From a virus: a DNA stretch of 64,000 nucleotides. The notes beneath the pieces are model-generated. The model had not been told where the DNA came from and ran no database searches. It worked only from the letters and a program-made list of their open reading frames with translations. The first letter of the stretch is position 1. Each line of letters starts with the position of its first letter. This document shows, piece by piece, positions 1 through 64,000 of the stretch. The DNA lies in UHGV virus genome UHGV-0175639; one strand, given 5' to 3'. The translations under genes were made by a program, and so were the position numbers.

Positions 1-94
1 CCTGGATGTGCTCCAGCATATGGCCGAGGTGGATTGAGCCGTTAGCGTACGGCAGCGCGCACGTCACCAGAATTTTCTTCGCGACTTGGGTCAT
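1..94 (-). CDS. metG: methionyl-tRNA synthetase, N-terminal fragment running off the window start
   Basis: Reverse complement of 1-94 reads [31 protein letters not shown], the MetG N-terminus with its HIGH-type motif; divergent from mrp as in Enterobacteriaceae. Confidence 0.85.
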
Positions 95-251
95 AGTAGG
101 CATTACTTCTTTGTAGTGAAAAGGGGCTTGATAGTAACAAAATGGCCTTATGTCTGCCATGTGATAACAGCATTTCTCATAAATGATTAAATGTCGTAGC
201 TGGAGTACACTACAAGGCGACAATTGCGCAAATTAAAATAAAGGAGACGGG

Positions 252-1352
252 ATGAGCGAGTCCAAATCGCCGGATGCCCTGAGAGCAATGGTAGCCGGTA
301 CGCTGGCTAATTTTCAGCACCCAACCCTGAAACACAACCTGACTACGCTTAAAGCGTTACACCATGTTGCGTTGATGGATGACACACTGCATGTCGAACT
401 AATCATGCCTTTCGTGTGGAATAAGCCTTTTGAAGACCTGAAAGAGCAATGTAGTGGTGATCTGCTCCGTATCACTGGCGCAAAGGCTATTGACTGGAAG
501 CTGTCGTACAACATTGCCACGCTTAAGCGTGTCAAAAACCAACCAGGCATTAATGGCGTTAAGAACATTATCGCCGTCAGCTCAGGCAAGGGCGGCGTGG
601 GTAAATCCTCCACGGCGGTAAACCTGGCACTGGCGTTGGCTGCTGAAGGTGCGAAAGTTGGTATTTTGGATGCCGATATCTATGGTCCATCAATTCCAAC
701 CATGCTGGGCGCGGAAAACCAACGTCCAACCTCACCTGACGGTACTCACATGGCACCTATCATGTCTCATGGCCTGGCAACCAACTCTATTGGTTATCTG
801 GTCACCGACGACAATGCAATGGTGTGGCGTGGACCGATGGCCAGCAAGGCGCTGATGCAGATGTTGCAGGAAACTCTATGGCCTGATCTGGACTATCTTG
901 TTCTCGATATGCCGCCGGGCACTGGTGATATTCAGTTGACGCTGGCGCAGAACATTCCTGTAACTGGTGCTGTTGTGGTAACTACGCCGCAAGACATCGC
1001 GCTGATCGATGCGAAGAAAGGCATTGTGATGTTCGAAAAAGTCGAAGTGCCGGTACTGGGTATCGTCGAAAACATGAGTGTGCATATTTGCAGTAACTGC
1101 GGTCATCACGAGCCAATTTTCGGCACCGGTGGCGCAGAGAAACTGGCCGAGAAATACAACACGCAGTTGTTAGGCCAAATGCCACTTCATATCTCACTTC
1201 GTGAAGATCTGGATAACGGAACACCAACCGTTATTAGTCGTCCAGATAGCGAATTTACGGCTATTTATCGTGACCTCGCAGATCGCGTTGCTGCCCAAAT
1301 GTATTGGCAAGGTGAAGTAATACCTGGCGAAATCGCATTCCGCGCAGTGTGA
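252..1352 (+). CDS. apbC: Fe-S cluster carrier ATPase Mrp/ApbC
   Basis: 366 aa; Walker A GKGGVGKSS, ParA/MinD fold, CxxC near C-terminus; matches enterobacterial Mrp from memory. Confidence 0.95.
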   Translation: MSESKSPDALRAMVAGTLANFQHPTLKHNLTTLKALHHVALMDDTLHVELIMPFVWNKPFEDLKEQCSGDLLRITGAKAIDWKLSYNIATLKRVKNQPGINGVKNIIAVSSGKGGVGKSSTAVNLALALAAEGAKVGILDADIYGPSIPTMLGAENQRPTSPDGTHMAPIMSHGLATNSIGYLVTDDNAMVWRGPMASKALMQMLQETLWPDLDYLVLDMPPGTGDIQLTLAQNIPVTGAVVVTTPQDIALIDAKKGIVMFEKVEVPVLGIVENMSVHICSNCGHHEPIFGTGGAEKLAEKYNTQLLGQMPLHISLREDLDNGTPTVISRPDSEFTAIYRDLADRVAAQMYWQGEVIPGEIAFRAV

Positions 1353-1360
1353 TAAAAAGG

Positions 1361-1379
1361 CGGTGCATTGCACCGCCTA
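1361..1379. terminator. hairpin GGCGGTGCATTGCACCGCC between convergent mrp and the UmuD-like gene
   Basis: Perfect inverted repeat directly after the mrp stop codon; could terminate in both directions. Confidence 0.5.
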
Positions 1380-1389
1380 ATCAGTTCTC

Positions 1390-1779
1390 CTACATCACGG
1401 GACAATCATCAAACTCGCCACTTCTTGCGTCGTTGATAATGTGAGTGATCACACCAAACACGGCATTGCTGCCCGTGCATCCATCGTCATCCTTTGGCAA
1501 TGCTTCCTTCTTACCGGTTCTTAAATCCTCCAGATGCTGACGTGGATACTTCCGGTATCTTTTTACGCGATATTCCCCATCCAGAGCGCATACAAGCAGA
1601 GAACCATCAACCGGGGTAAGTGAGGAATCGACCACCAGCAATGCACCCTGTAATATTCCCTCACGATGATGACTATCAGCTGCCCTCATGAAGTAGGTCG
1701 CTGAAGGATGTCTAATTATCTGCTGATCAAGAGAAATACGGCTCTCAGCATAATCCGCCGCAGGAGAAGGGAAGCCCAT
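1390..1779 (-). CDS. UmuD-prime-like S24 peptidase-fold protein (HumD-like; lacks the UmuD N-terminal arm)
   Basis: Starts MGFPSPAADY, matching UmuD just after its self-cleavage site; Ser and Lys of the catalytic dyad context present. Confidence 0.75.
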   Translation of the reverse strand: MGFPSPAADYAESRISLDQQIIRHPSATYFMRAADSHHREGILQGALLVVDSSLTPVDGSLLVCALDGEYRVKRYRKYPRQHLEDLRTGKKEALPKDDDGCTGSNAVFGVITHIINDARSGEFDDCPVM

Positions 1780-1795
1780 AATACTCGCCTCTTAA

Positions 1796-1815
1796 TACTG
1801 TATACACATACAGTG
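1796..1815. promoter_or_regulatory. LexA (SOS) box TACTGTATACACATACAGTG
   Basis: CTG-N10-CAG with AT-rich core, 17 bp upstream of the UmuD-like start. Confidence 0.7.
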
Positions 1816-2441
1816 TATATTGAAGCTATATATTTTTGAACTCTATCTCTTAAAAAAGATGTTAATAAGATGCTAACTATTGAAAGGCATAAATATATAC
1901 AATTCAAACAAACGTTATTTTTAACAAATTTTTTCTTCCCATTGACTTTTTCGAACGCCTTGTCCGGTCTAAAGTGCGCAGAAGTCACTTTTTCCTTCCT
2001 GAGTTATCCACAGGCTTATGCACTTGCATGAAAAATCTATTCACACTATCTTAATTCGCAAGACACTGATGTTGCAGTATTGAGGGTATGTTGGGTTAAA
2101 AATAGACATTAAAAAGCCCAGTTGACTAGGCTGGGCTTTTTAAAAGGAAACAGAGTTTGCGGCTCTGTTCCTGAGCCATAAGTATCTGGCGACTGAATTA
2201 AGATTAACCGAATGTACTGGATTCATCAAGAAACGTTGAGTGGTCATACTAGGTAATAATGACCATTTACTAAACATCGTTGTTCTCAAAGAAGATTTAA
2301 GTCCAGGTTTTTGGTGACTCTAAAACCTTACCTTAACTCGAAATCGTGCCGTAAGTATCTGGCGACTACAGATATTGCAACTGCAAAGGCAAGCCCAAAG
2401 GTATTTGCAGCTAGGCGCGATAAAACTAAGTGAGGCCTGTT

Positions 2442-2525
2442 ATGGTTAACTTACTGTTCAAAATCGTGCCGCCGATGTTCGCGATTATCAAAGCGATCAT
2501 TGAGTACGTAAACCAGCGTCCATAA
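2442..2525 (+). CDS. 27-aa hydrophobic mini-protein MVNLLFKIVPPMFAIIKAIIEYVNQRP (candidate type I toxin-like peptide)
   Basis: ATG preceded by GTGAGG 7 nt upstream; followed by hairpin terminator; short ORF so coding status is uncertain. Confidence 0.3.
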   Translation: MVNLLFKIVPPMFAIIKAIIEYVNQRP

Positions 2526-2539
2526 CGCTAGTTGCTACA

Positions 2540-2562
2540 GGCCCCATCAAGAGCATGGGGCC
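2540..2562. terminator. hairpin GGCCCCAT...ATGGGGCC followed by T-rich tract
   Basis: Inverted repeat between the mini-ORF and the convergent 208-aa gene. Confidence 0.5.
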
Positions 2563-2580
2563 TCTTTATCGTACTATTGC

Positions 2581-3207
2581 TTATTTTTTACGGACTGAGT
2601 TGTTCACTGCTCTGGCAATTTTCTCCCGCAATTGCTGCGCTCCGTGGTACTGAACCGCAATATCCCGCAACTCGTTCACCAGTTCTCTAATCTGGTGATC
2701 TTTAAGCTCATTATTTGGGTGATGGGTAACAACTCTGGTTAATTCACCCTTGTCTTTTGCTCTTACGTATGCAGCTCTTGTGCATTCGACCCATGTATTA
2801 CCGCCTACATTAACTTCGTAGATTAGGCTGGACTTATCTGTCAATTCGGAACAAATACGGGCCGTGGTCTGGCAACTAGAGCATTCGCAGTTATCGCGGA
2901 AACCGTGATCTACCGGTCGAGAAAGAGGTTTAACTTTTTCATCCAACTTCATCACAGCATCGTGATAAGCGTTCCAGCCGTCATCTTTACCAAGTTGATA
3001 AATCTCTGAAGGCTCCATGTAGTCTATATCGCAACCTTCTTCATCCGATCTATCTGGTCGCTTCCCTGGTAATCGCTCATAAAAACGATTTCTGTCTCGA
3101 CGTTCGGCTCTCAGTGCTAACGCAAGAAGTTGCTCAAGCGAGGTATTTGCACCAGCAATAATTTCATTGAGAATATCTTCTGTGAGATCTTTCGCTACCG
3201 TGCTCAT
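2581..3207 (-). CDS. hypothetical protein, 208 aa, with CxC...CxxC cysteine cluster
   Basis: Long ORF, first of the continuous minus-strand gene array. Confidence 0.5.
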   Translation of the reverse strand: MSTVAKDLTEDILNEIIAGANTSLEQLLALALRAERRDRNRFYERLPGKRPDRSDEEGCDIDYMEPSEIYQLGKDDGWNAYHDAVMKLDEKVKPLSRPVDHGFRDNCECSSCQTTARICSELTDKSSLIYEVNVGGNTWVECTRAAYVRAKDKGELTRVVTHHPNNELKDHQIRELVNELRDIAVQYHGAQQLREKIARAVNNSVRKK

Positions 3208-3587
3208 TTATCTCTCTCAGTATGTTGCGATGGCGTAAATTTGACGACATCAAATATTTTGGATGGCATCAACTTTATCCGCGAGCTTAGTTCGGCTCTT
3301 CTCTGTAATGCGGTTAATAATGTTTTCGTTCTGACGCCTTCGTGTATCCTCATCCCTGGCACAAGAACTACATCGCAGGGGAGATGCTCAGGTGACAAAT
3401 CATTTTGGGCATCGCTAATCAGTCGTGTAATCTCTCTTTCAAGCCGACCGCCTAGCTCTGTTTTAGTGCAATGTTCTGACCAATCGCCAGCCTCAAGCAG
3501 CGCGAGAATGCTTAAAATATCGTCCAATAGATCAGTGGTATTATCGACTTCCTTCTGAAACTCACCGGCTACTGATTTATGCATCAT
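3204..3587 (-). CDS. hypothetical protein, 127 aa
   Basis: ORF overlapping neighbours by 4 nt, typical translational coupling. Confidence 0.45.
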   Translation of the reverse strand: MMHKSVAGEFQKEVDNTTDLLDDILSILALLEAGDWSEHCTKTELGGRLEREITRLISDAQNDLSPEHLPCDVVLVPGMRIHEGVRTKTLLTALQRRAELSSRIKLMPSKIFDVVKFTPSQHTERDK

Positions 3588-3997
3588 TCGTCATCCTCAT
3601 CCGAGTCATCCTCATCACAGGATGAGAGTAGTGGGTTAGTCATTCGCCCTACTTGAGTGGCGTAGCCACGCCGACAGAGATTGCGCAGCACACTGTATAT
3701 TTCGAACATCTCGGTTCGTTCATCGCCAACATCAAGCTCAGATGCTATAGCGTGGCATTCAGTCGCGAGAGCCGATATTTTCTGAAATAACTCTGCATTA
3801 TTCACTGTTCGACTCCTGCGGCGTTCTGGTAGTGGCATCCAGTGTGTGACATTGCTAATCAGACCATATTCATTAGTTTGAGGATGGTTGCCGTTATCGT
3901 CTCCGTATTTAAGACTCTCCATAAAGCCATAATGCCTATCACCATTAACGCTCACAAAGCCGTAATAAGCAGGTATAACTGAATCGCCACGGATAAT

Positions 3998-4810
3998 CTA
4001 GACACTTCCGAGCCGTTGATAATACTGGTTTTCATATTCTGTCGGTGACATCTGTTCGCTAGAACCATGCCGACGCTTACTGTTATAAAACATTTCGATG
4101 TAATCAAAAATATCACTGCGGGCTTCTTCCCGCGTTCCGTAGATCTTTTTCTTTATCCGTTCACGTTTCAACAACTGGAAAAAACTTTCTGCAACCGCAT
4201 TATCATGGCAGTTACCGCGACGGCTCATGCTACCCTCCAGGCCGTGTGATTTCAGGAACGACTGCCACTCATGGCTTGTGTACTGACTGCCCTGATCCGA
4301 ATGAACCAGCACCTGTTTTTCGGGATTACGCCGCCATACAGCCATCAGCAGTGCGTTCAGGACAATGTCCTTTGTCATCCGGGATTGCATGGACCAGCCG
4401 ATAATTTTGCGTGAGAACAGATCAACAACAACGGCAAGATACAGCCAGCCTTCGTGGGTCCTGATGTAGGTTATGTCCGTTACCCAACGCTCATCAGGAG
4501 CATCCGGATTGAACTGTCGCTGGAGCCTGTTGGGTGACACGATACTGGCCTCGCCTTTACGTGCCCGCGGGCTTCGGTATCCGACCTGAGCCTTTATTCC
4601 GACACGTTTCATCAGTCTCCAGACTCTGTTTACTCCGCACTGTTGCCCGCTGTCACGCAAATCCAGATGGATTTTGCGATAACCATAGACGCATCCCGAT
4701 TCCAGCCAGAACTGTTTAATCTGTCCTGTCAGTCTCAGGTCTGCCTGATGGCGTTGTGAATGCGGCTGCTGAAGCCAGGCGTAAAAACCACTGGGATGAA
4801 CATCCAGCAC
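3998..4810 (-). CDS. IS3-family transposase OrfB (DDE integrase core)
   Basis: 270 aa; WVTDITYIRT...VHSDQGSQYTS...CHDNAVAESFF signature of IS3 OrfB. Confidence 0.85.
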   Translation of the reverse strand: MLDVHPSGFYAWLQQPHSQRHQADLRLTGQIKQFWLESGCVYGYRKIHLDLRDSGQQCGVNRVWRLMKRVGIKAQVGYRSPRARKGEASIVSPNRLQRQFNPDAPDERWVTDITYIRTHEGWLYLAVVVDLFSRKIIGWSMQSRMTKDIVLNALLMAVWRRNPEKQVLVHSDQGSQYTSHEWQSFLKSHGLEGSMSRRGNCHDNAVAESFFQLLKRERIKKKIYGTREEARSDIFDYIEMFYNSKRRHGSSEQMSPTEYENQYYQRLGSV

Positions 4811-4866
4811 CCGACAGAGCAGGCGAACAGGCCAGCAACAGGAGTTGTCACGGATAAAGGCGTACC

Positions 4867-5151
4867 TCAGTCGGACAGCTTTGCGAAGTACGCCGCGGCT
4901 TTTTTTAATATGTCCCGTTCGTCGGTAACCCGTTTCAGCTCTTTCTGGAGACGGCGGATCTCGGCCTGAGCATCTGACTGTTCTTTATTAGTGGAAGAAT
5001 CCGGACCGTACTTCTTTATCCAGGCATAAAGGCTGTGGGTGGTGATATCGAGACGTGTTGCAACGCTGGCAACAGAATAACCGCGATCAACAACCTGTTT
5101 GACTGCTTCAGTTTTAAACTCTTCGGGATAACGCTTACCGCTCATGGGCAC
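4867..5151 (-). CDS. IS3-family transposase OrfA (HTH, leucine-zipper region)
   Basis: 94 aa; EEFKTEAVKQV...HSLYAWIKKY pattern typical of IS3 OrfA. Confidence 0.85.
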   Translation of the reverse strand: MPMSGKRYPEEFKTEAVKQVVDRGYSVASVATRLDITTHSLYAWIKKYGPDSSTNKEQSDAQAEIRRLQKELKRVTDERDILKKAAAYFAKLSD

Positions 5152-5468
5152 CTCTCTTTAAGCCATCTTAAATGACACTGAGGTGTCTGTTAAACCCGTG
5201 GCGATTCAAACGCCGATCTCACACATAACCAGTAAAGGAAAACTAGTTCTCCAATTTAGCTCGCCAATTACAGGCATTCGCTCACTACAGCTTATCCAAC
5301 CATCCTTAGATGCGGCTGTATTGGCATAGGCCTTACGGTGCTTCTGTAGCTCTGCTGCAATCGCTCTCACGACTTCAACTGGTGCCCTTGCAGCAAACTC
5401 AATGTTGGTGATCAGCTCATTAAGATATTTCTCGCTTGGGTAGCATTTCTTATTGTTAACGGTGGTCA

Positions 5469-5654
5469 TTAGGCAGCTCTCTCAACAACAAGCAATTCGT
5501 CGTAGTCATAATCAGTTTCGGAACCATCCGTACCGAACAGAGTCACTTTGTCATTTTCCATCCAAAAAGATTTAACCGCACATTGTTGACCTTTAGATGT
5601 TATGAGCACATCACCAGGGATTACGTCTTCAGCGCGAACCTCTAGTGTTCTCAT
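5469..5654 (-). CDS. hypothetical protein, 61 aa
   Basis: Small ORF coupled to neighbours. Confidence 0.35.
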   Translation of the reverse strand: MRTLEVRAEDVIPGDVLITSKGQQCAVKSFWMENDKVTLFGTDGSETDYDYDELLVVERAA

Positions 5655-6181
5655 CGTGCTGCCCCCTCTTTGGTGAAAATGCCTGCTGCAATGCTGTTTA
5701 TGATGCTGTCAGTGCATGGAGTAGAAAGCTGGGCATCTCCAGCAATTTTCATGACCTCAACATCCGCATATCGAATACCGAGGTGTATCAGACCGGCTAT
5801 ACCTGACTTAAGTCGAACATTTTCCATAAACAGATCTTTTTCCCGCTGTTTAGCGGCTTCCAACTCCATCGACAATTTTTCCAACTGCTCTTTATGCTTC
5901 TTGTATTCCTGATACGCGTGCCAAGACTGACCTTTGCGCACACTATCAGTGATATCAGCAACCTGCTCTGGTGTTAGCGTGGTCAGTGGCTGTGCTGGAA
6001 AAATCATCACTTGCCCGGCATCCCAATCAAAACCCGCCTGAATTGACTGAACCTCAACTGATGGTGTTGAACCGATGCGACCAGGCGAATGAACAACGAT
6101 CGTTACATCCATATCGCGACGATGGCTGTGGTTGTTGGACAAAATACGATTCACCAACTCAGAAAATTTGGAAAATTTCAT
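5651..6181 (-). CDS. hypothetical protein, about 176 aa (start moved to MKFSKFSE)
   Basis: ATGA overlap with the upstream gene stop at 6178-6181; the longer N-terminal extension in the ORF track lies inside the upstream gene. Confidence 0.45.
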
Positions 6182-6501
6182 GCTGATCCCTCTTTCTCTC
6201 CCCGGATAATTCTGTTGCACACATCCACACACTCGTCGCAGATGAAAACGGCGTCCCCAGCAATTAACTTTTTGACGGCGTACTGGGATTTGTTGCAGAA
6301 GCTGCAACAAAGTGTTCGCCTGACTGATAAGGATGGAGCGCCAGATGTCAGCCGCTCCATATCGTTCTTGCGACGCAATATCACACGGCTGAACTCAACC
6401 AGTTTCTCCGGGGATATATCCTCCTCCGTAGCGAGCGTCTCTAGTCGTTCGAGTATGTTGAAGGCTTTTTCTTGGGTAATAGCAGAGTGCGATGTGGTCA
6501 T
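6178..6501 (-). CDS. ClpX-type C4 zinc-finger domain protein
   Basis: C-terminus [35 protein letters not shown] closely matches the ClpX N-terminal zinc-binding domain; no AAA+ module. Confidence 0.6.
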
Positions 6502-6965
6502 TTTCTTTCACCTTCAATGTTCGTGGCGCTGGCAAGATTGTCCTTGCGAAGAAGAGCGGCTATGCGCTTACTTCCATCCGAGATAACGCCCTCGTAATAC
6601 TCACGCTGCTCGTTGAGTTTTGATTTTGCCAACTCCAGTTGTTTTGTTAGTTCCGCAATACGGCAAACATCGTTGATACGCGTTTCCTCTAATGCGTTGA
6701 TCTCATCCAGTAGTGCCAGCACGGTAGCTGGACTGGCTGCGGCGATGAATTCAGCATTGGCCTGCTGTTCCATCTGGAAATCTTCATCGAAACCGCTTTC
6801 AGGATGCGCTCCTTCAATTCTGCAAATAGGAATATATCCAGCAACTTCACGATGAATTAGCGCATCATCACCATCTAATCGGCTCTCTCCATATTCGAGC
6901 GACCACTCACCACACGTTGCTTTCTCTGCCTTTTCACGCAGTGCCTGATAGTCAATCTTGCTCAC
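6498..6965 (-). CDS. Ead/Ea22-like prophage protein
   Basis: N-terminus [21 protein letters not shown] typical of Ea22-like proteins, from memory. Confidence 0.55.
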
Positions 6966-7462
6966 TGGATGACTCCTTTACGAAGCTGTTCAGCAATACT
7001 TACGCATATCTCTGCGCCTCTAATCAGCCCCGGAACGTTCTTGTTTGGCCCAACTTCACCATCAACAAAATCAATCATCGCGTTACGAGCCATATCCACG
7101 CCCTGCGCACGTACTTCAGCCAGAAAAGTATCGGTGGCTGGAGTCTCCGTTAATTCGCTAACCCAATTATCTCCGTGTTCCTCGGCACACATCGCATCGA
7201 ATGCTCGCTCAGATTCTTTCAGGGCTGCATTCTCCGCCGCTAATGCGTCTCTTTGCGCCCGCAACTTCTCAATTTCGGCAGCCATGTAGTAACCAACCAT
7301 AGCGAAGACGGCAAAAGAGTTGTCTGCCTCATCAGGCGACACTGAGGCCATTAGCAGGCCATCGTAAAAATCGTGACTCCCATTGGTGATCGCCACCGCA
7401 TAGGAGTCGTGGTTCTCGCGCTTGTGAATGAGAACTACGGGATTTTCGATTTTGTTACTCAT
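6962..7462 (-). CDS. hypothetical protein, 166 aa
   Basis: ORF preceded by the conserved GGAAAAACAC-ATG leader. Confidence 0.5.
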   Translation of the reverse strand: MSNKIENPVVLIHKRENHDSYAVAITNGSHDFYDGLLMASVSPDEADNSFAVFAMVGYYMAAEIEKLRAQRDALAAENAALKESERAFDAMCAEEHGDNWVSELTETPATDTFLAEVRAQGVDMARNAMIDFVDGEVGPNKNVPGLIRGAEICVSIAEQLRKGVIQ

Positions 7463-7600
7463 GTGTTTTTCTCTTCTTTGCTGTTACATAAGCACTACCA
7501 AGTGCTGGTTTATTTTCACAAATAAGAAAAGGTAGAAAACAATTTATTTAAGGCCATAACTTATGGCCTTTATTTATTCATGCAGAAGGATTTGTAGCGC

Positions 7601-7981
7601 CTAATTGTCGGATAAAATGGGTTGAGGTGCTTGCCAGTAAGCTCCACCGTCCCATGTGAACCCCATGCGAATAAGAGTGTTTATTGCGGCTTTGGTAGAC
7701 TCTGATTCGACGCTGACTTTTCGAAACTCTTGAACCTCTTTCGCCAACTTGTATGTAATTGTGCAGGGGACGATTGCAGCCCAGCCTTTCTCATGACTGT
7801 TAATGACCATCTGGATGTGACCATCCAGAATAGGTTGATCAGGCATGTTATTGAAAACGTCTGCCTGTTTTTGAATGTGAAGAAAAAGCCTTGCCAGCGC
7901 CATTTGCTCACTACGAGACAAGGGATTATCAAGAGGACTTTTTGCAAAAGCTGCTATACGCTGTGCATCAATGCCAAACAT
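7601..7981 (-). CDS. hypothetical protein, 126 aa
   Basis: ORF in the minus-strand array. Confidence 0.45.
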   Translation of the reverse strand: MFGIDAQRIAAFAKSPLDNPLSRSEQMALARLFLHIQKQADVFNNMPDQPILDGHIQMVINSHEKGWAAIVPCTITYKLAKEVQEFRKVSVESESTKAAINTLIRMGFTWDGGAYWQAPQPILSDN

Positions 7982-8685
7982 CAGCGCACCTCACCATCTT
8001 TATGGCTGGAGTTAACTTCCGCCATTAAATGTCTGACGTAATCGACAAGAGAGCCACCTGGTGGAATCTGGCATTCCTCAACTAACTGGAAGTAGATATC
8101 CGCTGCATTACGTGTATTACTACCCGCGCATATTCTTTCTTCCCGAAGTGCATGAAGCTCGTTGATCAAACGGTCACACTCTCCGTTACGCTGATCCACA
8201 ACGGCCTCAAGCTCTGCGACGCGTTCACCTGGCGTCTTACCTTCTTTGCGTTGGATGGTAACGACGAAATCGCCAATTGCAGGGACGTTGTAATCCAGCT
8301 CAAGGTAGTTTTTGGCACCGCTGCGGACGAACTCACCCGCGAACATGGTGGCGAACATCGCAGAGGCCACTTCGCCGTTGAAAAGTGACTCCAGATCTAA
8401 CGGAGTCCCGGCAGCAAGAGCCTCTTTTGCTGTATCCATTGCATCCATGAACCGATCAAACTCACTAGCGCGCTTTTCCAGGTCTTTCCATTGCTCGCTC
8501 CAACGTTTGGCAACGAAGTCTATGAATGTTTTCGCGGATTCATCAAAATTCCCCTCAAACTTAACGATGCCTTTATCAATAATGATCTGGCCTACCGCAT
8601 CCTCTGCATAACCTTTCAATGTAAACTTGAAAGGAAAATCGGAATGGCCTGTGACGTTAAAATGCTCTAACTGGAGGTTGCTCAT
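7981..8685 (-). CDS. hypothetical protein, 234 aa
   Basis: ORF preceded by the conserved leader. Confidence 0.5.
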   Translation of the reverse strand: MSNLQLEHFNVTGHSDFPFKFTLKGYAEDAVGQIIIDKGIVKFEGNFDESAKTFIDFVAKRWSEQWKDLEKRASEFDRFMDAMDTAKEALAAGTPLDLESLFNGEVASAMFATMFAGEFVRSGAKNYLELDYNVPAIGDFVVTIQRKEGKTPGERVAELEAVVDQRNGECDRLINELHALREERICAGSNTRNAADIYFQLVEECQIPPGGSLVDYVRHLMAEVNSSHKDGEVR

Positions 8686-8746
8686 GTGTTTTTCTCTTAT
8701 CGTTTAGTAACTACATTCTTACATAAATTAAGTAAGTATTTACCTA

Positions 8747-10432
8747 TCATTTAACGCGTTTGAAAACGTATACGCTGACTGTGATCCCTGTGTCTTCAAA
8801 CTCGTTGGTAAACGACTTCCCTCTGGCATAAACGTAATTATCCATCGTCATCCAGTCCAGTATTGGCGCAGTGCCCGGCAATACTGCTACAAGACGCCCG
8901 CCGACTTTCAGATGCCCCAGCGCAGCCAGCGTGTGCTCTCTATGACGACCAAGCGAGTACGGCGGGTTCATAACGATTTTGTCGAACTGATAACCTGCGT
9001 TGTCCTCAGACCACTTTATGAAGTCGCAGCAAATCGTGTTCGTATACCCTTTTCCACGCAGGATATCAGCGAAGAGAGGTGCGATTTCTATGCAGGTAAC
9101 ATCTTCCAGATCGGCGTTTATATAGGCCAGAAGATCCCCACGTCCGGCTTGAGGCTCCAACAGCTTCTCACCAGGCTTCAATTCAGTGGCTCTTGCAACG
9201 TACTCAGCAATCAAGCGTGGGGTAGGGTAGAACTGGTGTGATTTTGTATCCGGTATTAAACCGGTAGCCACAATCGTATTTAGCGTATGGCCGATGTCAT
9301 ACGGGAACTGCCAGTGCTTTTTCTCCTGCACGCCGCCAATGAAGCTCAGTGTGCGCTCAAGCTCTTCCACCTGCGACTTCTGGAGAGCTGAATCAGAGAA
9401 GTACCATACGCCTTTGTCTTTGCTCAATCGCCCGTCACGAAGCGCAGTGCGAACCGGCACGGAGATCGTCTTCTGGATTAACCCGAACTGCTTTGGTGCC
9501 CGTGTTTTTGGCGCAGTTCGGCATGGCGCGGGGATTGCAGCAGGCATACTGTAAGCCAGCACCTCATTCAACTTCCAGGCCACGTCAGGATGTATTTCAA
9601 AGTGAACGTTGCCGTTCTTGAACATCTTCACGCGCATCAGATTTCCATCGACGTTCATCCAGTCACCGGTCTGGCAGTCGTTTGCCCGATACGCAGCTGA
9701 TAGCACCTCAGCAGTGCGGTTGATGGTAATAAATTCTTTGTGCGCGAAGAAATGAAGCAAGACACGCAGATCGTCGATGTAGTCCTCTTTGCGATAGTTC
9801 ACGCTAACGCTGTCCCGCCAGAAATCAGAAATGCAGTCAGCGATTATCAGACGCTCGCTGAAACCGTTTGTCTTATTTGTCTTGTGCGCAGGACTCAGCG
9901 CCTTAAACAAGCCATACACGCGCTCAGAGAGATATTTGTGCCTGTCATTCAGCAAATTAAGCATCGTGGGTATGACCGTTTCTGCTTTGAACTCCGGTAC
10001 ACCAACGAACTCTTTAACCTTCATCTGGTAGCCGGTTCTGTCAGTTTTGATGACTTCCTGTTTGCCCTCTATAAACTGCTCGCGCCACTCATCTCGACGG
10101 GAAGCTGGCATGATCAGCAAAACGTTAGTCATGTCCGTGACCTTCCTCCAGTACTCGGCCCAAATATTCTGTTTCACCCATTCCAGATCGACTTTATCCA
10201 ACCAACCTCGATTTAAACGCGAGCGATCTTCATCTGGTCGATGGTTTAGTCTCAGCAGGCGATTAATCATGTTGTGGCGTTCGTCGCCATAAACGAAGTC
10301 GTGTACCTGATACATGAAGGCGATCTCTTTCTCGCACTCGGCCACGATTTCGTGGATGACATTCATTTCCTGACGATAGTCGATAGCCGTGTTTGAGCTG
10401 GCATCGTCGATGATGGAAAGGGCTGTATTCAT
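8747..10432 (-). CDS. 561-aa protein with a C-terminal SAM-dependent N6-adenine methyltransferase-like domain
   Basis: C-terminal about 170 aa contain FYPTP, EPQAGRGDL and NPPYS motifs; N-terminal about 380 aa unassigned. Confidence 0.6.
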   Translation of the reverse strand: MNTALSIIDDASSNTAIDYRQEMNVIHEIVAECEKEIAFMYQVHDFVYGDERHNMINRLLRLNHRPDEDRSRLNRGWLDKVDLEWVKQNIWAEYWRKVTDMTNVLLIMPASRRDEWREQFIEGKQEVIKTDRTGYQMKVKEFVGVPEFKAETVIPTMLNLLNDRHKYLSERVYGLFKALSPAHKTNKTNGFSERLIIADCISDFWRDSVSVNYRKEDYIDDLRVLLHFFAHKEFITINRTAEVLSAAYRANDCQTGDWMNVDGNLMRVKMFKNGNVHFEIHPDVAWKLNEVLAYSMPAAIPAPCRTAPKTRAPKQFGLIQKTISVPVRTALRDGRLSKDKGVWYFSDSALQKSQVEELERTLSFIGGVQEKKHWQFPYDIGHTLNTIVATGLIPDTKSHQFYPTPRLIAEYVARATELKPGEKLLEPQAGRGDLLAYINADLEDVTCIEIAPLFADILRGKGYTNTICCDFIKWSEDNAGYQFDKIVMNPPYSLGRHREHTLAALGHLKVGGRLVAVLPGTAPILDWMTMDNYVYARGKSFTNEFEDTGITVSVYVFKRVK

Positions 10433-10573
10433 AATTACACCATTAAATAATTTGTTTTCTGATTGGTGTAATTATCGCAAACTTGAAAAGGCATAAAAGC
10501 TGCATTCATAGGCGTTACAGCAGATTTAAGGCGTAAAAATGGGGGCTTTCGCCCCCTGTCGACTGGTGCAGTA

Positions 10574-11140
10574 TTAGAGTGCGTATTGCGTTTTGTGCGG
10601 TTGCTTATTCAAGTCGTGGCGATGCGTAAGCTCCCGCATCATGTCTTCAAGCCGACTTTTCGTATCATCAAGCTGGTCGGCCATTGCTCCCAAAAGCTGG
10701 CGAACGGCCATTGGATCGTCACTGTTTAGTGATGGCATTTTATATCCCGCTTTAGAAGACATAAGATTGATTGCAGACATCAACATCGTTAGAGAAGACT
10801 TAAGTCCGGCAATTTCACGATCTTTGCTGGCAATAATCGTCTCACTATTGTTACCGTCATGGGTTCCTTGAGTCTCGCTCACCATATCCAAAGTCGCCTG
10901 CAACTTATTAGCGCGCTCTTTTTCGGCAAGATAATGAACACCGAAATGGTGTGCCAAAGCTACAACCTGAGTTGGCTCTTCAAAGGTGGAATTAAAATTA
11001 AGTACTGTAAACAGTCTCTCAAATATAGAAACGTCTTCTGTTCCCCGAACAATGCCTAACATTTTGACAAGTTCATTAGCATCCATTTCTTCGAATAGGG
11101 CGTTTTGTTCATCAGCTATTGCTTTGCATTTCTCGCACAT
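10574..11140 (-). CDS. hypothetical protein, 188 aa
   Basis: ORF with conserved leader and upstream AAACAAnTTGTTT motif. Confidence 0.5.
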   Translation of the reverse strand: MCEKCKAIADEQNALFEEMDANELVKMLGIVRGTEDVSIFERLFTVLNFNSTFEEPTQVVALAHHFGVHYLAEKERANKLQATLDMVSETQGTHDGNNSETIIASKDREIAGLKSSLTMLMSAINLMSSKAGYKMPSLNSDDPMAVRQLLGAMADQLDDTKSRLEDMMRELTHRHDLNKQPHKTQYAL

Positions 11141-11437
11141 GTGTTTTCCTTAATGCTTAAACAAGTTGTTTTCTTATTGGCTTTATTGTGATGTGGCATA
11201 AAAGGGGAGCAAGCTAAACGTAAAGGTGCAAACTCTCTATTTCGGTCAACGAAACACAAGGGCCAAATGGCCCTTGTCATTAACACTTTGCTTTACGAAC
11301 TAACGGATAAGCGAAGTAGATCGCCAAACCAATGAGGACGCCATCAGAAATGACAGACATCATCTTTCCCGTAAAATCCACCAACACCGCCATCACCAGA
11401 AGAGCAATGACGATCACAAGCCGGAATCTCTCAAGCA

Positions 11438-11863
11438 TTAGAGATAAGCATCCAGTGACAACTGAAGCGCCTGGGCGATCTTTTTCAGTGCCTGCTCTTC
11501 TTGTTCACCAATGCCGTCCTGATCGGCAATATCAAGGCACAGACACAGAACATCGACCGCCTCTGGAGTACCCGCAATATCAGACAGCTCACGAATAGCC
11601 TGTGCATTAGCAGAACGAGGGGACGCTTCGTAACGAGCACGGATATTGGCGCTCATTTGGGCAATTTCACCAGCAAACGGAGAAAACGCAGGCAGAGCTG
11701 CAATTGTCTTCTCAAGAATGGCAATTTCTTTTGCGTCACATGTGCCGTCGGCATAGGAGATCATGTACGCGCCCCACACGGTGGCCTCAACCGCATCACG
11801 GTTCTCCATTTTTTTGACTTCGATAACAGCTTTACGAGTTTTCTTTTTGAAGAAACCTAACAT
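11438..11863 (-). CDS. TerB-like domain protein
   Basis: 141 aa; acidic helical pattern resembling the TerB fold, from memory; weak. Confidence 0.4.
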   Translation of the reverse strand: MLGFFKKKTRKAVIEVKKMENRDAVEATVWGAYMISYADGTCDAKEIAILEKTIAALPAFSPFAGEIAQMSANIRARYEASPRSANAQAIRELSDIAGTPEAVDVLCLCLDIADQDGIGEQEEQALKKIAQALQLSLDAYL

Positions 11864-11956
11864 GTGTTTTCCTTTTATTATTTGTCAAAACAAGTTGTTT
11901 TCTAATTACATAAATTGCTTACGCAAAGATGGTCAATGCATATGCACTAACAGCCG

Positions 11957-12145
11957 TCAGAAATAACCAAGTACCGAACCGACTGGAAAAACAAAAATCC
12001 CAACTACACGAGCCAAGGTCATGCCAGCCTGAAACTGGAGATCGCCAGAGCAAACAAGTTTTATAATGTTCGATACCCAACCGGCGGCCATGAGGGCAAG
12101 AATTGCCAGCCAAATTTTTCCAAAGTGATTTGAAAACCAGTTCAT
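11957..12145 (-). CDS. small membrane protein, 62 aa
   Basis: Two hydrophobic segments. Confidence 0.35.
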   Translation of the reverse strand: MNWFSNHFGKIWLAILALMAAGWVSNIIKLVCSGDLQFQAGMTLARVVGIFVFPVGSVLGYF

Positions 12146-12154
12146 ACAACCGCC

Positions 12155-12649
12155 TTAGTCACAGCATGATCCTGAGTAACCGGATGAACTTGAGGTATCG
12201 CATCCACCGTCATCCCATCCAGAGTGACAGGACGCTCTACTGGAGTGGTGGTAATTGTCGTCGACGGAGGTGTGGTGATGGATGAACCCGGCATCAAAAG
12301 GCTCTGGCCGGCTGGAACGGCTACCGTCGCCAGTGAAACTATAATGAGAACGTAGGCCATTGGTTTCAGCCTCTTTCTTTGAAAATTTTCCATTCGAACT
12401 GTCCTTGTTGTTTTTCTCCTTCACTAAAGGCCGTGTACTTTTCGCTTCGCGTGAAGAACCAGAGGCAACAATCGCCCCCACGTTCGCAACAACTGACGCT
12501 TGATTATCTAAACGTTCATTCAGCAACCGAACGGTAGTCTCTAGTTCATCAAGACGTGACATAACACGACCGCTAAATAATTCGGCCAAAATTTGACGTA
12601 AAGAACGAGGACGTTTAGTTACAGAAGTGAAATAGGTTTGACGTGCCAT
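12155..12649 (-). CDS. hypothetical protein; frame ambiguous with overlapping signal-peptide ORF 12142-12393
   Basis: N-terminal 85 aa look protein-like (coiled coil), C-terminal part is low complexity; an alternative frame encodes a signal peptide MAYVLIIVSLATVAVPAGQ. Confidence 0.3.
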   Translation of the reverse strand: MARQTYFTSVTKRPRSLRQILAELFSGRVMSRLDELETTVRLLNERLDNQASVVANVGAIVASGSSREAKSTRPLVKEKNNKDSSNGKFSKKEAETNGLRSHYSFTGDGSRSSRPEPFDAGFIHHHTSVDDNYHHSSRASCHSGWDDGGCDTSSSSGYSGSCCD

Positions 12650-12797
12650 GTGGACTCCATCCAGTGTCAGAAAGAGTTGCGGCTGGCGATTGCCAGCCGC
12701 CTTTCTCGTTCCATCCTGGAACTGTGTCTTACCGACACATTGTCATCCTGACGCCGATAAGATACATGATTTAAAATGATAGGTAAACACTTACTTA

Positions 12798-13388
12798 CTA
12801 TTTGTTATAAACAAAACCAATATCTTTCTTGTGAGGCATATCTGCTGCTGAAAAAGCTGCGATCTTCGCGAGTCGATCACATATTTCATTTTCACGATGC
12901 CCGGCGTGACCTTTAACCCACTTCCAGCGAACATTATGTCGACTTGCGGCCTCATCCAGACGCTTCCACAGATCAACATTCTTTACCGGTTTTTTGTCAG
13001 AAGTCATCCATCCATTGCGTTTCCACCATTTCATCCACTGTGTCATGCCGTTTTTCAGATACTGGCTATCAGAGTGCAAAATAACGTTGCATGGATATTT
13101 CAAACGCTCCAGCCCGATAAGTGCCCCCATCATCTCCATGCGGTTATTGGTGGTGCTATGAAAACCATCTGAGAACTCGCGTTCCTCACCACGATACTGG
13201 AGAACGATACCGTAACCGCCCGGGCCACCCGGATTTTTAAGGCAAGAGCCATCACTAAAGATTTTCACGGTTTTAAGCTGGGGATTGAACTCTACGACAG
13301 GCGTTGTGGGATTGGTGCGGGGAGAATTTTTGTTTTTGTCTTTTTTGCGAGTTTTTGCTTGCGATCGGGCTGGTGTCTTCGTCGTCAT
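12798..13388 (-). CDS. rnhA: ribonuclease H
   Basis: [17 protein letters not shown]...[10 protein letters not shown]...HSDSQY...KGHAGH matches RNase HI; start set at MTTKT with a GGAG RBS. Confidence 0.85.
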
Positions 13389-13970
13389 ATAAACTCCTGA
13401 ATCAAGCGCCGCGCCGATTTTTCCTCGCGCGTGCGCACACGCGTGCGTGTTAATAATTATTAAAATAAACAAATTACTTCCCAGAACAGGTTTTTATAAA
13501 CCTGAACTGAACGAACGAAGTGAGTGAAGTTCACCTCGAACGAAGTGAGAGGTTGTCTTTTCAGGTAATACTCTCCCAGGGAGGTGAGTATAAAAATCTC
13601 TCACCAACCTGGTCGTTTCATAACCTGAAAAGTTATGGTCTAAGTCTACTGCCAGCTTAGACTTGGGAAGTTATGGATGACAGCACCCCAGAACCGAGAT
13701 CTTCCCACACTTTATGAAGGGGAGTACTGGATTCAACCTCTCGAAACACCCCAGACTCGACAATCATAAAGTGACCCTTGTCTCTGCTCACTTTGGTTCC
13801 CCCTTCCCCGACACCTAAACGGCACCAGTTCTACGCTGGTAGTGAGCTTTTTTAAACCTGACGCCAGTGACGCTTACCCCCACCCATCAGGTCGAGTCTC
13901 CAGTCTACGACTGGAAACTATCAGATCTTAGCACTTACAATTCACTTTATGAATAGTTTGTACTTATCTA

Positions 13971-14225
13971 TCATTGTGATTGATTATTTTCTCTACCATG
14001 TAGTTGAACATTCAAGGCAAACACCTCATTGATCAACTCACCTAAAAGCTGTTCAACAAGTTCGCGATGCTCGCCAAGATGCAAGCACTTAATTGCCCAT
14101 TCGTACAAGTTGAAAGCCTGCTCACGATCTTTCATCATTTCACGAGCCTGGGCCAGAAAATCGCTCTCTACGAGCGCAACGACATTAGTCGGGTATGACA
14201 TGTTGGTTTCCTTAAAGTGGTTCAT
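13971..14225 (-). CDS. hypothetical protein, 84 aa
   Basis: ORF only. Confidence 0.4.
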   Translation of the reverse strand: MNHFKETNMSYPTNVVALVESDFLAQAREMMKDREQAFNLYEWAIKCLHLGEHRELVEQLLGELINEVFALNVQLHGRENNQSQ

Positions 14226-14308
14226 AAAATCGATTTTAAAGCGTCTGGGAAGGGGTTCTAGTGGATTCTGTAGTGATGTTCAGGTCTGGAGTCTCTGATA
14301 CAAAACAG

Positions 14309-14367
14309 CCTGCTTCCGTATATTAATAATTAATATGTGGTTATTTATATATACAGAAGCAGGCTAA
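14309..14367. terminator. large AT-rich hairpin CCTGCTTCCGTATA...TATACAGAAGCAGG downstream of the Dam-like gene
   Basis: 8-bp GC stem with AT-rich interior, U-rich tract on the transcribed strand; a near-copy is at 60705-60768. Confidence 0.5.
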
Positions 14368-14386
14368 TTACAGACGCCAGAACAAA

Positions 14387-14980
14387 CTAAGCAGCCTTCT
14401 TTGATGGTCTTTTTTTCCTGATCACATTCGCATGATCATACCCTCCCAGACTTTTCATGACGTCCAAAGGGATCTTGCTTATAGAGTGCCCAGCGTCCTG
14501 ACAGAATCCTCGAAAAACAACGAGCATACTGCCACCTGGGTTGATGTTTACTTCTACCTGACCCAGATTTACGTCAGGTTCGACAAACGCTACGCGGCCA
14601 CCAGACAGAATAATCGTCTCATTCGCACACTCTGTTGCACGCTCATACCACTTTGTATCTAGGGATTGAGGAATTAGCATCACTGTTGTAACTCCGCGAG
14701 CCTGCTCACGTATAGCCGCATCAATCCAGGGGTAGATTTTGGAGTAGGGTGGATTGAGGAAGGCAATTGTACCTGGCTGTCCCCATTCAGATTTCAAAGC
14801 ATCACGCTCAACGCCTATGAAATTAGGCAGCTTTGCATTGTCCTTGTTGCAGGCAACGTCAACATCAAATGTCACTCCAAGATAACGTTGAATGGCAGAA
14901 AACAGCCAGTCAGGTGTTCTCCAGAGGTCACGAAGAGAGTTGTCGCGCTTTCGCTGTTTGATTTTTTCGGCTGCAATCAT
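14387..14980 (-). CDS. phage-type DNA N6-adenine methyltransferase (Dam family)
   Basis: WRTPDWLF...FDVDVACN...FLNPPYS motifs of the phage Dam family. Confidence 0.75.
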   Translation of the reverse strand: MIAAEKIKQRKRDNSLRDLWRTPDWLFSAIQRYLGVTFDVDVACNKDNAKLPNFIGVERDALKSEWGQPGTIAFLNPPYSKIYPWIDAAIREQARGVTTVMLIPQSLDTKWYERATECANETIILSGGRVAFVEPDVNLGQVEVNINPGGSMLVVFRGFCQDAGHSISKIPLDVMKSLGGYDHANVIRKKRPSKKAA

Positions 14981-15163
14981 CTTCTTTCTCGATAGGTAAG
15001 TATATACCTATTTTTGCATTTGATTTTATGTCTGGCAATCAAATAAAACGCGCCAGAAATGCAAACGAGAAGCTCTCTGGCGCGTTTTTGTGGTGCTGGG
15101 TATGTGATTGGCTTACCCAGTACTATAAAGCTCTCTATGGGCTTTATTTTAAGTAGGGGAACG

Positions 15164-15973
15164 TCATCCAATAGTGTACTCCGCGACAAACTTCTTAACG
15201 ATCGGTGATTCTTCGTTCAATGTTAGATTTCCACCGTCTCTAACGGCAATTCCTGTCGCTGGAAATACAGCCATCATTTGCCCAGCCTGAGTTGACGCAG
15301 TGTTAAGCGGATACGGTTTTTCTGGATTGCTCATTAAAGCAATCTTAATACTATTACTTGTAGCCTTCTTTTCTGTGAGAAGGTGTCTCATGGAAATTAC
15401 CGTGTAAACACTAATATCTGGACCTCCGCTAAACCAATTAAGAAGGTTTAATATCTTATCCTTTGCTTTGACAGGCGCGTTATCGTAAGCGTCTAAGAAA
15501 ATATCTTTTTCTAAGCCCGCTTTATTGAAAAACGAATCATCTTTATCACTTAAAGTAAAACGAGGACCTCTTGCAGTACGAGCTTTTTTATTTGTATTGC
15601 TATCATTTGACTGTTGAACTTTTAATTCATCATTAACCTCAACACACTCTTCAACCTCAATAAATCCCAATTGTTCTGGCTCGTTTTCGGCAGCTTCAAC
15701 ACTTTCAGCGTTAATTACGTTTATAGGCTCATGCGCTAACTCCAACTCATTTAAAGTAGAGCTGAAATCACCTGCTTTTTCTTCATTGAACAGTTCTTCG
15801 GCAACATCATCAGAACTCATGGCTACGCCAGCATCTAGGCCGAGCAGCAGATCGTCAATATCATCAGTATTTTCAACCTGTGCAGCTTTTTTTACTGGTT
15901 CATCAAGTGATTGCAACATGGCTGTCAGCTCGTCCAGATCATCATTTGTCATTACATTTTCAACCGAACTCAT
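15164..15973 (-). CDS. acidic protein, 269 aa (strongly D/E-rich N-terminal half)
   Basis: Long runs of D/E in the first 130 aa. Confidence 0.5.
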   Translation of the reverse strand: MSSVENVMTNDDLDELTAMLQSLDEPVKKAAQVENTDDIDDLLLGLDAGVAMSSDDVAEELFNEEKAGDFSSTLNELELAHEPINVINAESVEAAENEPEQLGFIEVEECVEVNDELKVQQSNDSNTNKKARTARGPRFTLSDKDDSFFNKAGLEKDIFLDAYDNAPVKAKDKILNLLNWFSGGPDISVYTVISMRHLLTEKKATSNSIKIALMSNPEKPYPLNTASTQAGQMMAVFPATGIAVRDGGNLTLNEESPIVKKFVAEYTIG

Positions 15974-16133
15974 GTAAGTCTCCTTCTGTTTGGTTACATT
16001 TGCGTTTCGATGGCTGCATTTTGACTAAACCTATCAGGCGGAAAAGTATTAAATACAGGCAGGAAATGATTGAAAGGCGACTGTTCTTTAAAAGAAAGCC
16101 TGCTTCAAACTCTCTTTAAAGCAGGCTTTTGTT

Positions 16134-16691
16134 TTACACAATTTCAGAGGGTAATTTAAAAAATCCGTACTTATTACGTGCCTTAAAGAAGCATTGCATC
16201 ATTAAGTTTGTGTCATATAAGGCACTATGTGCTTTGGCATGATCGTATATAAAGCCAAGAGAGAAGGCCAACTCTTCAAGGCGGGGACGTTTACCGTCTT
16301 CTGTGGCCCACAATCCCGATAACATAGTATCTATAACAGGAACTTCTGGCAGTCTTACTCCATACCCTGAAAACTCGTGTCGAATAAATGGTATATCAAA
16401 TGCTTCGCCGTTATGAGCAACCCACACACTACATGCCCCCATATAAGCGCCAATTTCGCTGGCATGATTTGACAACAAAGGTTCAGCTGCGAGCTGTTCC
16501 AATGAAATGCCATGAACGGCTTGAGCTTTCGGATCTATGTTTCTGCGAGGGTTAAAACGCATCTCCAGACTATCAATATGTCTCTGTGTCTCCAGTTCAT
16601 AGCGGGTAATTGCGATTTCAATAATTTTATGACCAGCAAGGAAATCCAGTCCCGTAGACTCGATATCGATGCCTGCAACAATCGTTGTCAT
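16134..16691 (-). CDS. DnaQ-like DEDDh 3'-5' exonuclease
   Basis: GIDIESTG, HNGEAFDIPF and HSALYDT motifs. Confidence 0.75.
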   Translation of the reverse strand: MTTIVAGIDIESTGLDFLAGHKIIEIAITRYELETQRHIDSLEMRFNPRRNIDPKAQAVHGISLEQLAAEPLLSNHASEIGAYMGACSVWVAHNGEAFDIPFIRHEFSGYGVRLPEVPVIDTMLSGLWATEDGKRPRLEELAFSLGFIYDHAKAHSALYDTNLMMQCFFKARNKYGFFKLPSEIV

Positions 16692-16700
16692 CAGAACTCC

Positions 16701-17120
16701 TTACAACTTCTTAGCGCCCTTAAGTAGTGCGCTACGTACAAATTGAGCCGCTTTTTTCAAAGTTTCTTCACTGGTTTCACAGACAATCGGATCTTTCCAC
16801 TTACCTGACACAGTGTTGAGAATATTGATTTGGTTGCTATCCAGACAAACAGAGATATAAAGCACCGTGCCACCAGCCAGCATCAAATGCATAGGAAACA
16901 GAGGCTTTTTACTGCCTTCACTGAACTGAGACATGGCGATGTTAATGGCTTCACCCACTTGTGTACCAACAAGCCCCTGCGCAGTTTCGAATATGGCACG
17001 AATAGCCAGACGAGCCTCTCGATCGCTCATAAGCGACCGGGAATGTTCGTCCGCTACACGAATCAAAGCCTCTGTTGTTTTCCGATCCAGTTCATCTTCA
17101 AGCAACAGTTCACTAAACAT
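16701..17120 (-). CDS. hypothetical protein, 139 aa
   Basis: ORF only. Confidence 0.5.
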   Translation of the reverse strand: MFSELLLEDELDRKTTEALIRVADEHSRSLMSDREARLAIRAIFETAQGLVGTQVGEAINIAMSQFSEGSKKPLFPMHLMLAGGTVLYISVCLDSNQINILNTVSGKWKDPIVCETSEETLKKAAQFVRSALLKGAKKL

Positions 17121-17181
17121 TTTTTATCCTTAACCCATTTTGAGAGTTTTATTGTCGCAATGTCGAAGAGGCGAACAATTT

Positions 17182-17826
17182 CTAATGAACGGTTACTCGG
17201 CCACAGAAGCGGTTTTCTATCTTTTCTACCGCGTTATCGAGCATTCTCATTACTGATCTGGCTCTTGCTTCAACTGTGCGATACCGGTTGGAAACGACGA
17301 AGGTTTGCAGATCTCCCCTTTGCGGATGCAGGTGAATTTTTGTCAGTTCCCCGCACATCAACGCATCAATACGAGCGACATACAGACGGTCTAATGATGC
17401 TCGTTGTGACCGCAAGTAATCTCGCTCTGAGAGAGCGACCCCCGGGCGTAGGCCAGCAATGGCGTTAAAATTTGAAATAGCAGTTTTGTGGCAAAACTTT
17501 TCGATATCGAGGGCTAACTCAATACATCGATCTTCATTGGTATGGCCGACCAAATCCAACGTGTAGGCCATAACATCAGCAGGTGTGCGATCGATAACAA
17601 AGCCTTCAACACCACGCGTAAGTAGCTCTATATGCTTTGCTATTTCCATTTGAATCTGAAGCCGCTCATATAGAGGCATAGACTCACCTACTCGAACACC
17701 GAGTCGGCTCATCAAACTTCCGACCCCAGCATCCACGTAAGGGATTCCGTAATGTTTGTCGATATATTTTGCCAGGGTTGTTTTCCCACTGCCCTGAGCA
17801 CCAGTGATCCCAATCCGGTAATCCAT
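17182..17826 (-). CDS. P-loop nucleotide kinase (putative dNMP kinase)
   Basis: GITGAQGSGKTT Walker A near the N-terminus; sits among nucleotide-metabolism genes. Confidence 0.55.
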   Translation of the reverse strand: MDYRIGITGAQGSGKTTLAKYIDKHYGIPYVDAGVGSLMSRLGVRVGESMPLYERLQIQMEIAKHIELLTRGVEGFVIDRTPADVMAYTLDLVGHTNEDRCIELALDIEKFCHKTAISNFNAIAGLRPGVALSERDYLRSQRASLDRLYVARIDALMCGELTKIHLHPQRGDLQTFVVSNRYRTVEARARSVMRMLDNAVEKIENRFCGRVTVH

Positions 17827-18302
17827 TACGACCTTCTGTATACGATCTGCGAAAAGCCAGGCTCTTCCTCGCTGGCTCGTTGGGTAAAAACTGTTTCAAC
17901 AGGCACAAAGCCTAAGTTACGCATCATGCTTGTCGGGAAGAATGCATCGGCGTTTGGTACATCAACGCCGATGTGAGAGAGCCAAATCTCTTCAACATGC
18001 GGCATGAATAGCGAGTAAATTTGTTCCCCGCCAATCACCCACACAGGCTCTGGTAATCGTAGCACATCATCCACACCAGCAGGGTAGAATCCATTTGGTA
18101 CAAAGCCATGCGAGCGCGTCAAAACGAGGTTATGACGCTCTGGAAGAGGGCGTTTGAGACTTTCCATCGTTTTACGCCCCATAACGACAGTGGCGTTTTT
18201 GGTGAGTCTCTTAAATAGCTTCAGATCGGTAGAACAACGCCAGGGCAGTTCGTTCGCTATGCCGATCTCATAGTTACGGCCAACAGCAGCTATCATCTTC
18301 AT
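17826..18302 (-). CDS. folA: dihydrofolate reductase
   Basis: IAAVGRNYEIG...LPW...VVMGRKT...GGEQIY pattern matches FolA. Confidence 0.85.
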   Translation of the reverse strand: MKMIAAVGRNYEIGIANELPWRCSTDLKLFKRLTKNATVVMGRKTMESLKRPLPERHNLVLTRSHGFVPNGFYPAGVDDVLRLPEPVWVIGGEQIYSLFMPHVEEIWLSHIGVDVPNADAFFPTSMMRNLGFVPVETVFTQRASEEEPGFSQIVYRRS

Positions 18303-18712
18303 ATGCTCACCTCATAGATGACCGGTCTATGATGAGAGTCAGCTAAAGCGGCACGGAGTCGAGGATCGTGCACCAGCGCAGCGATAAGCAGATCGCCTTT
18401 ATGCTCCGCTAATGTGCGCTTAATATGCTTCTCATAACTAGTGCTATTCGGTACGAGATGAAGCCAGTCGTAATCAACACCAAAATCTTTCAGCCATCGT
18501 TTAGTGGGCGCTTCAAGAGTTTCAGAGCGGCTACTGATAAGCACCACTTCAGCCCCTGAGCGAGCAAAACCACGCAACATACGGCTGGTGGGGAAAATGA
18601 GTTCATCACCGGCAATGAATTGGCCTGCATCCGAGTCAGATACAGATTTACGATGGCTGGTATTTGCCAGCACACCTTCAATTTCGCATAAGACATACAT
18701 ACCTCTTGCCAT
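18299..18712 (-). CDS. HAD-like hydrolase-fold protein with atypical motif I (possible nucleotidase)
   Basis: Start set at MARGMYVLCEIEG; HAD-like spacing of motifs but first Asp replaced; weak. Confidence 0.35.
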   Translation of the reverse strand: MARGMYVLCEIEGVLANTSHRKSVSDSDAGQFIAGDELIFPTSRMLRGFARSGAEVVLISSRSETLEAPTKRWLKDFGVDYDWLHLVPNSTSYEKHIKRTLAEHKGDLLIAALVHDPRLRAALADSHHRPVIYEVSI

Positions 18713-18713
18713 A

Positions 18714-19844
18714 TCACACCGCCACTGGAACCTTGATCCACGGTAGAGGGGCATAGCCAAGAATAAGAATCTCGTCCCATTTGAAATCATCCAGCTCAGA
18801 CCATTCATTAGGGAATATAACGACCGGATCTGAATGCTCTGGAGCCTGTCGTTGCATTAGCTCACACACACCTTCCATGTGGTTGTTGTACAAATGCACG
18901 TCAAAGCCAAAATGCACAAATGCACCGGCCATGTGACCCGTAATCTTCGCGAGAAAATGAGTGAGAATGCCATAGCCAGCAATATTGAATGGCATACCAA
19001 CAAAAGTGTCTACGCTACGCTGTACGAGGCAGGAGTTGAGGATGCGTTTGGGGATTCCAAGTTCATCCAGTTCAGTTTCAGTAACACTGCCGTCCATCTC
19101 CAGATCGTATAGCATCTTGGTGTAGATAGACTCATAACCGAGGCGACTGTGTTGAAGACCAATGTCAGTTGCCATCGTTAAACGGGTTTCAAAATCAAGC
19201 TCACGACTCCACAAAGAGAAGACAAAGTGGCAAGGTGGCAGTTTCATATCCTCAAGCTCGCCTACGTTCCATGCGTTAAGCATGATGCGACGATCGGTAG
19301 GGTTCGTGCGCAGTGTATCGACAATACGCTGTAGCTGATCGATTTCACGGGACAGCACTACGCGATCTTCACTGATACCCAGGTATCCCTCGACTTTGTA
19401 CCCGCGTTCACGGAAAGTATCGATCTTGCTCAGATATTCACTATGGCTCACGATGCGGGTATCTTCCCATCGACGCCACTGCTTACCGTAAACCGGCCCC
19501 AAATCGCCATTCTCATCGGCCCATGCATCCCAAATCTTAACGCCGTTATCCTTGAGAAATTGGATGTTGCCCGTGCCTTTCAGATACCACTCAAGTTCGA
19601 CAAGTAGTGGCTTAAGATTTACCGCCTTTCCAGAAATAAGCGGCACAGTCCCACCAGTAAGCATGTAGTAAGAGGGAACGTAGCAGGTGCTTAAAGTACC
19701 AGTGCCTGTGCGATCATCAGCCTGCACGCCGCTTTTAAGCACCGTCTCAATAACTTTTGCATACGATGCGTTTGTTACCTGACCGTTCGTATGCTCACGA
19801 TTCAAAAGGAGTGACACAAAAACCTCACAAAGATAAGTAATCAC
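18714..19844 (-). CDS. thyA: thymidylate synthase
   Basis: DRTGTGTLS, DRRIMLNAWN and LPPCH motifs; contiguous ORF. Confidence 0.85.
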   Translation of the reverse strand: MITYLCEVFVSLLLNREHTNGQVTNASYAKVIETVLKSGVQADDRTGTGTLSTCYVPSYYMLTGGTVPLISGKAVNLKPLLVELEWYLKGTGNIQFLKDNGVKIWDAWADENGDLGPVYGKQWRRWEDTRIVSHSEYLSKIDTFRERGYKVEGYLGISEDRVVLSREIDQLQRIVDTLRTNPTDRRIMLNAWNVGELEDMKLPPCHFVFSLWSRELDFETRLTMATDIGLQHSRLGYESIYTKMLYDLEMDGSVTETELDELGIPKRILNSCLVQRSVDTFVGMPFNIAGYGILTHFLAKITGHMAGAFVHFGFDVHLYNNHMEGVCELMQRQAPEHSDPVVIFPNEWSELDDFKWDEILILGYAPLPWIKVPVAV

Positions 19845-19988
19845 TTATTCATTGTGTGAGTTTACATTTATTGAGAGAACAAGACCAGATAGATAAAAAA
19901 ATGGTGGCCACAGGCCACCAAAAACGAATAGTTGTTTCAGAAATTTAACGCGCCAACGCAATATACACAGATAGATAACTACCTACAA

Positions 19989-20858
19989 TTATTTTTTGAT
20001 CATTCCGTACATTGCTGAGGCTTTAGCTTGCTCAACAAAGGAGGATAAATCGACATCACTATAGGTTGGAGACTTCAGAATCTTTCCATCGGAAATTCGA
20101 AAACCGATCATCTTATCGGTGCCATCAGCATGGCGAAATCCCAGGTCAGAAGAGTCGTATTTGCAGTTGGCCACAGCATGGCGACGCTCTTTGGCATCTG
20201 CAGGCCATAATTTTGTCATGTTGGACCGATGAATTTCGCCAACCAGCTCGACGACATTGATACCGAGGAAATCAGCCAGTCGATAGGTCATCATGCACGC
20301 CACATAGATTTTGTTCATTACACGGCGCAGTTCCTGAATCAGCTCAGAATCCTTAACAGTCTTGTTCTCAAGTTTATCTGCCAGCTCTTCGAGCATACAT
20401 GACGCCTCACGAGCTTCCTGAAATGGCATTGCCATATCATCGAAAACAGTGTTACCAGGCACAAAAATTGTCTGCATAAAGCGATCAATGCTCTGTTCCT
20501 GCGTGTAATAAGTCATGCCGGTAGAAATACCACCTTTGATGGCGACCATCGTACCAACACCAACGTATAAAAAGTCGGCCATTGCATCCAGCAGTTGCTC
20601 AATATCCCCATTCATTGCGGCTGGAATACCTTCCACTACAGCTTCTTCATGAATCAGGCTTGCACGGAGACGAAGCAGCTCTGGTGTCGGCATAACGCGT
20701 CTCGGATGCTGGAAGAGTTCATGAAACTGATCGACCATCTTGTAAATACTTTCAGTGGCTACACCATGGCCTTCATGCAACTCATATGGTTCTGGCTTAA
20801 ATCCAATGAGTCGATCGGTGGCAAGTTTCAGGTGGTCAGTCAGTTTGGTAAAGTTCAT
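19989..20858 (-). CDS. hypothetical protein, 289 aa (possible all-alpha nucleotide pyrophosphohydrolase; weak)
   Basis: Position between nrdB and thyA; no firm motif. Confidence 0.45.
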   Translation of the reverse strand: MNFTKLTDHLKLATDRLIGFKPEPYELHEGHGVATESIYKMVDQFHELFQHPRRVMPTPELLRLRASLIHEEAVVEGIPAAMNGDIEQLLDAMADFLYVGVGTMVAIKGGISTGMTYYTQEQSIDRFMQTIFVPGNTVFDDMAMPFQEAREASCMLEELADKLENKTVKDSELIQELRRVMNKIYVACMMTYRLADFLGINVVELVGEIHRSNMTKLWPADAKERRHAVANCKYDSSDLGFRHADGTDKMIGFRISDGKILKSPTYSDVDLSSFVEQAKASAMYGMIKK

Positions 20859-20935
20859 GCTAGTTTTGTTCCTTCTTAATTCTTGTGATCCATTGTGGCC
20901 CAGCGTTGCCAGGCCACATAATGCTTTGTATCGGT

Positions 20936-22078
20936 TTACAGGTCTGCAAACTGGCTTAGAGAAGCCTTATCCACGGTAGAATCGATCTGACCTACCAGAT
21001 ATGTGCTTTGCTCTGCCTCTTGTGGTGCAATTTGCAGTGTGTCGGTTAACAACCACTTGTTCATCCAGACCAGCGGATCAGTGGTAACTTCTGGAAATAA
21101 AGCCTTCAGGCCAAGACGATTCATAGCCAGATTGGTGCGGTATTTTACATACGTTTTGAGAATATCCGCGTTTAAACCAATCATCGAACCATCTTTGAAG
21201 AGATAGTCTGCCCAGTTCATTTCTTGTTCGGCGACTGATTTCATGGTGTCGTAAATGACGTTTTCTTCATCAGCAGCAATCTCTTTCCACAATAAACCTT
21301 CGCGACCGGTACGCATGAAGCGGATCATGCGTTCAGTTCCTTCGCAATGCAGAGCTTCATCACGGGCAATAAAGCGCATAATTTTGGTGTTACCCTCAAG
21401 CAACTTCCGTTCGCCAAAGGCAAAAGTACATGCAAAACTTACATAGAAACGGATCGCCTCAAGTGCATTAATGGACACCAATGTGCGGAAAAGCTGACGG
21501 TGCAAAGGGTATGGCTCCCAGCCATATTCATTTACGTACAGACGCTCAAATTCCTTCTCACCTAACGACTGGCGCTCGCAGGTCATCCCATAAAGCCTGT
21601 CATATTCAGCAGAGATACTGATCGCTCGGTTGATGATTTCTTCATCCGTAACAATACCGTCAAAAACAATGCTCGGATCGTCCACCATGCCACGAATAAT
21701 GTGGGTGTAGCTGCGGCTATGGATAGTCTCAGAGAAAGACCACGTTTCAACCCACGTTTCCAGTTCAGGAATAGAGATAAGCGGCAGCAGCGTTGCATTT
21801 GGGCTACGTCCCTGAACTGAATCGAGTAACGTTTGATAACGGAGATTGCTCAGAAAAATGTGACGTTCGTGGTCCCGCAGCTTCGTGTTGAAGTCGATAC
21901 GATCGCTCGAAATATCAACTTCTTCCGGCCGCCAGAAGAAAGACAATTGACGTTCAATCAACTTTTCAAAATCACGGTATTTTTGCTGATCGTAACGTGC
22001 CACGTTGACAGATTGTCCGAGGAACATAGGCTCTTTGGTTGCATCATTAGCACCCAAACGGAACGTTGAATATGACAT
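20936..22078 (-). CDS. nrdB: ribonucleotide reductase class Ia beta subunit
   Basis: Near-colinear with E. coli NrdB from memory ([25 protein letters not shown], tyrosyl radical region). Confidence 0.95.
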
Positions 22079-22184
22079 GTGTTTTTCCTTTTTCTTTTTT
22101 GGTGCGTTTAAACAAGTTGTTATCTTATGTGTTTAAACAAGGCTTACAAATCAAAGAGAAGGTGGGGATATCCCCCACCATATG

Positions 22185-24500
22185 TCAGATTTTGCAGGCT
22201 CCGTCGCACTCATCTTCTGGCTCGACGGCTACAGCTTGCGCCAGTGGATTCTGCGGTTCGTCGTCATCACGCTTTCCTGCACCATCTCTGGTGTTGTGGT
22301 AGTAAAGCGTTTTAACTCCCATCTTGTAGGCGAGAAGCAAATCTGACAGTAGCGTCATCATTGGGACTTTATCGCCTTCAAAGCGAGAAGGGTCATAGTT
22401 GGTATTGGCCGAAATAGCCTGGTCAAAGAACTTCTGGATGATCGCCACCTTTGTCAGATAGCCGCGGTTGTCCGGCATATCCCACAGGTATTCATACTGT
22501 TCCTTCAGTTTTTCAAACTCAGGCACGACCATCTTGACGATGCCGTCCTTAGAAGATTTCACTGACACCGGGCCACGAGGCGGTTCGATGCCGTTGGTGG
22601 AATTAGTGATCTGGCTGGAAGTCTCGCATGGCATTTGTGCCGTCAGTGTGGAGTTGCGAAGGCCGTATTTTGCAATACGTTCACGCAGTTCTTCCCACGG
22701 CATCTTTAACTCAAAGTTTGTTTCGCCACTTTCGTCTAATGAAGAACGGTAATGGTCGATCGGCAACTGACCAATTGCGTATTTGGTCTGCTCAAACCAG
22801 TCACACTCACCTTTTGCTTCGGCAAGTCGGCAGCTGGCATCAAGAAGGTAATACTGGATAGCTTCGAACGTTTCATGCACCAGTTTATTGCCAGCGGTAT
22901 CAGAATAACGAACGCCATTCTTTGCCAGGTAATAAGCAAAGTTGGTTACACCAATTCCCAAGCTACGACGAGCTTTGGCAGGCACTTCGGCTGCCTCCAT
23001 CGGATAGTCTTGATAATCCAGTAACGAATCCAGTGCAGCAACGGCATAGAACGCCACCTCTTTAAGAGACTCCAGTGAACGGATGGCTCCGAGGTTAAAA
23101 GCGGATAAAGTGCATAGCGCGATCTCACCGTTCGGGTCGTCGGTAAATGCCAGTGGACGGGTGGGTAGGGTGATCTCCATACACAGGTTTGACTGGCGGA
23201 CAGGTGCAAGAGCAGGAATGAAAGCGCCATGCTCATTAATATGATCGACGTTCGCAATATAAATTCGGCCCGTGGACGCTCGTTCCTGCATCAGAGATGA
23301 GAACAGCTCAATGGCAGGTACTGACTTCTTGCGAATTGAATCATCGGCTTCGTATTTATGGTACAGCTTTTCAAACAGCTCCTGGTCTGTGAAGAAGGCT
23401 TCGTACATATCAGGCACATCATGCGGGCTGAACAGAGTGATGTTCTCGCTTCTGACGAGTCGACGGTACATTAGACGGTTACTCATGACGCCGTAATCAA
23501 GATGGCGAACGCGGTTTTCATCAATACCACGGTTATTTTTCACCACCAGCAGACTTTCAACTTCAAGATGCCAGATCGGGTAAAACGCTGTTGCTGCGCC
23601 ACCACGAACACCACCTTGCGAACAAGATTTAACAGCCGTCTGGAAATGCTTCAGGAATGGAATAACTCCGGTATGGGTGGCTTCACCATTGCGGATCTCG
23701 CTGCCCAGCGCACGGATACGGCCAAAACCAATACCAATTCCAGCACGACGTGAAACGTAGTCGATAATTGCGGCTGAAGCTGCACTAATCCCTTTCAGAC
23801 TATCGCCAGACTCAATCAGCACACAACTGGAGAACTGACGGGTTGGAGTACGGACGCCGGCCATGATTGGTGTGGGCAGAGACAGTTTGAACGTACTTGT
23901 AACGTCATAGAAACCTTTGACCATCTCCATACGTGTTTTGCCAGCGCAGTCGTCTTCCCAATTCTGGAACAGACACATGCCTACCAGCATATAGATATGT
24001 TGCGGCCCCTCATGAATCTCACCAGTAACACGGTTTTGAACGAGGTATTTGCTTTGCAACTGCACCGTAGCTGCATAGCCAAAAAGATCGTCACGTTTCG
24101 GCTTAATGTAATTGCCGAGTTCTTCGATCTCTTCAAACGAATAATGTGTCAGCAAATCCTTGTCATAAACGCCCTTGTTAACGTTCTTGACAATGTGTTG
24201 GTAGAAGTTCGGATAGTCGTAACGACCGAAGGCATCTTTGCGGATTTTAAAAATGTTCAGGCGGGCAGCCACCTGTGAGTAATTTGGTGCTTCTGGTGAG
24301 ATCAAATCAGCGGCAGATTTAACCAAAGCCTCATGCAACTGGCTGGTGGTAATCCCATCAAAAATGCTGGCCGCAGCTCCCATTGCTACAGCGGATGCGC
24401 TTACACCACGAATGCCTTCTACGCCATACATTACGACGCGGTTGTATTTTTCTTCGGATAACGGCTCTGTTTGGCCGTTACGTTTTACGATGCTTATCAT
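22185..24500 (-). CDS. nrdA: ribonucleotide reductase class Ia alpha subunit
   Basis: 771 aa, colinear with E. coli NrdA including the C-terminal CxxxxC tail. Confidence 0.95.
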   Translation of the reverse strand: MISIVKRNGQTEPLSEEKYNRVVMYGVEGIRGVSASAVAMGAAASIFDGITTSQLHEALVKSAADLISPEAPNYSQVAARLNIFKIRKDAFGRYDYPNFYQHIVKNVNKGVYDKDLLTHYSFEEIEELGNYIKPKRDDLFGYAATVQLQSKYLVQNRVTGEIHEGPQHIYMLVGMCLFQNWEDDCAGKTRMEMVKGFYDVTSTFKLSLPTPIMAGVRTPTRQFSSCVLIESGDSLKGISAASAAIIDYVSRRAGIGIGFGRIRALGSEIRNGEATHTGVIPFLKHFQTAVKSCSQGGVRGGAATAFYPIWHLEVESLLVVKNNRGIDENRVRHLDYGVMSNRLMYRRLVRSENITLFSPHDVPDMYEAFFTDQELFEKLYHKYEADDSIRKKSVPAIELFSSLMQERASTGRIYIANVDHINEHGAFIPALAPVRQSNLCMEITLPTRPLAFTDDPNGEIALCTLSAFNLGAIRSLESLKEVAFYAVAALDSLLDYQDYPMEAAEVPAKARRSLGIGVTNFAYYLAKNGVRYSDTAGNKLVHETFEAIQYYLLDASCRLAEAKGECDWFEQTKYAIGQLPIDHYRSSLDESGETNFELKMPWEELRERIAKYGLRNSTLTAQMPCETSSQITNSTNGIEPPRGPVSVKSSKDGIVKMVVPEFEKLKEQYEYLWDMPDNRGYLTKVAIIQKFFDQAISANTNYDPSRFEGDKVPMMTLLSDLLLAYKMGVKTLYYHNTRDGAGKRDDDEPQNPLAQAVAVEPEDECDGACKI

Positions 24501-24573
24501 GTATCACCAAATAAAGAGGGCCACTAAATATAGTGGCCCATGTTAATAGATAAGCACTTACCTATCAATGAAA

Positions 24574-25143
24574 TCAAATGAGAGACTTAAGAACATCGCG
24601 CACCTGGCGGAACTGATCTGTTTGCATACCGGTATGGATGGCAGCCACCGCATCAGCCAAATGTTCGTTTTTGTTCACGAGAACATCCTGTCCAGATTGC
24701 TTACGACGCAGCCACGGTGCTTTAGGGTGTTTTTTCGTAGCCCACTGGATAATCTCTTCTTTCGATGTAGTAAGTTTATTGCCGACAAAATGCTTGATTT
24801 CGTTTGGAGTAACCTGGATCAATGGCTTATCCACACACGCAAGTACACCGATACAAATACCGTAAGACGTCTGCGAACGAGAGTTTTGGCTCCCAACCGG
24901 TAGCTCACAAAAAACCATATTTGCCTTATCAATGATTGGCTTCGCAACACGCCATATTTCACTGGCTCGGCGCAGATCGTCACTGTTCACACGAACGGTC
25001 TTTTTGTTACTCCCCGCTTTAGTCTCAACAAGAGTAAGGCCGTGAATCTCAAGTTCGTCCGTCTCAAGGTCTAAAGTGCCCACAGCAAGCCCAAAGTTGC
25101 TCATTGAGGGATCAACACCAACTACGCTGATTTTTTTACTCAT
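24574..25143 (-). CDS. RuvC-like Holliday junction resolvase (putative)
   Basis: VVGVDPS...NFGLAV at N-terminus and EHLADAVAAIH near C-terminus resemble the RuvC fold. Confidence 0.5.
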   Translation of the reverse strand: MSKKISVVGVDPSMSNFGLAVGTLDLETDELEIHGLTLVETKAGSNKKTVRVNSDDLRRASEIWRVAKPIIDKANMVFCELPVGSQNSRSQTSYGICIGVLACVDKPLIQVTPNEIKHFVGNKLTTSKEEIIQWATKKHPKAPWLRRKQSGQDVLVNKNEHLADAVAAIHTGMQTDQFRQVRDVLKSLI

Positions 25144-25152
25144 ATAGTCTCC

Positions 25153-25896
25153 TTACCATGTTCCCCATATAGGGTTTTCCAATAATCTCGCCTCCAACGA
25201 ATTGGCTACTATTGCCGTTTGCAACGTTGGTTGGGGATAGTTTGCAAAGTCTGAATACTCATTTTCCTGCGTGACACGTTTATCTGCGGCATGTTTAACA
25301 CCACTTGCTATGAAATGACGCATGATGCCCAACAGCCTCCGACTGTCTGCACTATCGTTTGCTAAAACATGAGGGAGCTGAAGTTCGATTTCTACCATTT
25401 CTCCATACTTACCAACAAACTGTAGTTTGTCCGCACTGTACTTTTTATCCCTCCTTTGGATAAGGAAACCAGTAAAAGCATCACCTGGCGATGCCAAACT
25501 ATCCACCCGCTTATTGGCAAGTCGAATAAGGTTCGTGAAAGCCATACAGTGATGCGCACCCATTCCCCCAAAGAACCCTTCGCTATTAATGTTAAGATCT
25601 TCAGTTTCATGGGATGCAATAAACCCAGGCCCGACGTTGGGAAGATATCCCCCCTCAACAAAAGGATTAATCAGGATCGGCGCAATACATCCAGGTGGTA
25701 GTGATTTCAAACTTTGCATCAATGGCGTCTCGGATATTAGACCAAGCAACGCGGCGAATTGTACTCCGTCAATATTGTTGCTGCCCCACAGAATACGTGG
25801 AGCCGCACCATTGGAAGTATGCCCATTGATCAGTTTTATCGACTGCATCACTGCAAATACCTGCAAAAACTGCGAGCGACTTAATTTAAACGACAT
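25153..25896 (-). CDS. hypothetical protein, 247 aa
   Basis: ORF only. Confidence 0.5.
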   Translation of the reverse strand: MSFKLSRSQFLQVFAVMQSIKLINGHTSNGAAPRILWGSNNIDGVQFAALLGLISETPLMQSLKSLPPGCIAPILINPFVEGGYLPNVGPGFIASHETEDLNINSEGFFGGMGAHHCMAFTNLIRLANKRVDSLASPGDAFTGFLIQRRDKKYSADKLQFVGKYGEMVEIELQLPHVLANDSADSRRLLGIMRHFIASGVKHAADKRVTQENEYSDFANYPQPTLQTAIVANSLEARLLENPIWGTW

Positions 25897-27802
25897 AGCT
25901 GCGCCCCTCTTTAACTTCCAGCGTAATAGTTTCCCGGAACCATGACTTCATCTCTTTATGGGAGATAATCAGCACAGTACCTCGCTCGCGAGCTTTGGAC
26001 TCCAGAATACCCATGAGGCGTTCAAGACCGGCTGTATCGAGTGCATCGTCAATTTCGTCGCCGATAAACAAATCGATGTTTTTACTCGCCCGGTTGCTAA
26101 CCAGATCCTGCAATGCCAAAGAACACGCAATGCGAACCTTCCGCTTCTCACCACCAGAGAGGGTCTGGAACGACTTACTTGAACCTTTCTTCTGCACACT
26201 AATGTTGAATTTGTCGCGATACTCACCTTTTTTAGTGACATCCATCGTCGACCACTCAGCAGTAATATTCCCGTCAGACAACGTATTGAGATACTCGGCA
26301 GTGCGTGTATTCAGGAAAGGCGTAACAGACGTCAAAATATGAGAACGCACCCCGGCAGGAGAGTAGACCTGACGAGCTTTTTCCAATAGCAACGTTTGTT
26401 CCTGAATAGCCTTCAACTCATCTTTTAAGGACTTGAAGGTAGACTTACTGGATACCAGGTTATCTTCGTGTCTGGCGATAAGAGCAATAAACGGATTAAT
26501 CTCTTTTGATATACGATCGACCTCAGTACGAGCACGAGTCACAAGAGACTCAATAGCAACAACCTCCTTCTCACGATGACGCAAAGATGAGAGTTGTTTC
26601 GTAAGCTCTTCAATCCGGGCAATGATAGCCGTTACATCAGGTGTCGTTTTAACAAGGGCAGACTCAATGCTTAACGCTTTCTCAAGATTCGTTTTGTGTT
26701 TAGCCATTGCCTCTGCAAGTGTCTTCGCCTGACCAATTTCCTGACGTGCTTGTTCAATGAAATTCTCCTTCACCGTTGATAGATCTTCTTCGCAGTAGGC
26801 TTTGCCACAAGTAGGGCATGGTGATCCCACTTTAGTACCAACCTCTTCTGCTTTGGTCTTAAAATTACGCGCGCGGTTCATTGCATCAGCCTGACTATTT
26901 TCTGTAGCTTTGATGCTTGCCCGAATATCAGTTATCGCACCACGAACTTTGAGCAACTTGGCGTCATGTTCTTCTTTTGAGGCTAACTTTTTGCGCTCAC
27001 TTTCGATTGCCTTCTCGGTATCACGGATCTGTTCGGGAAGAGTGCGGATCTCAAGTTCAACTTCCGTTAACTCAACTTCGGCACTGGCCAGCCCAGCCAG
27101 GGCATCGTCATAACGTTTAGAACGCTCTTGCTCCCATGATTCAGAGGAGGCTTTCGCTGACTCAATTTCTGACTGTGTTGCCTCAATGGTCGAGATTGTC
27201 GACTCCAATTTGGTTTTAACCACATCCATACGTGCGGCAGCTGCATTAGCTCGCTCACGAGCAATAGCGTAGGCGCGTGTCAGTCTGTCAACGCCAGCGG
27301 CTTCTTCTACGATGGTTTTGAGGTTTTTGTCGGACATTCCAGGTAAATCTGGCATAGCTTCTTGGCTCGCATAGATGGAAGCCATGAAAACCTCTTTAGA
27401 TGCACCGATCAGACGCTCGACGAACTCTTGCGTCAGCGCATCTTTGCCTTTCGTCATATCGCCGTCTTCACCACGAACGATAAGCCGATTTTTGAACTCT
27501 TTGTGTTTACGGTGACGAATGATCGCATATCTCTTGCCTTCATCCTCGATGGTTACTGCAACACGACAGTTCTTTTCATGGTCGGTAGACAACACATCGT
27601 CACCCTTCACACCATGAGCTGTTTCGCCATAAAGACACCACATCAGGCTATTCATTAGCGTTGACTTTCCAGAGCCATTACTTGATGCGGAACTATCATC
27701 ACTATTAACACCCTGAATGAGCACTAAACCACGCTGATCTAACTCGACCTCCGCGCTGGCGATAGCCATAAAATTCTCAACCTGGAGCTTTAAAAACTTC
27801 AT
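25886..27802 (-). CDS. SbcC/Rad50-like recombination ATPase
   Basis: Walker A GSGKST, long coiled coil with CPTCGK zinc hook, LSGGE signature, Walker B DEIDD. Confidence 0.85.
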   Translation of the reverse strand: MKFLKLQVENFMAIASAEVELDQRGLVLIQGVNSDDSSASSNGSGKSTLMNSLMWCLYGETAHGVKGDDVLSTDHEKNCRVAVTIEDEGKRYAIIRHRKHKEFKNRLIVRGEDGDMTKGKDALTQEFVERLIGASKEVFMASIYASQEAMPDLPGMSDKNLKTIVEEAAGVDRLTRAYAIARERANAAAARMDVVKTKLESTISTIEATQSEIESAKASSESWEQERSKRYDDALAGLASAEVELTEVELEIRTLPEQIRDTEKAIESERKKLASKEEHDAKLLKVRGAITDIRASIKATENSQADAMNRARNFKTKAEEVGTKVGSPCPTCGKAYCEEDLSTVKENFIEQARQEIGQAKTLAEAMAKHKTNLEKALSIESALVKTTPDVTAIIARIEELTKQLSSLRHREKEVVAIESLVTRARTEVDRISKEINPFIALIARHEDNLVSSKSTFKSLKDELKAIQEQTLLLEKARQVYSPAGVRSHILTSVTPFLNTRTAEYLNTLSDGNITAEWSTMDVTKKGEYRDKFNISVQKKGSSKSFQTLSGGEKRKVRIACSLALQDLVSNRASKNIDLFIGDEIDDALDTAGLERLMGILESKARERGTVLIISHKEMKSWFRETITLEVKEGRSYVV

Positions 27803-28031
27803 ATAACACCTTTGATACCGTGTGTTAGCTTTTGACCTTCTTTCAATCTGAACTCCGTATGCGCCGGGAAGGATCTGCGCCTCAATACGCCTTTTCTGGT
27901 TAACCTTCCAAGATAAAACGCTACGGGATTTCCTTGTGGCGGGTAGGGCTTGTGAAACATCACCGTCTGGCCTCGTTCAAGTCTTTTCATCGTGATGGCA
28001 AAGTCTCGAAAGCTCCCATAACGACTTTGCC

Positions 28032-29147
28032 TCACACAGCCTCCGAACTCTCCGCTTCGGTGAGGATTTCCTGACACAAAATATCCAACTTGCTTAGATC
28101 AAATCCGCCGTCAGTATCGTGGACAATCTTGCAATAAGCAGATACCGACTCTCCCAGGCTATCGATTTTGCTGGTTTCCGTTGTGCTTGCTGTCCCTTCC
28201 ATCATTGATGACTTACGGATGAAGTTGCACACGACACCTTTTGCACCCATTGTTTTGAGGATGTTCTGGTACTTAATGCCTTCTTCATCGTTCTCAATTA
28301 CGGCGCGGAAACGCACGTAGTTGCCGCGAATTTGGTCATCGGCAACATAATCTTCCAGGTTAATGAATTTAGGCGCACTGGTTTCGTAGTGACTGAAACT
28401 GCCGTCCGGGTTTACGATCATGTAACCAGCCAGAGATCCAACATCTCCCCAATTTTGATGGGTCAGCGCACCGACACTGATAACTCCAGGAATGACCTCT
28501 TTATGGTTGTGGTAATGCCCACTAAGCACGAGACGAAAGCCGATATCCTTTAACTCCTGCGCATCGATACCGACGTCAGGCATTGTTGGAATGGCTTTGT
28601 TAATGGATGTATGGATAACAACATCATGATTATCACCTTCTACGCTCTTACGTAATGCTTTCAGATCGCTGATAAGCTCTGCATGATTGTTACGCCAGCT
28701 AATCAGGTGGACAGTCACATCACCAATTTTTATTGAGTGTGGGCGCTTGCCACATACGATTACCACGCCGATAGAACTCAGCGATGCTGCTGCGTTGGCG
28801 CTATATAATGAATCGTTGGTTTCAAGATCGTGATTACCGGCCAGCATTACTACTGTCAGATCAAGCTCGTTGATAATCCACTTGTACGTTTCAGTTACGT
28901 AATGCAAAACAGAAGGGGACACAGTTCCTCGGACGTGAAATGTATCACCGGCAACCAACATGTACTTACAACCGGCCTTCTTCATGGCGATGGCTGCTTC
29001 TTTCGTTGCTTCCAACTGTATTTCAAGTCTGGAGTTAAGCCCCTCAGCGTTCGTCGTGGAGAACGCATCCCATTTGTGGTAGTGGCAGTCAGAAATGACG
29101 CCGTATGGCAAAGTCATGTGTTTTTCCTTTGTGGTTATTTGATACAA
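28032..29147 (-). CDS. SbcD/Mre11-like nuclease
   Basis: Calcineurin-like phosphoesterase motifs (DCHYH, AGDTFH, GNHD). Confidence 0.85.
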   Translation of the reverse strand: MYQITTKEKHMTLPYGVISDCHYHKWDAFSTTNAEGLNSRLEIQLEATKEAAIAMKKAGCKYMLVAGDTFHVRGTVSPSVLHYVTETYKWIINELDLTVVMLAGNHDLETNDSLYSANAAASLSSIGVVIVCGKRPHSIKIGDVTVHLISWRNNHAELISDLKALRKSVEGDNHDVVIHTSINKAIPTMPDVGIDAQELKDIGFRLVLSGHYHNHKEVIPGVISVGALTHQNWGDVGSLAGYMIVNPDGSFSHYETSAPKFINLEDYVADDQIRGNYVRFRAVIENDEEGIKYQNILKTMGAKGVVCNFIRKSSMMEGTASTTETSKIDSLGESVSAYCKIVHDTDGGFDLSKLDILCQEILTEAESSEAV

Positions 29148-29438
29148 ATCTTAAGCTTGCTCGAGAGGTGAGCAACCAACACAGCACGGCACAGAAGAAC
29201 ATCAACAGGCATAGTATTACAAAATAAATAGGTAAGTGAATACCTACCAAAATTGTTGAATGGATTGCTTACAAGGCGGCTAGAGTTTCATTGAAGTGCT
29301 TAGATGTATATGGTAGGCAAAAGTCTCATCGTTACATATGAATGAACTATCTCATGGGTCATGTATCATTTGATATTTTTATTATCAACAATTACCGTAT
29401 AAGAGGAATTTTCCAAATTGAAAAAGGATTGATTATCA

Positions 29439-29696
29439 ATGGCTATTGATGAAAGAAATATTGTTGTTGGTGGATTGTACAAGACCCATACGAATCAAGA
29501 ACGGGTCGTTCTAGAAATAAAAGATGATGAAGTGAAATACGCTCCTCGAGGTGGAAATGTAGAAAATAAATTTGACCATATGCAAAAAGCCAAATTGATC
29601 ACATTTGCAGGAGCATGTTCAGAAAAAATTAAAGATTTACCCTCCGATGAATTTAATAAAATTCGACAACTATTTGTGGATAGAAAACTTATTTAA
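29439..29696 (+). CDS. hypothetical protein, 85 aa; orphan plus-strand gene
   Basis: AAGGA RBS, own downstream terminator, AT-rich by eye. Confidence 0.45.
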   Translation: MAIDERNIVVGGLYKTHTNQERVVLEIKDDEVKYAPRGGNVENKFDHMQKAKLITFAGACSEKIKDLPSDEFNKIRQLFVDRKLI

Positions 29697-29787
29697 ATAG
29701 TTGTATTAGTTTTGAGGGTTTGTCTCTTAAAGGATTACCATTACTTGGATGAGTAAATTTTAAACAGGAAAAGTTCTAAAAGCCAAT

Positions 29788-29818
29788 GAGCGCCTATGTA
29801 ACGAGCGCTCTTTTTTTG
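29788..29818. terminator. hairpin GAGCG...CGCTC followed by T7
   Basis: Inverted repeat plus T-run after the 85-aa gene. Confidence 0.6.
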
Positions 29819-29843
29819 TTTGTGGATGGGCCTACTAAACCAT

Positions 29844-30497
29844 TTAAATCGTGTCGGAGGGCTTTTTACGCGCGTTACGCGCTGCGTTTATGCTTATGAC
29901 GCCAGCTTTTGGACGTGGGTCAACAAGGTTAAGCTCTTCTTCACTGTGGTATTCGAGGTCGAACTCACGTTTTACATGTCTGATGTAGATTGCGGTGAGC
30001 AGGCTATCTTTGGTTAGGAAGTGTCCGTAGGATTTGCGGATCACTTCTTCTACCTTCTCGATTTTCTCACCCCCCATACAGAGATGATTAAACCGGCTGT
30101 GTTTTCGCAACATTTCGTCTACTGGACCTGAGTAAACCTTGTCTACTTTCCCAAAACGGATGATTTTCCCTGTGTCTGCGGATACAAGGCAAATCAGCTT
30201 GTCTGGTGATAAACGATCTCGCCACGTCACACCTGAACGGAGTGTGTTGAAGTAGGGGGCATCCAATCCGATGATCGGTTTACGAAATGCGAGCAATGGA
30301 ACGTACCTGATGCAACTGTTTAAATGAAAATTCACACCAGCCTTATCAAGTTTAATTCTGGTTTCGTAGATCGGGCACTTCGCCGCTATACCGCAGATGT
30401 CACAAAGCAACTTCTGCTTATTCAGGTTGGAATTTGATTCGATAGTGTAGGAGCCGTCTTCAAGACGACGAACCCAGCGCGTGCGTTTTAGATCCAT
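29844..30497 (-). CDS. hypothetical protein, 217 aa
   Basis: ORF only. Confidence 0.5.
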   Translation of the reverse strand: MDLKRTRWVRRLEDGSYTIESNSNLNKQKLLCDICGIAAKCPIYETRIKLDKAGVNFHLNSCIRYVPLLAFRKPIIGLDAPYFNTLRSGVTWRDRLSPDKLICLVSADTGKIIRFGKVDKVYSGPVDEMLRKHSRFNHLCMGGEKIEKVEEVIRKSYGHFLTKDSLLTAIYIRHVKREFDLEYHSEEELNLVDPRPKAGVISINAARNARKKPSDTI

Positions 30498-30584
30498 ATG
30501 TCATTTTTCTGTGATTGTTAGCCGAGGCAACGATAACCCACCAGGTGCGCCGAAGGTAGTAAATGCCTGTTTTAATTATTCACA

Positions 30585-30660
30585 TATCCACAGGATAGAT
30601 CCTAATAAAGAGATCCATAGATAGATCCTTGTATAGATCAAATAAGATCCCCGATCGCTG
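30585..30660. promoter_or_regulatory. origin-like region: DnaA-box-like TATCCACAG plus a dense GATC cluster
   Basis: At least six GATC within about 70 bp just upstream of the repA iterons. Confidence 0.4.
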
Positions 30661-30697
30661 TAAGCCGCGCCACGACTGGTCTGAAGCCATGTTCATG

Positions 30698-30798
30698 TAT
30701 GCTACCAGCGGTAATTGATAGTCTGTCAACGGTTCGCCGTATGCTGCCAACTGTTTTTGGTATGCTGCCAGCGGCAAATCAAGTATGCTGTCAGCGGT
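30698..30798. repeat. iteron array upstream of repA (four copies, consensus TATGCTNNCAGCGGT)
   Basis: Copies at 30698, 30740 (degenerate), 30761, 30784. Confidence 0.8.
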
Positions 30799-30817
30799 TG
30801 AATGACAAAGGTGTCCA

Positions 30818-31913
30818 CATGTCCACAAAAAATAAAAAAGGTAAAAATAACAAAGAAGTAGAAGATAATCTCGACAACTTTGAAGAAGGTTCCCTTGAAT
30901 TGTACACAGGGGAACTTGTCCCTAATAGCAACAATACAGTCCAACCAATTGCGTTGATGCGGCTGGGGTTGTTCGTGCCCACGCTCAAGGGGACAAAATA
31001 CAGCAAGCGTAATAAGCCAAATGAGATCGATGCTTCAAAGGAGCTTGTTCAGCTCGAAGTAGCCCGTTCTGAAGGTTATTCCGATATCAAGATAACCGGT
31101 CCTCGTCTCGACATGGATCATGATTTCAAAACGTGGGTGGGCGTTGTGCGTTCGCTGGCAGAATACGGCGAACCTAACGGTCGTGTCGAGTTAAGCATCA
31201 CGAAATTTGCGAAGTTTTGTGGCTATCCATCGTCACAGATCCGCAAAACACTCCGCGACCGGCTTACAAACAGTCTTTTGAAGATCATGCGTACAACTCT
31301 GTCTTTTCAGAGAACGTATGAAGAAAAGAATGTCGACGGCTCTAACAAGATCTCGCTTCTGATGGTGCACCTCATCAATAGCGTGGACTACAACGAGCAG
31401 AAAGATACGGTGGTGTTCTATGCAGAACCGAAGCTGGCCGAACTATATCGCTTTGACCATAAGGTTCTTTTGCAGTTAAAGGTTATCAATAAGCTACCAC
31501 GCAAAGAAACAGCACAGGCTCTGTACACCTTCATCGAAAGTCTTCCAACCAAGCCTGCGCCGGTATCGCTTGCTCGATTACGTGCGCGACTCAATTTGAG
31601 TAGCAGGAATGTCAGCTCGCAGAATCAGACTATACGTAACGGCTTAAAAGCTCTCCAAGATTTGGGCTATCTCGAATACAGCGAGATTAAGCGAGGGCGG
31701 TCGATCTATATCCAGATTCACAGCCGCAATCCAAAACTCAAAGTCGCACCGCCAAAACCTGAAGACATCGAACCCAAAAAACCAGATGAGAAAGCTGGGG
31801 AAATTGATGCCAAACAGAACATTATCAACAAGATAACCGAACTTTCGCAGAATTTGACGCCTGAAAATATCAAGATGATTGAGATCCTTTCCAATAGTCT
31901 CAAACTGCTTTGA
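30818..31913 (+). CDS. repA: RepA-like replication initiator (iteron-binding)
   Basis: 365 aa from MSTKNKKGK; flanked on both sides by iterons; start of the longer tracked ORF rejected because it overlaps the iterons. Confidence 0.7.
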
Positions 31914-32445
31914 TATGCTGTCAGCGGTGAAATGTATGCTATCAGCGGCTATTTTTCTGAAAAGTATGCTGTGAACGGTTAAAGATATGCTACCAGCGGT
32001 ATAGTGAGATAAACGTATGCTGTGAGCGGTAAATCATCTATCACCACTCAATGCTCTGTCATACCTCCCCAGTGGTTACTAACCTCGAAGAGTGCATTCC
32101 ATATAGGTTTGCGCTCACTAACATTCTATTGCTATTGCGCTGATTGCTTGTAGTGAAAGGCATTTATTGCCTGCTGCTCCCTGATAGAACGTATGCTGTC
32201 AGCGGTGTTTTATTGAGGAATTTTTGTTTGGATATGCTATCAGCGGTAATTAATGGTATATGTCAGACCTTCGTATGCTGCCAGCGGTAATTTTGTTCTG
32301 GTTATACCCATACCGGTACACATTATTCATGCAATGTCTTAAGTATGCTGCCAGCGGTAAAAAATCGAGTAAAGTATGCTGTGAGCGGTGATATAGACTC
32401 TCGATATGCTATCAGCGGTAGTTGATTGTGTATGCTGTCAGCGGT
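31914..32445. repeat. iteron array downstream of repA (about 12 copies of the same 15-mer, irregular spacing)
   Basis: Copies at 31914, 31935, 31965, 31986, 32016, 32192, 32233, 32274, 32344, 32374, 32405, 32431. Confidence 0.8.
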
Positions 32446-32492
32446 GACGACTATGAAATATGACTGCGGAACGAGCCGCAGTCAGTTTGCAT

Positions 32493-32705
32493 TTAGTGTA
32501 TTTTCTTTAACAGACCCCAAAGTGTTCCGGCTTTTGTAGTCAGTTTTCCTGTTTCTGGATCGTACATACGCCATTCACGCCGCTGGTGGACGATATACCC
32601 ATCTTCACGTTCCAGACGCTCAAGAATGCCAGGCTGCTTGAAACCCTTAGCACGCCAGTAGCCGCTTGTTTTCTCGATTTCCAGACCTGCCAGTGTTAAT
32701 GCCAT
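32493..32705 (-). CDS. hypothetical protein, 70 aa
   Basis: ORF followed by hairpin GACTGCGG...CCGCAGTC. Confidence 0.4.
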   Translation of the reverse strand: MALTLAGLEIEKTSGYWRAKGFKQPGILERLEREDGYIVHQRREWRMYDPETGKLTTKAGTLWGLLKKIH

Positions 32706-33040
32706 TACCCAACCTCCTTGCAGTCATCGAAAAGGTAGCTTTGCTGAGAAGCGTGAACGCCATAAAAGCCCTTGTATTTGTTGTATACGAAGTGGTCTTC
32801 TCCGACGCCGGTTAATTTGCCATTACGATTTGTGAGATATGGGGATGACAACACTCGATCGTCACGCACAATATAGAACTGGTCGCCGCTGTCTACGACC
32901 ATCGCTCCATATGGTGCTTTTATGACGTCGGTAAGAGCGCCATTCTTAACGTCGGCTACAGACATTTCACACTGATAAACAGTGGTGTCGGCCACAACGA
33001 TCGAAGAAAGAAACAACAGCGCGAATGGGATGGTCTTCAT
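32705..33040 (-). CDS. secreted protein, 111 aa
   Basis: N-terminal signal peptide MKTIPFALLFLSSIVVA. Confidence 0.5.
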   Translation of the reverse strand: MKTIPFALLFLSSIVVADTTVYQCEMSVADVKNGALTDVIKAPYGAMVVDSGDQFYIVRDDRVLSSPYLTNRNGKLTGVGEDHFVYNKYKGFYGVHASQQSYLFDDCKEVG

Positions 33041-33216
33041 GCTGCCACCTCTTTGATTACATCAAATGCTGAATTAAATACGAGCACGATAGCCAAAGCG
33101 TTTATGACTACGTCGTGCACCGGGGAAAAGACTTTACGAATGACACCAGTGAAAATGCAGTCGATGACAAAAGCTATTGAAACGATGAGTAACAAGTATT
33201 CAATAAAAATCTTCAT
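33037..33216 (-). CDS. small membrane protein, 59 aa
   Basis: MKIFIEYLLLIVSIAFVIDCIF...; ATGA overlap with the downstream gene. Confidence 0.35.
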   Translation of the reverse strand: MKIFIEYLLLIVSIAFVIDCIFTGVIRKVFSPVHDVVINALAIVLVFNSAFDVIKEVAA

Positions 33217-33255
33217 GATAGGTAGATACTAACTTATATAAACTTTACTGTAAAC

Positions 33256-33531
33256 TCACTCAAAAGTGCTGATGCTTAAAATACGCTCAAGATGTTCAGC
33301 ATCTTCATTACTGATTTGTTGAGTCTCTTCTACGTACCAACAGTTGCCGTTATGCCAACAAACACCATCATCATCAACCATCACTGAATCAGCGTCATGA
33401 CCTGTATATTCAACAAGAGTACGCTGGATCAGCGCGTCAGTTTCTTCATCGTTAAGGCCATCGACTTTGACCATAAAAAGCGGAAACACGTCATAGACAG
33501 TGCTGGTAACGATTCGAACTAAAACTCTCAT
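33256..33531 (-). CDS. hypothetical protein, 91 aa
   Basis: ORF with conserved leader. Confidence 0.5.
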   Translation of the reverse strand: MRVLVRIVTSTVYDVFPLFMVKVDGLNDEETDALIQRTLVEYTGHDADSVMVDDDGVCWHNGNCWYVEETQQISNEDAEHLERILSISTFE

Positions 33532-33586
33532 GTGTTTTTCCTTTTGTGGTTAGTGTTTACTTATTTTGTTAGTTATGAATAGGCGA

Positions 33587-34012
33587 TCAATCTTCTTGGT
33601 TAGGGAAAAACTGTTCAATAACTCTGTCAACGGCTGTGTCTATATGGAGTAGATGCCACACAACCATATCTTTGCTTCCCATGCCTTGTGTGAATATCAC
33701 GTCATACTTACGCCATGCGCAGTGGAACCAATATGCTGAGTCATCAATTGGTAAATCCTCTCCCGCCTCTTTGAAGTATTTCAGCAGCATTGCCTGCTCT
33801 GCCGTTGGCGTTGGACCTATTTCCTGAGCGTACATACGGATGAATCGCTGCCAGTCTGTCTCGTCGGGGGTTGGATCTGGTGGGGTCATTTCTGCGATAG
33901 CGTTTCGTAGCTGATGCGCCCAATCAGGTTCAGGAAAGCCTTTTGCTACTTCATCATCAATAACATCCAGAGCCACGTTTGCGGCATCGTAGAGTTTCTT
34001 AATAACTGTCAT
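33587..34012 (-). CDS. hypothetical protein, 141 aa
   Basis: ORF with upstream AAACAAATTGTTT motif. Confidence 0.5.
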   Translation of the reverse strand: MTVIKKLYDAANVALDVIDDEVAKGFPEPDWAHQLRNAIAEMTPPDPTPDETDWQRFIRMYAQEIGPTPTAEQAMLLKYFKEAGEDLPIDDSAYWFHCAWRKYDVIFTQGMGSKDMVVWHLLHIDTAVDRVIEQFFPNQED

Positions 34013-34103
34013 GTTTTCTTATCCTTTTAAACAAATTGTTTTCTTAATAAGATAATTGCGATAAAAAAGGCGTCCAACTGGACGCCTGAACTTTTAAGGG
34101 GAG

Positions 34104-34934
34104 TTATTTCACTGTAATGAAAGGAGTGTTAGCCCCTTGAGTCATGTACTGCGGTAACTGGCCATTCCATTTATTGATGGCTTCCAGCTCCATAACGTTC
34201 GGGTTTTGACGCAGAGCTTCACCGCGCAGACGAATGGCGTCTGCTTCTGCTTGCGCACGAGCACGGATAGCATCAGCTTCACCATTAGCCTGTTCACGTA
34301 GCATATTCGCCTCAGCTTTACGCTGTTCAACTTCCTGCTGGCGTTGCAGAGTACGCTGGTTAGCCGTTACTTTGGCGTTGATAGATTCAATGACGGTTTT
34401 TGGGTAATCAGGCTTTCCAACCCATGACAGGCTCAGTACCTCAATACCAACCGGAGACATCTCTTTCTGAATGTCTTTCAGTGCGTTGTCCAGCAATTGC
34501 GCCTTACCACCGTCGATAAATGAGTCAGTGGTCATACGGCTGGCCAAACGGTTTAGAGAGTCGGCAATTTTCTGACGCAGATCTGATTCGGTGATATCGT
34601 CTACGCCTTTGCGATAGGTCTGGAACACCGTCGTTACCTTGTCACGATTAACCAGATACGCAACGCCAATTTTGTGACCAATAGCAGTACCGTCACTCAT
34701 CTGGAATGTGAACGGCTCGTCGTAGGTCTTCATTTGTTTGAAGGTCGGGAATACGTAAAGTTCGGTGTTAAGACCTGTCCATTGGCGACCAACGCCAACC
34801 ACTTCACCGATCCCTTTGTCTTCACCTAATTTGTTTACTTTGATGCCAACGTATCCAGGCTCCACGCGATCACAGCCAGTAAGACCCATTGTGCAAATAG
34901 CCGCCAGAGCAACTGCAAGTAAACCTTTCTTCAT
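34104..34934 (-). CDS. SPFH/band-7 domain lipoprotein
   Basis: Lipobox LTGC after signal peptide; SPFH-like core; C-terminal coiled coil rich in A/E/R/Q. Confidence 0.7.
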   Translation of the reverse strand: MKKGLLAVALAAICTMGLTGCDRVEPGYVGIKVNKLGEDKGIGEVVGVGRQWTGLNTELYVFPTFKQMKTYDEPFTFQMSDGTAIGHKIGVAYLVNRDKVTTVFQTYRKGVDDITESDLRQKIADSLNRLASRMTTDSFIDGGKAQLLDNALKDIQKEMSPVGIEVLSLSWVGKPDYPKTVIESINAKVTANQRTLQRQQEVEQRKAEANMLREQANGEADAIRARAQAEADAIRLRGEALRQNPNVMELEAINKWNGQLPQYMTQGANTPFITVK

Positions 34935-34937
34935 TAC

Positions 34938-35138
34938 TTATTTCCCCTTTGCTTTGATTAATGAGTTGATAAACTTACGACCAGCAATAAGACCGATTAC
35001 AGGAGCACCAAAACCAACGATAACTCCAAACATGACGGCTAAATCACTCTTGGTAGAAATCAGCGACGGAACCAGTAAACCGTAGATGAGAGCCACTGAA
35101 ACGCCTGTGGCTACTGCCAATAGATAGATTTTGATCAT
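34938..35138 (-). CDS. small membrane protein, 66 aa, partner of the SPFH gene
   Basis: Two TM helices; 4-nt spacing to the SPFH gene. Confidence 0.5.
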   Translation of the reverse strand: MIKIYLLAVATGVSVALIYGLLVPSLISTKSDLAVMFGVIVGFGAPVIGLIAGRKFINSLIKAKGK

Positions 35139-35230
35139 GTGTTTTCCTATGTGGTTGTTATGCGAAAATAATAAGTAAGTACTTATATATTTTCAAGAGA
35201 TAAAAAAGGCGTCCTGTGGACGCCTTGTGT

Positions 35231-36304
35231 TTACTCTTCTACTGACTCGGTGGGGTTGTCTTTTGCTCTTCGGTCGTCGATTGCCTGCAAAGCCGCAATG
35301 ATTTCAGCCAGTGGCTTCTCCCGATACATCTCGACGATCTGCGATTTGGTGTATTTCTTGTCACCAATTTCAACTCGCCCGCTGGCGTTCTTTGGCAGGT
35401 ATCCTTCTTCCAGCATGTACTCGACGAGCGATTCGATAACGTCGAGGCCACGAGTAGGATCGAAGTAGAATTTCCAGGTGCATTTGCCATACGGTGGTGC
35501 AACTTTGTTTTTGATGCATTCTGCGCCTACGTCCTGGCCGATCTTCTCTTTACCATCCTTCATCACCGATGCACCAAGACGGATACGTACAGAAGCGTAG
35601 AACTTCGGTGAATCTCCACCTGGCGACGTAGTAGGGTCGCCAAACATTACACCGATTTTTGTGCGAACCTGATTCAAGAAGATGATGCAGGCGTTGTATT
35701 TGCGTGCCCACAAAGCCAGAGTAGGGAAGTTCGCACTTGTCGCACGAGCCAGTGCCGTATTGTCGTTCATGTTTAGCTGATCTTTGTCTTTGGCAGTGCC
35801 TTCAGCCATCTTTTCGAACTTCTCGGCTTTGGAGTTCGGAACCATAGACGCAAGTGAGTCAGCCACGATACAGATAGGTGCTGATTCAGGGATAAGCTCT
35901 TCATCACGTACCAATTTAAGTATTGTGCCGATCAACTCTACAGAGTCTTCGAAGGTGTCAGGCTGCTTGTATACCCACTGACCGTCATCCTCATCTGCGT
36001 TCAGGCCATTGGCTACAGCCAGGCCAACGTCAAAACTGTTTTCATGATCGAGGAATACCGCCAGACCATCTTGTTTTTGAGCGGAGATCATCGCTGCTGT
36101 TGCAAGGAACGTTTTCCCTGCACTTGGAGGACCGAATACTTCGACGATACGACCACATGGGAAGCCGCCATCGTAACGACCAGAAATAGCTTTGTTTAAC
36201 GGTGGAAAGCCTGTATCAATCCAATGAGTTACTTTCTGAATTTCGTCGTTGCTACCGATTTTCTTTTTCAGAGCAAGTGCCAGTGCGGATTTTCCTTTTG
36301 CCAT
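35231..36304 (-). CDS. RecA/UvsX-family recombinase
   Basis: GRIVEVFGPPSAGKT Walker A in RecA-like context. Confidence 0.8.
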   Translation of the reverse strand: MAKGKSALALALKKKIGSNDEIQKVTHWIDTGFPPLNKAISGRYDGGFPCGRIVEVFGPPSAGKTFLATAAMISAQKQDGLAVFLDHENSFDVGLAVANGLNADEDDGQWVYKQPDTFEDSVELIGTILKLVRDEELIPESAPICIVADSLASMVPNSKAEKFEKMAEGTAKDKDQLNMNDNTALARATSANFPTLALWARKYNACIIFLNQVRTKIGVMFGDPTTSPGGDSPKFYASVRIRLGASVMKDGKEKIGQDVGAECIKNKVAPPYGKCTWKFYFDPTRGLDVIESLVEYMLEEGYLPKNASGRVEIGDKKYTKSQIVEMYREKPLAEIIAALQAIDDRRAKDNPTESVEE

Positions 36305-36306
36305 GA

Positions 36307-36579
36307 TCAGGCTCCTTTTGTTTCGTTGATTCGTTTTAAAGCGGCGGATTCATCGAATACAATCGCATCGTGGTTAAGGAGTCTGGATACACGAGCGAGG
36401 ATTTTTACGACCTGCTCGCTGACTAATCCAAACTCGCGATCTGTCGCTTTCATTCCGGCAGCGCCTAGAATTGACGGCAGTGCGATGACAGCGTACTCAC
36501 CGTGATAAAAGACAATCTCTTTTGCCAGTTGGGCAGGGGTGGTTGTAGCGCCATTGATAATCGATTTAAGCATTAGCAA
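36307..36579 (-). CDS. hypothetical protein, 90 aa
   Basis: ORF only. Confidence 0.4.
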   Translation of the reverse strand: MLMLKSIINGATTTPAQLAKEIVFYHGEYAVIALPSILGAAGMKATDREFGLVSEQVVKILARVSRLLNHDAIVFDESAALKRINETKGA

Positions 36580-37568
36580 TACCTTTCGAATGGAAGAACA
36601 AACACTTCAAGGTCTTCAAGGAACGAACGGAAATTCAGCTCGTAGCACAGTTGCTCGAATGCTTTCACGTCACGATTGCCTTTGATTGTTTCGATTTCGG
36701 TAGGCGGAAACTTCGTCTCAATCAGGTTCATTAGCGTGATGTTTCTCTTGAACGCTTCGAGCATTCGACAGCCTGTTTTCTCGTTGAAGGCATTCTTCGC
36801 TAGTTTGTTGAAGGCGGTCTTATGGCGTCCTTTGTCAACCACGATTGAGCCGTCGTTGATGCCGCGTACCATCGTTGCGACACTTCCCCATTCATGCAGC
36901 AGCTCTTTCGCACCGCCAGCACCAATGCCACCAACACCGCTAATGTTGTCCGATTTATCGCCTTGTAATGCTTTTGCTTCCAAAAATGCGCGAGGAGTAG
37001 CGAATCCTGTCAGCTCCGCAAATTGCTCAAAATTAACCTGCTTGTTTTTGGCGTCTTCGCGCAGGCTTACCCAGCTTACGTTTTCGCGAACTAACTGAAG
37101 CCAGTCGCTATCGCCTGTTAACAGATAGATGTGTTCAACGATTGGCTGCGGTGCAATGCTGGCTACCAGCAGCCCGGCCAGATCATCCGCTTCTGCATCT
37201 TTTGCAATGAGTTGGGTAACTCCAAGCGCGGTCATCATTTTGAGGATGTATGGCTTCTGGATAGCAAAGCCTTCCTTCATCTTTTTCATATCAGGATCGT
37301 CGTCGCGATTTGCTTTGTAGTCCGGGTAAAAGTCGCGACGCTTGTCACTAAATCCATCCCAAAGAATCATAGGTCGGGCATGGAGGATGGAGGCATAACG
37401 ACGGACGTTCTTAACAAAGCCGAAAGCAGCCTGTACTTCCATTTCGCCGTTGTGCAATTTGTCAGATTGTTGGTGGTAATAACCCAGGCTATTGCCATCT
37501 ACGAAGAGATAATTCACCGGTACATTCCTTCCAAAAAGTAAGGCGTCCGTAGACGCCTTACTGGTCAC
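36573..37568 (-). CDS. 5'-3' exonuclease / flap endonuclease
   Basis: PIN-like N-terminus (VDGNSL, EADD) and H3TH motif GDKSDNISGVGGIG. Confidence 0.8.
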   Translation of the reverse strand: MTSKASTDALLFGRNVPVNYLFVDGNSLGYYHQQSDKLHNGEMEVQAAFGFVKNVRRYASILHARPMILWDGFSDKRRDFYPDYKANRDDDPDMKKMKEGFAIQKPYILKMMTALGVTQLIAKDAEADDLAGLLVASIAPQPIVEHIYLLTGDSDWLQLVRENVSWVSLREDAKNKQVNFEQFAELTGFATPRAFLEAKALQGDKSDNISGVGGIGAGGAKELLHEWGSVATMVRGINDGSIVVDKGRHKTAFNKLAKNAFNEKTGCRMLEAFKRNITLMNLIETKFPPTEIETIKGNRDVKAFEQLCYELNFRSFLEDLEVFVLPFERYC

Positions 37569-37577
37569 GTAATGGGA

Positions 37578-38606
37578 TTACAGAGAGTCCAGCTCTCTCA
37601 GTAGGTCATCCAGACCTTCATCTTCCGTCGCAGATGCGGTTGCTACAGATGTCGCTGCGACTGCTTCAGACTCTTTGACTGATACGGCAACGGCAGCGGA
37701 ACTTGCCTCTGGTTTAAATTCAGTTTCAACGGCACGGAGGATTTCTTCATCAACCAGACTGGTTGGTTCAGAAGCTGGGGTGTGAGCGGTTGCTACAGCA
37801 GTCGCTCCTTCTGTATGACCAGTGACAGAGCCAAATCCAGGTAGTGCCGCAGCCGATGTTTTCGCGGTTGAGGAAATTGCTGGTGCAGATGCTGCGGCAG
37901 TTGGTGCAGCGATGCCAATCAGACGACCCATAGTGCGAACTGTCGACAGAAGACGAGTTTCATCAGCCTGATTTGCGTATGCGATCAGATCATGCTGGGT
38001 GTTCCAGAATTTATCTTCGATATCGCCTTTGTAGACTTTACGCTTAGGCGAGACGTCATATTTGGTATCGCGACCAGAGCCAGTACGTTTAATCAGGAAT
38101 GCGTAGCCTTCCTCTTTGCTCAGTGGATTGCCGATATCATCAGCGATGTCTTCGGTGATTGCTTTGCAGATATCATCGAATACAGTAGACGGCAGCTCGA
38201 TTAACTGGCATTTCTCAGCATCTGCGAAATCCTCACGAGCAGAAAGAATGCCGTTGACCAGGTAGCGAGGAGTGGCACGCATTTGACCGATGCGTTCTTC
38301 CATTGCTTTGTTACCCTTGTGACGAGCGCGACCTTCCATCACCATTTCGCATAGCTGACAAGCGCGACCGTGAGTATGTTGCTCACAAATATAAGCGTTG
38401 GTTGCTTCTTTACCTTCCTCGTTCTGATACTTAACGTAGTGCATACCGAAAGTCTGGAAGAACTTACCGTTTGGGTCGTCTTTATTCGGGAAGATGCGGA
38501 TATAGTTGACGCCGTCTTTTAAGCGAGTCAGATCAACGTTGTTACCACGTTTGGCGGCAATGTCTTCACGAGTTTTGTTAAGCAAATCAAGTAATGTCTT
38601 AGACAT
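37578..38606 (-). CDS. putative ssDNA-binding protein (gp32-like?)
   Basis: Zinc-binding cluster CEQHTHGRACQLCE, A/S-rich linker and acidic C-terminal tail; position beside recombination genes. Confidence 0.5.
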   Translation of the reverse strand: MSKTLLDLLNKTREDIAAKRGNNVDLTRLKDGVNYIRIFPNKDDPNGKFFQTFGMHYVKYQNEEGKEATNAYICEQHTHGRACQLCEMVMEGRARHKGNKAMEERIGQMRATPRYLVNGILSAREDFADAEKCQLIELPSTVFDDICKAITEDIADDIGNPLSKEEGYAFLIKRTGSGRDTKYDVSPKRKVYKGDIEDKFWNTQHDLIAYANQADETRLLSTVRTMGRLIGIAAPTAAASAPAISSTAKTSAAALPGFGSVTGHTEGATAVATAHTPASEPTSLVDEEILRAVETEFKPEASSAAVAVSVKESEAVAATSVATASATEDEGLDDLLRELDSL

Positions 38607-38723
38607 GTGTTTCTCCTTGTTGTGATTTGGCCGATGGCGCTATGCGCGTTGGGCTTTCGTTCATTCGTGGCTCTTTCGAGCTGTTAAATAATAGATCAGT
38701 ACATACTTATTATCTATCAAAAA

Positions 38724-39155
38724 TCAACGGGGAGTAATAAAGCGTTCAGAGCCTAATCGCTCTAATTCAACGATGGCCATCTTTGACGCCTGAACGATCA
38801 TGTCTCGGCGATGCGAAAAGGCGGCGACAGCATGTTTGTATATGTCTGCGATGTGCCGTGCTTCATCCAACTTCTGCCGTTTAGACAGATACTGTGGGTT
38901 TGTTTTAACCTTAGCGTCCAGTACAGATTCGTTGAACTTAATGCCGTTCATACTCAAGTTCTTACGCTCTGTGTCGTATAGCTTTGCTTCAACAGCTTCA
39001 AGGTTAAGTTTTGCCTCTGCGACACTTCTTTCTGCATGAGCGAGTTTTGAGCCATACTCCATTAAAAGGCGGGGTTGTCTACGCCAGACTTCCTCCAGAT
39101 TGTCTCGGTCAAACTCGAGATCAGACATTATTTTCTCGTAAATATCGGTGATCAT
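38724..39155 (-). CDS. hypothetical coiled-coil protein, 143 aa (possible recombination mediator)
   Basis: Size and position resemble UvsY-like mediators; no firm motif. Confidence 0.4.
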   Translation of the reverse strand: MITDIYEKIMSDLEFDRDNLEEVWRRQPRLLMEYGSKLAHAERSVAEAKLNLEAVEAKLYDTERKNLSMNGIKFNESVLDAKVKTNPQYLSKRQKLDEARHIADIYKHAVAAFSHRRDMIVQASKMAIVELERLGSERFITPR

Positions 39156-39280
39156 GTGCTTTCCTTTTTACTTATCATCTTATATTGATTATATCATTGT
39201 GATGATAAGGCAAGGAGTTCGAGGATAGGGGATATGAGGGGATAAGAGAAAACATGGCCATAGAGGCCATGTTTATGGGA

Positions 39281-42200
39281 TCACGTCTTAATGGTTTCTG
39301 CTACGTCGGCTAATATCGCTTCTAGTCGTTCTCCCTCTTCAGGTCTGAAGTAAAGAATGTTGGGGTTAAACCCGTAAAAGACAGTAACGTCAAGGTCTGG
39401 AAGATACTCCTTCCTGCCGACCAAATCGGATGGCTTGTTTTTGTTGTTAAACAATGAAGTTGCCCGGCTGCCACACGTCAGCACATAGGTCGGACGCACC
39501 AGATTGATCTCTTCACGCATAAAGTCGGTGAACTGGCCGATCTCGTCTTTGGTGTAGTCTTTTTCTTTGTCTTTAACCTTCTTGCAAACACCTGTGACAT
39601 AGAGATCGCCCATGCGTAAATCTCCAGCCGTCAATAGCTTGGCCTTAAAGTCGTCGTATCCGTTCTCCATAAAGTAACCGGTTCGAGCATCATTGCCGTT
39701 CGCATTGTCCAGAATGATCATGATTTTCGGCTTAATACCAATGCTGGGGCGGATTAGTTCATCACCTAAGCCCATTTCAGCCGCCATCCGCGTCATGAGT
39801 ACGTTAATTTCAGCCGAACGTTTGGGGTTCATCTCAAACGGACGTGAGGCTTTAACTGCGTCTATGACAAGGTTTCCCATCAATTCAGCCTGGTCGCGTA
39901 GGCGCTCTGGATCAGTTGCTGGCAGACTGCCTGGCTCGATGGATGCAAACGCCCCTACTTTTTGCAGCGATTCGCGCACTCGACTATTACAGGCACGTTT
40001 CTCGACAGCTTCTTCGAATTGCGCCAGTGACTCGAATTTGCCGCCAACTTTTTCTCGCGCTCTCATGATGGCTTGGCAGCCATTCTCAGAACACCCTTTC
40101 ACAGCAGAGAAGGGCGCATACAGCACCTGGCTGCCATCTTCAAGCGTGCGGATCTCGATTCGGTTAGATGACACGTTAACGTCTGGTGGCAATACGCGAA
40201 TACCATAGGTCAGCGCATCTTTAACCAGCCCCTGGTGTTTATCTTCGCCAAGAATAGTGAGAGCAGCAGCGAAGAACTCCGCGGGATAATGAGTTTTCAA
40301 CCACATAGATTGATAACTGATTAAGGAGTAAGCAACAGAGTGTGATTTGTTGAACTGGTAGGCACCATTCTTTTCGAATGCGGTCCAGATCTCCTTCGCT
40401 TTCATCTCTGATAGCCCTGGATGTGACGCTGTAACGCGTACTGCGTTTATAGGTAGTTTTGCGCCGTACTCAAGTGCCTCTTCGACAGTTTTCAGAGTTC
40501 CGTCTTCGCATTTAAAATGTTCCGCACGGTGAATGCGCTGTGTAGTGCCATCTTCCAGCTCAACGTCTATCCAGCCAGCTTGAGCCTGAACGATGAACTT
40601 CTCGCCCATGCTCTTCATTTTTTCCATGTCTTTTTTACCGATCGCTTTACGAACGCCGTCAGCTTCAGCCATTGTGAAGCCAGCAAGCAATCGAGTCGCG
40701 TTCATCGTCTGTTCCTGATAGAGAATCACGCCATTTGTTTCTGCGGTAAGTTCATCAAGAACGGGGTGTAATGATTCCGGCGTCATAAAGCCTTTGGCTA
40801 CAGAAACATAGTCATCCAACATGCCTGACTGAATTGGCCCCGGCCGGAAGAGCGCAGTCGTAGCAACAACCGTTTTAAAGCTCATTGGCTCAATTCCACC
40901 ACCTAAATCTTTAAGCAGCTTGCGCATTGGGCCTGATTCAAGCTGGAAAACACCTTGAGTGTACCCAGCAGCAAAACCATCCAGCACCTTGCGATCTTCA
41001 AGAGAAATGGCATCAAGATTGATATCTTCACCTGTGTTCTCTTTTATGTAGCGTTTTGCACTATCGAGCAAATCGAGAGTTGCCAGACCAAGTACGTCCA
41101 GCTTAATTAGGCCCATAGCCTCGCAGTAACGCTTGTCAAATGCGATACAACGCGCGTCACCACGGCGCTCAACCGGTGTACGTTCTGTTAGAGGAACACC
41201 TGCTACGATCATCCCTGCCGCATGTCTACCAAAGCCACGCATAAGGCTTTGTAACTTGCAGGCTGCATTGAATGCATCAGGATATTTTGTTGCGTATTTG
41301 TCGAGACTTGCCAGTTGTTCGCGCAGCTCTTCCAATGGAAGGCTATCATCCTCGACGTTCTTCAGTTCTTTTGATACCGCCATATCTGCGGACTCCACAC
41401 CATAAATACGAGCGGTGTCACGTAGTGCAGAGGCTGCGCCCAGGTAGGTGAAGTTCGGAATGCCTGCAACGTAATCTTCGCCGTAGCGTTCATTCAGATA
41501 CTCGATCACCTCATGGCGACGTGCCTGGCTGAAGTCCAAGTCCGCATCCGGCAAGTCGAGACGCTCAGGGTTGATGAAACGCTCAAACAGAAGACCGTGA
41601 CGGATTGGGTCGACGTTGGTTATGCCTATGCACCACGCCTCCAGAGAACCGGCAGAGGAACCACGACCAGGCCCGACAGGAATGCCAGTTTCACGGCTGT
41701 GATTCATCAGATCGCGTACCATCAGGAAGTAACCACAGAATCCCAGGCGAGTCAGCGTGTCCATTTCGTACTTTAGCCGCTCAACATAAACCCTGTTCTC
41801 AGAAGCAGGTGGTGTGTATCCAAACTCTTTTGTGGTAAGACGTTTACGCAGCCCTGCAACAGCCAGTTTCATCAGCGTTGCAGGTTCGTCGTCTGCCATC
41901 TTGGGCAGTGCTGGTGGCAATTCATGCCAGCGCCATGTGCAGGCATCGATAATGGAGTCCTGCGTTGTTGAGGCCATTGCAGCTGTTACCGGCACATCCA
42001 TGCGAACGGAGAAGGCTTTAAGCGCCTCAAGGAGATGGCGACGACCATTGATGGCGTTATCTCGCTGGTGGGGGATACGCAGACGATGCGGCTGGTCGAT
42101 TTTTATGTTGTTCGTAACCATGTGCGCAATGTCTTTAATGTCTGCATCGTCGATCGATTCGTAATAAGCGGGATAGAACGCTACTGGCTCTATTTTCAGT

Positions 42201-42799
42201 GCGCTGGCGACTTTCATCGCTCGGACGTTAATCTGGTCGTAGAATGGGGTAGGGTGCGGATAAACCACACTATAGAAGTTGTCTTTCCCGCCCGCTGTAA
42301 TCAGTGAGCTTATGATTTTTGCAAAATCGTTGCGTTGGAACACGCTACCGATGTCGGAAGTGAGCAGGATGATGTTGCCTTTGGCATATGTAGAAACCAA
42401 CTTTTCGAGCGAGAGACGCGGTACAAAGTAGAACTGTTCTCGTGTGTTGGCCACCGTCATTAGTTCGCAGATGTCGCGATATCCTTGCTCATTTTTAATT
42501 AGAGCGGTAAACGAGTAGTTACGTCCCCGCTCTAATGATTCCATACATCTCATAGATTCTTTAGCAAGTTTAGCCCGGTGCTCGTATGTGGGATCATCAA
42601 CAATGTTTAGTTTCACACCACAAATAACCGCCATGTCGTCACCAGCGGCACGTTGTAGTGGAATAACGCTCGCAATATTCATGCTATCTGCTGAAATTAC
42701 AGCGGTGTAGCCAGCTTCTCTGGCAATCTTCACCGCGTTTTCTGCTTTTAGAGCCGACTCCCCAAGTGAGAAGTCAGTTCGAACCATCAGTGCCTTCAT
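39281..42799 (-). CDS. dnaE: DNA polymerase III alpha subunit
   Basis: 1172 aa; N-terminal PHP domain, polymerase core and fingers colinear with DnaE. Confidence 0.9.
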   Translation of the reverse strand: MKALMVRTDFSLGESALKAENAVKIAREAGYTAVISADSMNIASVIPLQRAAGDDMAVICGVKLNIVDDPTYEHRAKLAKESMRCMESLERGRNYSFTALIKNEQGYRDICELMTVANTREQFYFVPRLSLEKLVSTYAKGNIILLTSDIGSVFQRNDFAKIISSLITAGGKDNFYSVVYPHPTPFYDQINVRAMKVASALKIEPVAFYPAYYESIDDADIKDIAHMVTNNIKIDQPHRLRIPHQRDNAINGRRHLLEALKAFSVRMDVPVTAAMASTTQDSIIDACTWRWHELPPALPKMADDEPATLMKLAVAGLRKRLTTKEFGYTPPASENRVYVERLKYEMDTLTRLGFCGYFLMVRDLMNHSRETGIPVGPGRGSSAGSLEAWCIGITNVDPIRHGLLFERFINPERLDLPDADLDFSQARRHEVIEYLNERYGEDYVAGIPNFTYLGAASALRDTARIYGVESADMAVSKELKNVEDDSLPLEELREQLASLDKYATKYPDAFNAACKLQSLMRGFGRHAAGMIVAGVPLTERTPVERRGDARCIAFDKRYCEAMGLIKLDVLGLATLDLLDSAKRYIKENTGEDINLDAISLEDRKVLDGFAAGYTQGVFQLESGPMRKLLKDLGGGIEPMSFKTVVATTALFRPGPIQSGMLDDYVSVAKGFMTPESLHPVLDELTAETNGVILYQEQTMNATRLLAGFTMAEADGVRKAIGKKDMEKMKSMGEKFIVQAQAGWIDVELEDGTTQRIHRAEHFKCEDGTLKTVEEALEYGAKLPINAVRVTASHPGLSEMKAKEIWTAFEKNGAYQFNKSHSVAYSLISYQSMWLKTHYPAEFFAAALTILGEDKHQGLVKDALTYGIRVLPPDVNVSSNRIEIRTLEDGSQVLYAPFSAVKGCSENGCQAIMRAREKVGGKFESLAQFEEAVEKRACNSRVRESLQKVGAFASIEPGSLPATDPERLRDQAELMGNLVIDAVKASRPFEMNPKRSAEINVLMTRMAAEMGLGDELIRPSIGIKPKIMIILDNANGNDARTGYFMENGYDDFKAKLLTAGDLRMGDLYVTGVCKKVKDKEKDYTKDEIGQFTDFMREEINLVRPTYVLTCGSRATSLFNNKNKPSDLVGRKEYLPDLDVTVFYGFNPNILYFRPEEGERLEAILADVAETIKT

Positions 42800-42977
42800 G
42801 TGTTTTTACCTTTCTGGTTTTTTTGATTTTGTCATTGGGGAAGCCTACGAACTTCCCATGCATCGAAATCGCAACTTCTTTTGCTGATTGGTGACAATCG
42901 GGCTTGTCTGGACACACCAGACAAGCCTTACCAGTTTCAGAAGCAGCGATAAGAGAGCCGAAACATCCTTTACGCAC
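42774..42977 (-). CDS. small Cys-rich protein, 67 aa
   Basis: CxxxxC...CxC pattern; overlaps the dnaE start. Confidence 0.3.
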   Translation of the reverse strand: MRKGCFGSLIAASETGKACLVCPDKPDCHQSAKEVAISMHGKFVGFPNDKIKKTRKVKTHEGTDGSN

Positions 42978-42979
42978 GA

Positions 42980-44215
42980 TTAACCAAATATTTTTTGAAC
43001 AACTTCACGAGCCGCTTGTGCAGAAGCTGAAGGGAGTTTGTTAATGAAAGAACGCTCAATACCTGTCACAAAGTCGCCTCGCATCATTCCAATCTTGGCC
43101 GACAACAAAAGTTCACGAGGGCCAATTGGCTGACTAATGAGGTGTTCTTCGTATCCATCGCGAACGATACCGGCAAACTTAACCATCTTTTCAGCGTATT
43201 CATCCACGATGCCTGCATTTGTCAACATGTTGATCTCTGCGTCTTTGCTCATGTATTTCACATTCGAAACGATGCCAAAACGCGAAAAGTTCGCGGCGTT
43301 CTGGATGTTTGTACCCTGGTACAAGCCGGTTTCATCACCAGATCCGTTCGTGTTGCCAGTGCCAATGAAAGCAAACCGTTCATGCGGAGTAATGCGACGC
43401 CATTCTGGAGTTGCCTCTTTGATGACCAACGCTTCACCTTCCAGCACTGGCTGATACACGCCAAGAATTTGTGGAAACGCAAAGTCGTATTCATCCGCGA
43501 GGTAAACCCAGCCATGCTTCATTGCGAGCGCAAGCAAGCCAGGTTCGAAATACGTAGAGCCATCACGCGCCAGAATTTGCCCCGTAACATGTGCCTCTTC
43601 CATTGATGCTGTATGTTGGGCACGGATCAACGGACGATTGAGCAAAGCACATAGCTGTGTAGGCAATGACGATTTGCCTGTTCCTGCATGACCCCACAAA
43701 TAGCCAGGTATGCCAAGTTCAAGCATCATGAAAATATCTTTGATCAGTTCGAAGTCGCCATATACGTAGCCTTTCTTCACTTCGGGAACGAACTCTGGAT
43801 ACGGCGTATTGACGTTGACGCTAACCATGAGCGGCGTCCCACGTTTTGTTCCGAGTTCTTCCACCGTTACGTTTAGCAGTTCGTGAGCTGCGACCAGATC
43901 TGTCTTGTACTCAACTGTGCCTGTGTAGCCAGGGCTACTGGTCAAGCCAGAAGATTTGGCCATTTCGCTTTTTTGCTCGGCACGTTTAGCTTGAATTGCA
44001 TCAAGTGCCTTTTTCGATAGCGTTGGTTCATCTGGAAACTGCGTTGTGTACATTTTCAGTACGGTGTCAGGATCGGCATCTTTTACTGACTCAGGAATGC
44101 CCTCGCAATTACCATTGGCTACATGGGACTTAAAATAGTGAAATGATTTGCCGCACCACTTGCAAACAAGGTAATCAGAAGGATTTTTTTCATTTTGCAG
44201 TGCAGTAGTCGTCAT
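42980..44215 (-). CDS. CobS-like MoxR-type AAA+ ATPase
   Basis: Walker A GHAGTGKS, N-terminal zinc ribbon; CobS/CobT-like pairs are remembered as typical of SSU5-like phage-plasmids. Confidence 0.7.
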   Translation of the reverse strand: MTTTALQNEKNPSDYLVCKWCGKSFHYFKSHVANGNCEGIPESVKDADPDTVLKMYTTQFPDEPTLSKKALDAIQAKRAEQKSEMAKSSGLTSSPGYTGTVEYKTDLVAAHELLNVTVEELGTKRGTPLMVSVNVNTPYPEFVPEVKKGYVYGDFELIKDIFMMLELGIPGYLWGHAGTGKSSLPTQLCALLNRPLIRAQHTASMEEAHVTGQILARDGSTYFEPGLLALAMKHGWVYLADEYDFAFPQILGVYQPVLEGEALVIKEATPEWRRITPHERFAFIGTGNTNGSGDETGLYQGTNIQNAANFSRFGIVSNVKYMSKDAEINMLTNAGIVDEYAEKMVKFAGIVRDGYEEHLISQPIGPRELLLSAKIGMMRGDFVTGIERSFINKLPSASAQAAREVVQKIFG

Positions 44216-44310
44216 GCGTTTTTCCTTTGTTCTCTAATGAGCGTTCAACTTCTTATATAAATATATCATTATATATCGTAAGTGGTTACTTATCGTTAAG
44301 GCTGTTTTGT

Positions 44311-46419
44311 TCACTTTAAAATGATACGAGATAGTTCAGTAACTACAGATGAACCAAGACTATCAACGCTCGTTACCAGGGCATGATTTGAGTAAAATCT
44401 CTCCGGTGCGTCAGTCATGATGCCAATTGCCATCAAATCAATATCAGTCTGCGTTTCAATTTGCTTCGCAACTGAACGCAAATGAGCGTCAAAACCTCTC
44501 CCAACAGCCCACGGCGCGCCATCACTCAGAACAAGCATGATCTTCCTGTCCTCCATGCGACCGGAAAATAACGATGCAAGGCTGGCTATGCTTTCACCAT
44601 CCACGTTATTAAGAAGTGGGAATGTGTAGCCTACGCACCCCATACGTGAGCGAACTTCGCGAGAATTTACCTTTTCATTCCAATTTTTGATGATAGGTAG
44701 CATTAAAGATTCAAAGCGAGAGAACTCATACTTGACAGCCTTAAGTTCTCCTGCCGCCATATGACTACCAAATGTAGTGAAGCCGGTGATAATGTTGGGA
44801 ACATTTATTCGATCAAGGGCATCGGCGATGGTATATGCACTTGCAAGAGCCAGTTTAATCGTTATACCACTCATTGAACCTGATAAATCAATCACTTGTT
44901 GAACACAGGCGTTAACGGCTTTAGATTCTTCTTTTTTACGAAACACGCGAGCATCATTCATTGCTAATCTGTAGATACTAGAACCATGAATGCGCCCCCG
45001 ACGCTGGCCCGGTATAAACTGAACTCTGTTTCTGCTTGCTATTGCTCGCTCCAGGTCTTTTGCCAGCGTCGACGAAACACCTGACGAAAGATGCTTTTCA
45101 ATATATTTGTCGAAGAGCTGGTTGCCTTCAGGAACGATGCGATAGCGGCTGATTGGATATCCTCCCAAATCAATATCGGAGAATGTTTTAATAAGCCGTT
45201 TGATATGGGCTTCTGCCTGATCAATCGAGCCGATGAAGTCGTATGAGCGATTGTATGGCCTGTATTCGCTTTTCGAGCTTTCTGTTAACTCGCTTTTAAT
45301 CGTTTCGGATAGCGCATCTTCTGTCATGCCTCCGACTTCATCTTCCATGCTATCCAACTCCTCTAAAGCCTCTTCCAGACTCATTTTTGACGGAGTTGGG
45401 ATATCTGAAGAGCCGTCTTCTGTCGTTTTTCTTTTTTCGTGGTCAGCGGTTAATGATTCTGACGCCGCGTTATCAGAAGCATCAGAATCTGATACCTCTT
45501 TATCATTTTCTGTATCATCGAATATTGTTTCTGATGATTCAGAATTATCTGAATCATCACTGTCGTTATTATCATGTTTGTACTTACTATGTGATTCTGA
45601 TTTGATAGATTTGTAATTATCTAACACTGAGGGAGTCTCATGATCTTCGTTGTCTTCATTGTTTTCTCCAGAGGCATCCGTCTGGTCAGCGTCTGAAGGA
45701 TCGGAAGTTTTTCCCGGAGCTGACTCCTTACCTTTGCTTTCACTTTCAGTGTCTTTGAGGATCTTAGCTATGGTCGCAGCCACCTTTACACAATCCTCGG
45801 TGCAAGACATGTTACGCACGGCCACATCGATACCATGTTCTTTTAATAATGAAATTGGTTTCTCAATGACAGGCCAATGTTCATCCATGAAATCTACGAA
45901 CGGTGCTTGGCCATCCCAGGCTCTTACAACCGGACAGAGAAAGAAGTTTAGAAAAAGCGCGCGCTGATCTTTGCCACAATAAGCAATAGCCTCTGAAGCC
46001 TTTGGTTTAAAGACTTTTTCGATTATAAGGCGCTGAGTTGCCATCAGATTACGTCTTGTTCCGTTAAAGACCTGACCCATTTTTCGCTCGATGAACACGT
46101 CTTCTAAGGCATTCCATAGCGACCAGGAAGGAACGCGTCCTTTTTCTCTCATTTTGTTGGACACACGAATATCGGTAAACAAAATGTGAGCAACCTCATG
46201 ATCGAGAAATCCGCGCACAGCATTCATCAATGCCGGTGTTGCGTTATCCGGGATTGATGGGATGTTTACGAGAATTGGCTCTCCATCATCGTTATAGCGT
46301 ACATAAGCGTCGTCCCCTCGTTCTGCAACAGGGATGTTTTTACCTGAAAGGAGAGCGACTACTCGTTTTACACTGTCACGGAAGTCCTGAACCTCTTTGA
46401 TGGAACGTTTTTTAGACAT
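44311..46419 (-). CDS. CobT-like protein with C-terminal VWA domain
   Basis: MIDAS-like DLSGSM motif; long acidic D/E/S linker. Confidence 0.7.
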   Translation of the reverse strand: MSKKRSIKEVQDFRDSVKRVVALLSGKNIPVAERGDDAYVRYNDDGEPILVNIPSIPDNATPALMNAVRGFLDHEVAHILFTDIRVSNKMREKGRVPSWSLWNALEDVFIERKMGQVFNGTRRNLMATQRLIIEKVFKPKASEAIAYCGKDQRALFLNFFLCPVVRAWDGQAPFVDFMDEHWPVIEKPISLLKEHGIDVAVRNMSCTEDCVKVAATIAKILKDTESESKGKESAPGKTSDPSDADQTDASGENNEDNEDHETPSVLDNYKSIKSESHSKYKHDNNDSDDSDNSESSETIFDDTENDKEVSDSDASDNAASESLTADHEKRKTTEDGSSDIPTPSKMSLEEALEELDSMEDEVGGMTEDALSETIKSELTESSKSEYRPYNRSYDFIGSIDQAEAHIKRLIKTFSDIDLGGYPISRYRIVPEGNQLFDKYIEKHLSSGVSSTLAKDLERAIASRNRVQFIPGQRRGRIHGSSIYRLAMNDARVFRKKEESKAVNACVQQVIDLSGSMSGITIKLALASAYTIADALDRINVPNIITGFTTFGSHMAAGELKAVKYEFSRFESLMLPIIKNWNEKVNSREVRSRMGCVGYTFPLLNNVDGESIASLASLFSGRMEDRKIMLVLSDGAPWAVGRGFDAHLRSVAKQIETQTDIDLMAIGIMTDAPERFYSNHALVTSVDSLGSSVVTELSRIILK

Positions 46420-46517
46420 GGCTAATCCTTTGTTATGAAAACAAATTATTTACTAGTGTGTTTAATGTAGCACTGCGCGAACAGGGAACTAAGCCATTCG
46501 CGCAGGGAGAAGAGGGG

Positions 46518-46730
46518 TTAACAGATTCTGACGGCTAAAGACCCGGAGCCGATATTGAGAAGCGTGAAGCGTTTGTTGTTAAGTTCGAATATAAAGCCAG
46601 TTGTGTCATTCACACCAACCTGAATCTGCTCATTCGGTAGATCGGTGAGGATGTCAGCTACACACTCATCAGCTAATTTCTGTACGTGTCCGATCTCAAG
46701 AGCGATTAGGCTGGAAATAGTGGTGTTCAT
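46518..46730 (-). CDS. hypothetical protein, 70 aa
   Basis: ORF only. Confidence 0.35.
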   Translation of the reverse strand: MNTTISSLIALEIGHVQKLADECVADILTDLPNEQIQVGVNDTTGFIFELNNKRFTLLNIGSGSLAVRIC

Positions 46731-46980
46731 TCAATCAATCCATTCTAACTTATACTATGGTAAGGAATACTACTAAAATTTATATCAATACTGAATACAT
46801 TCATATCATATGCAAGTTAATTTTCTTACCTGTTTTGGGCTAATTTTTCTCCGTGCAATGGCCTTTAACCGGTCTTTTAAGTGCCTATCGAAAAAATGAT
46901 AATAGCTTTACAACCCTAACCTTTGATGTAATATCGGTAAGCACTTACCAGAGAGAATTGAACGCGCAAAGGTTGTAACA

Positions 46981-47367
46981 ATGTCTGACAACAAGATTGA
47001 ATTTATAGAAAGTCGCTATGCTGCTTTTATCGCAGGGCTGATTGAATCCTCACCTATGAGTCAGGCCCAAATAGCCAGACTTATTGGTTATAAAAATGCC
47101 AACAACCTTTCTTTAATTAAAAGTGGCAAAATTCCTTTGCCTATCGATAAGGTTCGTCCGTTGGCGCTGGCGCTGGGTATTGAGCCAAGTCGTCTTATGA
47201 TGATGGTGCTGGAAGAACGCCAACCTGAACTCGCAGCATTTTTATACAAAGAAGGCACCGCTCCTCTTAACGAGGACGAAAAACAGGTTCTTGCTGCATA
47301 TAACGAGCGATTCGGTAAAGAGAAAGGCGCATCACAAAAGGTTGTTGAGGCCATAAAGTCTCTATGA
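46981..47367 (+). CDS. HTH (Cro/C1-type) transcriptional regulator
   Basis: SQAQIARLIGYKNANNLSLIKSG helix-turn-helix; convergent with the recombinase. Confidence 0.6.
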   Translation: MSDNKIEFIESRYAAFIAGLIESSPMSQAQIARLIGYKNANNLSLIKSGKIPLPIDKVRPLALALGIEPSRLMMMVLEERQPELAAFLYKEGTAPLNEDEKQVLAAYNERFGKEKGASQKVVEAIKSL

Positions 47368-48465
47368 AAAATTTACACGAATAAGCTCTGTTGATAGACG
47401 ATCTCCCTTGAATTTGTGGTCAATTTCGTCTAAATCCGGTTGCTCTACGATTGATGCGATGTACGTCGAGAAACTTTCTAAGGCGTCTCGCATCTCGTCC
47501 ATATAATCGTGCCGGTCGTAGACTCGATCTATCCCCTCAAGACTGTGGTTCATGATTTTGCGTGATACCTCCTGGCTTATGCCTAATGCTGGGAAGTAAC
47601 TACGCGCAGTACGGCGCAAGTCTCGGGGTGTAAATGGCTCAAGCTCCATCAGTTCTGGTCGTTCCAGGATACGACGTAATGCCTGGGCTATTGCCACTTT
47701 AGACATAGGAAGGTCTTTCCCGATTTTTTTATTCGAAGGCACGAGCCACTGGCTGCCTTTACCGTATTCGAACAACTCTTCAATACATGTGCGCATTAAT
47801 GTGCTTAAAGGCAGCGAATGCTCACGGGCAGATTTGTTCCTCTTGCCTTGATTCCAAACCCCACGCTTAAGATTGAACTCACTTTTTTTAGCCCGCAGTA
47901 CTTCGTCAGGTCGTCTTGCGGATACAAGACACAGCCTGGCCGCCCATTTTGTACCAGCGCACACATTGAAGTAGTCCCATATATTCCAGAACACCCATAC
48001 CTCTGCGTCGGTCAGCTTCCGCTCGCGAGGTGTGGGCTTTGCGCCACCGGCAACTTTGTTTAGTGACATATCGTTTAACGGTGACACGTCTATCATCCCC
48101 TGGAAGGCGCACCAGCTAAGGAACTGCTTCATCAGAGAGAAAACGCGGCGGCCCATAACAATTTTGCCATCCAGTATTAGTGGGTTGACCAGTTGGTTCA
48201 CCATGAACCTATTAATGTCACTTACTTTTACATCGGCAATGTGCGGCAAAACATGTATCAAAATACAATGAACAGCGATCTCTGGCCGACGTCTTGTTAT
48301 CAGCAGAGATAAGCGAGTGAATAACATGAATGCGTCCGAGAATCTCATGTCATTGCTGACCTGCGAGATCATAACGGCCTGCATTTGAGATGCTCTTTCG
48401 AGATACTCAATCGCCTCTTTTGAGGTGTTCTCCGCAGCGCGTGCTCTGTCAAAGCTATTTTTCAT
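47362..48465 (-). CDS. tyrosine site-specific recombinase
   Basis: Conserved Arg and LRRT box and C-terminal VYDRHDY tyrosine region. Confidence 0.8.
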   Translation of the reverse strand: MKNSFDRARAAENTSKEAIEYLERASQMQAVMISQVSNDMRFSDAFMLFTRLSLLITRRRPEIAVHCILIHVLPHIADVKVSDINRFMVNQLVNPLILDGKIVMGRRVFSLMKQFLSWCAFQGMIDVSPLNDMSLNKVAGGAKPTPRERKLTDAEVWVFWNIWDYFNVCAGTKWAARLCLVSARRPDEVLRAKKSEFNLKRGVWNQGKRNKSAREHSLPLSTLMRTCIEELFEYGKGSQWLVPSNKKIGKDLPMSKVAIAQALRRILERPELMELEPFTPRDLRRTARSYFPALGISQEVSRKIMNHSLEGIDRVYDRHDYMDEMRDALESFSTYIASIVEQPDLDEIDHKFKGDRLSTELIRVNFS

Positions 48466-48563
48466 ATGACAATCACCGAGTTACGCCGATTCACTGTATA
48501 AGTAAACAGTATATTAGGCATAGATTCTTATAGGATCAAGAGTAAAAGTAACTCATTTTCAGT

Positions 48564-48596
48564 AATGATTCCATACATAGTAGGTATGGAATCATT
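48564..48596. repeat. candidate recombination core site AATGATTCCATAC-ATAGTAG-GTATGGAATCATT
   Basis: Perfect 13-bp inverted repeats around a 7-bp spacer, about 100 bp upstream of the recombinase start; half-site copies at 51259-51271 and 52281-52293. Confidence 0.6.
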
Positions 48597-48675
48597 TTGA
48601 CGTTGTTTTTTGAATTTTAAGGGAAATGGGAGTGAGTTTGGTGGGAATAAAAACGGCTCCTGTGAGCCGTTAAAA

Positions 48676-48921
48676 TCAGAGGGTGCTGACGTATGCAGCC
48701 AGTTCTGTGTATCCGCCAATCGGCTGGCCATCGATCAGCACCTGGGGGATAGTCTCTACCGGTTTACCAACAATTTCACTTAGTTTTTCCTTGTTGATAC
48801 CGGCAGTGGTGATGTCGATGTACTCATAATCACCGTAGCCATGTCCCTTTAGTTGCTTCGCCAGCTCGACCGCACGTTTGCAGTATGAGCAGTTATCTCG
48901 TCCGTAGATAGTGATCGTCAT
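48676..48921 (-). CDS. glutaredoxin-like protein (NrdH/Grx)
   Basis: 81 aa from MTITIYGRDNCSYCKRA; CxxC thioredoxin-fold motif; GAGG RBS. Confidence 0.7.
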   Translation of the reverse strand: MTITIYGRDNCSYCKRAVELAKQLKGHGYGDYEYIDITTAGINKEKLSEIVGKPVETIPQVLIDGQPIGGYTELAAYVSTL

Positions 48922-49095
48922 TGTTACCTCATAGAATTGATATGCAACTTTACTTACAAAGAAGATAGGTATGTGCATACTTATCTTTGCAGTCTGCATT
49001 ATAAAGCTATTAAAGCCTCGATCAATCTATTAATTAAGGCATTGTTTGGTTAACATTAGCCTAATAATTTATAGTTAGTAGAGTGAAATACATAC

Positions 49096-50358
49096 ATGCC
49101 TTTTTTAATTTTCATTATTATACTACTGCTCACCGTTATTTTTTGGGATTGGGTTGTTTTAAATGGTCAAACTGTTGGAACATTGGCTACAGCATTTGCT
49201 TTTATAGCAACAGCATGGAATGCCTACGAAGCGAGAAAAAGTGCAAAAGCAGCTTTTTCAGCCCTTCAATTAACAACTGAATCATTGTTCGAAATGCGAA
49301 AGAGTGCATTTAAACAATGGTTTGATTCCTTATTAAATCAACATGATGCGTTATGTCTTCTTGCAAAACAAATTATCGATAAACACAAAATTAATTTAAA
49401 CAGCGATGAGTTACATAGACTCTATTACCCATTGGTAAAACAGCATGAGGTAATACAGTATGTGAAGCATATTATTAATATATTTGAGTATGTGGATAGT
49501 TCATTTTATATTGATGGGGAATGTCTCAAGGAAAAAAGAGCGTATGTATCACAATTAATTTTTAAAATCCCACCTCAGATGAAGTTGATCATTGCTATCT
49601 TTGGATTAAAAATCGATTATTGTGAACATATTAATTCGGAAAAACTGTGTTGTTTATTGAATAAATATGATTTTTTCAATGATGAAATATTTTTTGATGA
49701 TGCTTATTCAAATATGCCTTATCTGGATACATTCATAAACCTTAGATTCAATAAAATATTCAAATCTCGAATGATAAATTATTTTGATAATATCATTAAA
49801 AGTTATTATGTTCCATCGGACGTTAAAAGGGACTGGATGTTTCGACGCCCACAGCTCGTACCGTCGGTTCTTATGAATTATAAAACTCCTTGTTCTCCTA
49901 TAATTAATGATTACTTTGAGAAGTTGCCTTTACATGTAAGAAACTACTTTGAGGAACAACTTAAAACCGCGAATGATAGAGTTACTCATTTTGACGTTTA
50001 CATCCCACGCCTTATTGGTTGTTCAATCGTGCAACATTACGAAGATGTGCCTTCCGAAAAAAACAGGTTAAATGACAGGAATGATGTAATAGCTATGGCT
50101 GAAGATTACATCGAGAAAAGAAAATCTAATCAACTAGATTACATACTTGAAGATATATACTTCAAGAGTGACGAAGATATAATCCCAGGCCACCATTTGA
50201 TTGTGGCATTTGATGACTATGAATTTAAATTATCACTCATTAAGATAAATGAGAATAAAGATAGCGATAATCTTTTAAATCGAATTTATACTGAATCCAG
50301 TAGCATGGTTAAAGAATATAAGCGCGAAATATTAAAACTGGGCGACTATGTAAAGTAA
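49096..50358 (+). CDS. membrane-anchored protein, 420 aa, unknown function
   Basis: Two N-terminal TM helices then a long soluble domain; conspicuously AT-rich by eye; own terminator. Confidence 0.6.
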   Translation: MPFLIFIIILLLTVIFWDWVVLNGQTVGTLATAFAFIATAWNAYEARKSAKAAFSALQLTTESLFEMRKSAFKQWFDSLLNQHDALCLLAKQIIDKHKINLNSDELHRLYYPLVKQHEVIQYVKHIINIFEYVDSSFYIDGECLKEKRAYVSQLIFKIPPQMKLIIAIFGLKIDYCEHINSEKLCCLLNKYDFFNDEIFFDDAYSNMPYLDTFINLRFNKIFKSRMINYFDNIIKSYYVPSDVKRDWMFRRPQLVPSVLMNYKTPCSPIINDYFEKLPLHVRNYFEEQLKTANDRVTHFDVYIPRLIGCSIVQHYEDVPSEKNRLNDRNDVIAMAEDYIEKRKSNQLDYILEDIYFKSDEDIIPGHHLIVAFDDYEFKLSLIKINENKDSDNLLNRIYTESSSMVKEYKREILKLGDYVK

Positions 50359-50376
50359 ATTGCACTGTTCAACAAA

Positions 50377-50397
50377 AAAGGGGCCGAAGCCCCTTTG
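50377..50397. terminator. hairpin AAAGGGGC-CGAA-GCCCCTTTG with flanking A and T runs
   Basis: Textbook intrinsic terminator, usable in both directions. Confidence 0.65.
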
Positions 50398-50470
50398 AAT
50401 TTTGCGCTGAAAAAAGTGTTGCTAAGATGTTAGCAAGCTATGGTTAAGAACGTCTGCCGTAATTATCTAT

Positions 50471-50548
50471 CACAGCGTTGAGCGGTCTGGTTTATGTTAG
50501 CGGAGTCTTAATCGAGTTGATTAAAAGGCCAAACCGCTCAACGCTGTG
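50471..50548. other. long inverted repeat (about 20-bp stem CACAGCGTTGAGCGGTCTGG, 38-nt loop) abutting the tRNA-Ser 3' end
   Basis: Arms at 50471-50490 and 50529-50548; related stem at 51341-51464 on the other side of the tRNA cluster. Confidence 0.45.
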
Positions 50549-50549
50549 T

Positions 50550-50636
50550 CTGGCGGAGAGTAATGGAATCGAACCATCATCGTTTGCACAATGGAACGGT
50601 TTTCAAGACCGCTTGAGCACCATGCTCCCTACTCTC
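50550..50636 (-). tRNA. tRNA-Ser (anticodon UGA), long variable arm, CCA encoded
   Basis: Manual fold: acceptor GGAGAGU/ACUCUCC, anticodon loop CUUGAAA, T-loop GGTTCGATTCC. Confidence 0.65.
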
Positions 50637-50827
50637 CAGCTATTGTGATGGTCGGTACTGAACTCCGACACAGGGTTGTAGCAAGCCCCGCAAAGCGCGC
50701 ACTACTGTAGTTGCGGCACATCAGCCTGTGCATTCATCACAACGGTAAGAGCACTGGTCTGACTCTATCGATTTACGGCCTTGTGGGTCAGTATCGCCGA
50801 TTCGCCCAATGCTCTTACCTGTTGTGT

Positions 50828-50903
50828 TGGTGCCGGTTAACGGACTTGAACCGCTGGCCATTCGCTTACAAAGCGACTGCTCTACCAACTGAGCTAAACC
50901 GGC
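50828..50903 (-). tRNA. tRNA-Thr (anticodon UGU), CCA encoded
   Basis: Manual fold: acceptor GCCGGUU/AACCGGC, D-arm AGCTCAGTTGGTAGAGC, anticodon loop UUUGUAA. Confidence 0.6.
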
Positions 50904-50907
50904 AATT

Positions 50908-50994
50908 TGGTGGGGAGTGATGGAGTCGAACCACCCGAGTCGCCATGACAGTAGATTTACAGTCTACACCGCTACCTCTACGGACTAACTCCCC
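50908..50994 (-). tRNA. tRNA-Tyr (anticodon GUA), long variable arm, CCA encoded
   Basis: Manual fold: acceptor GGGGAGU/ACUCCCC, anticodon stem-loop GUAGA-CUGUAAA-UCUAC. Confidence 0.6.
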
Positions 50995-50999
50995 TAAAT

Positions 51000-51074
51000 T
51001 GGCGATGGTGGGTGGATTCGAACCACCGACCAGTTGGTTAACAGCCAACTGCTCTACCGCTGAGCTACACCATC
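51000..51074 (-). tRNA. tRNA-Asn (anticodon GUU), CCA encoded
   Basis: Manual fold: acceptor GAUGGUG/CACCAUC, anticodon stem-loop GUUGG-CUGUUAA-CCAAC, T-loop GGTTCGAATCC. Confidence 0.65.
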
Positions 51075-51852
51075 AATTCAGCACTGCCAGTATTTATTAC
51101 TCAACAGTGCCAATCGCGACGGTTTAGTTTCTGCCAGGAAACGCACCGCTACTTGCACTTTTCGTTAGTGCCAGACGCTTTCGACTTCGCTCAATAGTAG
51201 AAGGCAAAATCTTTAAGTAGATGATGTTTCTGAGGACAGCACCTACTTTGTAATTTATACTATGTGATGTATGGAATCATTTGTTGTGAAAACAGGCACC
51301 AATGGCAACAGTGGTTAAACCTACACAACAATCCCGTCTTCACAACGTTGAGGCCACTACTCCGATTGAATGTTTGCCCAACATGTTACATATCAACGTT
51401 CGCCGGTATCTCTGTGAATAGAACCTTAGAATTGATAAAAATGTAATGGCCTCAACGTTGTGTGCTGGCTAACCATACCAGCCGGGCTACGTCGCCGCTT
51501 TTTAACCCAGTATAAACGACATAATTGAACAAAATGACGTAACAGGATGGGCGGTCAGTGGCTAAGAATCCGGGAGTCATATGGAGTTGAAAATATACCA
51601 ACCGCCCATTCTGTTACTTCATCGGAGGGAACATGAATGTTCCCTCCTGCGTTCTGCAATCACACTCGCTCAGTGTGTCCCATTTCGGTAACGAGGCTGG
51701 AAACTGACCTCGCTGGTGTTTGGCTTATTAGGCTACTGCCAGATAGACTTCTTCGTTTGCACTTGTATTTAAGTTCAAACAGTCGCGTCTCAACGAAAAC
51801 AAAGTCATCTTATACACAAAAGATAAGTAAGTAAATACTTATCAATATGTTT

Positions 51853-52143
51853 TTATTCGGTTGTGACTTTTTTGATCAAGGCCACTCTACGACTAGGTGT
51901 TCTTGTAATGGTGGCAGTGAATCGTTTCGCTTGGATAGTAATGGTTTCGTTCTCCTTAAGTTGCCCGTAGCGAATTTCCACCAGGGTGCCAAGACGCCAC
52001 AGACCATCATCGATACGTTTATGACTAGCAAATTTAATCAGCAACAGTTTTACGACTAACTGACCTACGTAAAAGGCGAATGCGACTCCGGCCGCTAAGA
52101 AATAGGTGGCCAACCACCAGTTCCAAGAAGTCAAATTGATCAT
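51853..52143 (-). CDS. small membrane protein, 96 aa
   Basis: N-terminal TM helix; ATGA coupling with the upstream mini-gene. Confidence 0.45.
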   Translation of the reverse strand: MINLTSWNWWLATYFLAAGVAFAFYVGQLVVKLLLIKFASHKRIDDGLWRLGTLVEIRYGQLKENETITIQAKRFTATITRTPSRRVALIKKVTTE

Positions 52144-52292
52144 TTTTTCACCTTTGTTTCATGAACTACCCGATACACACGCTTTCCGATGCACAGTGTT
52201 TTGGTTTTAAGTTCCTGCTTAATTAAATCACGACAGATGCCGAAGCCGATAAGGAAGCCACCCATAAAAGCTAATGAGATGTATGGAATCAT
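52140..52292 (-). CDS. small membrane protein, 50 aa
   Basis: MIPYISLAFMGGFLIGFGIC...; translationally coupled on both sides. Confidence 0.35.
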   Translation of the reverse strand: MIPYISLAFMGGFLIGFGICRDLIKQELKTKTLCIGKRVYRVVHETKVKK

Positions 52293-52504
52293 TTTAACAC
52301 TCCTGATTCTACTAATTGCTGTAGCAATACTTTCCCTTTATCAGTTAACTGGTAGTTGGCCGAACACCACGTTTCAGAAACGTTTGCAACCAACCCTAAA
52401 CGCTCTAACTTAGCTCGCGTTTTAGGCTTCCAGTACTCAGGGAACTCCGGCCACTTACTGATTTCATGAAGCGTTTCCTTCTCCCGTTTACTTAATACGA
52501 TCAT
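52289..52504 (-). CDS. hypothetical protein, 71 aa
   Basis: ORF coupled to neighbours. Confidence 0.45.
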   Translation of the reverse strand: MIVLSKREKETLHEISKWPEFPEYWKPKTRAKLERLGLVANVSETWCSANYQLTDKGKVLLQQLVESGVLK

Positions 52505-52667
52505 CCTTAATCTCCTTCACGGTGTTGGTTATTTCTACAATGCGATAAATACGACCGCGTCTTTCTATAACACCGCTTTTAATGTAGTCATTGATGCAAC
52601 TGGACATCACCACAATACCTATGAAAAAACCAACTGCTAAAAATGCAATCATCCAACCGAGCATCAT
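52488..52667 (-). CDS. small membrane protein, 59 aa
   Basis: MMLGWMIAFLAVGFFIGIVV...; start overlaps the ligase stop. Confidence 0.35.
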   Translation of the reverse strand: MMLGWMIAFLAVGFFIGIVVMSSCINDYIKSGVIERRGRIYRIVEITNTVKEIKDDRIK

Positions 52668-53985
52668 TCTTTATCTCCGATTCGATCTTCTGTATCGCGT
52701 AAGCAACGCGGCCATTTCAGTCGTGGGTGGCGTAAGCTGCCATCCGGCGTTTTCTCGTGACAATGAACCTCGACAATACGACCACGGTACTTCTCTTTGT
52801 TGTTCCAGATCTCGTCCAGATATTTATGCTTAATGCCGCTCGCACGAACAATCACACCGTTTTCAAGGCGAATAACAATTTTTCCAAGCGTGTTGGCAAA
52901 ACCAGAGTCCGGATCGCCCGGCTCAAAGTCGATAATTTCACCATCTTCTGAATCTTCGTCTTTTAACTTCCACCAGCTGCGGGTACGTTTAAACTCGTAA
53001 ACAGAGTTCGGATCTTTGCCCATCTCCCCTTCTTCGTTATCGTCCAGGCGTTTCATGAAGCGTTCGATGAAGTCTTCGTGGCTATGGATGATATAGAACG
53101 GATGCAGGTGAATGTCTTGTGTGTAGCCTTCACTGCGATCGTTTTTGAACAACGCCACCAGCATAGCCAGGCGCTCTTTCAGCTTCATACCTGTCTTTGC
53201 ATACTCTTTGGATTTAGCCTGTGCTCGCCATTCCGGTAGGAAGAAGTCGAAAATATGATAAATAGCGCCAATTGCCTGCACGTTCTTTTTGCGCAATGCA
53301 GATACGGACTGGTTAAATGAACCGGCTGTGCCTTCACCATCGAAGAAGATGTGTTTGTGGCCTGAAAGTTTGCCTAATTCGAGCATGGCTGGCTTTAGGT
53401 GATCGAGAGACGTGATTGGATTACCAGTACGAGAAAGGAAGTTAACCTCTTCTTCGTCAACAATAACCTCGCAAATTACTCGCAAACCATCGAGCTTAAG
53501 GCTGCCAATCATCGGCCATTTTGCTTTAGGATTTGGCTTGAAGGGGTATTTGTCGCCTTTTCTTTATACGGTGACGCCAGCTGCACCTCGAATTTCGGAA
53601 TGGGATTTTCAAAAACCTTGTTGCATAGGCTAATCCCAACACCCGCTTTCGGGTCTTTTAAGAGGAAACGACGGAACACGTCCTGCCCATCGGCGCACAT
53701 TGACGCCACGATAGACTCAACAGCAGCTATTGCTGCGTTCCCCGTTAGCTCGCGAGAGGCCAGCTTATTCAGTACATCAATGGCTTTTTCGTCACTTGGG
53801 ATGGACTCACTAAGCGGCTCTGCCACTTTGTATTTCTTTACCCCAAAACGGATGAAAGGGTTGAGCATCAATGAAACCATGCTTTGCTCGAAGTCATCCA
53901 TGTTGGCCAATGCCTCTTTTTTTGCATTGGTTCCCATAGCTTTCATTTCGTCCAGCTTATGCTTAAGTGCGATCAACTTTTTCAT
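52664..53985 (-). pseudogene. ATP-dependent DNA ligase (T4-like), reading frame broken by a 1-nt shift in an A4 run
   Basis: N-terminal ORF aligns to T4 ligase up to YKEK; the KxDGxR adenylation motif (SLKLDGLR) lies in the next ORF in the -1 frame; shift maps to the T4 run at 53558-53561 (plus strand). Confidence 0.7.
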
Positions 53986-54452
53986 TGTTGTTTTACCTCC
54001 ATATGTTGATCGATTTGCTCATGTGTTTCTTTTGTTGTTTCTTCAAGCAACGCCGCATACACGTCAGTGATCGCTGTTTGTGATGTGGTGCTCTTCTTAA
54101 CCATGCTATTAATCGTTACACTGTCACGTTTTCGTTTTAAAGTTCTGGCTTGTTTATTCCGTTCTTCAACCTCCTTAATGAGCGCGGTCATATCTTCGAA
54201 ATACAGAGATTCTCCTTTACGAATCTCTTCAACCATCATTTTTAACGCCTTGCATTTGCCTGCTTTGATAGCGGTTGCGCACGACTGGAATGAAGTTCGA
54301 GGAAGACGGTTTTCTTTGAAGGCAAGAATGGTGTGCTGGCAAACGGAGTAGCTGCAATATGCCGACTCACCGTTTATCTTTACTTCCTCACAACGAAGTG
54401 AATAACCGTTATTTCCTGAAATAGAAGGGATTTTTGACAAATCAGCTTTCAC
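53982..54452 (-). CDS. hypothetical Cys-rich protein, 156 aa
   Basis: ORF only. Confidence 0.5.
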   Translation of the reverse strand: MKADLSKIPSISGNNGYSLRCEEVKINGESAYCSYSVCQHTILAFKENRLPRTSFQSCATAIKAGKCKALKMMVEEIRKGESLYFEDMTALIKEVEERNKQARTLKRKRDSVTINSMVKKSTTSQTAITDVYAALLEETTKETHEQIDQHMEVKQQ

Positions 54453-54519
54453 AATTACCGCCAGAAATAATCTTGTGCTTACCTATCATTGTTTGCGTAA
54501 AAAACGACACACAGAGAGC

Positions 54520-55296
54520 TTACCAACTTCCCCAGCTAATCATCTTGCGCTGATCGCTTTCTAAGCGATAAGGGGCAAGAAGCTCTGTGACATGATTGGT
54601 GGCGTATGATTTAGCCTCTTGTTTAATCATCGGTAATTCGTTAGCAATCCTGACCATCTTCCCAGTAAATTCCGCCATTACGCCATCACAAGCCTTCCCC
54701 GCATCTACAACGATATGCACAAGATCCAACTGGCTTTTGCACATATCCCAAAGAGACGCGTATTCACTCTCTCTGATTACATTTACGGCACTATTAGCCC
54801 CTTTATTAATCAAAACTTCCAACAGATTTTTCGGGGTAACGAAATCTGCTTTCAGAGATAATGTCTTTTCACCACTTATCGAACGCAAGTACTCTTCGTA
54901 GTTATTCTTCATCAAACCGCTGCTGCGCATTGCTAGAACTGCTTCTTGAATGGCCGCTTCAATAGTTTCGTCGTTTGAAAGACAAAAAACGGTATTTGTG
55001 TAGATCACTCTGCCATCAAGCCATGCTCCAACCTGCACTTTAAGACTGAGCGGGTTTTCTTTGCTAATAAAAACAACTAATGCAGAACGCCGTGCACAAG
55101 AAGGTTCGCCCCATACGTGTAACTCAACTTTCAGATAAGGCAACCCTGGTAGCGGGATCTCGTCCATACGAGCAGCGATATGATTCATTGCTGTATTGAC
55201 GGCCTTTCCAATGATGTCTAGTCGACTGCCCTCGCTGATTTCTAAACCTGTTTTATCAATGATGTCACAGGCCAATTTCTGAATTTCGTCTTTCAT
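54520..55296 (-). CDS. hypothetical protein, 258 aa
   Basis: ORF only. Confidence 0.5.
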   Translation of the reverse strand: MKDEIQKLACDIIDKTGLEISEGSRLDIIGKAVNTAMNHIAARMDEIPLPGLPYLKVELHVWGEPSCARRSALVVFISKENPLSLKVQVGAWLDGRVIYTNTVFCLSNDETIEAAIQEAVLAMRSSGLMKNNYEEYLRSISGEKTLSLKADFVTPKNLLEVLINKGANSAVNVIRESEYASLWDMCKSQLDLVHIVVDAGKACDGVMAEFTGKMVRIANELPMIKQEAKSYATNHVTELLAPYRLESDQRKMISWGSW

Positions 55297-55421
55297 ACCA
55301 ACTCCTAGCTAACAGATGAAAGTATTCTTACAAAAAACTAAGTATGTATCTACTTATCATTTTAGGCGCAATAGTTCCCTATACGAAGATGCCGGGCTTA
55401 TAGTCTGCCCGGCATTCACCA

Positions 55422-55835
55422 TTAATGAGCTACAGCCTCACTGTTGCACATCTTTCTGTAGACCTGCTTATAACGCTGTAAGTCATGAGGATCATTAGGT
55501 GCCAACGACTTCGATAGGATTTTGTATACCACCCCTTTCGAAAACATGCCCTTTGGCTTCATTTCGAGTTCAACAACATATGAGTGATAGCCCACGTATG
55601 CACCAAAGCCATTTTTGGCGTTCAATTCTCCGCACACAAAGCCTGTCACACTCCCATCGTCATGATCAGTCCTGACAAACTTATCTTTCCTAAACATCAC
55701 CGACGTGGGATCTTTCATATCATCCGCAATTGCTTGTTGGCCCAGAGCAATAGCCTTCTCGTCTGTAGGCTTACACCCCACTAAAGCAAACAAAGACAAT
55801 AAAGCTCCTGTTAAAATCAGCTTATTTTTGCTCAT
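55422..55835 (-). CDS. lipoprotein, 137 aa
   Basis: Signal peptide with lipobox LVGC; hairpin terminator downstream at 55391-55413. Confidence 0.55.
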   Translation of the reverse strand: MSKNKLILTGALLSLFALVGCKPTDEKAIALGQQAIADDMKDPTSVMFRKDKFVRTDHDDGSVTGFVCGELNAKNGFGAYVGYHSYVVELEMKPKGMFSKGVVYKILSKSLAPNDPHDLQRYKQVYRKMCNSEAVAH

Positions 55836-56068
55836 GTTGGCTTCCCTTTATTTATATTTATCGCAGGTATTAGTTAATCAAAACACGAGCAGTGCCACAA
55901 TAATTAAATGGCGTACTATTTCTTATGGTTATTAGTTTCCTAGTAACTTTACCGACCATAAACTAAATCAACAAAGCTGACATATTAACTAAATTTAAGT
56001 ACCCTTTTTCGCACACTTGACGCTTGCCGCGTCTAAACTGTTCATCCTATATCAACAGAACAAAAAAT

Positions 56069-57214
56069 ATGAAATACATAAAATCTTCATCGTTGCTGGC
56101 ATTAACTTTGCTTTTTAGCTCTGGATTCGTTAACGCAGACAATAAACAAACGCTGATAGAAGCCGCTACCGCAGGGGATACCGCAGCACAAAGTGAGTTA
56201 GGGACAAATTATTTTGATGGTATCAATGGTTTTGATAAGGATGTAGTTGAGGCCAAGAAGTGGATTGATCTCGCTGCAGAAAAGGGAGACAAAGTAGCAT
56301 ATTATGCACTTGGGGTTATGTACACATTTGGCGAGGGTGTAGATAAAGACCTAAATAAAGCTGTTGAGTACTACAAACTTGCGGGGGATGCTCGTGAAGG
56401 TAGAGCCTACAACAATCTTGGTGCTATTTATCAAAAGGGGTTGCTTGGTAAAGTAGATCATGCACTCGCCATTAAATACTTCAAACTAGCCTCTGATGCC
56501 GGGTATGTTAAAGCAACTTCAGTTCTTGGGGCGTATTACCAATATGGTAAAGGCGTTAAAAAGAATTATAAAAAGGCTTTTACTTATTACAAAAAGGCGG
56601 CAGACCAAGGCAGTTCAGAAGCTATGATAGGATTAGGAATACTATACGATGATGGGTTAGGCGTTAAACGCAATGATGCAGAAGCAGTTAAGTGGTATAA
56701 AAAGGCAGCGGAACTTGGAAACGCCGACGCCATAACCAATCTTGGCATTATGTATGAGAATGGGGAAGGTGTAAAAAAGGACTATAAAAAAGCAGCCGAC
56801 CTTTATCAGACTGCTTGCGATAAAGGAGAAAAAAGAGGCTGCGATTACATTGCAGAACTGAAAGAAAGCGGCAAATATCGAGCGCCGGCTTCCAAAGCCA
56901 AAACAAAATCCGCCACCCAGCGACTTATTGCTAAATCCATTGATAAGGGCGTTAACGCTACATTTACCTGGCAGGGTGATGATGCTACCTTCACCGCTAA
57001 TGATGGCAAAGTTGACTGCACATTCCTGAAGGATTTTTCAGAGAAAGGAGGCAATCTGGCTACCTCGTTTGTTTGCACAGATAACGTTCAAATCATCCTG
57101 AAGCAATTCAGAGATACCAAAAATGCCTACCTCGCGGTAATGACTGACAACTTCAATACTGAAGTTAAATCATTTTCGGTCAATGTGTATGTGACTAATA
57201 CTGGTTCAAACTAA
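56069..57214 (+). CDS. secreted Sel1-like repeat protein
   Basis: Signal peptide MKYIKSSSLLALTLLFSSGFVNA; at least six Sel1-type repeats followed by a C-terminal domain of about 120 aa; AT-rich by eye. Confidence 0.7.
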   Translation: MKYIKSSSLLALTLLFSSGFVNADNKQTLIEAATAGDTAAQSELGTNYFDGINGFDKDVVEAKKWIDLAAEKGDKVAYYALGVMYTFGEGVDKDLNKAVEYYKLAGDAREGRAYNNLGAIYQKGLLGKVDHALAIKYFKLASDAGYVKATSVLGAYYQYGKGVKKNYKKAFTYYKKAADQGSSEAMIGLGILYDDGLGVKRNDAEAVKWYKKAAELGNADAITNLGIMYENGEGVKKDYKKAADLYQTACDKGEKRGCDYIAELKESGKYRAPASKAKTKSATQRLIAKSIDKGVNATFTWQGDDATFTANDGKVDCTFLKDFSEKGGNLATSFVCTDNVQIILKQFRDTKNAYLAVMTDNFNTEVKSFSVNVYVTNTGSN

Positions 57215-58387
57215 TGCAGCTATGCCTTTTACCTTGCTTAAAAGTTCAAGCTGTCGTGAGTAAGGTTTTGCGCAATAGTAGGCTTTGATAATCTGCCCCG
57301 GGGTCGCATCGCCGGGGTCGAGTCCTTCCTCGCCCAAACATGCAATTTTCACATTAAGACCAATACTGCTCAGTCGCCTGGCTGCGGCCATAGTGTTGCG
57401 TATAGCCTGCTTTTCACTATCCCACATCATAATCACATTACGTAGCCCACGCGCCTTGAGCGTCAGGAACGCGCCCAGCTGATCTTCTGCATCCTGAGTG
57501 GTGTTACCAGATAGATGCATCCCGAACGTTCCTATTGGTTCCACGTAATCACGTAATGTTTCTTCGTCAAAAATAGCTCGTTTGACCCCCATAACATCGA
57601 ACGCCCCCTCACAGACAACTACAGTCTGTTTGCCGACTGCATTATGGCCGTTGTAGAGAAACCTACCTGAAGCTGGAAGCTGCATAGGAAAGAGGTAGCG
57701 ACGTTCTGCTGCACCGGTAATGTCACGCCCCTGGAAGGTCTTCATCACGCCATCCAGATCGTAAACCGGTATCAGGATGCGCATATCAAACACCTGCCCT
57801 TTGACCTGGTCTGTGTACGGATCGACGTATGCGTGCTTGCCTTCGACGCAGTAACGCAGATCAAAGTATTTGGCCAGATCCGGGGAGATATGGCGCTCCA
57901 CCAGATAATCAGGAAGACGACCGTCAATGGGGAGTTCGTAATGTCGAGGGAGAGCTACTGGCCCTTCGAGTTCAACCTTGCTGGCCAGCACGACCTCTTC
58001 CTTCTTCGGCGCCCATCCTTGTGAGATCAGCGCGTTCTGCACATATTCCTCGAACTGTCGTCGTGATTTACCGCTGTAGTGCTTGAGGAAGATCAGCTTA
58101 TTGAACTGAATCTCTTCGGGATGATCACCAGCAAAGCATTTGCCGACGCCACTGGTCAGATTGAAATATACCTTCCAGTTGGAGCTGCCACATACCGGAC
58201 ACTCCTTGATATTCACTTCACGACCGCGAGCACTCACGCCTCCACGTCGATAAACGATACCTTCAGTGTCCAACCATTGTTCAAAATCTAATTCGGTAAT
58301 TAGCTCTTTCAGCTCGCTCACGATAATTCCACTTTTAATAGGCAATATTGTGACCAACCTAAATGTTGATATAATATAAAGGTTCAT
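57206..58387 (-). CDS. DNA primase (zinc ribbon plus TOPRIM)
   Basis: CPVCGSS zinc motif and TOPRIM-like VVVCEGAFD; start set at the conserved leader. Confidence 0.7.
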   Translation of the reverse strand: MNLYIISTFRLVTILPIKSGIIVSELKELITELDFEQWLDTEGIVYRRGGVSARGREVNIKECPVCGSSNWKVYFNLTSGVGKCFAGDHPEEIQFNKLIFLKHYSGKSRRQFEEYVQNALISQGWAPKKEEVVLASKVELEGPVALPRHYELPIDGRLPDYLVERHISPDLAKYFDLRYCVEGKHAYVDPYTDQVKGQVFDMRILIPVYDLDGVMKTFQGRDITGAAERRYLFPMQLPASGRFLYNGHNAVGKQTVVVCEGAFDVMGVKRAIFDEETLRDYVEPIGTFGMHLSGNTTQDAEDQLGAFLTLKARGLRNVIMMWDSEKQAIRNTMAAARRLSSIGLNVKIACLGEEGLDPGDATPGQIIKAYYCAKPYSRQLELLSKVKGIAALV

Positions 58388-58468
58388 GTGTTTTTCTTTT
58401 GTGGTTTGGCAAAAGAAAAGTTGTTTCACCAATGAATCAAGCGTGGAGGTGTTCTCCACGCTTATTTT

Positions 58469-59809
58469 TTAGGTAACGTCTAAGATTCGCTCAATGAAGC
58501 GCATTTGTTCGAGGTTTTGTTTAACGCGAATGCTGATCCCTCCCTGCTGGTTACGTGAACCAGCAAAGTAGAGACGAGCCTCTCCTTTCGCTTCTTCTTC
58601 TTCGGTTTTGTTGATCGTTATTACCAGGTCAGCAATACGTACTTTTTCGAAGTTGTCGGCAGCCTGCATCATTGTGGCATCTTCTGTCGCGCCACCTTCA
58701 CGGTTTGTCTGCGATGCCGTAATCCCAGCAACGTTATGCTTGTCATAAAGAGCACGTAAATCGGTGTAGATACTACGAATGTTGGCGCGATCATCACGAA
58801 GGTCATAACTGGCACGCATCAAATCTGCGTAGTCGACAACAACCATGTCAGGCACCATGCCGTTGGCTTTCATGCTGTTAAGCATACGGTCCAGATCTGC
58901 CGGTGACATACTTCCTGACGGACGCTCAACCACCCACAAACTACCAATCCCCTTCGTGGCTCCCAACTCTGCCAACTTACGATGAACCTCATCGCGCCGT
59001 TCCACCAGCTTGGACATTTCTGTCTCCGACAATCTTGCATCAAAACGGTCGGATAAAATGGTGGTGTGAACCTCCAGCGAGAGATACAGAACATTGTAGC
59101 CAGCAAGCGTTGCGTTTATGGAAAACTCACCCATTGCGGTCGATTTGCCGGATTTAGCGAACCCCATGAAGAGCACCATTTCACGCTTCGCCCAGCCTTT
59201 TTGGTACAGCAACCTATCGAGCAGAGGGAGTCCAGTTGTAATGCTGTTTGGCACATACTCCTCTGAAGCCTCATATTCACGCGCTTTCAATCGCTCACTT
59301 GCGGAGGTGTAGTAGTCATAGATTCCGGTCGCTTCGTTCGAGCCTATCTGCTGAACCTTGGCCATGATTGCCATCGCCCCCTGAAAGTCGCCCTTCTCTT
59401 TCAGTTCAGCAGCTTTAATCAGAGCATCATCAAACGCTACACTTTTTGCGAATGTGGATACCTGGTCAACCATGTACGTGGTATCAGACAATTTTTCTGC
59501 AAGGATGCGCTTAAACGCAGCAACAACATCCGGGAAGAGTTCCTCACGGATGGTCTTATCGCGTTTCGCGCGCTTAAGCATATCCAGAATCGCAGATGAA
59601 GAAGGCGCGCTCTTGTACATACGGTAATAGCCCGAAACCATATTAACCAATATGGCATTGGCCGCATTGGCAAATTGGCTAGGCACAACCAGATCTCCCG
59701 CACGAGTAAGAAACTCGTGATCACGACAAAAATATGCCGTCAGTCTGTTCTGGAAATCTTCATCAAACTCTTCGGACAGCCCGCGTCCTGTATGGCAAAG
59801 TTCGGTCAT
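58469..59809 (-). CDS. DnaB-like replicative helicase
   Basis: RecA-fold Walker A GFAKSGKST and Walker B VVVDYADL. Confidence 0.8.
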   Translation of the reverse strand: MTELCHTGRGLSEEFDEDFQNRLTAYFCRDHEFLTRAGDLVVPSQFANAANAILVNMVSGYYRMYKSAPSSSAILDMLKRAKRDKTIREELFPDVVAAFKRILAEKLSDTTYMVDQVSTFAKSVAFDDALIKAAELKEKGDFQGAMAIMAKVQQIGSNEATGIYDYYTSASERLKAREYEASEEYVPNSITTGLPLLDRLLYQKGWAKREMVLFMGFAKSGKSTAMGEFSINATLAGYNVLYLSLEVHTTILSDRFDARLSETEMSKLVERRDEVHRKLAELGATKGIGSLWVVERPSGSMSPADLDRMLNSMKANGMVPDMVVVDYADLMRASYDLRDDRANIRSIYTDLRALYDKHNVAGITASQTNREGGATEDATMMQAADNFEKVRIADLVITINKTEEEEAKGEARLYFAGSRNQQGGISIRVKQNLEQMRFIERILDVT

Positions 59810-59852
59810 GTGCTTTCCTTTGTTTTTTAAACAAATTGTTTTCTAGTATTAG

Positions 59853-60602
59853 TTAATTAGATAGGGGATCAATAAACCGCCGTGCTTCTTCCAGTTCTTC
59901 TGGAAAGTGGGCGGAAATAAGGCGCTCTGGAACGATTTCCATTAGCCAGATAGCAGAGAAAATTGCGCGTATGCGCTTGCTGCGGGGGATGATGCGCAAA
60001 CGCTCCAGAATCCACTCAAAATAGCTTTCCTGAATCGGGTTGAACTGCATGTCTCCCATATGCTTAAAGCTAACCAGAGAGTCATCCAGACGGGTTGTTG
60101 CGCGTCTGGATAATTTCTCTTCGAATATCTCAACCAGTTCTGGCTGCCATAAATGCTGTGGGCGCGGCAACTTGTCCCACAGACGCCGTGCAGCTGCGGA
60201 AAGAACCGTGGAGATAAAGTAGTCGTATGAACAGCAATAGCGATCAGCAAACTGGCGTGCTTTCCATAGCGACGTTTTATTGGCAGTCGACAACTCCTGA
60301 TAAGGCAGGCGTTTTAACCCGGTGGTGAACGGAGCTGTTTCAAAGTGTTCGCGACCGTGCGTCAGCATGATATTTGAGTACTGACGTTTGTACGCCTCCG
60401 TAAACAGACAGGTGGCCATGAGAGGATGCATATCGCGGTAATCAAACCACTTCGTCTCGAAGAGTTCAGCCTCGTCTTTGCAGCGCGACAAACCAATGTT
60501 TTCAGCGACCCACTTGTCCATAACAGCGGTATTCCACTCTGTCATGAAGTCGTACTGGTCGTTGTCAATGGTATCAAAAAAGATTTGGCTCATGTGGCTC
60601 AC
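59853..60602 (-). CDS. hypothetical protein, 249 aa
   Basis: ORF upstream of the helicase; helicase-loader role is only a positional guess. Confidence 0.45.
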   Translation of the reverse strand: MSHMSQIFFDTIDNDQYDFMTEWNTAVMDKWVAENIGLSRCKDEAELFETKWFDYRDMHPLMATCLFTEAYKRQYSNIMLTHGREHFETAPFTTGLKRLPYQELSTANKTSLWKARQFADRYCCSYDYFISTVLSAAARRLWDKLPRPQHLWQPELVEIFEEKLSRRATTRLDDSLVSFKHMGDMQFNPIQESYFEWILERLRIIPRSKRIRAIFSAIWLMEIVPERLISAHFPEELEEARRFIDPLSN

Positions 60603-60704
60603 CAGATAGGTAGTTACTTACTTATTGCAATGAGCGGATGATAGCGACTGGTGGCAGTTTTTGGAAGTGGAAACGGAAGGGAATGTGTCTGGGAAGTTGG
60701 CATA

Positions 60705-60768
60705 GAAAAAGACCTGCTTCCGTATAAATAATAATAAGTAACTTAGTATTTATATACAGAAGCAGGTT
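60705..60768. terminator. large AT-rich hairpin CCTGCTTCCGTATA...TATACAGAAGCAGG (second copy)
   Basis: Same stem as 14309-14367; U-rich tract on the transcribed strand. Confidence 0.5.
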
Positions 60769-60790
60769 CCAAATTCAACCAGCAGGATGC

Positions 60791-61987
60791 TTAAACATCT
60801 TTTAGAAAGCCTGGAAACCAATGTTTCATGATATACCTAAAATGTGCTCTAGTTGGTTCAAAAACCTGTCTAGATACCAGCGCTCCATCAGGATGATTCT
60901 GAACAGACTGTTCTTTTTCCATATCGTAAAAATTATGAGTTATCTCTGGGGGGAAGAAAATATTTCTGTCCAGTGGCACTGTCGCAAAAGGATTGTAGTA
61001 AATATGAAGGCCGTCAAAGTGCGTCTCTTCATGAGCAGTGGAATGACAAACTACAATATCCGCACCAGTGACTTCGTTATTTAAAAAATGCCGATATGTA
61101 GTGATGAAATGATCAGGTCCTATCCTTTGTGTGTGCTTTCCCTCGTTTTTCATCCCTTCATTGGCGATGAAATCATTCACATCAATGGCTCGATATCGTG
61201 TTGACCTTACATATCTACCGATACCGCTTTGAACCACGGCTTTTCCAAAAGTGCCGGTGGTGGAGAAAATAACCGCACTTATTTCTTTATATGAGTCGTT
61301 AGTAAATATACCTAATGGAATTTCAACGTCTTCATTCTTTTTGATTGAGGTAACTTTAGTTTGGCTGCCAGTCACCAAATTTCTGGTGGTAGGTTCCTCA
61401 ATGCCAAACAACACTCGATTGATGATTGTGTTATTTTGAGACAATGATAAATCGGAGTCAAAGGGTGCAAGCGCCAGAACAAACGGCTTATTAACTACAT
61501 GAGACATCGTAGAGTACGGGAATTTTTTGCCATTAACTCCTGTAAAAAGATCATGTTTGTCTTTGATTTTTCCGATTAATTTTAGCGTTGATTGATGTTT
61601 GAATTTTGATTCGCTAAAAAGAACACCTGCAGGTGGATTATGTGGCCGATCTGATATCACAGCTTCGACGTTAAACTGGTAGCCTGACGGTGTAGTAACA
61701 CAGAAATCGGGACTGTCTTTTGTGTAGTCGACAGAATAATCGAGACGAATAAACATTTCGTTCAGATACAATTCCCATAAGGCGGAATTGAAGGTTGTCT
61801 GAAACTCTTTAACGAATTTAGTCTGCTCACCGCTACGCTCCAGTAACCCACGCCCCCACGACTGTATCACTTCTCTTACTGGAGCATATGTATTATCTTG
61901 ATAAATCTGTTTAAAAGATTCGTGCAGCTTGTTTTTTGCTATTTTGGTTGAGAACAAATCCATTATTAGCCTCACTAACCAGTTCAA
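60791..61987 (-). CDS. hypothetical protein, 398 aa (island gene 2)
   Basis: No recognised domain; AT-rich by eye; start may be the internal MDLFSTK. Confidence 0.5.
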   Translation of the reverse strand: MNWLVRLIMDLFSTKIAKNKLHESFKQIYQDNTYAPVREVIQSWGRGLLERSGEQTKFVKEFQTTFNSALWELYLNEMFIRLDYSVDYTKDSPDFCVTTPSGYQFNVEAVISDRPHNPPAGVLFSESKFKHQSTLKLIGKIKDKHDLFTGVNGKKFPYSTMSHVVNKPFVLALAPFDSDLSLSQNNTIINRVLFGIEEPTTRNLVTGSQTKVTSIKKNEDVEIPLGIFTNDSYKEISAVIFSTTGTFGKAVVQSGIGRYVRSTRYRAIDVNDFIANEGMKNEGKHTQRIGPDHFITTYRHFLNNEVTGADIVVCHSTAHEETHFDGLHIYYNPFATVPLDRNIFFPPEITHNFYDMEKEQSVQNHPDGALVSRQVFEPTRAHFRYIMKHWFPGFLKDV

Positions 61988-62029
61988 TAAGAAAAGCGCC
62001 CAACATAATCATTTGAGGAAAGTCTGGAG

Positions 62030-62788
62030 CTACTTCAGCTTTTCTTTGACAAGAAGATAACCATCATCAGGTGTACTCATTTTGTAAACCTCGATGCTCG
62101 TGTCTAGCTGTGTCCGGGCATATTCTTCTACTTCAGGAGAAACGTTATGTCCAAGAATGATCTCTCTAATATATTTCTTATCAAATGCCTGAGCGCCTAT
62201 TTTTTTAGTAATAACCCTTTGTTCTTCCTCATATTTCCAGCATTCGTGCTTGTAGAAAAAGAGCTTATCAAAAAGTACCTTAAACTCATCTGTAACTTCA
62301 TCGAACACGGGAACAGAAGGTATATATTTCACATTATCAAAGCTGTGATACCCCTCAATAGAGGTAACAAAATCATCATCAAAGCCTATGCAGAAACCTT
62401 TATGCGACACTGAGTAATGTGACCACATCAAGATGTTATCTTCGTTTGGTGACAAGCACACCACACCAAAAGCCCCTAATGATTCTTTCCGCAAATCCAC
62501 AGCCAACGATTTTGCAGCTTCAGGAGCTACAGCATCCCAGTCTTCAAAGGAAAAATCCTTACATCCATTGTCTTCAAAGTGTTTCCGGTGCTCCACTTCT
62601 GTACCTCCCATCGTTATCGAAACTTTGAACTCTGATGGGTCGTTGAATGAAGAAGGTGCGCTAGCAGAGATAGTGCCGTCCTCTACAAACCGTTTGAGGT
62701 TACGTAACACTTTTTGCGAATCTTCACTTCCAATATATTTGTAGAGCATTAGGGAACCTATAGAAAGAGGTGCCAAGCAGCACCTCAA
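62030..62788 (-). CDS. DUF2971-like protein, 252 aa (island gene 1)
   Basis: LYKY...SSFNDPSEF...MWSHYS...GFCIGFD pattern as remembered for DUF2971; begins 6 nt after the ParG-like stop. Confidence 0.5.
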   Translation of the reverse strand: MRCCLAPLSIGSLMLYKYIGSEDSQKVLRNLKRFVEDGTISASAPSSFNDPSEFKVSITMGGTEVEHRKHFEDNGCKDFSFEDWDAVAPEAAKSLAVDLRKESLGAFGVVCLSPNEDNILMWSHYSVSHKGFCIGFDDDFVTSIEGYHSFDNVKYIPSVPVFDEVTDEFKVLFDKLFFYKHECWKYEEEQRVITKKIGAQAFDKKYIREIILGHNVSPEVEEYARTQLDTSIEVYKMSTPDDGYLLVKEKLK

Positions 62789-62793
62789 TAAAA

Positions 62794-63153
62794 TTAACCT
62801 TTCTTCATCAACTCGCGTTTGATTTCATCGGTACGCATCGTGACATCGGCAGCTGTGATCGCCTCGTTAAGTTTCACGATGTCCTCGATTTCCTGCGGTG
62901 TCTTCTCCGCAAGATGGAAAATAGCAGCACGAATCACGTCAGAACGAGTGAACTTCTCGAAGCGAGGGATGAACTTCATCATCTCCAGCAGTTCGAAGTA
63001 TTCGTCCTCCAGTGACATTGTGCGGCTTTTAATTTTCTCTTTGCCACGAGTCGGGCGTCCCTGTGGTCTGACTGGTTGGCGCAAAGGAGTTGTGTTCTTA
63101 GCCGGTGCATCAGGCTCTTTGCGCTTTGCTAGGTCACCCATTTTCATGGACAT
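62794..63153 (-). CDS. small partition protein (ParG/ParB-like centromere binder, putative)
   Basis: 119 aa, basic N-terminus, directly downstream of parA with overlapping stop and start. Confidence 0.5.
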   Translation of the reverse strand: MSMKMGDLAKRKEPDAPAKNTTPLRQPVRPQGRPTRGKEKIKSRTMSLEDEYFELLEMMKFIPRFEKFTRSDVIRAAIFHLAEKTPQEIEDIVKLNEAITAADVTMRTDEIKRELMKKG

Positions 63154-63821
63154 TATTCTTCTTCCTCCAGACTCAACAGATAATCTACAAATTCTTCAAA
63201 CTCGGCTTCCGCCTTTTTGTCGCGCTCGCTACCGGTCATTTCAAAGATAGAACGACCAGACTCTTCCGCATCATCATAGACGTTGCGGTTATATAGATTG
63301 ACTGGCGCAGACTCGATGCCAAACGTCTCAACAATCTCTTTAGCCGCCAGAATGCGAGACACTTGTGATGGCAAAGCCGGGCACTGGTTCATGACCGCGC
63401 GGACCTTCACTTTATCGTTTACATTGCGAACATTGTCGATAATAGGATCGATGTCACGTAAAGATTTCAAATCACGACGCTTAGGACGCAGCGGGATAAT
63501 GATAACGTCAGCCATCAGCATCGCTTGTCGCTGAATTTCGGAGTCGAAGCCACCAGCATCTACCACTACAAACTCAGCTCTACCCTGAAGCGATTTTAGG
63601 TGCTTAATGATGTCATCCTGAACGTATGCAAAAGGAATCAGCTCAAGGTCTTCGTTCTGTCGACGGTCTTCACACCAGCTCGTTGTCGTGCGCTGAATAT
63701 CTATATCGGTAATATAAACCTTCTTCTTCTTTTTGACTTTCAGGCAAACGGCAATTTGCTGGGCAACGGTGGATTTGCCAGGCCCGCCCTTTGTGCCGCC
63801 AACCACAAAGATCTTGGTCAT
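63153..63821 (-). CDS. parA: ParA-type partition ATPase
   Basis: Deviant Walker A GGTKGGPGKST; 222 aa. Confidence 0.85.
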   Translation of the reverse strand: MTKIFVVGGTKGGPGKSTVAQQIAVCLKVKKKKKVYITDIDIQRTTTSWCEDRRQNEDLELIPFAYVQDDIIKHLKSLQGRAEFVVVDAGGFDSEIQRQAMLMADVIIIPLRPKRRDLKSLRDIDPIIDNVRNVNDKVKVRAVMNQCPALPSQVSRILAAKEIVETFGIESAPVNLYNRNVYDDAEESGRSIFEMTGSERDKKAEAEFEEFVDYLLSLEEEE

Positions 63822-64000
63822 TGGAGAGTTCCCTTTGCGTATATAATTATCGTCTGAAACAACTTGTTTTCTTATATGTGATATAGCCTAAATGCCTACG
63901 GCTGCGGTGTAAAGGTTTAATGATAGGTACATAGGGGGGGCTTAATAACAAAAAACCCGCCGTAGCGGGTTTATTGATTCATAGATCGTTTAGTCAGAAT

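Follow-up and report, generated by a model that had tools for sequence, protein, structure and literature searches.

Introduction

An additional metG gene, encoding methionine--tRNA ligase (MetRS), has been described on a phage-plasmid of Shigella sonnei (pWPMR2-type), where it was linked to antimicrobial survival (Tam et al. 2024, medRxiv 10.1101/2024.10.27.24316207, as cited in PMC12452169 and bioRxiv 10.1101/2025.09.12.675607). According to the citing article this extra gene is variable in sequence and in copy number, and extra or variable phage-plasmid metG is reported to give rise to an antimicrobial-surviving subpopulation (Tam et al. 2024, via PMC12452169). Going by its description, the S. 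sonnei element is an SSU5-supergroup phage-plasmid of the Escherichia/Shigella type. The presence of metG on a phage-plasmid is hence already published for S. sonnei and is not a new finding. A related element, Cyrano (pLF82, OV696614), forms virions and is present at ~5.5 copies per cell; in lysogenic LF82 its gene CYRAN_99 is transcribed 9-fold over the prophage background, and CYRAN_100 (metG) is absent from the list of LF82 genes transcribed above background (PMC9928086). The type member of the supergroup, Salmonella phage SSU5, carries phage structural and lysis genes and lacks metG, apbC and humD, its corresponding accessory region being filled by other genes. Two further systems serve for comparison: the E. 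coli K-12 chromosome, in which metG and mrp (apbC) form a divergent pair (b2114-b2113) with yehF downstream of metG and yeh genes downstream of mrp, and phage P1, which carries humD together with an upstream LexA-regulated region.

Here we analysed a window of 64 kb, the whole stretch of DNA available from virus genome UHGV-0175639, which begins inside metG, continues through apbC and then enters genes of phage-plasmid type. A sequence-only reading had taken metG and mrp for chromosomal copies and the step behind mrp for a chromosome to phage-plasmid junction, and had considered an unusual integration or cointegration, captured host genes or a chimeric contig as causes.

Results

Across ≥80% of its length, segment 1-3500 of the window matches ~98 circular plasmids of E. 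coli. The 25 best plasmid matches show 98.8-100% identity and are 72-120 kb long, mostly 105-120 kb, and the phages Cyrano, CMS-2020a and PhiR41_1 reach 96.6-98.5%, compared to only 80-90% for chromosomal copies. Twelve plasmids each cover 91-94% of the first 25 kb. The full 64 kb is collinear with plasmid pR9-658-1, across the RepB gene of the latter: the order of the alignments is kept, with 94.5-99.7% identity over most of the window, and is broken by accessory insertions only. All close relatives of the window are circular plasmid records. The window shares with SSU5 the backbone genes for a DUF4942 methyltransferase (92% amino acid identity between the two proteins), ribonucleotide reductase (RNR), thymidylate synthase, DNA polymerase and a DEAD-box helicase, and this collinear backbone places it in the SSU5 supergroup. 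It further contains a plasmid replicon (30696-32434, + strand) made up of a RepB-family initiator gene (30699-31913) and flanking iterons TATGCTRCCAGCGGTAA of two families (D4 and D5); its collinear counterpart in pR9-658-1 is a RepB gene lying across the origin of that plasmid. Genes for tail fibre, tail assembly and Cor, found in pR9-658-1, lie outside the 64 kb, as do the structural and lysis genes known from SSU5. The whole window is thus very probably one continuous 64-kb section of a circular phage-plasmid of ~110 kb, which belongs to the Escherichia/Shigella clade of the SSU5 supergroup (Cyrano/pLF82-like, pWPMR2-like) and has captured metG and apbC genes of its own. It supplies many nucleotide, DNA and translation functions itself (four tRNAs, nrdAB, thyA, a DHFR gene, dnaE, a ligase and a glutaredoxin).

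Signs of an integration border were searched for across the window. A tyrosine recombinase (47362-48465, - strand; Pfam Phage_integrase, E=7e-10) is present ~46 kb from the edge, in agreement with the ~45 kb noted earlier; its position is conserved in pR9-658-1, internal to the plasmid backbone. The only direct repeats found were the iterons, a repeated operator-like motif and ribosome-site/start motifs; none of them resembles an att pair, none links the junction region to a distal site as proposed in the sequence-only reading, and no long direct repeat in the window pairs 1353-2600 with a distal position. In an Rfam search four tRNAs alone reached the gathering score, with sub-threshold hits only in 1-3300 (AgrB, E=0.09), and these tRNAs are the element's own. 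Together with the recombinase ~46 kb away, this is not the arrangement of an integrated prophage or genomic island border.

The left end of the window consists of the first 94 nt of metG (1-94, - strand; start codon 94-92), the remainder lying left of the window. These 94 nt are 100% identical to metG of pTW10722_119 and show two differences to E. coli K-12 metG. Plasmid and chromosomal metG genes share 93-96% identity over ~2 kb; the encoded MetRS differs from that of K-12 at 6-10 of 677 residues, and we found no MetRS residues specific to the phage-plasmid copies. The divergent intergenic region between metG and apbC comprises 157 bp (95-251), of which only 47 bp beside metG align with Escherichia chromosomes (89-94%), compared to ~137 bp with Citrobacter (77%). 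A simple scan of this region yielded no consensus sigma-70 promoter, and promoter hits in 1-2700 were no more numerous than in shuffled sequence. The adjacent apbC/mrp gene (252-1352, + strand) encodes an Fe-S cluster carrier P-loop NTPase of 366 aa (Pfam PF10609, E=2e-102) and corresponds to CYRAN_99, annotated as MinD in Cyrano. Its Walker A (GKGGVGKS) and CSNC motifs are intact. At the nucleotide level it is 82-84% identical to Escherichia chromosomal copies (95% at the amino acid level), whereas Escherichia species share 89-99% among themselves, which identifies it as an allele of the phage-plasmid lineage.

In comparison to the K-12 locus, the window shows the same divergent pair with the same gene lengths. 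However, apbC is only ~82% identical at the nucleotide level, the greater part of the intergenic region fails to align and the flanking yeh genes are missing, the place behind apbC being taken by humD after 37 nt. The alignment with K-12 ends at the stop codons of both metG and apbC. The metG and apbC genes of the window are cargo copies and not the chromosomal genes of the host; of the possibilities raised before, the capture of host genes is the one that holds. A metG gene encoded on an SSU5-like phage-plasmid, as here, is known from S. sonnei as well (Tam et al. 2024).

The 37-nt gap between the stop codons of the convergent genes apbC and humD contains a G+C-rich hairpin GGCGGTGCATTGCACCGCC (1358-1378), identified by a terminator scan and likely acting as a two-way terminator. 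This hairpin was absent downstream of apbC in 80 chromosomal loci. The humD gene (1390-1779, - strand; Pfam Peptidase_S24) encodes a UmuD'-like S24 peptidase of a P1-type SOS mutagenesis module and is labelled 'HumD family translesion DNA polymerase' by PGAP. It is 82-86% identical at the nucleotide level to humD of P1, P7, D6 and RCS47, with homology beginning at ~1391-1400, at or just within the stop codon. Homology to the P1 humD/'LexA regulated function' segment covers 1391-2031, beginning near the humD stop codon and taking in the LexA-regulated region upstream; unlike in P1, the module is here part of an SSU5-type backbone and stands back to back with apbC. Directly upstream of humD the sequence TACTGTATACACATACAGTG (1796-1815) reads as a LexA box of the form CTGT-N8-ACAG, which fits the LexA operator consensus known from the literature. 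Together with humD and the final 64 nt of apbC, the hairpin has moved into a lambdoid prophage. The single chromosomal match to the full junction that was inspected is a lambdoid prophage carrying a humD fragment only.

Of 5,426 complete E. coli genomes, 207 have the exact apbC-terminator-humD junction, in almost every case on a plasmid, and since it recurs in this way a misassembly is ruled out. In PLSDB the block occurs on 189 plasmids at ≥95% identity and on 205 at ≥80% coverage; sampled carriers stem from E. coli, E. albertii and E. marmotae, and six Shigella plasmids match. Cyrano, pTW10722_119 and pR9-658-1 show the same order metG-apbC-humD with 97.7-100% identity over 1-3500. In the annotated records of these three elements phage-plasmid genes flank metG-apbC on both sides, so that the presumed passage from chromosome to phage-plasmid behind mrp does not exist. 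The three differ from the window in several further accessory regions. Neighbours of the block differ among plasmids and include der, hot and a type I RM system. As the genes flanking the block have homologues in SSU5, which lacks MetRS, ApbC and HumD, and as the neighbours vary from plasmid to plasmid, we regard the block as cargo. A search for an 'empty site' by tblastn of a left-flank protein against phages returned remote jumbo-phage matches only. Some relatives carry DUF1380/DUF5983-type plasmid genes on the metG side of the block.

The IS3-family insertion sequence noted before lies at 3980-5208 (- strand). This element of 1229 bp has two overlapping transposase ORFs and interrupts a DUF551 gene. 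It is bordered by imperfect inverted repeats of 38 nt (3980-4017 and 5171-5208) and a 3-bp target duplication, AAC (3977-3979 and 5209-5211), and multi-copy elements annotated as 'IS3 family transposase', in E. coli HS among others, share 99.6-99.9% identity with it. None of the complete E. coli genomes carries it at this same site. With a target duplication of its own, the element represents a simple insertion, away from the apbC-humD junction. All features of the earlier description were therefore found at or near the positions given for them (the metG-mrp pair, phage-plasmid-type genes within ~40 bp, the IS3 element and the distant recombinase), and the adjacency of 'core' and phage-type genes is real and not due to chance.

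Both captured genes have been kept functional. Values of dN/dS are 0.007-0.046 for metG and 0.010-0.040 for apbC (both ~0.02), which indicates strong purifying selection on either gene. Their ancestries differ. Phage-plasmid metG nests within Escherichia with 100% bootstraps (dS 0.29-0.39), whereas apbC is sister to the whole genus Escherichia, with bootstraps of 98% for all sites and 52% for codon positions 1+2 (dS 1.2-1.7). Among GTDB species representatives we found no closer chromosomal donor of apbC, the best reaching 95% amino acid identity. The ratio of apbC to metG dS is 5.4 here, compared to 1.65-1.85 in the two chromosome pairs checked. Gene-specific rates as the mere cause of the identity gap between metG and apbC were rejected: the ratio is ~3 times what is normal for chromosomes, and the two genes differ in their position in the trees. 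Among plasmids, metG alleles form a mosaic (PHI-like test, 0/1000 permutations) and are not monophyletic, and apbC alleles give no mosaic signal (p=0.77). The evidence for gene conversion comprises 8 plasmid and 8 chromosomal alleles, and the test for long identical runs assumes uniform rates along the gene; within this frame the mosaic pattern of metG looks consistent with gene conversion against host chromosomes.

Discussion

We propose that a two-gene block of ~3.3 kb, reaching from stop codon to stop codon and including the divergent promoter region, is an old capture from an Escherichia-related chromosome that today resides in a variable accessory region, adjoining the P1-type LexA-controlled humD module. 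In this scenario apbC would retain the old divergence, whereas metG was probably overwritten repeatedly, in patches, by recombination with chromosomal metG of the hosts. A lysogen would thereby receive extra MetRS of the ordinary Escherichia type and extra Fe-S carrier, in a dose set by the plasmid copy number. An antimicrobial-surviving subpopulation, arising through extra or variable metG, could be a second function, judging from the phenotype that the citing literature gives for S. sonnei.

An opposing explanation is a true chromosome/phage-plasmid junction, with the element integrated or cointegrated at the metG-mrp locus of the host; homologous recombination at metG or an IS-mediated event are examples of how this could come about. 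The ~2 kb of metG at 93-96% identity makes RecA-mediated cointegration conceivable, and the window begins inside metG with the left neighbour beyond its end. However, apbC is the plasmid allele and reaches only 82-84% identity with any of the Escherichia chromosomes sampled; the 94-nt piece of metG likewise matches the plasmid allele at 100%, with two differences to K-12. The identical junction occurs on circular plasmids in the 207 complete genomes, and the lone inspected chromosomal match is the lambdoid prophage with its humD fragment. The window is collinear with pR9-658-1 across RepB, it contains no att-like repeats and the IS has its own 3-bp duplication off the junction. We therefore consider an integration or cointegration event here very improbable. 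The proposed chimeric contig, joining chromosomal and plasmid reads, has even less in its favour: two metG copies per cell that are 93-96% identical could in principle confuse short-read assemblers, but the arrangement is the same base for base in >200 complete assemblies made independently of each other, long-read and phage genome records among them, and with a plasmid-specific apbC allele there is no chromosomal sequence in the window to be joined. Its probability is close to nil.

A different question is whom the captured genes serve. MetRS and the Fe-S carrier might support the lytic cycle or plasmid replication, i.e. the phage and not the host, and antimicrobial survival would then be a side effect. 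The self-supplied tRNAs, RNR, DHFR, thymidylate synthase and DNA polymerase fit such cargo, and so does the maintenance of metG-apbC at ≥95% identity across 189 plasmids under strong purifying selection. On the other hand, SSU5 and other Salmonella members do without the metG-apbC block, and apbC is transcribed in the lysogen (PMC9928086). We regard this phage-serving role as rather unlikely.

Returning to the captured block, a tentative extension, which we hold to be possible at best, is that plasmid metG acts as a portable homology patch. RecA-mediated gene conversion with host copies might continually reshuffle metG alleles across Escherichia species, which would explain a young mosaic metG beside an ancient apbC, and the same homology may allow an occasional, reversible cointegration at chromosomal metG. 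If true, the element would be a vehicle for the interspecies exchange of core housekeeping alleles and may be a source of the 'highly variable metG' signal in epidemiological studies.

A small new point on the evolution of phage-plasmid cargo is that the two captured genes contrast in their ancestry. For annotation, 'core' genes beside phage genes are no evidence of an insertion border here, and a second metG/apbC is to be expected on SSU5-like phage-plasmids of Escherichia and Shigella. Such cargo is relevant as extra or variant MetRS has been tied to antibiotic tolerance. The accessory region holding the block is also where IS elements bring resistance genes such as blaCTX-M-15: at the site of the IS3-family element of the window, pTW10722_119 has ISEc47 and pR9-658-1 has ISEcp1-blaCTX-M-15.

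Left end of the window

Re-annotation of the window bore out the gene anatomy of the sequence-only reading (metG, mrp, phage-type genes, an IS3 element and a recombinase). The 5′ end of metG lies on the minus strand (1–94, start codon 94–92; 94 nt of the gene are inside the window) and is separated by a 157-bp intergenic region from the divergent apbC, or mrp (252–1352, 366 aa; Pfam PF10609, E = 2e-102), whose Walker A and CxxC motifs are unbroken. The S24-peptidase gene humD (1390–1779) is convergent to apbC: their stop codons are 37 nt apart, with a G+C-rich hairpin (1358–1378) in between, and P1 homology starts at ~1391–1400, at the humD stop codon or just within. The ~800 bp of non-coding DNA past humD carry two hairpin terminators and a repeated AAGTATCTGGCGACT motif (2037–2190 and the 2181–2195/2354–2368 region), as well as a sub-threshold Rfam match to AgrB (E = 0.09). 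AgrB is antisense RNA to the SOS-induced toxin dinQ; this stretch may be a candidate small SOS-linked RNA or toxin locus.

Plasmid identity

The sequence-only reading had placed a chromosome-to-phage-plasmid junction directly after mrp. We found ~98 complete E. coli records that cover ≥80% of window 1–3500; the best 25 of these are all circular plasmids (98.8–100% identity, mostly 105–120 kb), with pTW10722_119 on top at 100%. Chromosomal metG-mrp loci, searched in all 5,426 complete E. coli genomes, fall only in the 80–90% identity band. The phage records CMS-2020a, Cyrano (pLF82) and PhiR41_1 match the same stretch at 96.6–98.5%, Cyrano being an SSU5-like phage-plasmid (PMC9928086). Phage-plasmid genes stand on either side of metG-apbC in pTW10722_119, pR9-658-1 and Cyrano, and the entire 64-kb window is collinear with pR9-658-1, spanning its RepB gene, at 94.5–99.7% identity and with breaks at accessory regions only. 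The RepB-family initiator of the window (30699–31913) has iterons on both flanks. Of the 5,426 genomes, 207 have the complete apbC-terminator-humD junction (1250–1800). Counting all matches to this interval gives 700 plasmid and 113 chromosomal places; where the chromosomal ones were sampled, most were short and umuD-like. The metG-apbC block is found at ≥95% identity in 189 PLSDB plasmids; the hosts of those sampled are E. coli, E. albertii and E. marmotae, and six Shigella plasmids match as well.

Taken together, plasmid and phage identity, collinearity, RepB and the recurrent junction show that the window contains no chromosomal DNA, and the proposed junction is rejected. An unusual integration or cointegration is not needed, as the same arrangement exists on circular plasmids, nor is a chimeric contig, given the recurrence of the junction. 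A search of the window for att-like direct repeats yielded none. The tyrosine recombinase is indeed far from the edge (47362–48465) and is a conserved backbone gene.

metG-apbC as phage-plasmid cargo

The side option that host genes had been captured proved correct. The Salmonella phage SSU5, the type member, has homologues of both genes flanking the block (DUF4942 protein, 92% aa identity; small gene left of metG, 44%) but lacks MetRS, ApbC and HumD. Neighbours of the block differ from plasmid to plasmid; in pYLPM7a they are humD-hot plus a type I restriction system. Compared with E. coli K-12, the alignment stops at the stop codons of metG and apbC alike, and the post-apbC hairpin was seen after apbC in none of 80 chromosomal loci across the Enterobacteriaceae.

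In the 166-kb E. marmotae plasmid NZ_CP146383.1 (locus L086:6051–7523) apbC is followed by der, a core gene for a ribosome-biogenesis GTPase, where the window has humD; housekeeping genes of chromosomal origin seem to accumulate in this accessory region. In the E. coli SJC33 chromosome (NZ_CP080255.1), the humD-hot module of a lambdoid prophage keeps the last 64 nt of plasmid-type apbC and the hairpin with one mismatch (L093:12000–12135 versus window 1289–1420). This is a fossil of the transfer of the humD module from a phage-plasmid of this type to a lambdoid phage, with the breakpoint within apbC.

Evolution of metG and apbC

Purifying selection on both genes is strong (dN/dS 0.007–0.046 for metG and 0.010–0.040 for apbC), and their contrasting ancestry, together with a recombination signal in metG, is the modest new point of this analysis. 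Plasmid metG shares 92.7–94.2% identity with Escherichia chromosomal alleles (dS 0.29–0.39, the same range as between Escherichia species) and is placed inside Escherichia in 100% of bootstraps. In contrast, plasmid apbC is as distant from Escherichia as Citrobacter (82–84%, dS 1.2–1.7): it is a long-branch sister to all Escherichia in 98% of bootstraps with all sites and 52% with codon positions 1+2, and is nested inside the genus in 0–5.5%. No ApbC closer than 95% aa was found among GTDB species representatives. Gene-specific rates fail to explain this gap in depth, since the apbC/metG dS ratio is 5.4 on the plasmid versus 1.65–1.85 in chromosomes (two pairs checked).

Differences among eight plasmid metG alleles reach 6.3% and are patchily distributed, with apbC nearly unchanged in several plasmid pairs (pYLPM7a versus pR9: metG 5.0%, apbC 0.5%). 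By a four-gamete/PHI-like test the signal is significant in metG (0/1000 permutations); apbC gave p = 0.77, which is not significant. A chromosomal E. ruysiae allele is nearer to two of the plasmid metG alleles than the remaining plasmid alleles are, and identical runs of 237–257 nt join plasmid and chromosomal alleles. As the simplest reading of this small allele sample we infer that the block was captured once, long ago, from a stem-Escherichia lineage; metG would then have been gene-converted repeatedly by host copies, with apbC having diverged too far for recombination.

Function and expression

The feature itself is already known: hundreds of records annotate it, and there is published work on its medical relevance. 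In S. sonnei, a highly variable metG on a phage-plasmid is reported to give rise to an antimicrobial-surviving subpopulation (Tam et al. 2024, summarised in PMC12452169); the element, pWPMR2, has been assigned to the SSU5 supergroup and also found in E. coli (bioRxiv 10.1101/2025.09.12.675607). Cyrano has ~5.5 copies per cell, and CYRAN_99 is transcribed in lysogens 9-fold over prophage background (PMC9928086). From the annotated Cyrano record we identified CYRAN_99 as its apbC. ApbC bears seven private substitutions (residues 4, 41, 58, 59, 69, 303 and 350), in the N-terminal ~70 residues and close to the C-terminus. We found no residue separating plasmid MetRS from chromosomal Escherichia alleles, so if metG has an effect, dose or regulation is a likelier cause than a change in the enzyme.

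A possible insertion hotspot and other genes

The IS3-family element noted 2.6 kb inside is present (3980–5208, 1229 bp, 38-nt inverted repeats) but marks no border: it is an ordinary secondary insertion within the DUF551 gene with its own 3-bp duplication (AAC), found at this site in none of the complete E. coli genomes. Past a 127-aa ORF, the mobile insertion in the DUF551 stretch (3704–5208) varies between plasmids: the counterpart of the IS3-family element is ISEc47 in pTW10722_119 (L001:15868–18293) and ISEcp1-blaCTX-M-15 in pR9-658-1 (L083:15456–18240). The stretch looks like an insertion hotspot that is open to resistance genes too.

Variable regions missing from pR9-658-1 encode the defence protein PD-T7-5 (E = 2e-139) and a PDC-S31 candidate (E = 4e-38), both in 60791–62788, and a 396-aa Sel1-repeat protein (56024–57214; Pfam E = 1e-54). 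A low-GC (31%) variable insert adjoining the tRNA cluster (48911–50806) contains a 420-aa ORF (49096–50358) with no match in Pfam or PADLOC, which is perhaps a defence or accessory gene not yet recognised as such. The positional counterpart of the backbone dihydrofolate reductase (17826–18302) in pR9-658-1 is annotated by PGAP as dfrA51, a trimethoprim-resistant DHFR. The palindromic motif AAACAAnTTGTTTTCT is repeated upstream of many leftward operons (11144–11174, 11873–11903, 22095–22125, 34014–34044, 59814–59844 and 63842–63872), and the plasmid alignment shows a related palindrome, AAAACAAnTTGTTTT, twice on the 3′ side of the metG stop in pTW10722_119; the recurring motif is probably a phage-plasmid promoter or operator element.

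Follow-up and report, generated by a model that had tools for sequence, protein, structure and literature searches.

The open reading frame at 1390-1779 on the minus strand of the window, by which we mean the whole 64,000-nucleotide stretch of virus genome UHGV-0175639 analysed here, is by sequence comparison an orthologue of humD of bacteriophage P1, a named and annotated family that is already known from this type of element. We consider it likely that the gene forms a LexA-controlled cassette of the P1 humD type, whose product would be made directly in the form that UmuD reaches by self-cleavage and would activate host UmuC. The carrier is, on the strength of its sequence relationships, an SSU5-like E. 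coli phage-plasmid.

Family membership and the start of the protein

The product matches the HumD equivalog of NCBIfam (NF051876, 'HumD family translesion DNA polymerase') with 219.8 bits against a cutoff of 120, with residues 1-129 covering positions 1-129 of the 129-position profile. Pfam assigns Peptidase_S24 to it, the UmuD subfamily model (NF007621 / PRK10276) gives 87 bits, under its cutoff of 110, and the LexA model TIGR00498 gives 27.2 bits against a cutoff of 110.95, with the S24 part alone matching. With tblastn, identity to the protein is 100% for CYRAN_98 of Escherichia phage Cyrano, 91.5-93% for HumD of P1 (AAQ14181.1) and of P1-like phages, and 64-71% for N15 gp26, phiKO2 gp23 and the 'UmuD-like' proteins of HK140 and HK639. 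On the near-identical plasmid pR9-658-1, RefSeq calls the protein at the humD position (WP_000506720.1) a 'HumD family translesion DNA polymerase'. A UmuD'-like domain and a C-terminal tail account for all 129 residues, and there is no DNA-binding domain.

A first-pass annotation, made from the DNA letters alone, had proposed that the protein begins at the point where UmuD is self-cleaved, and that it is a born-activated UmuD' analogue like P1 HumD. Both proposals are borne out. The product begins MGFPSPAADY and its best match among solved structures is UmuD' (1UMU; E = 6.7e-23, 42% identity). G2 aligns with residue 1 of 1UMU_A (GFPSPAADY...), which is G25 of full-length K-12 UmuD, and M1-G2 aligns with C24-G25, that is with the Cys24/Gly25 cleavage site. 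Since G2 thus coincides with the first residue of UmuD', the alignment places the start of HumD exactly at the self-cleavage point. A longer N-terminus is impossible, because an in-frame TAA is present at 1792-1794, 15 nt upstream of the humD ATG. The kinship with P1 HumD follows from the NF051876 match and from the alignment that had been suggested as a check, which gives 42% identity to UmuD' and 91.5-93% to P1 HumD.

The same start is a family trait. Across 120 clusters of the family the length is nearly always 127-130 residues and MGFPSP begins the protein in 108. Some members are called at 148-223 residues, and a true N-terminal arm on these was considered and rejected: the over-extended calls (e.g. 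MYIQYLYC...) run into an internal M-GFPSP, and their extensions are translated promoter or LexA-box DNA or an upstream open reading frame. An AlphaFold2 model was discarded. It was built from a 93-sequence family alignment in which every row was at least 67% identical to the query, and its mean pLDDT was 44; with an alignment this shallow and a pLDDT this low, the fold assigned to HumD rests on the sequence match to UmuD'.

Selection and active-site residues

Comparison of the window humD with P1 humD by the Nei-Gojobori method yields a dN of 0.042, a dS of 0.77 and a dN/dS of 0.055, and the dN/dS against humD of D6 is 0.076. These ratios show strong purifying selection on the gene; a dS of 0.77 indicates that it is no recent transfer from P1. 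S36 takes the place of the UmuD nucleophile Ser60, and 75 of the 120 clusters have Ser at this position, 43 have Thr and 2 have Ala. The motif around S36 reads ADSH as opposed to the classical GDSM, the family context being x-x-S/T-H. The equivalent of UmuD Lys97, K73, is kept in 117 of the 120 clusters. The protease activity of UmuD' is not needed once the protein is in its cleaved form. We read the pattern in the HumD family as an apparently relaxed constraint on catalysis, as would be expected of a protein that never needs to cleave itself.

Anatomy of the humD locus

With a predicted LexA box and a ribosome site in front of the gene and terminator-like hairpins on either side of it, humD looks like a small self-contained cassette (Table 1). 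The hairpin at the end of the transcript has a 9-bp stem with 7 GC pairs followed by TTTTTATC, lies 11 nt past the humD stop codon; homology to chromosomal apbC stops at about 1348, short of this hairpin. The hairpin on the upstream side is probably a boundary that insulates humD from the upstream operon.

Table 1. Features of the humD locus, in window coordinates.
Feature	Position	Strand	Basis and remarks
humD coding sequence	1390..1779	(-)	ORF listing; 129 aa; UmuD'-like S24 domain, no N-terminal arm
Codons for the family-specific tail E122-FDDCPVM-129 and stop codon	1390..1416	(-)	Near-invariant across 120 family clusters; nothing equivalent in UmuD
Shine-Dalgarno AAGAGG	1788..1793	(-)	Direct sequence reading; 8 nt before the humD ATG
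LexA (SOS) box CACTGTATGTGTATACAGTA	1796..1815	(-)	Predicted; 17/20 to consensus
Intrinsic-terminator-like hairpin and T-run, end of humD transcript	1358..1378	(-)	Terminator scan
Terminator-like hairpin upstream of humD	2115..2132	(-)	Terminator scan

The DNA upstream of the cassette is poor in open reading frames: the ORF listing has none of at least 60 codons wholly inside 1816-2580, and Rfam finds nothing in this stretch of about 800 bp, tRNAs being its only matches in the window. Within it, the 190 bp at 1842-2031 share 84.7% identity with P7/P1-like DNA; the match to P1 covers a shorter part of this segment, at 76% identity, and falls in the upfN/upfO region upstream of hot. The segment contains a perfect DnaA box, TTATCCACA, at 2004-2012 on the plus strand. 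The genes hot and lxr, which in P1 are sited between the upfN/upfO region and humD, are absent from the window.

To the other side, positions 1-1352 hold apbC (252-1352, plus strand) and metG, the methionyl-tRNA synthetase gene, which runs off the left end. At the DNA level this pair shares only about 84% identity with its E. coli chromosomal counterparts, with homology to the chromosome stopping at the end of apbC, and plasmids of the E. coli collection match the region at 223 places.

The LexA box

The predicted LexA box agrees with the consensus TACTGTATATATATACAGTA in 17 of its 20 positions, the CTGT-N8-ACAG core being perfect, and no match of 17/20 arose in 100 dinucleotide-preserving shuffles of the window. 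A near-consensus box had been claimed 17 bp upstream of the gene; the box stands, whereas the distance from the 20-mer to the humD ATG is 16 nt. At the first position of the box the window has C instead of T, and Cyrano has T.

In a DNA alignment, this box coincides with the LexA binding site that the P1 GenBank record marks 19 nt before humD. Homology between the window and P1 extends from about the LexA box to the humD stop codon, and the flanks outside are unrelated. As the homology is confined to this interval, box and gene appear to travel together in the manner of a cassette. The same is seen more widely: each of the ten phage homologues examined (P1, Cyrano, D6, N15, phiKO2, HK639, HK140 and one phage each of Enterobacter, Aeromonas and Hafnia) has a LexA box with 16-18 matches out of 20 ahead of its humD unit, despite unrelated flanks in which tail-fibre, partition, integrase or addiction genes form the context. 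In nine of these loci the box has the form CTG-N10-CAG and is 14-44 nt upstream of humD; in the tenth, HK140, a 17/20 box precedes a two-gene unit of gp27 and humD.

A consensus scan near the box returned no sigma-70 promoter of at least 9/12 on the humD strand. A promoter-like site is present on the opposite strand (1792-1821, plus), where it overlaps the LexA box and points to a putative 53-codon open reading frame with a hydrophobic stretch (1870-2031, plus). In P1 and phiKO2 the same LexA box also controls a divergent gene, lxr and dinI, respectively. None of the partners known from other loci (Lxr of P1, DinI of phiKO2 and HK140, gp27 of HK140) was found in the window.

For Cyrano, whose HumD has the identical protein sequence, the rows shown of the table of genes expressed in unstressed lysogens include the neighbour CYRAN_99 and not CYRAN_98 (PMC9928086), which is weakly suggestive of repression in cells without stress.

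The carrying phage-plasmid and the missing umuC

Escherichia phage CMS-2020a shares 97-99% identity with the window, Cyrano and PhiR41_1 share 96-98% and Salmonella phage SSU5 shares 78-81%; the window is also collinear with 63 kb of plasmid pR9-658-1 (110,949 bp). Besides RepB, ParB and the terminase, portal, capsid and tail proteins, this sibling plasmid encodes a DnaE of its own, a DnaB-like helicase, a ligase, NrdAB, thymidylate synthase, RNase HI and a RecA-like protein. Cyrano is described as a live phage-plasmid; it is present at about 5.5 copies per cell, and ciprofloxacin induces it 39-fold (PMC9928086). Of 5,426 complete E. coli genomes, 771 contain DNA at least 80% identical to the humD stretch, for the most part on plasmids.

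The absence of a umuC partner, which the first-pass annotation had noted, holds for the window and for the complete sibling plasmid. A tblastn search with E. coli K-12 UmuC gave nothing in the window (best E = 6.5) or in the 110,949 bp of pR9-658-1 (best E = 1.6), no Y-family polymerase is annotated on that plasmid, and an adjacent umuC occurs in 0 of the 10 phage homologues examined.

The window has its own 357-aa RecA-like recombinase gene at 35231-36304 (minus strand), alongside genes for DnaE, a DnaB-like helicase, ligase and NrdAB. Active Pol V contains RecA, and the RecA-like protein of the element is a conceivable alternative to host RecA for HumD.

Two further stretches of the element were noted. 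About 2 kb upstream of humD an IS3-family element occupies 3998-5151, with orfA at 4867-5151 and orfB at 3998-4810, both on the minus strand. The interval that contains it, 3704-5208, has no match in pR9-658-1, where ISEcp1-blaCTX-M-15 takes its place; this neighbour of the humD cassette looks like an insertion hot spot. Four tRNA genes are clustered at 50554-51074 (minus strand), of which Rfam calls the one at 50554-50638 tRNA-Sec with 47.3 bits against a threshold of 47. The similar four-tRNA cluster of the sibling plasmid comprises Ser, Thr, Tyr and Asn but lacks tRNA-Sec, which makes the call a probable artefact of a tRNA with a long variable arm.

The C-terminal tail

HumD proteins carry a C-terminal extension, ...NDAR-x-x-EFDDCPVM, that is present in the window protein and is near-invariant across the 120 clusters (E in 117, F in 116, D in 117, D in 112, C in 108, P in 116, V in 109 and M in 94). 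UmuD stops ten residues earlier and has nothing that corresponds to it. A survey of 1.84 billion representatives, clustered at 50% identity, found this tail or its variants EFDDTPF, EFHDNLPF, EWDDLPVI, EFDERPCI and EFDEIPCI only on proteins of the born-cleaved type or their fragments; none of the 64 UmuD-like representatives that keep the N-terminal arm has it. Some born-cleaved proteins are without a tail.

The C-peptide of E. coli SSB, DFDDDIPF, mediates protein contacts of SSB (PMC3936761), and EFDDCPVM resembles it, as do the distant variants EFDDTPF and EFHDNLPF. It is possible that the HumD tail mimics the SSB C-terminal peptide, a conjecture drawn from this resemblance to which we give a rather small chance. 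If it did, HumD would dock a translesion complex onto SSB-binding sites on replication and repair proteins, or compete for these sites, and orphan phage UmuD' proteins would gain a mechanism that the host protein does not have.

A second LexA-like box near a recombinase gene

The window and the whole sibling plasmid each contain two LexA boxes only, that of humD and one near a recombinase gene. The latter, at 48492-48511 on the minus strand (TACTGTTTACTTATACAGTG), matches the consensus at 16 of 20 positions, for which about 0.005 occurrences per window are expected by chance. A tyrosine recombinase/integrase gene (47362-48465, minus strand) follows 26 nt downstream of it, and the 3' end of this gene overlaps by 6 nt the convergent gene of a 128-aa HTH regulator (46981-47367, plus strand). 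When this box was sought in SSU5, the whole recombinase/HTH module proved to be absent there, and hence there is no phylogenetic footprint. The second box could be the route by which SOS reaches the lytic switch in ciprofloxacin-inducible phage-plasmids.

Proposed mechanism and alternatives

In an undamaged cell, host LexA would occupy the box and keep humD off. Upon DNA damage, activated RecA would promote self-cleavage of LexA and HumD would be made. As HumD would be synthesised in the UmuD' form, the slow RecA-dependent cleavage step that delays activation of Pol V would be bypassed, and a HumD dimer would join host UmuC, itself induced by SOS, in a Pol V-like translesion polymerase. Damaged DNA, that of the multicopy phage-plasmid included, would then be copied at the price of more mutations. 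Binding of LexA, pairing of HumD with UmuC and the benefit to the element are all modelled here on the precedent of P1. P1 HumD reportedly 'facilitates SOS mutagenesis', to go by the title of McLenigan et al. 1999, and the P1 GenBank note states that it 'functionally complements E. coli UmuD''. Substitution for UmuD' in UmuC-dependent SOS mutagenesis is known for P1 HumD only, and the window protein may be expected to share it on account of their 91.5-93% identity. The same precedent lends support to the role through host UmuC that the first-pass annotation had suggested.

Perhaps HumD mainly modulates the host damage response or the replisome instead of activating UmuC. It might form a heterodimer with uncleaved UmuD and so cancel the UmuD2C replication checkpoint, bind the RecA filament, or dock on replication proteins by its acidic tail. 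The near-invariant EFDDCPVM, which UmuD does not have and which resembles the SSB C-peptide, points to an additional interaction; in P1 and D6 humD is found near hot, which encodes a homologue of the polymerase III theta subunit, and in phiKO2 and HK140 it adjoins dinI, which encodes a RecA-filament binder; and the element has RecA-like and DnaE genes of its own. However, P1 HumD is recorded as complementing UmuD', which requires a productive complex with UmuC, and the interaction proposed for the tail is read from its sequence. We therefore regard a mainly modulatory role as unlikely, if worth keeping in mind, and it is compatible with the activation of UmuC in any case. Since the strongly conserved tail is absent from UmuD', the function of HumD may not be identical to that of UmuD', and, with a RecA-like protein and a DnaE encoded by the element itself, HumD could conceivably work with partners other than host UmuC.

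It appears very improbable that HumD is a damage sensor or anti-repressor of the element that triggers prophage induction, and the earlier suggestion that it senses damage for induction found no support. While predicted control by LexA is a property shared with known anti-repressors, such as that of N15, and the sibling Cyrano is induced by ciprofloxacin (PMC9928086), HumD has no DNA-binding domain (27 bits on the LexA family model, against a cutoff of 111), and the same cassette is found in P1, in N15 and in lambdoids, whose immunity systems are quite different. An induction circuit would more plausibly work through the second LexA box, which immediately precedes the recombinase gene next to the HTH regulator. 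Nor is it at all credible that humD is a decaying, non-functional S24 remnant, the degenerate fold that the first-pass annotation had named as a finding that would refute it. The degradation of GDSM to ADSH and the mixture of Ser, Thr and Ala at the nucleophile position might be taken for decay, but such loss of the motif is the relaxation expected in a born-cleaved form. A dN/dS of 0.055 contradicts decay, as do an intact reading frame with ribosome site and terminator, a family length of 127-130 residues and the conservation of the K97 equivalent in 117 of 120 clusters. Activation of host UmuC by a HumD made in the cleaved form is the reading that we favour.

Significance and comparison with known systems

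The finding confirms an existing annotation, and HumD-type cassettes are common. They tie phage-plasmids, which often carry resistance genes (e.g. the sibling with CTX-M-15), to SOS-induced mutagenesis, a link that is relevant to evolution driven by fluoroquinolones, though it is already known. The conserved SSB-like tail is the only part able to open a question, and the hypothesis built on it is the sole part that may be new.

The closest known counterpart is HumD of P1, which shares with the window protein the length of 129 residues, the MGFPSPAADY start, the LexA box, the lack of a umuC partner, carriage by a phage-plasmid and the same kind of C-terminal tail (GEFDDCPVI in P1). The two differ in their surroundings: the window belongs to an SSU5-like siphovirus phage-plasmid, its flanks are unrelated to those of P1, there is no divergent lxr and neither hot nor phd-doc is a neighbour, and humD abuts a captured apbC-metG pair, unlike in P1. 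N15 gp26, phiKO2 gp23 and the HK140 and HK639 proteins have the same start, the same tail, a LexA box upstream and an orphan, moron-like position near tail-fibre, partition or integrase genes. They belong to phages of types that differ from the window element, and phiKO2 and HK140 pair humD with a divergent dinI that the window does not have.

E. coli UmuD' (PDB 1UMU / 1I4V) has in common with HumD the S24 domain, the Ser and Lys equivalents (S36 and K73 here) and a LexA-controlled gene. In contrast to UmuD', HumD would be made directly, without RecA-stimulated self-cleavage, and it has neither residues 1-24 nor a cleavage site; its gene forms no operon with umuC, and 10 extra residues, the tail included, follow the position aligned with the last residue of UmuD. 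The mucAB, rumAB, impAB and samAB operons of plasmids and ICEs are SOS-linked systems on mobile elements that encode a full-length, cleavable UmuD-like protein together with a UmuC-like polymerase of their own. The window element resembles them in bearing an SOS-linked gene for a UmuD-like protein, and departs from them in that this protein is without the N-terminal arm and is accompanied by no polymerase gene.

What the first reader, a model, noticed from the sequence alone, without database searches (positions are those of the whole stretch)
2180..2530. Toxin-like mini-ORF with duplicated sequence blocks, resembling a type I toxin-antitoxin or sRNA locus
A 27-aa hydrophobic peptide gene with good RBS and terminator sits in an 800-bp gap. 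An 11-nt block AAATCGTGCCG inside the ORF is repeated about 120 nt upstream, and a 17-nt block GTAAGTATCTGGCGACT occurs twice 160 bp apart. Partial duplication of toxin coding sequence in a nearby sRNA is how several type I systems are built, and the locus is next to a LexA-regulated gene.
Basis: seen in the sequence. Interest (0 to 1): 0.5.

Follow-up and report, generated by a model that had tools for sequence, protein, structure and literature searches.

The report
Unannotated type I toxin–antitoxin-like module

Summary
The window is an SSU5/pLF82-type phage-plasmid. In the 801-bp gap there is a 27-codon ORF (2442-2525) with a Shine-Dalgarno sequence and a terminator.

A 20-nt block occurs twice, at 2175-2194 and 2348-2367 (19/20 identical, 173 bp apart). 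No dinucleotide shuffle out of 1000 gave a repeat this long.

Copy 1 is the 5' end of a predicted minus-strand sRNA (2194→2108). This sRNA has a conserved sigma-70 promoter, a stem-loop and a terminator. Copy 2 lies in the peptide mRNA leader, 75-94 nt upstream of the ATG.

Across 11 distinct lineages (Escherichia, Citrobacter, Enterobacter, Klebsiella, Kosakonia; phage-plasmids and conjugative plasmids) the two copies change together. Fourteen pairs changed on both sides, giving four recognition variants. Every one-sided change inside the 19-bp core gives a G·U pair, but only in the sRNA(−)/mRNA(+) orientation.

The ORF is under purifying selection (pN/pS 0.06-0.3).

The layout matches DinQ/AgrB and ZorO/OrzO. 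However, the Rfam, NCBIfam, Pfam and blastn membership tests all fail, and the ORF is unannotated in almost all records.

The 11-nt block inside the ORF is not above chance, and the LexA link does not hold. Toxicity and transcription remain untested.

The parts
2108..2194 (-). Predicted antitoxin-like sRNA, about 87 nt. It has a single-stranded 5' recognition tail (AGUCGCCAGAUACUUAUGGC), a middle stem-loop and an intrinsic terminator.
   Evidence: The fold is -34 kcal/mol, z = -5.6. The terminator and stem-loop covary. Covariance model R1 built from the family finds it at exactly 2108-2194 on the minus strand (99 bits), and finds members not used for training at 68-89 bits.
2109..2143 (.). Hairpin of the sRNA terminator. 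It is palindromic, so it can terminate in both directions (A5-stem-T5).
   Evidence: inverted repeat I1, 13-nt arms, 100% complementary. A compensatory CCCAG/CTGGG to CCCGG/CCGGG change is seen.
2201..2229 (-). sRNA promoter. The -35 is TTGATG (2229..2224), the spacer is 17 nt, the -10 is TAATCT (2206..2201), and the inferred start is the A complementary to T2194.
   Evidence: The hexamers are conserved in all lineages (TTGAAG/TTGATG/TTGTAG, 17 nt, TAAGCT/TAATCT/TAAGAT) while the spacer varies. PWM scores are 7.2-11.3, the best in the region. The start site is inferred, not measured.
2175..2194 (-). Repeat D1, copy 1. Read on the minus strand, it is the recognition sequence at the 5' end of the sRNA.
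2266..2297 (+). Candidate weak promoter of the peptide mRNA: -35 TTTACT at 2266-2271, -10 GAAGAT/AAGATT at 2291-2297, start near 2303. This is tentative.
   Evidence: A low-scoring sigma-70 match recurs at the same position in most of the 12 lineages scanned; in 10 of them one of the three best matches has its -10 ending 53-58 nt upstream of the copy 2 core. The consensus scan found no strong plus-strand promoter.
2305..2328 (+). Hairpin at the 5' end of the leader (H1).
   Evidence: RNAalifold, with compensatory changes at two pairs.
2344..2420 (+). Three-way junction in the leader. Long-range helix A:B (2344-2350 with 2414-2420) encloses the target hairpin (2354-2376) and the highly conserved hairpin H3 (2381-2410).
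   Evidence: 9 of 30 pairs show changes on both sides, including in A:B (UCGUGCC/GGCGCGA becomes UUUGCGCC/GGCGUAAA in Kosakonia), in the target hairpin and in H3 (C-G to U-A).
2348..2367 (+). Repeat D1, copy 2: the sRNA target site in the mRNA leader, 75-94 nt upstream of the ATG. The loop GGCGACU can pair with the sRNA 5' end.
2432..2435 (+). Shine-Dalgarno sequence GAGG, 6 nt before the ATG.
   Evidence: It is conserved as GAGG or AAGG in homologues.
2442..2525 (+). Small ORF of 27 aa, a hydrophobic/amphipathic peptide and the putative toxin.
   Evidence: Purifying selection: 9 synonymous against 2 non-synonymous differences versus L017, pN/pS 0.06-0.3. A 19-member peptide family aligns without internal gaps. 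The best 19-residue hydropathy window is 1.85.
2539..2570 (+). Intrinsic terminator of the peptide mRNA.
   Evidence: A hairpin is present at the equivalent place in all homologues.
2338..2351 (+). Repeat D3, copy 1 (TCGAAATCGTGCCG). It contains arm A of helix A:B. D3 copy 2, at 2458-2471, lies inside the ORF.
   Evidence: Both copies can pair with GGCGCGAU at 2414-2421. As a repeat it is at chance level and is not conserved outside the E. coli clade.

Best explanation
The gap holds a self-contained two-gene module of the type I toxin-antitoxin kind.

Components:
- A fairly strong conserved promoter drives an ~87-nt sRNA from the minus strand (2194→2108).
- A weaker promoter near 2266-2297 drives a ~265-nt plus-strand mRNA (about 2303-2570). 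It has a structured 140-nt leader and encodes a 27-residue membrane-active peptide.
- The first 20 nt of the sRNA are complementary to leader positions 2348-2367.

Proposed action:
- Pairing probably starts at the loop GGCGACU of a target hairpin.
- It then zips through that hairpin into arm A of the long-range helix A:B, taking apart the conserved three-way junction 75-94 nt upstream of the start codon.
- By analogy with AgrB/dinQ, IstR-1/tisB and OrzO/zorO, this would block translation indirectly. The routes are loss of a ribosome standby or activating structure, or refolding around the SD. It would also create an RNase III substrate.
- When the plasmid or phage-plasmid is lost, or sRNA synthesis stops, the unstable sRNA decays and the peptide is made. 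It damages the membrane and kills or arrests the cell (post-segregational killing or abortive infection).

Shown here:
- the repeats;
- the conserved sRNA promoter, stem-loop and terminator;
- co-variation of the two copies, with G·U directionality;
- the conserved leader structure;
- purifying selection on the ORF;
- occurrence only on plasmids and phage-plasmids.

Inferred:
- transcription and its start sites;
- repression;
- the way repression works;
- peptide toxicity;
- the biological role.
For: - **Host element.** The window matches pLF82 / 'phage Cyrano' / SSU5-type phage-plasmids.
- **Repeat.** The D1 repeat is significant.
- **Pairing register.** The repeat ends exactly where the conserved minus-strand promoter would start transcription.
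- **Intermolecular helix over 11 distinct lineages.**
  - Positions 2-20 are paired in every lineage.
  - Fourteen pairs changed on both sides.
  - 0 of 500 shuffles reach the observed values.
  - Slid registers give 30-37% pairing, against 91% in the true register.
  - All one-sided changes inside the core are G·U in the sRNA(−)/mRNA(+) orientation. They would be A·C mismatches in the opposite orientation.
- **Recognition variants.** There are four: TAAGTATCTGGCGAC, AATGTATCTGGCGAC (plus the GGCAGC and CCGG sub-variants), GTTGTTAACCGGCGAC and GTATGTGTCTGCCAGC. Each is mirrored in both copies.
- **sRNA.** The fold has z = -5.6 and the structure covaries.
- **Leader.** Nine pairs covary.
- **ORF.** pN/pS is 0.06-0.3. 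The peptide family is coherent, with two paralogous types sometimes in tandem, and its hydropathy is in the transmembrane range.
- **Geometry.** It equals zor/orz, dinQ/agrAB and dqlB. The sRNA 5' end is about 246-275 nt upstream of the start codon and the target is about 70-105 nt upstream. T1TAdb describes this class (PMC8594479).
- **Weak reciprocal RNA similarity.** The Rfam AgrB model matches 2108-2189 on the minus strand over its full length. OrzO-P matches the sRNA of L003/L016. Model R1 matches annotated AgrB, AgrA, OrzO/P and the dqlB-linked sRNA over its full length.
- **Mobility.** The module moves between unrelated contexts, often near other maintenance genes such as PHD antitoxin, RES-Xre and repA.
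Against: - There is no expression data, and toxicity is untested.
- No convincing plus-strand promoter was found. Only a weak, positionally recurrent one exists.
- The peptide is less hydrophobic than DinQ, ZorO or TisB, and it has a central Pro-Pro and two internal lysines.
- A simple thermodynamic model shows no change in SD accessibility when the target is blocked (0.48 versus 0.47). The route from pairing to repression is therefore unknown.
- Co-variation of two direct DNA repeats could in principle come from gene conversion or from a shared DNA-binding protein. Only the G·U asymmetry and the promoter/terminator context argue specifically for RNA pairing.
Confidence: 0.7

Rival explanations
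1. The sRNA-mRNA pair is real, but the peptide is not a toxin. It would be an ordinary small membrane protein of the plasmid or phage-plasmid, for example a modulator of a transporter, a superinfection-exclusion factor or a lysis-timing factor. Its synthesis would be tuned by an antisense sRNA.
For: The peptide is only moderately hydrophobic and has a central PP kink and internal charges. It has no homology to any known toxin. Many small membrane proteins are not toxic (reviewed in PMC12648545, which was listed but not read).
Against: The architecture is the one used by four known toxin families: a strong sRNA promoter against a weak mRNA promoter, a long structured leader, and a target far upstream of the SD. 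The module is found only on plasmids and phage-plasmids, and it moves as a unit.
Confidence: 0.2
2. The two 20-nt copies are DNA sites, such as operators, iterons or partition sites, for one DNA-binding protein. They change together because both must fit that protein or because of gene conversion. The small ORF would be an unrelated gene.
For: The copies are direct repeats on one strand, 150-180 bp apart. In some plasmids the module lies 1-2 kb from repA.
Against: - All one-sided differences inside the core are transitions that give G·U in one transcript orientation only.
- Copy 1 ends exactly at the predicted start of a promoter-terminator unit, and copy 2 forms a covarying RNA hairpin inside a covarying three-way junction.
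- There are only two close copies in the 64-kb window.
- No candidate binding protein travels with the module.
Confidence: 0.05
3. The minus-strand sRNA mainly regulates something else, such as phage-plasmid copy number, lysogeny control or host genes. Pairing with the peptide leader would be secondary.
For: There are sub-threshold Rfam hits to RNAI in homologues. Near-matches to the recognition block lie inside two minus-strand ORFs of the window, at 43753-43768 and 10892-10907.
Against: The only complementarity that is conserved and covaries in all lineages and contexts is with the adjacent leader. The sRNA and the peptide gene always travel together. The RNAI hits are far below the gathering score (27-31 bits against 47).
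Confidence: 0.05

Closest known systems
DinQ/AgrB (with AgrA) of E. coli and the plasmid/chromosomal DinQ-like dqlA/dqlB loci (Weel-Sneve 2013; Kristiansen 2016, PMC5066626)
   Same: - The toxin is 27 aa.
- The sRNA is 80-90 nt and is encoded upstream, divergent and non-overlapping.
- The sRNA 5' end is complementary to a leader segment about 75-105 nt upstream of the start codon, and this shows in the DNA as a direct repeat.
- The leader is structured, with mutually exclusive helices.
- The sRNA middle hairpin is similar in sequence (CAGAGCCGCAAACUCUG against CAGAGCCACCAACUCAG).
- The AgrB covariance model aligns over its full length to 2108-2189 on the minus strand, and model R1 hits AgrB and AgrA.
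- dql loci are also mostly on plasmids.
   Different: - The AgrB score of 27.6 bits is below the gathering score of 40.
- NCBIfam, which names DinQ and DqlB in RefSeq, gives no hit for the peptide.
- hhalign probability against DqlB is 9% and against DinQ 0.2%.
- There is no blastn similarity of leader or ORF to dinQ or dqlB.
- There is no LexA box at the toxin promoter.
- There is a single sRNA copy.
- The duplex is shorter (20-26 bp against about 31-34).
- Some members carry two tandem toxin ORFs.
ZorO/OrzO (ZorP/OrzP) of E. coli
   Same: - The arrangement is the same: a divergent upstream sRNA with a short (18-20 nt) complementarity at its 5' end to the leader.
- The sRNA 5' end lies 246 nt from the ATG, against 248 nt here.
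- Paralogous specificity variants exist (O, P, Q), like the four recognition variants found here.
- The Rfam OrzO-P model aligns over its full length to the sRNA of L003/L016, and R1 hits the orz sRNA.
   Different: - OrzO-P scores 33-34 bits against a gathering score of 60, and does not hit the window copy at all.
- There is no peptide similarity.
- There is no leader similarity.
- zor/orz is almost entirely chromosomal (7066 of 7070 places), whereas this module is on plasmids and phage-plasmids.
TisB/IstR-1 of E. coli
   Same: The toxin is a small amphipathic membrane peptide. The sRNA is divergent and pairs far upstream of the SD, at a ribosome standby site, and induces RNase III cleavage (from the literature: PMC7708055 and PMC11228461). 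This is the most likely model for how pairing 75-94 nt upstream could block translation here.
   Different: There is no sequence or Rfam similarity. tisB is LexA-controlled and has an upstream tisA ORF, and neither is seen here.
Hok/Sok, the classical plasmid type I addiction module
   Same: It is plasmid-borne, and the presumed role is post-segregational killing, with a stable toxin mRNA and an unstable sRNA.
   Different: In hok/sok the sRNA is cis-encoded and overlaps the mRNA, the toxin is about 50 aa and is translationally coupled to mok, and control uses 5'-3' fold-back. None of this anatomy is present here.

Membership tests
Type I toxin-antitoxin system (general class) | A small (<60 aa) hydrophobic protein gene that is genuinely coding | tested here: met
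   The ORF has 27 codons. pN/pS is 0.06-0.3 over up to about 50% synonymous divergence. The SD and terminator are conserved. Hydropathy is in the transmembrane range.
Type I toxin-antitoxin system (general class) | An antisense sRNA gene whose product can base-pair with the toxin mRNA | tested here: met
   Computational evidence only. A conserved promoter, stem-loop and terminator unit is present. The 19-bp core is always paired, 14 pairs changed on both sides, and one-sided changes are G·U only.
Type I toxin-antitoxin system (general class) | Overproduced peptide is toxic, and the sRNA represses its synthesis | not testable with these tools
   This needs induction, plating and reporter experiments.
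DinQ/AgrB (including Dql) | The sRNA reaches the Rfam AgrB (RF02891) gathering score | tested here: not met
   27.6 bits against 40, E = 0.22. The homologues do not hit AgrB at all.
DinQ/AgrB (including Dql) | The peptide matches the DinQ/DqlB protein models or shares their signature residues | tested here: not met
   There is no NCBIfam or Pfam hit at E<=1. hhalign probability is 9% against DqlB and 0.2% against DinQ.
DinQ/AgrB (including Dql) | The 5' UTR is recognisably similar in sequence to the dinQ/dql leader | tested here: not met
   blastn with word size 7 finds only 10-19-nt chance-level matches outside the terminator and sRNA hairpin.
DinQ/AgrB (including Dql) | LexA box at the toxin promoter (dinQ proper) | tested here: not met
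   The only CTG-N10-CAG in 1780-2620 is at 1798-1813. It belongs to the humD-like gene and lies upstream of the terminator at 2109-2143.
DinQ/AgrB, Zor/Orz, TisB/IstR-1, ShoB/OhsC architecture class | The sRNA is encoded 5' of the toxin mRNA, divergent and not overlapping it, with a short complementarity to the leader upstream of the SD | tested here: met
   The sRNA spans 2194→2108, the target is 2348-2367 and the ATG is at 2442. The class definition is in PMC8594479, and the same geometry was measured in L035, L038 and L041.
Zor/Orz | The sRNA reaches the Rfam OrzO-P (RF02083) gathering score, and the peptide is similar to ZorO | tested here: not met
   There is no hit in the window. Relatives score 33-34 bits against 60. 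hhalign probability against ZorO is 0.2%.
Hok/Sok | A cis-overlapping sRNA and a ~50-aa Hok-family toxin with an overlapping mok | tested here: not met
   There is no Pfam Hok hit and no Rfam Sok hit. The sRNA does not overlap the predicted mRNA.

The most novel reading that the evidence does not exclude
This could be the founding example of an undescribed type I toxin-antitoxin family specific to enterobacterial plasmids and phage-plasmids.
- The toxins would be 25-30-aa peptides with the consensus M-x-x-L-L-L-K-L-x-x-P-x-x-V-I-I-x5-Y-x3-R, sometimes present as two tandem paralogues behind one leader.
- One 87-nt divergent sRNA would control them.
- The sRNA-target pair has diversified into at least four non-cross-reacting recognition variants.
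- The family would be a remote relative linking DinQ/AgrB and Zor/Orz.
- It would act as an addiction or abortive-infection module for SSU5-type phage-plasmids.
Probability: 0.55. Interest if true: 0.55.

Novelty: new member of a known kind. Interest (0 to 1): 0.5.

Why it matters
- **Maintenance of SSU5/pLF82-type phage-plasmids.** These are common in clinical E. coli (119 of 5426 complete genomes here carry this module), and how they are maintained is little studied. An unannotated addiction or defence module would help explain their stability.
- **Annotation.** The module adds a family to the small set of 'upstream-divergent sRNA' type I systems. It also shows that genome annotation still misses them: the ORF is unannotated in almost all of the 94 plasmid records that encode it.
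- **A natural specificity experiment.** The four recognition variants, each mirrored in sRNA and target, show how antisense specificity diversifies. They could be used as orthogonal sRNA-leader pairs.
- **Evolution of the class.** The weak reciprocal similarity to AgrB and OrzO bears on whether these families share an origin. That question was raised in PMC11264685.

Tried and rejected
1. **The 11-nt or 14-nt block inside the ORF (D3) as the key antisense element: rejected.**
   - It is at chance level (110 of 1000 shuffles).
   - It is on the same strand as its partner.
   - It is a repeat only in the E. coli clade, where it follows from the codons for K-I-V-P.
   - Both copies can pair with GGCGCGAU at 2414-2421. 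However, the downstream pairing is absent in L002/L005 and weakened in L017/L024.
2. **A simple switch in which sRNA binding closes the SD: not supported.** The unpaired probability of SD to AUG was unchanged when the target was blocked in 10 of 11 lineages.
3. **LexA or SOS control: rejected** (the neighbours are not conserved).
4. **Membership of AgrB, OrzO-P, RNAI or Thr_leader: rejected.** All are below the gathering scores, and the Thr_leader hit is just the terminator.
5. **The 53-aa ORF at 1870-2031 as a gene: rejected.** There is a frameshift, a lost start codon and mostly non-synonymous changes in relatives.
6. **A strong plus-strand promoter for the peptide mRNA: not found**.
7. **Protein-database homology search: not possible.** Exact look-up shows only 'hypothetical/uncharacterized' entries.
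8. **Literature searches: nothing found.** Searches for the peptide sequence, phage-plasmid type I TA systems and SSU5 small RNAs found nothing on this locus. The supplements of the dql paper are not held.
9. **A second sRNA copy (like agrA) in the window: none**.

Full report
**Where the window comes from.** The 841-bp interval 1780-2620 matches about 110-kb non-mobilizable plasmids of Escherichia at 90-100% identity: 120 records in the E. coli genome collection and 88 in the plasmid collection. These include pLF82 (NC_011917), which is also deposited as 'Escherichia phage Cyrano'. They are SSU5/pHCM2-type phage-plasmids. In the annotated relative LR882992 the order is metG, apbC, an S24 peptidase, an unannotated 800-bp gap, then hypothetical genes. 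The S24 gene (1390-1779, minus strand) is a HumD-family UmuD' homologue. It has a LexA box at 1798-1813.

**Checking the observation.** The ORF, its GAGG Shine-Dalgarno sequence, the terminator and both repeats are present.
- The long block is 16 nt exact and 19/20 over 2175-2194 and 2348-2367, with a spacing of 173 bp.
- The short block is 11 nt exact and 13/14 over 2338-2351 and 2458-2471.
- In 1000 dinucleotide-preserving shuffles, none gave a 16-nt exact repeat, but 110 gave an 11-nt one. Only the long block is beyond chance.

**Anatomy from comparison.**
- *Collecting relatives.* blastn in 'distant' mode, and a scan for the most conserved leader hairpin, recovered the same unit in several hosts. 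These were Citrobacter and Enterobacter phage-plasmids at 52-65% overall identity, a Klebsiella IncFIB conjugative plasmid, and Kosakonia MOBF conjugative plasmids. The flanking genes differ in each case.
- *Extent of the module.* Homology starts at the hairpin at 2109-2143 and ends at the terminator after the small ORF. The module is therefore about 2108-2570.
- *Order of conserved elements along the plus strand:*
  1. a palindromic terminator hairpin with compensatory changes;
  2. a second stem-loop whose stem covaries;
  3. repeat copy 1;
  4. on the minus strand, TTGAAG/TTGATG, 17 nt, then TAAGCT/TAATCT, placed so that transcription would start at the last base of copy 1. The hexamers are conserved while the spacer drifts;
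  5. a variable stretch;
  6. a 5' hairpin;
  7. repeat copy 2 inside a three-way junction;
  8. an SD sequence and one or two small ORFs;
  9. a terminator.
- *The sRNA.* The minus-strand unit is an ~87-nt sRNA (2194→2108). Its predicted fold is a single-stranded 5' tail, a stem-loop and a terminator, at -34 kcal/mol and z = -5.6.

**Evidence that the two copies pair as RNA.** I wrote the sRNA 5' end against the leader segment for 11 distinct lineages.
- Positions 2-20 form a standard pair in every lineage.
- Fourteen of 26 pairs have changes on both sides, and 0 of 500 column shuffles reach the observed covariation.
- Sliding the register drops pairing from 91% to 30-37%.
- The recognition sequence has diverged into four variants, each mirrored in both copies.
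- Wherever only one copy has changed inside the core, the result is G·U when copy 1 is read from the minus strand and copy 2 from the plus strand. This occurs at four positions in several lineages. In the opposite orientation these would be A·C mismatches.
- Concerted evolution of DNA repeats would not produce that asymmetry.

**The leader folds the same way in all lineages.** It has a 5' hairpin and a long-range helix A:B (2344-2350 with 2414-2420). This helix closes a junction made of the target hairpin (2354-2376) and the near-invariant hairpin 2381-2410. Nine pairs show compensatory changes. The target hairpin covaries along with the recognition variants. Its loop (GGCGACU) is complementary to the extreme 5' end of the sRNA, which is what one expects of a loop-initiated antisense interaction. 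In most lineages the duplex extends into arm A, so sRNA binding must open the junction.

**The ORF is a real gene.**
- Between the window and L017 there are 9 synonymous and 2 non-synonymous differences in 26 codons. pN/pS is 0.06-0.3 across all comparisons.
- Relatives carry a second, paralogous small ORF upstream of the window-type ORF, or only that upstream one.
- All 19 peptides align without internal gaps, with K7, P11, I15, an aromatic residue at position 22 and R26 conserved.
- Hydropathy over the best 19 residues is 1.85-2.26. This is in the transmembrane range but lower than DinQ, ZorO or TisB at 2.5-2.7.
- The flanking non-coding DNA (1780-2110) diverges faster than the module, and its 53-aa ORF is not conserved.

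**Comparison with known systems.** I fetched the dinQ-agrAB locus of K-12, a zor-orz locus and a plasmid dqlB locus.
- *Architecture.* All three have the architecture seen here: an 80-90-nt sRNA upstream and divergent, with its 5' end repeated as a direct repeat in the leader 70-105 nt before the start codon. The distance from the sRNA 5' end to the start codon is 246-275 nt, against 248 nt here. T1TAdb treats this as the defining layout of ShoB/OhsC, TisB/IstR-1, Zor/Orz and DinQ/AgrB (PMC8594479).
- *Mechanism in dinQ.* AgrB binding far from the SD refolds the leader and creates an RNase III site (PMC5066626).
- *Membership.* It fails every test.
  - Rfam gives only sub-threshold hits: AgrB at 27.6 against 40, and OrzO-P at 34 against 60 in relatives.
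  - Pfam, NCBIfam and PHROGs give nothing for the peptides. This is despite NCBI's current annotation naming DinQ and DqlB on about 3000 plasmids.
  - Profile comparison with DqlB, DinQ and ZorO is insignificant.
  - blastn finds no leader or ORF similarity.
- *Weak reciprocal RNA similarity.* The AgrB model aligns end to end with exactly the predicted sRNA. A model built from this sRNA family hits annotated AgrB, AgrA, OrzO/P and the dqlB-linked sRNA over its full length at 21-28 bits. This could be remote homology or simply a shared shape.

**Annotation and literature.** The ORF is unannotated in nearly all 94 plasmid records that encode it. It exists in protein collections only as 'hypothetical'. 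No paper in the searchable library mentions the peptide or a type I system of SSU5-type elements.

**What remains open.**
- No transcript data were available.
- The peptide mRNA promoter is only a weak match that recurs at the same position.
- Thermodynamic modelling did not show that blocking the target changes SD accessibility. Standby-site occlusion, junction disruption and RNase III cleavage are therefore inferred by analogy.
- The 11-nt ORF block can pair with the same GGCGCGAU segment as its upstream twin. This hints at alternative long-range helices, but the downstream pairing is lineage-specific and the repeat is at chance level.
- Non-E. coli copies have an extra conserved promoter-like block upstream of the shared terminator, which the window lacks.

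[quoted passage not shown] It belongs to no described family. It is best classed as a new member of a known kind.

Noticed in passing
L002:2850-2950, L036:1900-2000, L039:1110-1170, L040:1110-1170 (no counterpart in the window): Non-E. coli copies of the module share a conserved block upstream of the sRNA terminator: CAACCTCAATTTAAC...AAAATCAACTCTTGTACT, then 16-17 nt, then TAGAAT/TAAAAT. It looks like a good plus-strand sigma-70 promoter aimed at the terminator. That terminator has a poor U-tract on the plus strand in these copies. It could drive a third small RNA, or a read-through transcript antisense to the sRNA.
   Followed up: partly
window 1390-1815: A HumD-family (P1 humD-like, UmuD' homologue) S24 peptidase gene lies on the minus strand. 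A near-consensus LexA box, TACTGTATACACATACAGTG, sits at 1796-1815. A second good CTG-N10-CAG box (CTGTATAAGTAAACAG) is at 48494-48509.
   Followed up: partly
window 252-1352 and upstream in L001: The phage-plasmid carries its own apbC (mrp) and, in relatives, an adjacent metG (methionyl-tRNA synthetase). These are housekeeping-type genes on a mobile element.
   Followed up: no
window 1870-2031: A 53-aa ORF in the AT-rich part of the gap is not conserved as protein: it has a frameshift in L022, a lost start codon in L034 and mostly non-synonymous changes. This part of the gap (87-94% identity) diverges faster than the module.
   Followed up: yes
window 3998-5151: An IS3-family insertion sequence (orfA 4867-5151, orfB 3998-4810, minus strand) lies about 1.4 kb downstream of the module.
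   Followed up: no
window 43753-43768 and 10892-10907 (minus strand): Near-matches to the sRNA target block (2 and 3 mismatches) lie inside long minus-strand ORFs (42980-44215 and 10574-11140). Two extra matches against 0.33 expected. They may be chance or secondary sRNA targets.
   Followed up: partly
window 50554-51074: A cluster of four tRNA genes lies on the minus strand. One of them scores just at the tRNA-Sec gathering threshold (47.3 against 47).
   Followed up: no
L003:2803-2879 and L016:1422-1498: The middle hairpin of the sRNA in the Enterobacter lineage appears to be an inverted version of the one in Citrobacter and E. coli (loop UUUGCAC against CCGCAAA). The shape is preserved while the sequence is flipped.
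   Followed up: no
window 2581-3207: The downstream minus-strand CDS belongs to PHROG 21749 (unknown function). Its last ~40 residues match many other phage families, including a weak hit to anti-repressor Ant. This suggests a shared C-terminal module.
   Followed up: no
L034 (JAEWTL010000044.1): A contig labelled as a Bacillota metagenome-assembled genome carries this Escherichia-type module at 91% identity. It is probably a mis-binned enterobacterial phage-plasmid contig.
   Followed up: no

Follow-up and report, generated by a model that had tools for sequence, protein, structure and literature searches.

Under the control of ClpXP are sigma-S, SOS mutagenesis proteins, antitoxins, cell-division proteins and several replication proteins of phages and plasmids, and we know of no natural protein aimed at the docking step of its N-domain. 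Phage proteins that act on host proteases include PinA of T4 and gp4.5 of T7, which act on Lon, and CIII of lambda, which acts on FtsH. Like the protein described here, in the role that we propose for it, these are small early phage proteins that blunt an ATP-dependent protease of the host; to our knowledge, none of them is a copy of the protease's own domain, and none is known for ClpX.

The N-domain of ClpX is a dimeric docking platform for adaptors and for some substrates, and is dispensable for the degradation of ssrA substrates (PMC7226468, PMC7804408). Within this domain, F16 and I46 form a hydrophobic pocket that is common to lambda-O, trigger factor, SspB and RssB (PMC7804408). The isolated zinc-binding domain (ZBD), studied as His-ZBD, ClpX(1-52), forms a stable module, with a KD of 35-82 nM for XB peptides (PMC12373786), and free ZBD supplied in trans at 5-20 uM inhibits the breakdown of sigma-S by ClpXP that RssB mediates (PMC7226468). 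Mycobacterial ClpC2, a partial homologue of the ClpC1 N-domain, acts as a molecular sponge (PMC10030653), and is also a ligand-released, DNA-binding autorepressor (PMC13345244). In B. subtilis, CsfB (Gin) is a stand-alone dimeric treble-clef zinc domain with a structure like that of the ClpX N-domain, to which it has about 20% identity and with which it does not share a conserved surface (PMC5890618).

Here we analyse a gene at positions 6178-6501, on the minus strand, of a 64,000-nucleotide stretch of viral DNA (UHGV-0175639; hereafter the window). It belongs to an E. coli phage-plasmid of the SSU5/pECOH89 type, about 110 kb in size, and 101 plasmid records cover at least 80% of its first 25 kb at 98-99% identity. 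The presence of a ClpX zinc finger in the gene product is already recorded in public annotation (RefSeq), so the bare observation is not new; our literature search turned up no study, whether experimental or comparative, that deals with ClpX zinc fingers which stand alone or come from phages. What we add is the conserved two-domain architecture with its orphan N-terminal domain, a distribution in two clades over three kinds of E. coli temperate elements, and the early, replication-linked position of the gene.

A ClpX-type zinc-binding domain in a small phage-plasmid protein

The open reading frame (6178..6501, minus strand, ATG start, stop codon included) is a real gene, which encodes a conserved two-domain protein of 107 amino acids. 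Reading the minus strand directly, we found a Shine-Dalgarno-like AAGGTG at 6509..6514, 7 nt 5' of the ATG, together with an ATGA at 6178-6181 in which the stop codon overlaps the ATG of the next gene. At the other end, sequence and ORF coordinates place a second ATGA at 6498-6501, where the ATG overlaps the stop codon of the upstream Ead/Ea22-like gene. The gene has 100% DNA identity to that for WP_000213527.1, named 'ClpX C4-type zinc finger protein' in RefSeq, and its product matches the PHROG 6797 profile (E=4.1e-58, residues 1-106 against positions 1-106 of 107), which is labelled in PHROGs as of unknown function. Older records name the product 'carboxylate--amine ligase', a label that is evidently a misnomer where it is attached to P88 gp19 (YP_009113062) and D6 orf93 (YP_009914770).

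The preliminary description of this locus had matched the C-terminal 40 residues to the ZBD at the N-terminus of ClpX, and had called for an alignment to the ClpX N-terminus. This identification holds well. Residues 64-102 (6196..6312, minus strand) are a bona fide ClpX-type C4 ZBD of 39 residues, in which the four cysteines and the F16 pocket residue are intact. Pfam PF06689 (zf-C4_ClpX) matches residues 65-100 over profile positions 2-38 of 39 with 57.5 bits and E=1.2e-15, where the gathering cut-off is 27 bits, a match far above chance expectation; an ungapped alignment of residues 62-102 to the solved E. coli ClpX ZBD (2ds5/1ovx) gave E=1e-14. When set against L12-E50 of E. coli ClpX, 28 of the 39 residues are identical (72%). 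The zinc ligands form a CxxC-(18)-CxxC pattern in which C66 (6304-6306), C69 (6295-6297), C88 (6238-6240) and C91 (6229-6231; all on the minus strand) align to C14, C17, C36 and C39 of ClpX, and these four cysteines are invariant across all aligned family members. An AlphaFold model of the protein had a mean pLDDT of 72 over the whole chain and of 80-85 in the ZBD. In this model the domain is a treble-clef fold with a C-terminal helix, and it superimposes on 2DS8_B (Foldseek) at 0.6 A over 38 columns with a target TM-score of 0.88. Only the tail KEGSA and the stop codon follow (6178..6195, minus strand), the tail being short, non-conserved and different among family members.

The ClpX equivalogs TIGR00382 and NF003745 scored 39.7 and 41.9 bits against the protein, below their cut-offs of 370.75 and 359, in alignments that cover just 41-43 of its 107 residues. 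With scores of 40-42 bits against cut-offs of about 360, the protein therefore has no ATPase, in agreement with the earlier statement that it lacks an AAA+ module, and the chain ends 5 residues past the zinc-binding domain. No AAA+ module was found in the protein itself, its neighbours had no AAA+ match, and the next ORF had no Pfam match. A clpX pseudogene fragment was considered as a source of the gene and ruled out, because the ZBD sits C-terminally in a conserved two-domain ORF whose neighbours lack AAA+ matches.

The phage protein thus shares with the N-domain of E. coli ClpX (1OVX, 2DS5-2DS8, PF06689) its fold, its four cysteines and the F16 pocket residue, but differs from ClpX in lacking the AAA+ ATPase, the pore loops and the IGF loop, in carrying the ZBD at the C-terminus instead of the N-terminus, in its fusion to an unrelated helical hairpin, and in being encoded by phages and phage-plasmids. 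It also differs from CsfB in that the phage family is a true member of PF06689; this was the sole match in a Pfam scan of the protein, which did not assign it to CsfB/Gin.

An orphan helical hairpin precedes the ZBD

From the AlphaFold model, the family alignments and a profile search, the N-terminal part of the protein (residues 10-52; 6346..6474, minus strand) was delimited as a helical hairpin, with modelled helices at residues 10-26 and 31-52. Between it and the ZBD lies a flexible linker (residues 53-63; 6313..6345, minus strand), in which pLDDT is below 50 at residues 56-60, and which varies in length and sequence between clades, with indels of 2-5 residues in the alignment. In the family alignment, the first 60 residues are conserved to the same degree as the ZBD. 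The hairpin carries a set of invariant charged residues (E11, K12, E18, R19, E21, E26, E27, R44 and D47), and the N-domain has a net charge of about -2. Judged from the alignment, these invariant charges suggest a specific binding surface over a mere scaffold.

When 1.84 billion representative proteins were searched with a profile of this N-domain, it was seen only before a ZBD or in truncated copies, the matches including relatives at 39-46% identity. By sequence, the N-domain had no match in Pfam or the PDB, and a scan of species-representative genomes for it returned nothing. The idea that the domain is common to the Ead/Ea22-like neighbours or to other proteins was rejected, since the profile search gave it only together with a ZBD, the remaining matches being low-complexity or repeat translations. 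Three of the weak matches (P0122, P0128 and P0129) are proteins made up of many 'FSILKRIEASAT' repeats, and look like translated DNA repeat arrays, not N-domain relatives. In some family members (P0005, P0007, P0012 and P0021) the N-terminus is called 12 residues longer, with MKSEGLTPAQLAERNAELPR in place of MTTSHSA, which suggests either that recombination has joined them to the upstream Ea22-like gene or that a different start was called.

This architecture invites comparison with mycobacterial ClpC2, which likewise holds a stand-alone copy of an unfoldase's substrate- and adaptor-docking domain at its C-terminus, in its case after a small domain for oligomerisation; both proteins have a C-terminal homologue of a Clp-unfoldase N-domain. 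There is no sequence relationship between the two, and ClpC2 differs in having the ClpC N-domain repeat fold, in its ligands, phosphoarginine and cyclomarin, and in being chromosomal. Since ClpC2 combines an N-terminal dimerisation and DNA-binding part with its unfoldase N-domain homologue (PMC10030653, PMC13345244), the phage ZBD might by the same design sense the level of a ClpX-N-domain ligand and couple host proteolysis to phage gene expression, with the hairpin giving ligand-dependent oligomerisation and binding to DNA or to another effector. We consider such a sensor or regulator very unlikely, given that the two-helix hairpin, with its net charge of about -2, has no HTH or RHH signature and no Pfam or PDB match.

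Two clades in three kinds of temperate element

A 90%-cluster search returned 26 full-length relatives, all from Escherichia, Salmonella or Shigella, beyond which the E-value jumps to ZBD-only matches, namely ClpX fragments and other short ZBD proteins. Scanning IMG/VR with the N-domain gave 72 viral loci, and the IMG/VR matches combined with the loci fetched before make up 74 loci with 40 distinct proteins. All 40 consist of hairpin, linker and ZBD, except for two frameshifted fusions and one protein cut by a contig end, and the two-domain architecture is present in 38 of 38 intact distinct proteins (74 loci). In the two fusions (L015 6001-6849 and L032, from IMG/VR), a frameshift just past CDEC runs the ZBD ORF into that of the 176-aa protein downstream, at the cost of the C-terminal helix of the ZBD, through either a sequencing error or an inactivated allele.

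The family divides into two clades. Clade 1, to which the window protein belongs, was found in 108 of 5426 complete E. coli genomes (about 2%), with 103 of its 109 places on plasmids; its carriers are SSU5/pECOH89-like phage-plasmids, the P1-like phage D6, whose orf93 has the same two domains, and some P2-like prophages. Clade 2 is represented by gp19 of the P2-like phage P88, which is about 50% identical to the window protein, and was found, almost always in the chromosome, in 112 of the 5426 genomes (about 2%). Taken together, about 4% of the complete E. coli genomes carry a member of the family. Within a collection of 50,697 phage records, full-length relatives were found in 8, and none in SSU5, P1 or P2 themselves.

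Across the family and ClpX together, the invariant positions of the ZBD are the four cysteines, S15, F16, K19, G30, I35, E38 and V40 (ClpX numbering). At the position of the pocket residue I46, 17 of 18 sequences have a hydrophobic residue (I/V/L/A/F), and at that of L42, in the ZBD helix, the family has V/A/D/I/L. Identity of the ZBD to ClpX ranges from 49 to 82% across the family, and reaches 82% in clade 2. Both domains are under purifying selection across the deep clade split: dN/dS ratios, which are noisy because the sequences are short, are 0.16-0.28 for both domains across this split, 0.26-0.40 for the N-domain in most pairs inside clade 1, and 0.7-0.9 for the ZBD in several near pairs inside clade 1. 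In addition, in one clade 1 sub-branch the beta-hairpin KKLIAG is changed to KLIITG or RLMLTG, and Y34 to C. Since surface positions of the ZBD have changed in clade 1 and the beta-hairpin is altered, the ligand specificity of these proteins may differ from that of ClpX.

These data bear on whether the gene could be a decaying, functionless remnant of a captured clpX 5' end. Over the 39 residues compared, metagenomic ZBDs are as similar as the ZBD of host ClpX, and these residues give no preference to an origin by capture of host clpX. Decay would be in line with the two viral contigs in which a frameshift fuses the ZBD ORF to the next ORF, and with the dispensability of the gene, as SSU5, P1 and P2 lack a full-length match in the phage collection. 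However, 38 distinct variants have an undamaged ORF, dN/dS between the clades stays under 0.3, the gene has a good Shine-Dalgarno sequence and translational coupling, and its frequency is about 4% among complete E. coli genomes, all of which makes a functionless remnant hardly credible.

The pattern of conservation in the ZBD is also relevant to the possibility that the phage and host ClpX ZBDs form heterodimers, the phage protein acting as a piggy-back or poison subunit that either breaks the trimer-of-dimers of N-domains or uses the hairpin as a new substrate receptor that redirects ClpXP. This seems to us quite improbable: ClpX N-domains dimerise inside one hexamer, at very high local concentration, their dimer was reportedly found to be very stable by Wojtyra and colleagues in 2003, and the helix position L42 varies (V/A/D/I/L) in the family. 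What speaks for heterodimerisation is that the ZBD is a dimerisation module (cross-linking in PMC7226468; interface in PMC5890618), that phage ZBDs are 72% (window) to 82% (clade 2) identical to the host ZBD, C-terminal helix included, and that the conserved N-terminal domain would gain an obvious role as a cargo binder.

An early, replication-linked gene position

In the window, the ZBD gene is part of a run of six small genes with overlapping starts and stops (5206..7462, minus strand), as defined from ORF coordinates, Pfam and PHROG. The order of their products is a 166-aa protein, an Ead/Ea22-like protein of 155 aa, the ZBD protein, a 176-aa protein, a 61-aa protein and a truncated DUF551 protein. 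The run is flanked on its gene-start side by a DUF4942/methyltransferase gene and on the other by an IS-interrupted DUF551, and no convincing internal promoter or terminator was found on its minus strand. The ZBD gene lies downstream of nrdAB, thyA, exonuclease and methylase genes of the phage-plasmid, and the replication and nucleotide genes nearby are those for a Rep3-type initiator, Pol III alpha, a DnaB-like helicase, RecA, nrdAB and thyA. The 166-aa, 155-aa (Ead/Ea22-like) and 176-aa proteins at 5651-7462 (minus strand) all match PHROG 368 and have common coiled-coil segments, and the ZBD gene is embedded within this array of mosaic Ea22-like paralogues.

In P2-like elements, the gene order is gpA, parM, parR/stbB, sometimes a 66-aa ORF, the ZBD gene, variable cargo and the portal gene. 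Across the loci, the largest ORF just upstream of the ZBD gene is parM in 38 and stbB in 10 more. P88-type prophages have a plasmid-type parM-parR (StbA/StbB) cassette directly after gpA (4662-6333 in P88), and the succession of parM-parR and then the ZBD gene was seen in L002-L008, L012, L045-L083 and L086; a plasmid-type partition cassette is odd in integrated P2-like phages. On the downstream side, the genes fall into at least five unrelated clusters across loci, and the 176-aa neighbour in the window is unrelated to the 169-aa neighbour in the P2-like elements. A fixed partner gene was looked for and rejected, as Ead/Ea22-like neighbours are common, yet absent in L010. The feature common to all contexts of the ZBD gene is an early, replication-linked position in a temperate element.

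Another reading is that the similarity to ClpX reflects ancestry only, with the treble-clef dimer binding an unrelated host or phage protein, such as a sigma factor, as with CsfB, or a replication or partition protein. We regard this as unlikely, although the linkage to parM-parR is constant in P2-like phages and ZBD surface positions vary within clade 1, both of which would suit a partner other than ClpX. A precedent exists in B. subtilis CsfB, a ClpX-NTD-like zinc dimer that is an anti-sigma factor (PMC5890618). Counting against this ClpX-independent reading are the identity to ClpX, 49-82% in the family (72% in the window) versus about 20% for CsfB, the presence of the F16 pocket residue, and the lack of parMR linkage in the phage-plasmid and in D6. 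We also considered the gene as part of a defence system, and rejected this, since the PADLOC-DB 2.0 defence models gave no match for the ZBD protein or for the five flanking small proteins.

A candidate soluble mimic of the ClpX docking domain

The simplest reading of the protein is that it acts as a competitive sponge or degron mask for ligands of the ClpX N-domain, because the ZBD is 72% identical to that of ClpX in the window and up to 82% in clade 2, the gene lies in an early operon, and free ZBD has the published behaviour described above. On the comparisons made here, we think this quite possible, if short of probable. The protein would mimic, in soluble form, the N-terminal docking domain of ClpX, the host unfoldase, and would fold as a zinc-bound dimer, as the isolated ZBD of E. 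coli does. If an early or replication-associated operon supplied it in excess, it could bind the XB-type tails of the adaptors SspB, RssB and UmuD, as well as N-domain-dependent substrates such as lambda-O-type initiators and MuA-type proteins. Recognition by ClpX or ClpXP that depends on the N-domain would then be blocked selectively, while basal ssrA-type degradation would be spared, and the outcome would be the stabilisation of element or host proteins. The N-terminal hairpin would most likely add a second specific contact, either by oligomerisation for avidity or by targeting a partner.

The preliminary description had proposed that the protein could titrate adaptors or compete with host ClpX, so as to protect element proteins or redirect proteolysis, and the published in-vitro behaviour of the isolated E. 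coli ZBD is compatible with such a function. Support for a decoy comes from the domain identity, the intact ligands, the invariant F16 and mostly hydrophobic I46 position, the purifying selection on both domains, the constancy of the two-domain architecture, the early replication-linked gene runs, the lack of a defence match and the precedent of ClpC2 as a sponge. Running counter to it, a bare decoy needs no strongly conserved N-terminal domain, so that a pure 'free ZBD' fails to explain this part of the protein, and ZBD surface positions evolve fast within clade 1.

Speculatively, the proteins that would benefit include the Rep3-type initiator (30699-31913) and HumD (1390-1779, minus strand), a 129-aa UmuD'-like protein of S24-peptidase fold, named 'HumD family translesion DNA polymerase' in RefSeq, whose gene is on the same strand as the ZBD gene and 4.4 kb downstream of it. 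HumD is a candidate because host UmuD/UmuD' is a ClpX-N-domain-dependent ClpXP substrate; according to work that Neher and colleagues are said to have published in 2003, host UmuD tethers UmuD' to the ClpX N-domain. TrfA is reportedly activated by ClpX, a result attributed to Konieczny and Helinski in 1997. Phage D6 has both HumD (L009 13676-14065) and the ZBD gene, and the P2-like carriers of the ZBD gene lack HumD.

Tentatively, we suggest that the family may be a dedicated ClpX N-domain mimic, and as such the first protein in nature to inhibit or re-programme the choice of substrates by ClpX. It might sponge up RssB, SspB or UmuD, or cover the N-domain degrons of replication, antitoxin or HumD-type proteins that the element itself encodes, with the hairpin contributing avidity or a second target, in carriers that include CTX-M-15-bearing pECOH89-type plasmids and P88-like prophages. 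If this is true, resident prophages or phage-plasmids would tune regulated proteolysis in about 4% of E. coli strains, the protein would be a ready-made genetic tool that switches off only the adaptor-dependent degradation by ClpXP, and it could matter for how stable phage-plasmids with resistance genes are; if not, the gene encodes a correctly annotated domain protein.

Other features of the phage-plasmid region

A two-ORF insertion sequence lies at 3998-5151 on the minus strand, with orfA (94 aa) at 4867-5151 and orfB (270 aa) at 3998-4810, the latter carrying a DDE-type motif, 'HSDQGSQYTS'; the element was assigned by eye to the IS3 family. It occupies the site of the DUF551 gene in related plasmids, and the ORF at 5206-5469 looks like a truncated DUF551 remnant. 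In pECOH89-type plasmids, ISEcp1-blaCTX-M-15 is found at the site of the insertion sequence in the window.

At 8747-10432, on the minus strand, a gene encodes a protein of 561 aa that begins with DUF4942 and has a methyltransferase region in its C-terminal part. The PADLOC matches of this methyltransferase region are to mad2 of the MADS system (E=1e-15) and to type II and orphan methyltransferases, and the protein is probably a methylase that serves the phage-plasmid for anti-restriction or self-protection. Finally, host-like housekeeping genes are present, with apbC at 252-1352 on the plus strand and the methionyl-tRNA synthetase gene metG just outside the window in L001 and L085, and the phage-plasmid also has nrdAB, thyA, a dfrA-like DHFR gene, and genes for Pol III alpha, RecA and CobT/CobS-like proteins.
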